Assembly: GCA_963807635.1 (NCBI GenBank)
Contig: CAWEDJ010000059.1
Span: 1-20,414 of the forward strand
Direction of reading: 5' to 3'
Origin: an uncultured cyanobacterium
Lineage (GTDB): Bacteria > Cyanobacteriota > Cyanobacteriia > Cyanobacteriales > Microcystaceae
Length of the DNA: 20,414 nt
A program made the position numbers and the translations under genes. Under the pieces are notes generated by a model that was given only the letters and a program-made list of their open reading frames with translations, was not told where the DNA came from and did no database searches. Within the stretch, counting starts at the first letter, position 1, and each line of letters opens with the position of its first letter. Of the stretch, positions 1 to 20,414 are shown one piece after another.

Positions 1-160
1 TCAATCCTGTTTCATTTTCGGGTAAAAACAGCCATCGCGTTGAACCCTTTTGCTTTCGTACCGCCCCAATCTCCGACGGTTTCCCAACTGGTTTTGATTC
101 CTCCCAAGCTTTGGGCAGAATTGATTTGATAGGCTTGACAGAGAGATTGGAGTTGGGCAT
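1..160 (-). CDS. Possible N-terminus of an unidentified protein running off the left edge (MPNSNLSVKPIKSILPKAWEESKPV...)
   Basis: ATG at 160-158 with GGAGA upstream; frame is open to position 1; no recognisable motif. Confidence 0.35.
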   Translation of the reverse strand, partial: MPNSNLSVKPIKSILPKAWEESKPVGKPSEIGAVRKQKGSTRWLFLPENETGL

Positions 161-334
161 TACAGGTTAATTTTCTCCATATTCAGTTCTGACTTTTGAT
201 TTTCAGCATTATTCTGATCAAAGTCGTAACGGGTACGCCAGGGAAAACCATTTTCCTGTACAGGATTCCAAAAAGGCTAGAACTTCCATGAATAGTTGAA
301 GATTTGCAAGGGACGAATACTGACAAAATTAATT

Positions 335-1003
335 TTAAGTCATTTCGAGTCTTTGTAGAGAGTAAATTGCGGCTTGTCTGACCTGGGGGTGTTCATCTTT
401 CACAAAGAAACGGAGGGCGGATAGGCTTTGATCGGAGGGTAAATTCCCCAAGGCTTCGGCTAAGACGTTGACGAATTAACCAATCTTCCGAACTGGCAAA
501 TTTTAAAATGGCTTCAACCGTACCGATCGCTTTAATTTCTCCTAATGCTGCGATCGCAGAATATTTATGCTGGACAACGGTTTCTGAGCTATCAAGGGCT
601 TTTAATAAAACTTGTTTCGACCGAATATCCTGCAAATTACCGAGGGAAACCGCCGCACTAAAGCGCACTAACCATTCCGTATCCTCATAAAAAGCGCGAA
701 CAAGGGGTTCTAAGGCTCGTCCGTCTTTCAAATACCCGACACCGCCGCATCGGGCCGAATACCGTAATCAGGGTCAGTTTCTAATAATTTGGTCAAAATA
801 GCGAAGCATTCGTCGGTCTGTTTAATCCCTAGCGCGAAAACGGCCATCAATAGCACTTGAAGCATTTCATCATCTAGAACTTTTTTGATCAGGGGAACGG
901 CATCTCATCGGCAACTTCTCGCAGGGAAACAAACCAACAGGCGATCGCGGGAATTGGTGCTTTCTAGCTGGGTCGCAATTTGTTCGAGGGTGAGTTGACT
1001 CAT
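335..1003 (-). CDS. nblB: HEAT-repeat PBS lyase-like protein, NblB family (phycobilisome degradation); broken by several apparent sequencing indels; 3' end approximate
   Basis: ATG at 1003 gives MSQLTLEQIATQLESTNSRDRLL; later segments read AVPLIKKVLDDE, MAVFALGIK, LETDPDYGIR, LVRAFYEDTEWLVRFSAAVSLGNL, DWLIRQRL and KDEHPQVRQAA across several frames. Confidence 0.8.
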
Positions 1004-1114
1004 GGGGGTTTCTCAACATTTCTTAATATTCTTTCTCATATTGTAACGAGGGAATGGGGGAATTGTATTAATGCTCAGAAATTCGGCGTATTCAGATTTT
1101 GGGTAAAAGTCGCG

Positions 1115-1147
1115 ATCGCCTTTCATCAAGTTACAAAACTCGCGATC
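1115..1147. repeat. 33-bp direct repeat, left copy (overlaps HIP1 at 1112-1119)
   Basis: ATCGCCTTTCATCAAGTTACAAAACTCGCGATC; 32/33 identical to 1758-1790. Confidence 0.95.
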
Positions 1148-1172
1148 AAACTCTATTACTCAATACCTTAAT

Positions 1173-1416
1173 CTATGCCAATTCTAAATGTGTAACTGGA
1201 ATTTTTTCCGTTTTTTCAGGGGTTTTTCGTCCAGTTGCTACAGCATGAACAGTATGAGAATATTTCAGCAGAATAATAACGATTGCCGCAGTTATTACAC
1301 ACACCAATCGTCACGTCTTCAAGAATGACAAAACCATCTCTATGTTTGAAGACTTCTCGTTTAATAAGGCGAGGTTGAACCGTTCCTTCACAGTATTCGC
1401 ATTGATAGCCGTACAT
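1173..1416 (-). CDS. YgiT-type zinc finger protein (putative antitoxin); one frameshift near 1260
   Basis: MYGYQCEYCEG...IGVCNNCGNRYYSAEI has two CxxC motifs; the shifted frame continues HTVHAVATGRKTPEKTEKIPVTHLELA* to TAG at 1173. Confidence 0.8.
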
Positions 1417-1420
1417 GGAG

Positions 1421-1716
1421 TTAGCCCTCAAGTTTGGTGATTTCATAAACTGTAATAATCAAATAACGTCCGCTAGTGGCGAAACGCCCAACTACCCCGA
1501 CGGGAGTTTGTAGATTAACTGCGGTTCCTGCAACAATGTATTTTGATCCCTTCGGATCATCTTTTTCAATCCGAACAACACGACCGTTTAAAATCGCTGT
1601 TTCTACATCGATGATGGTCAGATAGTATTCGCCATTTCTTCCATTGCATGGGCTAACATATCGTATTGTTGCAATCGGATTTTTTGACGGATACGATCAA
1701 TGTCGTTGTTTGACAC
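1421..1716 (-). CDS. DUF4258 family protein (putative toxin); one frameshift near 1628
   Basis: GTG at 1716 gives MSNNDIDRIRQKIRLQQYDMLAHAMEEM, then LTIIDVETAILNGRVVRIEKDDPKGSKYIVAG...RYLIITVYEITKLEG*; HA.EEM and IITVY motifs; ends 4 nt before the YgiT gene. Confidence 0.8.
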
Positions 1717-1742
1717 GAGCTAAATTTTGTTACGATTCGGTG

Positions 1743-1772
1743 ATCATAGCAAAATTAATCGCCTTTCATCAA
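1743..1772 (-). promoter_or_regulatory. Putative sigma70 promoter for the DUF4258/YgiT operon
   Basis: Minus strand TTGATG-N18-TATGAT with extended TG; the -35 box lies inside the right 33-bp repeat. Confidence 0.4.
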
Positions 1773-1790
1773 ATTACAAAACTCGCGATC
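1758..1790. repeat. 33-bp direct repeat, right copy (overlaps HIP1 at 1785-1792)
   Basis: ATCGCCTTTCATCAAATTACAAAACTCGCGATC. Confidence 0.95.
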
Positions 1791-1938
1791 GCGTTGTTGA
1801 TATTTAAAGATGAATAGGGGATCTAGGTCAGTGAAAAGAAATTTTAAGTAATAGAATTAAGATTGTCTAAATTTCACTGTTATCTTCTTGCAATATGCCG
1901 TTAAGTTGGAATGAAATTAAAAGTCGGGCGATCGCCTT

Positions 1939-2875
1939 TTAACAATTCGAAGAAGAAAGGTTGGCAATAGCCTGGGAAATAAAAGGTAAAATTTGAGGAT
2001 ACTCTCGTTTTCCTGCCCTTCCGTAAAAACCGTTAATAAATAGGGTTGTTTGTTGGGAATTTCAATATAGGCCGCATCATGGCGTACCTTACTTGTCCAG
2101 CCAGCCTTTGACCACAATTGAGCATTTTTGGGTAAAACTTCCCCTAAAAAGCCTGTAACCTGATTTTCTTCTCCTGCTTCAGGTTTCGCTACGTTTAAAG
2201 ACCGTTTTAATAATTTCATCATTTGTTGCGATCGCACGAAGAAACCGCCACACCGCCAACAATACTATGCAATAAACGAGCAACCGCATCGGTAGTTAAC
2301 ATATTGCGATTATCCAGCATTTTTCCCACAAAAGCCCGTTCTCGACCGTCTGGGGCCTTCATTCCAGGGTTTTTGATTCACATTAATTCCGTTTAATTCT
2401 TCCCACCCTAAATTTTGAAAATAACGATTGACTAAATTGCGTTGATGTTTCCAGGTTTCAAAGGGCGCGTCGGGTAATTCGGGGCGGCTGGTTGTTCCCG
2501 TCAAAGTATCCACAATTAAACTCGTGGCATCATTACTCAGATCCACGATAATATCGGTAATCGCCCGTTCTAATTCGGCAGAACTTTCGATCATGTTACC
2601 TTCTGCCATTCCGCGATCGCAACGAGATAAAACAATTTGACCAAACTAGCAGGATAAATGCGTTCAAAACTGCGATAACTATACCCCCGCACTGAATGCT
2701 TCCAAAATTCTTCTGCTGAGATAGCCCCGCCCGTATTGACAATTACTGGCTCATCATAAACGATCCAAGTGAGAGCAATTTGATCCCGTTTTAAACTAGG
2801 AAATTCCTGAAAAGCTGAATCTAAAATCGTCTGGACAGTTTGGTTGAGAGCTTGATCGGGACGGAAAAAAGTCAT
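1939..2875 (-). CDS. Serine hydrolase, class A beta-lactamase-like; split by apparent sequencing indels
   Basis: YPASLVKLFY (SxxK), LSNDATS (SxN-type) and WSKAGWTSKVRHDAAY (KxG) across ORFs 2591-2875, 2310-2609 and 1917-2237; the corrected C-terminus PQILPFISQAIANLSSSNC* ends at 1939. Confidence 0.85.
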
Positions 2876-3175
2876 GAGTTGAGAAACCAGAGATTTTTTT
2901 TATCAGTAAAGAAGGCTTTTAAAACTTCTCATTTTCAGACGCTTTACATTTGACGGTAATACGGTATGAGAGACAAAAAAAGCGTTTCGTTACCGATTTT
3001 ATCCGACAACAGAACAAGAGTCCCTTTTGCGGAGTACTTTAGATTGCGTAACATCAGTTTACAATAAATCTCTCCACAAGAGAACCCAAGCTTGGTAACT
3101 TCATTGAAAAAATCAAGCCCTTCCTCTTTTTTCCTCTGGGCAGGCAGGAGAAAGTCTGCTTAATACCAGAACTGG

Positions 3176-3367
3176 TTATCTTCCGACCCGAATGCCACGA
3201 AGAAAACTCAATAATCCAAAGACCTTCAAAATCCAGATAATCAGGGCGACGACAACCACAATATTCAAAATTCTTTTGATCTGACTATCCATTGGGATAT
3301 AGCCGTTGACCAGCCACAAGAGAACCCCAACTACGATGATAACCAACGAAAACTGAACCAAGTCCAT
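3176..3367 (-). CDS. Small two-helix membrane protein, Thivi_2564-like family
   Basis: MDLVQFSLVIIVVGVLLWLVNGYIPMDSQIKRILNIVVVV...GIRVGR; GAGG upstream of ATG 3367. Confidence 0.75.
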   Translation of the reverse strand: MDLVQFSLVIIVVGVLLWLVNGYIPMDSQIKRILNIVVVVALIIWILKVFGLLSFLRGIRVGR

Positions 3368-3497
3368 AACTAACCTCAATTTATGGCTATTTCACACAAG
3401 CTAAGATACAGACTCTCACCATATAAAAAATCAATGAAGTTTTTGTGAACTATCTACGGCAACGAAATAGCTCTCGGGCTTCAGAAAACCGACCCAT

Positions 3498-3548
3498 AAA
3501 AAAAAAGAACAAACACTGGGTCATTTCTGACAATCAGTTACTTGTTCT
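3498..3548 (-). terminator. Putative intrinsic terminator downstream of murA
   Basis: Imperfect hairpin AGAACAA..ACTG..GTCA/TGAC..CAGT..TTGTTCT followed on the minus strand by a U-tract; a second 9-bp inverted repeat TTGGGTTAA/TTAACCCAA lies at 3575-3605. Confidence 0.45.
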
Positions 3549-3635
3549 AATTTTCTAATGATTACAAAGTTGTATTGGGTTAAAATCTTAAACGGCTTAA
3601 CCCAAACTAAATAAAAACGATATGAGTCGAGTTAT

Positions 3636-4997
3636 TTAGACTAAACTCTCGGTATTGCTCAACAATTCAGAGGGAACATTTACTCGATGGAGATTCGCAC
3701 CTAATTTACGCAATTTTCCTTCAATATCATCGTAGCCCCAATCTAGGTGTTTTAAGCCTTGAATCGTTGTTTTACCCTCCGCCGCTAAACCTGCTACCGC
3801 TTAAGGCCGAAGAAGCACGGAGATCGGTGGACATGACAGGCGCACCCGATAAGAAAGGAACCCCTTGAACGACAGCCACATTTCCTTTGACTCGGATATT
3901 GGCTCCCATGCGTTGAAGTTCGGCAACGTGTTGTAAACGATTTTCAAACACCGTTTCTGTCACCATGCTGCTACCTTCACTCATGGCCGGCGACGCCATG
4001 AATTGAGCCTGCATATCGGTCGGAAAGCCAGGATAGGGCAAGGTTTCAATATCGGCTCCTTTTAGGGGCCGGGAATTAAACGAATACGATCAGGGGAATC
4101 GATAATCACCTTGGGGCAAATTTCTCGTAATTTTGCGATCGCCGAAGCTAGATGAGCGGGAATCACGGGAAAAAGACTAATTTCAGAGTGGGTAATCGCT
4201 CCTGCAACCAAGAAAGTCGCCGCCTCAACGCGATCGGGCAGAATAGGATAATCCGTCGAGTGCAGGCGTTCTACCCCGCTAATGACAATTGTATTGGTTC
4301 CTGCACCCATAATTTTTGCCCCATCGAACAGCAAAAATTCGCGAGATCAATAATTTCTGGCTCTGGGCCGCATTTTCAATAATGGTTTCCCCGTCGGCCC
4401 AGGGTTGCCGCCATCATGATGGTTTCCGTTGCACCGACACTGGGATAATCCAGATAAATTTTGGCTCCTGTCAGACGCTTGCGATTGCCTTTAACACTGG
4501 CTTGGACAACCCCATGCTCAATGATCACATCCGCTCCCATCGCTTGCAGACCCCGCACATGGAGATCCACAGCCGCCCCCGATCGCACAACCCCCAGGAA
4601 GAGGTACGCGAGTTGTTCCTAAACGGGCGAGTAATCAGCCAATCACAAAAAAGCTGGCCCGCAATTGGGAAACCAATTCATAGGGAGCTTGAGATTGACC
4701 GATATTTCGAGCATCAAAATCGAGAATATCTGCATTCTGCTCTATCTTTACGCCGATAGCCGATAAAATCTGGCTCATGCGGGTGATATCAGCGAGGTTT
4801 GGCAAATTCCGTAGGCGGCAATCATCTGAACAGAGGATCGTTCCTGCCATGATGGCCAGTGCGGAATTTTTTGCCCCGCTAATTCTCACTTCGCCTTTTA
4901 GGGTCGAACCGCCAAAAATTTCAATAACGGGCTGATTTAGATTCTCAGACTCCAAAGTATTTGTAATGGTGTTTGTTTCAATATGAGTAGGTTTTAT
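3636..4997 (-). CDS. murA: UDP-N-acetylglucosamine 1-carboxyvinyltransferase; several apparent sequencing indels; start either ATA 4997 or TTG 4955
   Basis: [24 protein letters not shown] (catalytic Cys), [34 protein letters not shown] and TDLRAS motifs; stop TAA at 3636. Confidence 0.97.
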
Positions 4998-5060
4998 GAC
5001 GTTACCCTCCGATGGTTAGATGATGATATAAAAATTATGCACATAAAAAATCGCTCCTGA

Positions 5061-5088
5061 ATTATACTAGAAAACTGTAAAATGTCTA
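5061..5088 (-). promoter_or_regulatory. Putative murA promoter
   Basis: Minus strand TAGACA-N16-TATAAT. Confidence 0.4.
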
Positions 5089-5159
5089 GTTTTTTTTACT
5101 AAATTTCTAAAATTCAAACCGCGATCGCTGATAACGGGAGAAAGTTTTCTCAAAAAAGA

Positions 5160-5189
5160 TTGACTAAATAACCTTTTATGCGCCATGAT
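5160..5189 (+). promoter_or_regulatory. Putative tRNA-Leu promoter
   Basis: TTGACT-N18-CATGAT, 35 nt upstream of the tRNA. Confidence 0.4.
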
Positions 5190-5224
5190 GATTTATTGGT
5201 TACAAAAAAACTAAAAAACTATAG

Positions 5225-5308
5225 GCGGTACTGGCGGAATTGGTAGACGCGCTAGATTCAGGTTCTAGTGTTCGCAAGGACTTCCGGGTTCGAGTCCCGG
5301 GTTCCGCA
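5225..5308 (+). tRNA. trnL: tRNA-Leu(CAG)
   Basis: GCGGTAC/GTTCCGC acceptor stem (one U-U mismatch), D-arm GGCGGAATTGGTAGACGC, anticodon stem CTAGA-TTCAGGT-TCTAG, long variable arm, TTCGA T-loop; CCA not encoded. Confidence 0.96.
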
Positions 5309-5413
5309 TTTAGTTCAACTTTGCCAAATCTAGGTCGCACAATAACTTTAAATTAGTGAGAAGATGAACAAAAAAGCCAGTCATTCTTACAAAGTTTATT
5401 CGCGAATTTCGGC

Positions 5414-6208
5414 ATGATTACCAGTTCGCAAAATCCCCTCGTCAAACAAATTCGTAGGCTCCATCGCGCTAAAGGACGACAGGAGCAGAATTTATTATTA
5501 TTAGAAGGAACACATCTCCTAGAGACGGCTTTGGAGGTGAATTGTTCCTTAGAAACTGTCTGTTATAGTCCTCAATGGCAGGTTAAATATTCCCAACTTT
5601 ACGAACAAGTTTTAACGCGATCGCGCCGAGTGGAATGTGTGAGTCCTGAAGTGTTGCAACAATTGGCTACGACGGTGAATCCCGATGGCGTGATTGCAAC
5701 CATTGACCGAGATTTTCAAAATTTAAGCCCGATAAAGTCTCCGAAGTTAGGATTAATCCTCGAAAGAATCCAAGATCCAGGCAATTTAGGCACGATTATT
5801 CGTTCTGCCGTTGCGACAGGTGTGGAGGGTCTTTGGACGAGTGAAGATAGTGTGGAGTTGGATAATCCCAAGGTATTGCGGGCTTCTGCGGGAGCCTGGT
5901 TTCATTTGCCGAAGAAATCTAGTCCTGATTTGGAAAAATTAATTCAAGACTATCAAACCCAGGGAATACAGGTAATTGCAACTCAGATGAATGCACCTAA
6001 AACCTATTGGGAAACGGATTTTAGGCGATCGAGTATTATTCTTCTGGGCAATGAAGGGACGGGGTTAAGCGCAGATTTGGCTAACTTAGCGGATGAAACA
6101 GTCAGCATTCCTTTGGCTTCTGGGGTGGAATCTCTCAATGTGGCGATCGCGACGGCTTTGTTGTTGTATGAAGCGCAACGACAAAAGGCTAGTTTGGAAA
6201 AACGGTGA
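5414..6208 (+). CDS. TrmH/SpoU family RNA 2'-O-methyltransferase
   Basis: ITSSQNPLVK, IQDPGNLGTIIRS, LGNEGTGLS and VESLNVAIA SPOUT motifs; follows murA and tRNA-Leu. Confidence 0.95.
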   Translation: MITSSQNPLVKQIRRLHRAKGRQEQNLLLLEGTHLLETALEVNCSLETVCYSPQWQVKYSQLYEQVLTRSRRVECVSPEVLQQLATTVNPDGVIATIDRDFQNLSPIKSPKLGLILERIQDPGNLGTIIRSAVATGVEGLWTSEDSVELDNPKVLRASAGAWFHLPKKSSPDLEKLIQDYQTQGIQVIATQMNAPKTYWETDFRRSSIILLGNEGTGLSADLANLADETVSIPLASGVESLNVAIATALLLYEAQRQKASLEKR

Positions 6209-6324
6209 GATTGATAGATTTTACGAAAAGTGCGATCGCATTTCTTGGTTTTTAATAAACGCGATCACGAGAATCTTCATAGTAAAGCGAGATTAACTTG
6301 AGAAAAAAAAACAAAATAGATTCG

Positions 6325-6711
6325 CTAGAATTGTGTTTTCCAAACCAATGCAATAGCGATAATAGCAGGAGCCGTTTGGATATATAAAGTTTTTAGGTTT
6401 TTAGCTTCTGTTGAGTCCTTATTGGGTAAGGTCATCGCTCCAAAGATTCCTGCGATCGCCACACAAATCAGAAAAAAGAGTCGTAATTCAAAAGTATTTT
6501 CCTGGGCAAACACTGACCCAAAGAGTCCTGCGGCAATGAAGCTGTTGTAAATGCCTGCATTTTTGGCAATCGGAGCAGTTCTAAGGGCATCTGGGGTAGA
6601 AAAACCAAATAGTTTTTCTAAAAGGTAGGTGGTGAAGAAAATTTCTCCTACTGCAAAACCAAAATGGATTAGGGCATTAAGAATGATGGCAATTTGTGTT
6701 AGTAATGTCAT
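6325..6711 (-). CDS. DUF1304 family membrane protein
   Basis: ALIHFGFAVGE, NAGIYNSFIAAGL, VAIAGIFGA and YIQTAPA motifs; AGGAG 9 nt before ATG 6711. Confidence 0.8.
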   Translation of the reverse strand: MTLLTQIAIILNALIHFGFAVGEIFFTTYLLEKLFGFSTPDALRTAPIAKNAGIYNSFIAAGLFGSVFAQENTFELRLFFLICVAIAGIFGAMTLPNKDSTEAKNLKTLYIQTAPAIIAIALVWKTQF

Positions 6712-6720
6712 TGCAATTGG

Positions 6721-8178
6721 CTCCTGACTTTTCCCATTAAGTCTGAAACCGACCACAGAATAAGGGTTTCAAGCTCTTCACTATTTTCAACAATTTAGGT
6801 TAAGAAAAAGCCCTAAAAGAGGTAGGTGGTATATGGTTAAGCCACGGGTAGCGCAAGAAACAGTGAAATTCATTGATGAATACTGTGAAGTGTATAGAGA
6901 CTTATTCCCAGAAGTGAGAAGTTATGAATATTTTAAATATCTGCACTTGGGATTAATATCAGAGAAAAAAAGAAAGACATTTCCAGCAATAGCGGAAGTA
7001 GCGGGGCTAGAAAATAGTCAGGGAATAGATTATTTTATAGGAAAATCAGAGTGGTCAGTAGAGGAAGTAAGAAAGAGAAGATTAAAATTAATTTTAAATG
7101 AAGTAAAAGAGGAGGAAATAATGGTAATTATAGACGAAACAGGAGATAGAAAAAAAGGGAATAAAACAGATTATGTGAAGAGACAATACATAGGAAATCT
7201 AGGAAAGATAGAAAATGGAATAGTGGCAGTAACAGCCTATGGCGTAATAAGAGGAATGACATTCCTCTTATTAAGTGAAGTGTACAAACCAAAGTTAAGA
7301 TTAAAAGAAGGAGATGAATACAAAAGTAAGCCAAAAATTGCAGGAGAAATGATTAAAAAGCTGAAAGAGTTAGGATTTAAAATTAAAATCGTATTAGCAG
7401 ATAGTGAATATGGTGAAAGTGAGAATAATTTTGTTAGTATCTTAGAAAAAGAAAAACTAGACTTTGTGCTAGCGATTCGGAGCAATCACTGAGTATGGTT
7501 GGCACCTGAGCAAAAAATAAGATGTAATAAATGGAGAGAGTTCACCAGAATATTCTCAACAAGAAAGAAAGAAATCAGATATATAAGAGAGATTATATTC
7601 GGTAAAAAAAGAGAAATAAGATATTGGCAAGTAACAGATAATACAGAAACGCTACCACCGAACTCCACTTTCTATATTATGACAAAAGTAGCCAACATTA
7701 AATATAAAGAAGTTGGTAACTTGTACGGAGTAAGAAATTAGGTAGAGTACGGTTTAAAGCAAAGTAAAAATGAATTAGGATGGGCAGATTTTCGAGTAAC
7801 AGAATATAAAAAAATGAAAAGTGGTGGGAACTGATCATGAGTGCTTACTTAATGGTTAGTCTTCAATCAGAAGCCTTGAACAAATCCAGAAAACCTCCTG
7901 ATACATTAGCTGAATCTGCTCAAGAAGAAATGCAGAAACACCCAAAATGGAATAAGGGAAAGGGCTGGAAAAATACCCTCAATAATTTACGATTGTTTAT
8001 TCAGCCATTATGTTACTTCAATCTGCTTAAACCTTGGTTAGTCGTGATTTTTACTCCTCAAATACTACGAGTATTTTGTCGTCTATTCTTCCAGTTAAGT
8101 AAACTAACAAATTCTCTGTTGGAGATGATTTTTCCTCGTAGTTTCTATCTATCTTCTGCCTAGAGTGATAGAACAGCG
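6721..8178 (+). mobile_element. IS701-family insertion sequence (ends approximate; no clear terminal inverted repeat pair found)
   Basis: Purine-rich, HIP1-free segment carrying an IS701-type transposase. Confidence 0.8.
6833..8163 (+). pseudogene. IS701-family transposase pseudogene
   Basis: IIDETGDRKKG, KRQYIGNLGKIENGIV, LADSEYGE and ELGWADFR motifs; in-frame stops TGA 7490 (SNH*VWL) and TAG 7739 (RN*VEYG); frameshift near 7815. Confidence 0.9.
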
Positions 8179-8494
8179 CTATCAATTTCTTGTCAAGTTA
8201 CAATTGCTAGTTAAATGCGCTAGTTATTGCTCTTCTTCTTGAGGGGTTACAATCGTTTTAATTGCTTCTTCACACCACAGCAAACAATCGGATTCAAATC
8301 TAATCGGCTCTCCGCTATTGTGTGTGATAACCCATGCTTATAAATTCATTAAATCCTTTCATAGCAATCCTTTCGATCTTATCTTTTCTAGGCTAGTAAT
8401 GACTATAACCCGATTTTCCACACAGTTAGGGGAAGAGCCGCGTTACTTTGTTAGCATGGAAAAACTAGAGCGATCATTGGAGATCAAAGACTTA

Positions 8495-8575
8495 GATCGT
8501 CGTTTAATTTAGCCTACAAAAAGCGATCGCGGATCACTCCAGAAATATTTTTAAGAATTTGAAGAATTTGATAAA
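8495..8575. repeat. 81-bp direct repeat, left copy (contains HIP1 8523-8530 and the 3' end of the nuclease gene)
   Basis: 76/81 identical to 9213-9293. Confidence 0.95.
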
Positions 8576-9161
8576 GTTTATGACGACGAGCGACAAATAA
8601 AGAAAATGGTTCGGAAAAATCGTAGATAATTTCAGTATTTTCTTGCATGAGTTTAACAAACATAAATAAATCGCCATCTGTCACCAGCCCATAGAGCGGT
8701 TGGGAGGGTTGGGGATTGCCTAGCATATAAGCCAAACATTGGTGAATGGCCGCCGTCAGAGCAACGGAACGCTTGGATTCAACGATTAAAATCCAGATTT
8801 CTTGTTGAATAATGAGGGTATCAATTCTGCCTTTTAAGATTTCGTGAGTATCTTGAATTTCGATTTGAACGGGGGCTTCGGCGGTGACGAAAAAGGGTTC
8901 ATCATAAAATCCAGCGAGTTCTAGCAGGGGAAAGACTAAAAGCAGTTTAACGGTTTCTTCGGATAATTCTGCTCTGTCTCGATGTCTTCGATAACGTTGG
9001 TAGTATTTATCTAAAATTTGTTTTTCGCGATCGCTAAGTTCGGGCAGATTGTCTGTCCATTCGCGGAAAAATTGATCATTGTTGGCTTGAACGAGGGGAA
9101 ATTTTTGAGTGAGTTGTTCAAGGCTTATAATGCGTTTTGAAATACTGGTAATAGTCGGCAT
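8514..9161 (-). CDS. Stand-alone PD-(D/E)xK nuclease, type I restriction enzyme R N-terminal-like (cyanobacterial family)
   Basis: EETVKLLLVFPLLELAGFY, GRIDTL...VESKR, QCLAYM and YGLVTDGDLFMFVKL motifs. Confidence 0.8.
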   Translation of the reverse strand: MPTITSISKRIISLEQLTQKFPLVQANNDQFFREWTDNLPELSDREKQILDKYYQRYRRHRDRAELSEETVKLLLVFPLLELAGFYDEPFFVTAEAPVQIEIQDTHEILKGRIDTLIIQQEIWILIVESKRSVALTAAIHQCLAYMLGNPQPSQPLYGLVTDGDLFMFVKLMQENTEIIYDFSEPFSLFVARRHKLYQILQILKNISGVIRDRFL

Positions 9162-9212
9162 AATTGTTCATACTCATAATCAATAGCATTCTGTTTTTAA
9201 GTTTTAAATGGC

Positions 9213-9293
9213 GATCGCCGTTTAATTTAGGCTACAAAAAGCGATCGCGGATTACTCCAGAAAAATTTTTAAGAATTTGAAGAATTTCATAAA
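9213..9293. repeat. 81-bp direct repeat, right copy (HIP1 9211-9218, 22-bp spacer, HIP1 9241-9248; overlaps the yoeB stop)
   Basis: Direct alignment to 8495-8575. Confidence 0.95.
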
Positions 9294-9547
9294 ATATAAT
9301 GGAATCTACAGGCGATAATTGTAATTTCCTCGAATGCAACACTATAAATTAATCGGTGTTCGGAGGTAATTCGTCTTGACCAATAACCTGATAAATTCGC
9401 TTTTAATAATTCGGGTTTACCAATTCCTTCTGTAGGATTTCTGAATATATCCTTGATCAAAAGATTGACTCGCTTCAATAATTTTTTATCGTTATCCTGT
9501 AACCAAAGATAGTCTTCCCAAGCGGCTTCTGTAAAGGTGATTTTCAT
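9287..9547 (-). CDS. yoeB: Txe/YoeB family mRNA interferase toxin
   Basis: AWEDYLWLQ, GIGKPE.LK.NLSGYWSRRITSEHRLIY and CRFHY motifs; ATGA overlap with the antitoxin. Confidence 0.95.
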   Translation of the reverse strand: MKITFTEAAWEDYLWLQDNDKKLLKRVNLLIKDIFRNPTEGIGKPELLKANLSGYWSRRITSEHRLIYSVAFEEITIIACRFHYIL

Positions 9548-9798
9548 GGTTCAATGAGTTCCTTCACGACGGTTTTGCCCGTGTTAGCTTGTTCAATAGA
9601 TTTGCGTAAATGTTCGGCATTCGCAGGATTTGACAACAGATAGAGGGTTTCTTGCCAAGCGTTAAATTCGTCTAGGGACATTAAAACAGCTTGTTTGCCT
9701 TGTTCATTACAGACAATGGTGGGTTCTGCATTTAAATTTACTCGATCAATCAGTTCATCGAGTCTTTGTTTTGCTTGATTGCTGGTAATGGCTTCCAT
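9544..9798 (-). CDS. yefM: Phd/YefM family antitoxin
   Basis: AVLMSLDEFNAWQETLYLLSNPANAEHLRKSI. Confidence 0.93.
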   Translation of the reverse strand: MEAITSNQAKQRLDELIDRVNLNAEPTIVCNEQGKQAVLMSLDEFNAWQETLYLLSNPANAEHLRKSIEQANTGKTVVKELIEP

Positions 9799-9940
9799 CG
9801 TTTTTTTTGTTCAGTTTTAGGTTTTAGGGAGGAATTTTTATCTTTTATTTTCTACACTTAGACGATACGTTATTTTAGTGTTGAGATAGAGGTGTGCCTG
9901 AATTCTAAGATAAAATCAGAAAAACGACTATTCCTAATCA

Positions 9941-10876
9941 ATGTTAACCGAATCCCCGCTCCATCCTCCCTTAATTGTCATCTGTGGTGCAACTGCGACA
10001 GGAAAATCAGGATTGGCATTACAATTAGCCCAACGCTTAGAGGGACAGATTCTCAGTGCGGATTCCCGACAAATTTACCGCGAATTGGATATCGGTACGG
10101 CTAAACCTTCCCAACAAGAACAAGCATTAATTCCCCATCATTTACTGGATATTTGCGAGCCAACGGAGACTTTAACCCTCGCTCAATATCAGGAAAAAGC
10201 CCAGTCCTTAATTTACAGTTTACCGAGTCCGCTATTATTGGTCGGTGGTACAGGACTTTACCTTAAATCTGTTGTTAAAGGCTTAAAAATTCCTAGAGTT
10301 TCTCCCCATCCCCTATTACGAGAACAATTGCAAGCGTTAGGACAAAAATCCTGCTATCAGATGTTATCCCAAGTTGATCCCGTTGCCGTGACAAAAATTC
10401 ATGCTAATGATGAAATTAGAACCCTCCGCGCCCTAGAGGTCTTTTATGTGACAGGTCAACCCATTTCTGAGCAACAGGGAGAAAATCCTCCTCATTATCC
10501 TATTCTGCAAATTGGCCTAGATGGAGACGCGATCGCCTTACAAAAACGCATCGAAAACCGTGTTTGTCAAATGATTGAAATGGGACTTGTGGCCGAAGTT
10601 TCAACTTTAATTGAAAAATATGGTTGGGATTTGCCCCTGCTCAATACCTTGGGCTATGGGGAAATTAAAGCTCATTTACTAGATAATTGTTCCCTAGAAG
10701 ACGCGATCGCGGAAATTATTATTCATACCCGTCAATTTGCCAAACGACAACGCACCTGGTTCCGAGCCTATCCCGAAATCCAATGGTTTGATCCAACCGC
10801 TCCCGATCTACTAGAACAGGTTTGGCAGTCTTATCAATCGTTCAAGCAATCTTTAAAATTATATTCAACAAACTAA
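9941..10876 (+). CDS. miaA: tRNA dimethylallyltransferase
   Basis: GATATGKS, SADSRQIY..LDIGTAKP, VGGTGLY, RALEV and TRQFAKRQRTWF motifs. Confidence 0.97.
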   Translation: MLTESPLHPPLIVICGATATGKSGLALQLAQRLEGQILSADSRQIYRELDIGTAKPSQQEQALIPHHLLDICEPTETLTLAQYQEKAQSLIYSLPSPLLLVGGTGLYLKSVVKGLKIPRVSPHPLLREQLQALGQKSCYQMLSQVDPVAVTKIHANDEIRTLRALEVFYVTGQPISEQQGENPPHYPILQIGLDGDAIALQKRIENRVCQMIEMGLVAEVSTLIEKYGWDLPLLNTLGYGEIKAHLLDNCSLEDAIAEIIIHTRQFAKRQRTWFRAYPEIQWFDPTAPDLLEQVWQSYQSFKQSLKLYSTN

Positions 10877-10878
10877 AA

Positions 10879-11277
10879 ATGAAGGTTTTTGTTTACGGCA
10901 CCCTCAAACCAGGAGAACACAATTATCCCGCCTACTGTGAAGGAAAAGCGATCGCCGTTCAACCCGCCTATACCTACGGCAAACTCTATCATCTGTGCTT
11001 AGGTTATCCTGGAATGACCGTTGGTGCAGAGAAAGTCCAGGGCTATCTATTAACCTTTGGCGATGAATCTAACTTAGTTGAGCTAGACGAACTTGAAACC
11101 TTTGATCCCCAAGGATTACCTGAAAATAACGAGTATCAACGGCAAATGATTACCATTTATGACCTAGAAAACCGCTATTTGGCACAAGCTTGGGGTTATT
11201 TGATGGATTTAGAAAAAATTGAAACTTTTCAGGGCGTTTTTATCCCTTCTGGCTGGTGGCAAGGAACTAGAGATTAG
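10879..11277 (+). CDS. Gamma-glutamylcyclotransferase family protein
   Basis: MKVFVYGTLKPGE, GYPGM and LDELE motifs; ATG 2 nt after the miaA stop. Confidence 0.9.
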   Translation: MKVFVYGTLKPGEHNYPAYCEGKAIAVQPAYTYGKLYHLCLGYPGMTVGAEKVQGYLLTFGDESNLVELDELETFDPQGLPENNEYQRQMITIYDLENRYLAQAWGYLMDLEKIETFQGVFIPSGWWQGTRD

Positions 11278-11329
11278 TACTGTTCAATAGGAGAAAAATA
11301 AGCTTACAACAACACTCAAAAAATAGAAG

Positions 11330-11809
11330 TTATTGTTCCATCGGAATATCGAAAACGGGCTGATTGAGAGCAATCATCAAAGGCTCGGACTCAATCTCTA
11401 GGGAAGCCGACTGGTTACTCGGTTGAAAAATATTATGGGTTCCCATAAAGAGATTAAAAAATACCACAAAACCCGCCGAAGCCGTTACCATTCCCCCCCA
11501 GATCCAGAGACGTAACATTCGATTTTCTCGCTTGATCTGCTGAAAAACCCGTGCAGAAAGTTGATCTGCCGAAATAGAAGGCGTAGGGGTTGGAATTTGG
11601 GGAATGCCCTGCTGTAACCGCAAAAGTTTTAGATAGGTTTGTTTTAATTTAGGATCAGTATCAAGCCATTCCTGAACCTGATAGCGTTCTTCTGTCGTCA
11701 CTTCCCCATCTAAATAGGCACTTAGCAACTCAAACCGTTCAAATTCTTCGTTCATAGACGTGGATTCGTCCTCAGACTGACCATAATGATTTTGGTATTC
11801 AGACTTCAT
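11330..11809 (-). CDS. Anti-sigma factor of SigG (N-terminal anti-sigma domain plus one TM helix)
   Basis: RFELLSAYLDGEVT..ER..VQEWL; hydrophobic segment; downstream of the ECF sigma gene. Confidence 0.85.
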   Translation of the reverse strand: MKSEYQNHYGQSEDESTSMNEEFERFELLSAYLDGEVTTEERYQVQEWLDTDPKLKQTYLKLLRLQQGIPQIPTPTPSISADQLSARVFQQIKRENRMLRLWIWGGMVTASAGFVVFFNLFMGTHNIFQPSNQSASLEIESEPLMIALNQPVFDIPMEQ

Positions 11810-11940
11810 AATGACCTCTCGGTAGAGCGAGATGAAGATAAGTGGCTGAAAGTATAAATCTCAACCCCGATAATGCAACAAGACTCCTCACCCGAAAACG
11901 AACACTCCTATTTACCTATAATAGTCTCAATGGTTTAGAT

Positions 11941-12600
11941 TTAGTCTAAATATTGCTGTAAAATCGATTGCAACTTAGCTCTGGCTCTGGCAATGCGAGA
12001 TTTTACGGTTCCTAAAGAAACGCCCGTCATTTCAGCAATTTCTTCATAGGCTAGTCCGTCAATTTCCCGCAGAATAATCGTGGTGCGGAATGCCTCTGGT
12101 AAATCGGCGATCGCGGTTCTTAAGCGTTCATAGAATTCCGTCGTCGCTAGGGTATCGTCGGGGCTGGGGTAATCGGAAACAATATCCCAATCAATTTCGC
12201 CATCTTCCATACGACGGGGAGCATCCAGGGAAATGGGATTGCTAATGCGCTTGCGTTTGCGTAATTCGTCATAAAAAAGATTCGTCGCAATTCGGCTTAA
12301 CCAACCCCGAAATTTGACAGGTTCATGAAGACGATTGATATTGCGATAAACCCGAATCCAGACTTCTTGCGCTAAATCTGCCCTGTCTTGCCAATCTGGA
12401 GCAAGGTGGTACAGAATTTTATCCACATGGGATTGATAACGACGCAGTAGTTCATCGAAGGCCGCACTATCGGGACGTAAACCTTCTTGACAACGCAGAA
12501 TCAGATCAAAACTCGGTAGTTTATCGGGGGATAGGGATATAGAAGCTCGATGCTGAGTTGCTTCAACATCTAACCATGATGCTTGAATGGCTTGACTCAT
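11941..12600 (-). CDS. sigG: ECF RNA polymerase sigma factor SigG
   Basis: LYHLAPDWQDRADLAQEVWIRVYR, GWLSRIATNLFYDELRKRKR and GTVKSRIARAR motifs. Confidence 0.93.
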   Translation of the reverse strand: MSQAIQASWLDVEATQHRASISLSPDKLPSFDLILRCQEGLRPDSAAFDELLRRYQSHVDKILYHLAPDWQDRADLAQEVWIRVYRNINRLHEPVKFRGWLSRIATNLFYDELRKRKRISNPISLDAPRRMEDGEIDWDIVSDYPSPDDTLATTEFYERLRTAIADLPEAFRTTIILREIDGLAYEEIAEMTGVSLGTVKSRIARARAKLQSILQQYLD

Positions 12601-12641
12601 GGGCTTGACCAACGTAAATGACTCCTCACATAGGGCTTGAT

Positions 12642-12668
12642 GACGTTACTATAGTCTAAAAAGTTTCC
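12642..12668 (-). promoter_or_regulatory. ECF-type promoter upstream of sigG (likely autoregulatory)
   Basis: Minus strand GGAAAC-N17-CGTC. Confidence 0.6.
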
Positions 12669-12706
12669 CATAAAATTTATAAAGTTCCCCCTGTAAAAGA
12701 ACTTGA

Positions 12707-13228
12707 CTAATCGGGAGCAAACGCTTTTAAGAGTTCGCCAATTTGATCTAGGACATCTTTGTTGGTCGTATTCTCCAAAGGATTGCGTCCAGGGATGCTA
12801 GGACGATCCATAAACCGATGAATGCCTTCTTTCACTTGATTACTAATGAGAGAGAGTAATTCTTTTTGGGCGCGATCGCGTTGATAGGTTGCCCCTTCCT
12901 CTGAGGTCGCATAGAGGGGCGGAAGACGGTTCAGGGCATAGGCCGCAATATCCGAAATATCCAGATCGGGTTGCTTTGTCATTTGCAGATCTGCCACCTG
13001 GGTAATCACTTCCGTCACCACCAACTCTTCCATGACATTAATAAACTGCTTATGGGGAATAGCCAACACTTCGCCGCTCAGAAGTGACCCCATTAACTGA
13101 TCCAACGCCATATACTCTTCGAGGGACAATTCCGAGGCACTTTCACAAATACGCCCGACCTCCGACTCCATCGAGGGTGTCAGAAAACCATCACTTAATG
13201 CTTGCTGGACAATGTCTTGAATGCTCAT
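12707..13228 (-). CDS. comFB: ComFB-family cyclic dinucleotide receptor (CdgR-like)
   Basis: FINVMEELV and DIAAYALNRLPPLYATSEEGA motifs; lies between hfq and sigG. Confidence 0.88.
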   Translation of the reverse strand: MSIQDIVQQALSDGFLTPSMESEVGRICESASELSLEEYMALDQLMGSLLSGEVLAIPHKQFINVMEELVVTEVITQVADLQMTKQPDLDISDIAAYALNRLPPLYATSEEGATYQRDRAQKELLSLISNQVKEGIHRFMDRPSIPGRNPLENTTNKDVLDQIGELLKAFAPD

Positions 13229-13316
13229 TTTGCTTAGTTTAATTGGCTTAATCTATGGTCTTCAGAACAAATACAGGATTGTTTTTTGCGATTTTACCCC
13301 TAAAACACCTTTGTTA

Positions 13317-14228
13317 GGGCGTGTCATCAATTAGGGGGGTTGACATTAGTGGCAAATAATGCGCAGAGTATGAAATGACACAATATACGTTGAAGAGAGG
13401 TGTGAATATGACGAGGCGTTATGCGTTGCGGGATGACCAATGGGAAAGAATCAAAGAGCTATTACCTGGAAAAGAGGGAGATGTGGGAGTAACAGCCAAA
13501 GATAATCGTTTGTTTGTTGAAGCCGTATTATATCGATATAGAGCGGGCATTCCTTGGAGAGACTTACCCGAAAGGTTTGGAGATTTTCGAGTGATTCACA
13601 CGCGTTTTACGCGATGGACGAAATCAGGGGTGTGGGAAAAGGTATTCAAGCACTTAGCGCAGGACGCTGATAATGAATACGCAATGATAGATGCAACGAT
13701 TGTGAGAGCGCATCAACACAGTGCAGGAGCAAAAAACAGTAGCGCAGAGGAAGAAGATATAGGAAGGAGTACAGGAGGATTAAGTACGAAAATCCATGCC
13801 GTAGTAGACGCATTAGGGAATCCAGTCTCTTTTTTCCTAACGCCAGGTCAAGCGTGTGATTTAGACGGAGCCGATGTGCTATTGCCTGATGTAGAAGCAG
13901 AAGCGGTGCTAGGGGACAAAGCCTATGACGCAGACGATAGAGTCATTAAGGTTCTAGAAAAAAGAGGGATAGTGCCTGTGATACCCTCGAAAAGTAATCG
14001 AAAAGAACCTCGCCCTTATGATACATTTTTGTATAAAGCGCGTCATTTAGTCGAAAACTTCTTTGCGAAACTCAAACAATATCGTGCGCTTGCGACTCGT
14101 TACGACAAGCGCTCAGCCAATTTTCTAGGCGGCATCTATCTGGCCGCATCAGTTATATGGTTAGCGTAGCCCAGTTTAAACAGCATAATTATTCACTAAT
14201 GTCAAGTGTGTTAATTGATGACACGCTC
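13317..14228 (+). mobile_element. IS5-family element (IS427/IS1031-like), 912 bp, TA target duplication
   Basis: TIRs GGGCGTGTCATCAATTA / TAATTGATGACACGCTC (16/17); flanked by TA at 13315-13316 and 14229-14230. Confidence 0.95.
13408..14169 (+). CDS. IS5-family transposase, intact single ORF
   Basis: GIPWRDLPERFG, IDATIVRAHQHSAGA, GGLSTKIHAVVD, GDKAYD and YKARHLVENFFAKLKQYRALATRYDK motifs; GAGAGG before ATG 13408. Confidence 0.95.
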   Translation: MTRRYALRDDQWERIKELLPGKEGDVGVTAKDNRLFVEAVLYRYRAGIPWRDLPERFGDFRVIHTRFTRWTKSGVWEKVFKHLAQDADNEYAMIDATIVRAHQHSAGAKNSSAEEEDIGRSTGGLSTKIHAVVDALGNPVSFFLTPGQACDLDGADVLLPDVEAEAVLGDKAYDADDRVIKVLEKRGIVPVIPSKSNRKEPRPYDTFLYKARHLVENFFAKLKQYRALATRYDKRSANFLGGIYLAASVIWLA

Positions 14229-14260
14229 TAGTTCTTTTTTTGTATTAATGGCACTAAATT

Positions 14261-14473
14261 TTATGACTGGGGCTTAATAAAGACGAGGGACTGTCGCCAA
14301 ATCAAAATACTTTGATCCGATTGATCAATGAGGCAAATTGACTGTGGGTCTTGCCAGCGAATCTTACCAACGATCAGGTCATTTGTGATCAATTTTACTT
14401 CAACGTTTTTTTGATCTTTGATGAGTTCTTGGACTTGCCTTATGCTGGGCAATCCCGTATCAAATTCGGCCAT
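14261..14473 (-). CDS. hfq: Cyanobacterial Hfq
   Basis: MAEFDTGLPSIRQVQELI...GKIRWQDP...IWRQSLVFIKP. Confidence 0.93.
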   Translation of the reverse strand: MAEFDTGLPSIRQVQELIKDQKNVEVKLITNDLIVGKIRWQDPQSICLIDQSDQSILIWRQSLVFIKPQS

Positions 14474-14649
14474 AAAGTTAAATTTTATTGTTTTTTCTTG
14501 AATTATCGTTCCAGAACGTTAAGCCTATCATACCTGGATTGAACTACTTTAAAAACGGATTCAGAGACTAATTGAGTCAAGATTAACCAACATAAGGAAA
14601 CATTCTAGGAGACAATAGGAAAGAGTGATTTGGGAGAGAGACTCACGAT

Positions 14650-15554
14650 ATGACAATGACATTTCAGGCAGTAATTGCTAAATTACATGAATTTTGGGGA
14701 GAGCGGGGCTGTTTGATTGCCCAACCCTTTGACACAGAAAAAGGCGCGGGAACCATGAGTCCCCATACTTTTTTGCGTGCGATCGGCCCAGAACCCTGTC
14801 TGTTGCCTATATAGAACCCTGTCGCCGTCCGACGGATGGTCGTTATGGTGAAAATCCCAATCGAGTCCAACATTATTATCAATACCAGGTTTTAATTAAA
14901 CCATCCCCCGACAATATACAAGATATTTATTTAGATTCCCTCAGAGTGTTAGGCATTCATCCCGAAGATCATGATATCCGCTTTGTAGAAGACAATTGGG
15001 AATCGCCGACCCTAGGAGCCTGGGGCGTGGGTTGGGAAGTGTGGCTCGATGGCATGGAAGTCACGCAGTTTACCTATTTTCAACAGTGTGGTGGTATTGA
15101 TTGTCGTCCTGTTTCCATTGAAATTACCTACGGTTTAGAACGATTGGCGATGTATCTGCAAAATGTGGATGCGATCAAGAAGATTCAATGGAATGAGAAA
15201 ATCCAGTACGGGGATATTTTCTGGCAGGGAGAAATTGAGCAATGTACCTATAATTTTGAAGCGTCTAATCCTGAGATGTTATTAAATCTTTTTAGTCTCT
15301 ATGAACAGGAAGCCAAACAATTAATTGAGAGGGGTTTGGTGTTGCCCAGTTTGGAATATGTCCTCAAATGTTCCCATTCTTTCAATTTATTGGATGCCAG
15401 AGGCGTGATTGCGGTCACAGAAAGAACCCGTTATATTGGCCGAATTCGCAATTTAGCGCGAGAAGTAGCCCATTTATATTTGGCTCAACGAGAATCGTTA
15501 GGCTTTCCCCTGGCAGTTAATCAAAGTAAAAATGATCTAGTTGCGATCGGTTAG
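14650..15554 (+). CDS. glyQ: Glycine-tRNA ligase alpha subunit; single-base deletion near 14798 (likely artefact)
   Basis: [55 protein letters not shown] and [12 protein letters not shown] motifs. Confidence 0.97.
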
Positions 15555-15569
15555 TAAATCGGTTAGTAA
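15546..15569. repeat. 12-bp perfect tandem duplication spanning the glyQ stop
   Basis: ATCGGTTAGTAA x2. Confidence 0.9.
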
Positions 15570-15599
15570 AACTGAATTTTGGGGCAGACAAAAGATTTT

Positions 15600-15624
15600 T
15601 AGGGACATAATATACTCTGTCCTT
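15600..15624. repeat. REP-like palindrome, copy 1 (degenerate)
   Basis: TAGGGACATAATATACTCTGTCCTT; matches 17935-17959 at 23/25. Confidence 0.75.
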
Positions 15625-15666
15625 CGTTTTCCAGTTACATTGAAAATAATATTACCCAAAAAGTTT

Positions 15667-16242
15667 ATGAATGCCATTACTGTTGACTTAAATTCCATCA
15701 TTACGATGACTGATGAACAGTTTGAGCAACTGTGTTATCAAAATCGAGAGCTTGGGTTTGAGCGCAATGACCAGGGAGAATTAATTATTATGTCGCCGAC
15801 AGGAGGAACAACGGGAAAATGTAATTTTGATCTTAATTTAGAGTTGGGACTTTGGAATCGCGAAAAACAATTAGGAGTTTGTTTTGACTCTTCGACAGGT
15901 TTTAAATTGCCTAATGGTGCTGATCGATCGCCCGATTTGGCTTGGCTTTCGGTGGAAAAATGGAATAGTCTGACTCCAGAACAACAGGAAAAATTTATTC
16001 CTTTGGCTCCCGATTTTGTCATTGAGCTAAGATCTCCCTCTGATGATTTGCGTAAACTCCAAAATAAGATGCAGGAATATATCGATAATGGTACTCGTTT
16101 AGGTTGGTTAATCGATCGCCAAAATAGATCGGTTGAAATTTATCGTCTAGGACAACCCAAGGAAATCCTTAATACTCCAAATAGTATATGGGGGGAGGAA
16201 GTTTTGCCTGATTTTGTTTTAAATCTTGCGACCATTTGGTAA
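15667..16242 (+). CDS. Uma2 family endonuclease
   Basis: GELIIMSPTGG, FDSSTGFKLPNGADRSPDLAW, PDFVIELRSPSD and KMQEYIDNGTRLGWLID motifs. Confidence 0.93.
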   Translation: MNAITVDLNSIITMTDEQFEQLCYQNRELGFERNDQGELIIMSPTGGTTGKCNFDLNLELGLWNREKQLGVCFDSSTGFKLPNGADRSPDLAWLSVEKWNSLTPEQQEKFIPLAPDFVIELRSPSDDLRKLQNKMQEYIDNGTRLGWLIDRQNRSVEIYRLGQPKEILNTPNSIWGEEVLPDFVLNLATIW

Positions 16243-16254
16243 CTTAAATATTTA

Positions 16255-16280
16255 TAGAAACATAATAAATTATGTCCTTA
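16255..16280. repeat. REP-like palindrome, copy 2 (degenerate)
   Basis: TAGAAACATAATAAATTATGTCCTTA; 23/26 to 17935-17960. Confidence 0.75.
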
Positions 16281-16318
16281 GTTTTAAAGATTTAATTAAT
16301 AGAATTAATCATTTTCTG

Positions 16319-17114
16319 ATGGTAAACCAGTTTCGTTATTACGGAAAAGTTTTAGGGTTATTCTGGCAAACTGCGATCGCAGCAGAGTTGGAATATCGCC
16401 TCAATTTTGCGATCGCCTCCCTCAGTAGCTTGGCGAATATGGTGGGGAGTATTTTTAGCTTATTTTTGTTTTATCGGACGGGCTATAGTTTTCAAGGTTG
16501 GAGTTGGACAGAAGCTTTGGTGGTGTTGGGAATGTTTACCCTTTTACAAGGATTTTCGGCCACTTTGTTGATTCCTAATTTGAATCGAATTGTGGAATAT
16601 GTTCAGCAGGGAACCCTAGATTTTATTTTACTCAAACCCATTAGTAGTCAGTTTTGGTTATCGACCAGAATTCTTTCACCTTGGGGAATTCCCGATCTCT
16701 TTTTCGGATTATTAATTATTTTTTATGCTGCCAGTAAGTTAACCATTAATCCAATTAATTATTTCCTCAGTTTTTTGGCGATCGCCTTGGGAATGATCAT
16801 TCTCTATAGTATTTGGTTTATTTTAGGCGCGACCAGTATTTGGTTTGTCAAAATTCATAATGTCACCGAAGTTTTACGGGGATTACTCGAAGCAGGGCGT
16901 TATCCGATCGGCCGCCTATCCTGCGAGTTATCGTTTGTTTTTTACCGTAGTTGTTCCCGTTGCTTTTTTAACCACCATTCCCGCAGAAGCTTTGTTAGGA
17001 AAAACCGCTCTTCCTTGGCTTTTGAGTGCTGGGATATTAGCGTTATTTTTATTAATGATTTCCCATTTTTTTTGGCAATTTGCCCTAAGATTTTACACCA
17101 GTGCTTCTAGTTAA
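16319..17114 (+). CDS. ABC-2 type transporter permease (DUF990-like); +1 insertion near 16909
   Basis: AELEYRLNF, GTLDFILLKPISSQFWLS and LLEAGRYP, continuing in the other frame as AYPASYRLFFT...ALRFYTSASS*. Confidence 0.88.
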
Positions 17115-17131
17115 TTTAGTTTAATGTTAAT

Positions 17132-17937
17132 ATGTTTTGGTACGACGGAAAATTAGTTGAAAATAATCAAATTTCCCTAGAAATTCATAACCCTGGTTTA
17201 ATCTATGGTGCGACAGTTTTTACAACCCTGCGAGTTTATCATTCTTCCCTAAATCATCCTTTAACCCACTGGCAACAACACTGCGATCGCCTCAAAAAAA
17301 GTTTGATACAATTTGACTGGCCATTTCCTGATTGGCAAGAAATGATAAATGGAGCCGAACAATTATTAACACATTATCCTATTTTACGAATTGTTGTTTT
17401 TCCCGATCGCAAAATTTGGATTACAGGACGCTTTTTGTCCGAAGATTTAGCTCTACGTCAGCAAGAAGGAATCATTGGCTGGGTTGCAAATTCACCTATT
17501 TTTAAGCGATCTCTAGCAGATCATAAAACAGGGAATTATTTAACCGCTTGGTTAGCCCTACAAAAAGCCCAAAAACAAGGAGCCAAAGAAGCAATTTTAA
17601 TGAATGATCATAATGATTGGCTAGAAACCTGTACGGGCAATTTGTGGGGCTGAAAAACAATTGTTTCTGGACACCACCCGATAATGGCACAATTTTACCT
17701 GGGATTACGCGATCGCAACTTTTACAGTATTTACAACAACAAGGAATAGAAGTTAAACAAGACTATTGGAGTCCTAATTTAATTCAATCTTTTGAGAGCA
17801 TTGCCTACAGTAATTGCGGCGTAGAAATCATTCCCTTTTTCAAAATATTAAATCAATCCCAAACACTAGAATTCAATCCTCACCATCCTTCGTTAAATTT
17901 ATTAAAAAATTATTTTCAACAATCAAAAATCCCGTAG
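17132..17937 (+). CDS. Aminotransferase class IV (4-amino-4-deoxychorismate lyase-like); frameshift near 17650
   Basis: GLIYGATVFTTLR, HCDRL, HKTGNYL and ETCTGNLWG, then WTPP..GTILPGITR in the second frame. Confidence 0.88.
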
Positions 17938-17960
17938 GGACATAATATATTATGTCCTTA
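17934..17960. repeat. REP-like palindrome, copy 3 (most intact, GTAG-headed)
   Basis: GTAGGGACATAATATATTATGTCCTTA forms a near-perfect hairpin; lies between convergent genes. Confidence 0.8.
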
Positions 17961-18007
17961 ATCTGTAGGAGAGCTAACAACCAATTAGCCGATAGAAATA
18001 TTTGTTA

Positions 18008-18727
18008 TTAGAGGCGATCGGGATCGATTCCCTGCGCCCTCAATAGATTTGCTAATCGTTCTGCTCGTTGACGTTCAATGGCTAATTCCTGAACCAACTC
18101 CGCTCCCCAGGGCAAAAGCTCTCCTTGCTCAGTCCACCAACGTAACCAAGATTTTTGTCTGCCCTCTCGCACACCGTTCCAAACGCCTAAATAGAGTTGC
18201 AAGGGTTCCAGCCAATAACGCCCTGTTTCATCGGGGTTTTGACGTTTATAAATCCCATTTTCTAGTTGATAAACCTCTAGATGGGCGGATTGAATTTCAA
18301 ACAAAACATAGTAGGGAGCCTTGAGGATTTTTTCATAAAAGAACCATTTACCATAGGGATGATTCGGTTTAATGGAATATTCTCCCCCCTCGGTTTCTGA
18401 GAGAAATTCCATGACAATCGCGGGAATATCGCCTTGAATTTGGGGAGTATAACTACGCTCAATTTCAGTTTTAGGAACCGCAATGCGGGGAATATAGGCC
18501 CAATCGGGAGCTTTGACGACAAATTGTTGCTCGACTTGGACACAAATACCGTAATTTGTCGTTGTAATACTCTCAGGTGTTAGTTTATCCGCATTAACCA
18601 GACTTTCGGTAAGAGCGGCAGCCAGACTCGGTTGATTAATATTATCCACAGGTTCATCAGGAAGAATAAAATCCTTGGGTAGGAGTTCCCAACGAATTTG
18701 AGACTCTAGAGTAGGGGTTTGTACCAT
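18008..18727 (-). CDS. Uma2 family endonuclease (subfamily with C-terminal coiled-coil tail)
   Basis: KAPDWAYIP, IVMEFLSETEGGEY, GKWFFYEKIL, WLRWW and ERQRAERLA..LRAQGIDPD motifs. Confidence 0.88.
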   Translation of the reverse strand: MVQTPTLESQIRWELLPKDFILPDEPVDNINQPSLAAALTESLVNADKLTPESITTTNYGICVQVEQQFVVKAPDWAYIPRIAVPKTEIERSYTPQIQGDIPAIVMEFLSETEGGEYSIKPNHPYGKWFFYEKILKAPYYVLFEIQSAHLEVYQLENGIYKRQNPDETGRYWLEPLQLYLGVWNGVREGRQKSWLRWWTEQGELLPWGAELVQELAIERQRAERLANLLRAQGIDPDRL

Positions 18728-18765
18728 TGGTCGCTCCCAAAATATCATTGATTTAAGTTTAACTA

Positions 18766-20414
18766 GGGCTTGCTGAAAAAGTCAAAAAACAGGAAGAGGG
18801 GATTAATTTATGAATTTAAGGCGAGTAAAACATAAGGGTTAAATGAATTGTCAACACAAAGCATAAGCTGGGCTAATAAGAGGGCAGAAAAATAAGCTCT
18901 TCTTCCGAAAAAGACAAAAAAAACGTAAAACCTGCCGAAGCAGGGCAAAAAGATTGATGACTAAAAAGGTGATAGCAATAGCGGTTTCAGAGGTATCAGG
19001 AAGTTTTGTCATAACTCGATTGAGGCTAAATCGTCTCTTTGCTTGACCAAATTTGCCTTCAATAGCATTACGGTCTCTTTCATCTTGAAGAGCTTCTTTC
19101 TTTTTTTCTGGACTAATATTTGTGGGTCGTCTTCCCAAGGGTGGGCCACTCAATCGAATTCCCTTCTCCTTACAAAAAGCGCGATTTTCCCTTGTGCGAT
19201 AGATTGCATCAGCATGAACAGACTGGGGATAGTAGCCTGTCTCACGTTTAAACTCTTCTATTTGTCCTTTGAAGTCGCCTGATTCATTATAATTATCCCA
19301 ACTTAATCGGTATAAATAAAGATATCCATTCACATAACTTGCTGATAGTTTTGCACCAAACTCTACTGGCGTTCCCGCTTTTCCTCTAACAATGGGACGA
19401 ACATGAGGTTGAGTCAAACTCACAATTCTATTTTCTACCTTATTTTCTTTATTTTCATACATTCCTACTTGTTGCTCATAGGCTTTTTGTATTATCGACA
19501 GTATCTTTTCGTCTTTTTTACTTAATTTTGCGACCTCTTTATCTTCTCTTAATTTTTCTATATGGGAAAGGTTTCTTTTGATATATTGGATTTGTTTTTT
19601 ATGCCCTTTCTCCTTTCTTTTCTCGACGGACGGCGTTTTTTTGACAATTTTAAGTAATCTTTTCTGGCTCTTATTCTATAGGTTCTTGGTTTTTTTCCTT
19701 TTTTTTTAGTTTTTTTATACAAGTTGTCTATTATTTTTTCGGTTTTTTCTCTTGCCTCATTCAAGATTCCTATATCTGTTGGATATTTGATGTCTGCTGG
19801 TGCACAGGTTGCATCTATTAATAGCTTTCCTCTATTCTGATTTTCCCCTTCACTTTTTTCTTTTACTTCTGATAATATTTCTTCTTCTTTTTTTACCATT
19901 GCTTTATTTATTTGATTCACCAAGTCCATTCCTATTCTTTGACGGAAATGTACTAACAGTGACGCATCAAATGCCTCCTCATTTTCATATACTTCTAGTC
20001 CTATAAAATATTGTAAGTAAGGGTTTTCTTTTATTTGTTCTACTGTTTCTCGGTCACTTATTCTCAATATTTCTTTTATTATTAATGACCCTAATGCCAT
20101 CCTAAATGGTTTGGCTGTCGCTCCTTTATTTTCTGAAAATTGTTTTGCATATTCTTCTTCAAATTCCTCCCACGGAATTATTTTTGACATGATTACCCAA
20201 CGATTTTCTTCTTTTGGCTTCCACTCACTTGGTATTTTGAAGTTTTCAACAGTCGATTTTTCGGATTCTTTTTTGGGGTACATCGTTCAATGCTCTGGAA
20301 GGGGAGGGGTGCAAGCCTTTTCACTCATTTTAGACCTTTTTTTTGCACTTTTTTTGCTCTCTAAATCCCCTCATCTCTTTTCTTATAAGGCTTTCAGCTT
20401 TTTTCAGCAAGCTC
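18766..20414 (-). mobile_element. IS5-family element, about 1.65 kb, ending exactly at the window edge
   Basis: TIR GGGCTTGCTGAAAAA at 18766 versus TTTTTCAGCAAGCTC at 20400-20414 (14/15); CTAG at the left junction. Confidence 0.92.
18851..20283 (-). CDS. IS5-family transposase; one frameshift in an A-tract near 19595
   Basis: FRMALGSLIIKE, QIKENPYLQYF, LIDATCAPADIKYPTD, RPIVRGKAGTPVEFGAK and RNAIEGKFGQAKRRF motifs; one added A fuses the two ORFs via KKQIQYIKRNL. Confidence 0.9.

Follow-up and report, generated by a model that had tools for sequence, protein, structure and literature searches.

Integron and CALIN arrays carry small cassettes with a 3' attC site and depend on an integrase, a bottom-strand hairpin and circular excised cassettes. 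The Xer/dif site measures 28 bp and consists of two 11-bp arms and a fixed 6-bp core, and REP, BIME and REPIN elements have a conserved palindrome with a GTAG-type end and flank a RAYT transposase gene. In cyanobacteria, the abundant octamer HIP1, a palindrome with the sequence GCGATCGC, has posed a functional question for three decades. According to later accounts, no HIP1-specific protein complex was found in earlier binding assays. HIP1-linked excision (the smtB deletion), site-specific recombination and enhanced transformation have been reported (Gupta 1993; Robinson 1997; Akiyama 1998; cited in PMC13756078 and PMC4390886). SDR5 is a single sequence family that splits one HIP1 after its third base, in front of the fourth; according to the papers that cite it, it has been reported only in Nostocaceae (Elhai 2008, cited in PMC4390886, PMC5861425 and PMC13756078). 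On a larger scale, HIP1 shows periods of 18–94 kb when binned at 25 bp to 7 kb (Xu et al. 2018, PMC5861425). A ParDE-like module of Microcystis lies between 152-bp repeats with a 16-bp inverted repeat (PMC7935541); GCGATCGC is absent from the main text of that paper.

The freshwater cyanobacterial lineage described here carries reshuffled arrays of small toxin-antitoxin and nuclease genes whose joints lie on HIP1. As in the reported HIP1-linked excision, the crossover falls within the octamer and one HIP1 is left, which we observed both in an empty allele and in an excess of breakpoints. The reported events, as the citing papers describe them, were single deletions or plasmid events, whereas here we identified multi-gene arrays, shuffling, sharing between genera, repeated linkers and a short-range spacing rule. 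The resemblance to integrons and CALIN arrays extends to one- or two-gene toxin-antitoxin cassettes, a 3' site able to supply a stop codon and changing order, but we found no integrase, attC boxes or specific hairpin, the cargo occurs in either orientation at many dispersed loci and the empty site is plain HIP1. In contrast to dif, the arms are 8-bp HIP1 and the spacers vary from 18 to 30 nt. The sites share with REP-type elements, as these are outlined in the literature, a length of about 38 bp, an extragenic position 3' of genes and occurrence as doublets and tandem arrays, but have no conserved REP sequence or GTAG end; each of the three RAYT-like loci of genome G000 is preceded by unrelated GTAG-type repeats of its own, and one locus has a doublet after it. 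SDR5 is likewise described as a unit of about 21 nt tied to HIP1, but its description sets it apart from the diverse spacers found here between two intact HIP1s flanking genes. The kilobase periodicity (PMC5861425) also represents non-random HIP1 spacing, whereas the present rule is lineage-specific and acts at 10–60 bp, and the Microcystis module (PMC7935541) is similar in that identical direct repeats enclose a toxin-antitoxin pair of a cyanobacterium. No description of the short-range rule or the cassette arrays was found in the papers searched, the supplements of Xu 2018 with their possible next-neighbour plots lying outside the search.

Results

Repeats and modules in the window

The window, the whole stretch of 20,414 nucleotides analysed, contains several doublets of the form HIP1-spacer-HIP1. 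Site A is a 33-bp direct repeat (1115–1147 and 1758–1790, 97% identity); its spacers have the 22-nt length that the earlier note on this DNA had given. The left copy (1112–1147, minus strand) is composed of a full HIP1 at 1112–1119, a 22-nt spacer and a partial HIP1 (GCGATC) and is located 3' of an antitoxin-like gene; the right copy (1758–1792, minus strand) is composed of a partial HIP1 (ATCGC), a 22-nt spacer and a full HIP1 at 1785–1792. The two full HIP1s are the probable outer crossover points, and the right copy overlaps the likely promoter of the gene pair (TTGATG-18-TATGAT, read by eye). This pair comprises a zinc-finger antitoxin-like gene (1173–1446, minus strand; 90 aa, no Pfam match), whose product we take to be of the YgiT type, and a DUF4258 toxin-like gene (1420–1716, minus strand; 98 aa; PF14076, E 3e-11). 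Both are intact in G004, but the antitoxin-like gene is frameshifted in the window; one base is missing at 1257–1258 in contigs of three of the four metagenome runs aligned. The homologue of the module in G002 starts at the HIP1 corresponding to 1785–1792 and ends at the next HIP1, and the flanks of eight distant cyanobacterial DUF4258 homologues contained no doublets. Beyond site A lie the first codons of an MmeI-family restriction-modification gene (1895–1971, plus strand), where the match ends just past the HIP1 at 1928–1935 and is followed by a decayed doublet that is exact in G004.

Site B features an exact HIP1-N22-HIP1 at 9211–9248 (minus strand), as claimed, and a left copy at 8493–8530 (minus strand) with a decayed HIP1, a spacer and a full HIP1 at 8523–8530. 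The repeat said to bracket a module here is real but spans 86 bp, including 50 bp of the 3' end of a restriction-nuclease-like gene (HSDR_N-like; 8514–9161, minus strand; 215 aa; PF04313, E 1.5e-4, under the curated cut-off). The left spacer provides the stop codon of this gene, and HIP1 8523–8530 lies inside its last codons. Matches in G014, G003 and G002 start at this HIP1, from which the window shows 94% identity to another genus (8523–9830), and in G003 the gene is located after purM with a different doublet. At the right copy, the cargo of G004 switches at HIP1, and contigs from three of the four aligned metagenome runs cease matching at 9217–9223. A second copy of the nuclease-like gene follows in tandem, of which the window keeps a 3' remnant (9249–9298, minus strand), and G014 retains a 5' piece of this copy upstream of yefM. 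The yoeB-yefM toxin-antitoxin pair (9287–9798, minus strand) lies inside this second copy and has no HIP1 bounds. As stated in the earlier note, every cargo gene of the window is encoded on the minus strand and has a site on its 3' side.

A third doublet, site C (6232–6268, minus strand), had not been noted before; it consists of HIP1, 21 nt and a one-mismatch HIP1 and is located 3' of a DUF1304 gene (6325–6756, minus strand). This gene is within a 2.2-kb block that is absent in G004 and whose ends are not at HIP1. Both this block and the yefM-yoeB pair entered the window without HIP1 ends.

Doublets and cassette arrays across species

Non-coding doublets are oriented, T-tract first, and are usually located 3' of a gene. 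Their spacers cover a broad range of 18–30 nt, and the 22 nt once taken as the exact spacing is merely the mode (21 of 122 non-coding doublets). Sites A and B share the T-tract-first pattern only when read in gene direction, and TACAAAA does not hold as a common logo. The imperfect 38-bp palindrome proved compositional: at seven of eight positions, Watson-Crick pairing of spacer positions i and -i did not exceed shuffled expectation, the eighth lay near its expected value (0.34 versus 0.28 expected), and chimeric spacer halves folded as well as native halves, indicating no specific pairing. An Rfam search from six sources returned a tRNA as its sole match. Neighbouring doublets resemble each other in 11 of 34 near pairs (0.8 expected; maximum 4 over 300 shuffles), and tandem HIP1-spacer units reach three at locus L113 and seven, with eight HIP1s, at L219. 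The repeats noticed in the window are genuine and form part of a pattern that extends across the genome, whereas the 22-nt spacing, palindrome, logo and yefM-yoeB bounds did not hold.

Toxin-antitoxin modules are flanked by near-identical doublet pairs and lie in arrays that vary by species in both order and content. G000 carries a DUF433-pair followed by a ParE-pair, G003 a ParE-pair, HigBA and a DUF433-pair, and G004 other cargo, so reshuffling was seen, together with the alternative cargo between species that the earlier note had proposed to look for. Cassette bodies span HIP1 to HIP1 and the neighbouring spacers differ by locus; for the ParDE, YafQ, DUF3782 and DUF4160/DUF2442 modules, the HIP1-adjacent ends are constant across species as the spacers vary. 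The same cassettes adjoin single HIP1s in G001, G002 and G005, and outside the window the orientation of cargo in arrays is variable. The expected association with toxin-antitoxin and nuclease genes applies to the doublet-bracketed modules, which carry them, but the enrichment among neighbours is modest (12 of 51 versus 7 of 60, p=0.13). The 51 proteins are 50 of 69 listed neighbours plus one other and are mostly co-oriented; because the choice of neighbours and a looser threshold favour the doublet set, the count at equal threshold was used.

A lineage-specific rule for HIP1 spacing

HIP1 pairs were counted in four spacer bins across 41 genomes, comprising a clade of seven (G000–G005 and G014, the genus of the window and one related genome) and 34 other cyanobacteria. 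In the clade, pairs with 2–12-nt spacers occur at 0.02 of baseline and those with 34–44-nt spacers at 0.14, compared with 0.44 and 0.88 in the other 34. The 34–44-nt ratio is at most 0.20 in all seven clade genomes and at least 0.56 in all 13 other informative genomes; since the seven are kin, they count as about one evolutionary event. The troughs also hold within coding DNA. The anticipated spacer-length peak is present: pairs with 18–28-nt spacers are enriched in five of seven clade genomes, and 107 pairs occur at 26–36 bp where a local shuffle gives 65.5 ± 8. In G002 and G005, the troughs are present but the doublet peak is absent. Expressed as distances, pairs are nearly absent at about 10–20 and 42–55 bp, the longer trough being centred near 48 bp, and are allowed at 26–36 bp.

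The depletion is restricted to HIP1-like octamers. Non-HIP1 GATC is unaffected, and we rejected a GATC-level (Dam or SeqA-like) effect. Chance or an assembly artefact was likewise rejected, as masking of duplicated contig ends barely altered the counts and the abundant control hexamers TGATCA, TTTAAA and AAATTT were flat, and the troughs recur in five genomes of the genus other than that of the window; eight hexamers besides CGATCG had been taken as controls, part of them unusable, and the abundant ones were relied on. Local repair lowering mutation near HIP1 was also rejected, since divergence around 808 conserved sites stays flat at distances between 15 and 200 bp.

Breakpoints and an empty allele

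In a 455-bp metagenome contig, position 1109 is joined to 1783, and the 10 letters shared at the joint include HIP1; for this evidence, runs X7 and X10 probably count as a single data set. This empty allele of site A, a single case from a related strain of about 93% identity that gives no direction, retains one HIP1 and no doublet, whereas empty alleles with one doublet had been expected. Among 294 breakpoints between G004 and G000, 26 are at exact HIP1 (11.6 ± 3.3 expected), and the HIP1-linked alignments begin and end on octamer edges. Nine breakpoints lie inside doublets (3.1 ± 1.9 expected), but per site we found no excess, HIP1s at breakpoints being 6 of 77 in doublets and 16 of 229 among single non-coding sites (p=0.8). 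Only 8 of 41 clean G004–G000 indels have HIP1 at the empty site, and only 3 of 567 ends of paralogue alignments within G000 lie on HIP1 in both copies; most rearrangement is therefore not HIP1-linked.

No excised cassette circle was seen in the metagenome contigs, the only form in which these data were searched and drawn from runs other than X3, X4, X8 and X11–X24. A back-joint from 1792 to 1168 in run X5 was rejected as a circle and is better read as a left-site allele. G000 C105:27834–27930 was dropped as a XisH/XisI empty site because its upstream context differs.

Search for a responsible protein

Integron integrase (TIGR02249) was above cut-off in 6 of 41 genomes and in none of the seven clade genomes, of which G000 is 94% and G014 100% complete. 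The earlier note's statement that the sites lack attC cores was borne out with its box patterns (RYYYAAC...GTTRRRY), found around 0 of 156 doublets in G000 and 2 of 59 in G004 (random, 1.1%). The neighbourhoods of both C5 methyltransferase genes contained no adjoining candidate nuclease. The DpnI domain was matched in 0 of 41 genomes, but the controls were likewise without a match, so this negative carries no information. The EVE domain is not confined to the clade: it occurs in all seven of its genomes and in 21 of the 34 others. Among the non-clade genomes, the 34–44 ratio is 480/632 with canonical-type EVE versus 609/609 without (p=0.014, 13 genomes). This association is a weak, post hoc lead from one of three families tried among kin, and the integrase, methyltransferase-neighbourhood, DpnI and EVE screens identified no protein behind HIP1 recombination.

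Discussion

We consider it probable, if far from certain, that cassettes of this lineage move by crossover inside HIP1 and that the ~30-bp doublets are linker units rather than a recombinase site. The doublet does not qualify as a fixed recombinase core because its spacer length is too variable. Any two HIP1s would then be joinable, and the mobile unit could be any HIP1-to-HIP1 stretch, whether a gene pair, a 20–30-nt spacer or both, with donor DNA probably supplied by natural transformation. Repeats around a module would arise from a gene that lands beside a spacer unit, or is duplicated along with one, and that then travels on between outer HIP1s, and toxin-antitoxin addiction would hold such excisable modules in place. 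The spacing rule points to a candidate HIP1-reading protein complex with ~30-bp geometry, which would favour a second site one unit away and block sites at half a unit and one and a half units. A bolder version is tentative and, in our judgement, somewhat doubtful: an integrase-free, genome-wide cassette system in which the complex reads methylated HIP1 pairs ~30 bp apart, captures transformed HIP1-ended DNA, and assembles and rearranges arrays of defence genes at dozens of loci.

Alternatively, doublets could be gene-end signals, namely a terminator or mRNA-protecting hairpin and sometimes half a promoter, that travel with small genes, the repeats being produced by RecA recombination and tandem duplication and the spacing rule being separate. 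Consistent with this, the upstream gene is co-oriented with the doublet in 32 of 42 G004 cases (p=0.001), 19 of 24 doublets have a T-tract after their first HIP1, compared with 26 of 94 single sites, RNA folding is better on the sense strand in 40 cases versus 20, the 5' spacer moved along with DUF4258 and DUF3782 cargo, and some duplications cover HIP1 and 30–50 nt. We nevertheless regard it as unlikely, since the joint of the empty allele is the 10 letters shared between outer HIP1s and not the 33-bp repeat, one site sequence at L084 borders unrelated cargo in opposite orientations, the spacer halves show no specific pairing and the coding-DNA troughs are left unexplained. The earlier note's own model treats the doublet as a dedicated recombination site, perhaps a single-strand hairpin presenting double-stranded HIP1 as attC does, served by an unrecognised recombinase. 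Integron-like cargo, the 3' position, site-supplied stop codons, shuffling and the raw breakpoint count within doublets fit this model, as does a module whose two flanking sites can be identical to each other inside one genome while the site sequence changes from genome to genome (L103 versus L084). Against it stand the single HIP1 of the empty allele, the same cassettes adjoining single HIP1s, the lack of a per-site excess of breakpoints, the variable spacers and the integrase and attC results, and we judge it improbable; the peak, modules, alternative cargo and empty allele that the note had proposed to look for were found, as was reshuffling, but not a role of the doublet as recombination site.

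An HIP1-anchored 'ruler' nuclease could instead cut about 20–30 nt away, so that joining of an HIP1-ended donor produces a doublet plus duplicated target sequence; sites ~48 bp apart would yield facing nicks that break the chromosome, and this spacing would be purged. The trough centre agrees with this, a 4.9-kb insertion (C88/C41) duplicates HIP1 and about 30 nt, and the site A repeat spans ATCGC to GCGATC, which corresponds to the SDR5 insertion point between the third and fourth bases of HIP1 as cited reports place it. However, other duplications measure 37–63 nt with no fixed length, the empty allele of site A has no pre-existing doublet, troughs occur without a peak in G002 and G005, and neither C5 methyltransferase has a candidate nuclease beside it, making this reading very unlikely.

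Returning to crossover within HIP1, the joints on the octamer together with the ~30-base spacing rule indicate that HIP1 is likely a natural cut-and-join point that works without an integron integrase. The lineage offers two handles on HIP1, natural cassettes with HIP1 ends and a sharp spacing rule that predicts the geometry of its reader. Should the cassette-system reading be true, the forbidden spacings within coding sequence would represent the first footprint of an HIP1-binding machine that has long been sought. A crossover that proves efficient would also offer an easy means of moving DNA in cyanobacteria and would explain the passage of defence genes between genera of this lineage.

HIP1 repeats and other features of the window

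Site A is a 33-bp repeat (1115–1147 and 1758–1790) enclosing two genes that are intact in G004, a genome of the same genus (g1): one is DUF4258 toxin-like, the other encodes a zinc finger. The site also recurs in G001 and at C40:22485 of the source genome, G000. An earlier note had described two modules bracketed by HIP1-N22-HIP1 repeats; this holds for site B, an exact doublet of the palindromic HIP1 octamer at 9211–9248, but each of the two window copies of site A carries one full and one partial HIP1. The site B repeat, however, is 86 bp, 50 bp of them from the 3′ end of an HSDR_N-like gene, and the ends of yefM-yoeB are not at HIP1. Together with the 5′ piece of a second HSDR_N-like gene copy that persists upstream of yefM in G014 (same family, different genus), this shows that site B marks a tandem nuclease cassette copy whose middle was swapped for yefM-yoeB. 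A third doublet lies at 6232–6268, and a decayed fourth at 1928–1971, where the start (1895–1940) of an MmeI-family gene is cut short at its internal HIP1; the complete gene (912 aa) is found in G001 (L016).

The G000 assembly, in which the window is positions 1–20414 of contig C59, is cyanobacterial, 4.03 Mb long, with 41% GC and 4758 HIP1 octamers. Many window genes contain frameshifts, which are likely sequencing errors because identical single-base corrections (e.g., at 2236, 2351 and 2604) recur in all four runs compared. Contig C58 repeats the first 6.8 kb of the window through assembly overlap. A tRNA gene (5225–5308) lies between murA-like pieces and trmH. A degraded IS701-like transposase with stops (DDE_5; 6800–8180) sits inside a 2.2-kb block missing from G004, as is an IS5-like element (13315–14230) with 48-bp terminal inverted repeats; transposase-like pieces occupy 18851–20283. 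GTAG-type REP-like palindromes at 15600–15624, 16255–16279 and 17935–17959 enclose one Uma2 gene and follow another, pointing to a second, HIP1-independent repeat system that also adjoins nuclease genes. The GTAG-type pattern has 130 both-strand matches in G000, some off-target, and similar repeats flank a RAYT-like gene on C73.

A clade-specific HIP1 spacing rule

HIP1 pairs in G000 were depleted at start-to-start distances of 9–20 (4 observed versus 70 expected) and 41–56 (18 versus 94), enriched at 26–36 (107 versus 66), and close to baseline past 56; a small additional peak was seen at 21 bp. The spacer-length peak anticipated in the earlier note is thus present, and it recurs in five of the seven genomes of the clade (six from g1 plus G014), with G002 and G005 showing troughs only. 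We counted four 11-wide spacer bins (2–12, 18–28, 34–44 and 150–160) in 41 genomes. Summed pairs were 10, 995, 76 and 532 in the clade, and 542, 1397, 1089 and 1241 in the remaining 34 genomes. In the 20 genomes whose baseline reached 28 or more, the 34–44 ratio did not exceed 0.20 in any of the 7 clade genomes, and all 13 others had 0.56 or higher; three non-clade genomes had a peak of 1.5–2.2 without a deep trough. G033 was unlike every other informative genome in its enrichment of pairs with 2–12 nt spacers (97 versus a baseline of 52). Because the clade genomes are kin, the rule counts as about one evolutionary origin.

Across 1.02 Mb of G004 sequence, the troughs were seen in coding as well as non-coding DNA, whereas the peak was confined to non-coding DNA, with an echo near 60–70 bp. 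Besides HIP1 itself, the rule covers octamers varying from it at positions 1/8 and 2/7, other GATC being exempt, and divergence was flat around 808 conserved HIP1s. GGATCC is very rare in G000 (53 unmasked copies genome-wide).

Non-coding doublet spacers ranged from 18 to 30 nt; the 22 nt of the earlier note is their mode (21/122) but not a fixed length. The imperfect 38-bp palindrome that it described is compositional: the spacer halves of non-coding doublets showed no specific pairing. When 61 spacers were oriented by the nearest gene end, T occupied positions 2–5 in 67–84%, and the opposite end was purine-rich. The upstream gene was co-oriented with the doublet in 32 of 42 G004 cases; the downstream gene showed no bias. 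Neighbouring doublets resembled each other in 11/34 pairs in G000 (0.8 expected) and 6/14 in G004 (0.3 expected). The sequence at L083:990–1034, or its twin, made up 12 of 24 matches over G001, G003, G004 and G005; some spacers thus belong to dispersed families.

Cargo and movement of HIP1-bounded cassettes

Bracketed modules at 20 G000 loci, picked for repeats or doublets after a repeat scan, matched HigBA, DUF3782, DUF4160/DUF2442, two ParE-like, YafQ, PemK, BrnT, DUF433/DUF5615, ParE, PIN and YefM/YoeB; one gene pair and one single gene among them had no domain match. Under a strict automatic rule, G000 yielded 8 bracketed modules and 1.02 Mb of G004 yielded 5; 415 kb of G014 gave 6 overlapping pairs, located at 2 loci. 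The rule returned none in 400 kb of G018, a comparison stretch with similar HIP1 density and 5 non-coding doublets in which the 42–52 trough is absent. G014 array cargo comprised PIN, YafQ, HepT/nucleotidyltransferase and DUF4351 genes, and one G014 array contains eight HIP1s spaced ~33 bp apart. As the earlier note proposed, the bracketed modules carry toxin-antitoxin and nuclease genes; over all doublets the excess of such neighbours is modest (12/51 versus 7/60 at single HIP1s, p=0.13).

Array order and content differ between species, in line with the alternative cargo foreseen earlier. At array L089, the order in G000 is site, DUF433/DUF5615, site, ParE pair, site; in G003 the ParE pair comes first, followed by HigBA and DUF433/DUF5615; and in G004 the same core gene is preceded by three site units plus a PIN pair. 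The middle site of L084 holds 3.3 kb of additional DNA in G003. The ParE pair, YafQ pair, DUF3782 and DUF4160/DUF2442 bodies have both ends on HIP1, with adjacent bases constant in several species and the spacer beyond differing or missing. The DUF4258 module of the window has a match at a different locus of G002 that extends from one HIP1 to the following one, and in sequencing run X1 the module lies with 758 other bases between site-A copies, on a contig separate from nblB. Window 8523–9830 is 94% identical in G014, the match starting on the HIP1 at 8523, versus 72% for MiaA. The nuclease-like gene ends on HIP1 within its last codons, its stop codon being supplied by whatever lies beyond; upstream of it in G004 (L001:13018–16336, minus strand) alternative cargo comprises 133-aa, 266-aa and DUF4041/T5orf172 genes, the first found again nearby in G014.

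HIP1 as the probable crossover point

The crossover point is HIP1, as shown once directly and supported statistically. The most telling evidence is a 455-bp contig, present in runs X7 and X10 (probably a single data set), that links 1109 to 1783 over ten shared letters; the empty site A allele is a single HIP1, not the one doublet that the earlier note expected. Of 294 G004/G000 breakpoints, 26 fell on an exact HIP1 (11.6 ± 3.3 expected) and 9 within doublets (3.1 ± 1.9 expected). As a caution, HIP1 was involved in only 8 of 41 clean indels and occurred at only 3 of 567 paralogue ends.

The earlier note proposed that the doublet itself may be the recombination site for one- or two-gene cassettes. 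A doublet-specific recombinase is unlikely, since the empty allele retains a single HIP1 and doublets are no hotter than single non-coding HIP1s (6/77 versus 16/229). Gene-end signals combined with ordinary recombination are only slightly more probable, and a ruler nuclease is improbable. The note's observation is partly confirmed and its interpretation partly supported. We favour crossover at HIP1, with any HIP1-to-HIP1 stretch as the movable unit, which would explain why some genes lie next to single HIP1s, why spacer units occur in tandem and how entire site-gene-site blocks could land in one HIP1. The trough-peak-trough pattern with its 30-bp unit would fit a complex in which the adjacent 30 bp are either read or blocked by a second subunit; no protein for it was found, and no clade genome had an integron integrase above the cut-off. 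EVE showed a weak post hoc correlation with the spacing trough. A stand-alone EVE gene lies directly downstream of dprA in G006 (L229:3299–4437), but not in five other genomes mapped.

Integron arrays, dif modules and REP repeats served as background for comparison. The HIP1-built cassette architecture is real, integron-like and integrase-free: the arrays work like integron arrays but fall outside that class. HIP1 doublets, HIP1-jointed toxin-antitoxin arrays and a sub-100-bp spacing rule are not described in the accessible parts of PMC5861425, PMC4390886, bioRxiv 2024.09.10.611283, PMC7935541, PMC3184786 and PMC13756078, or, judging by titles and the openings of abstracts, in other papers listed by searches that covered few subscription papers, and the clade-specific spacing rule is apparently unreported. 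In published passages, HIP1 is connected with excision, with site-specific recombination and with transformation that depends on methylation (PMC4390886, PMC13756078, bioRxiv 2024.09.10.611283), which makes transformation the likely route of donor DNA. HIP1-jointed arrays extend this known HIP1 recombination.
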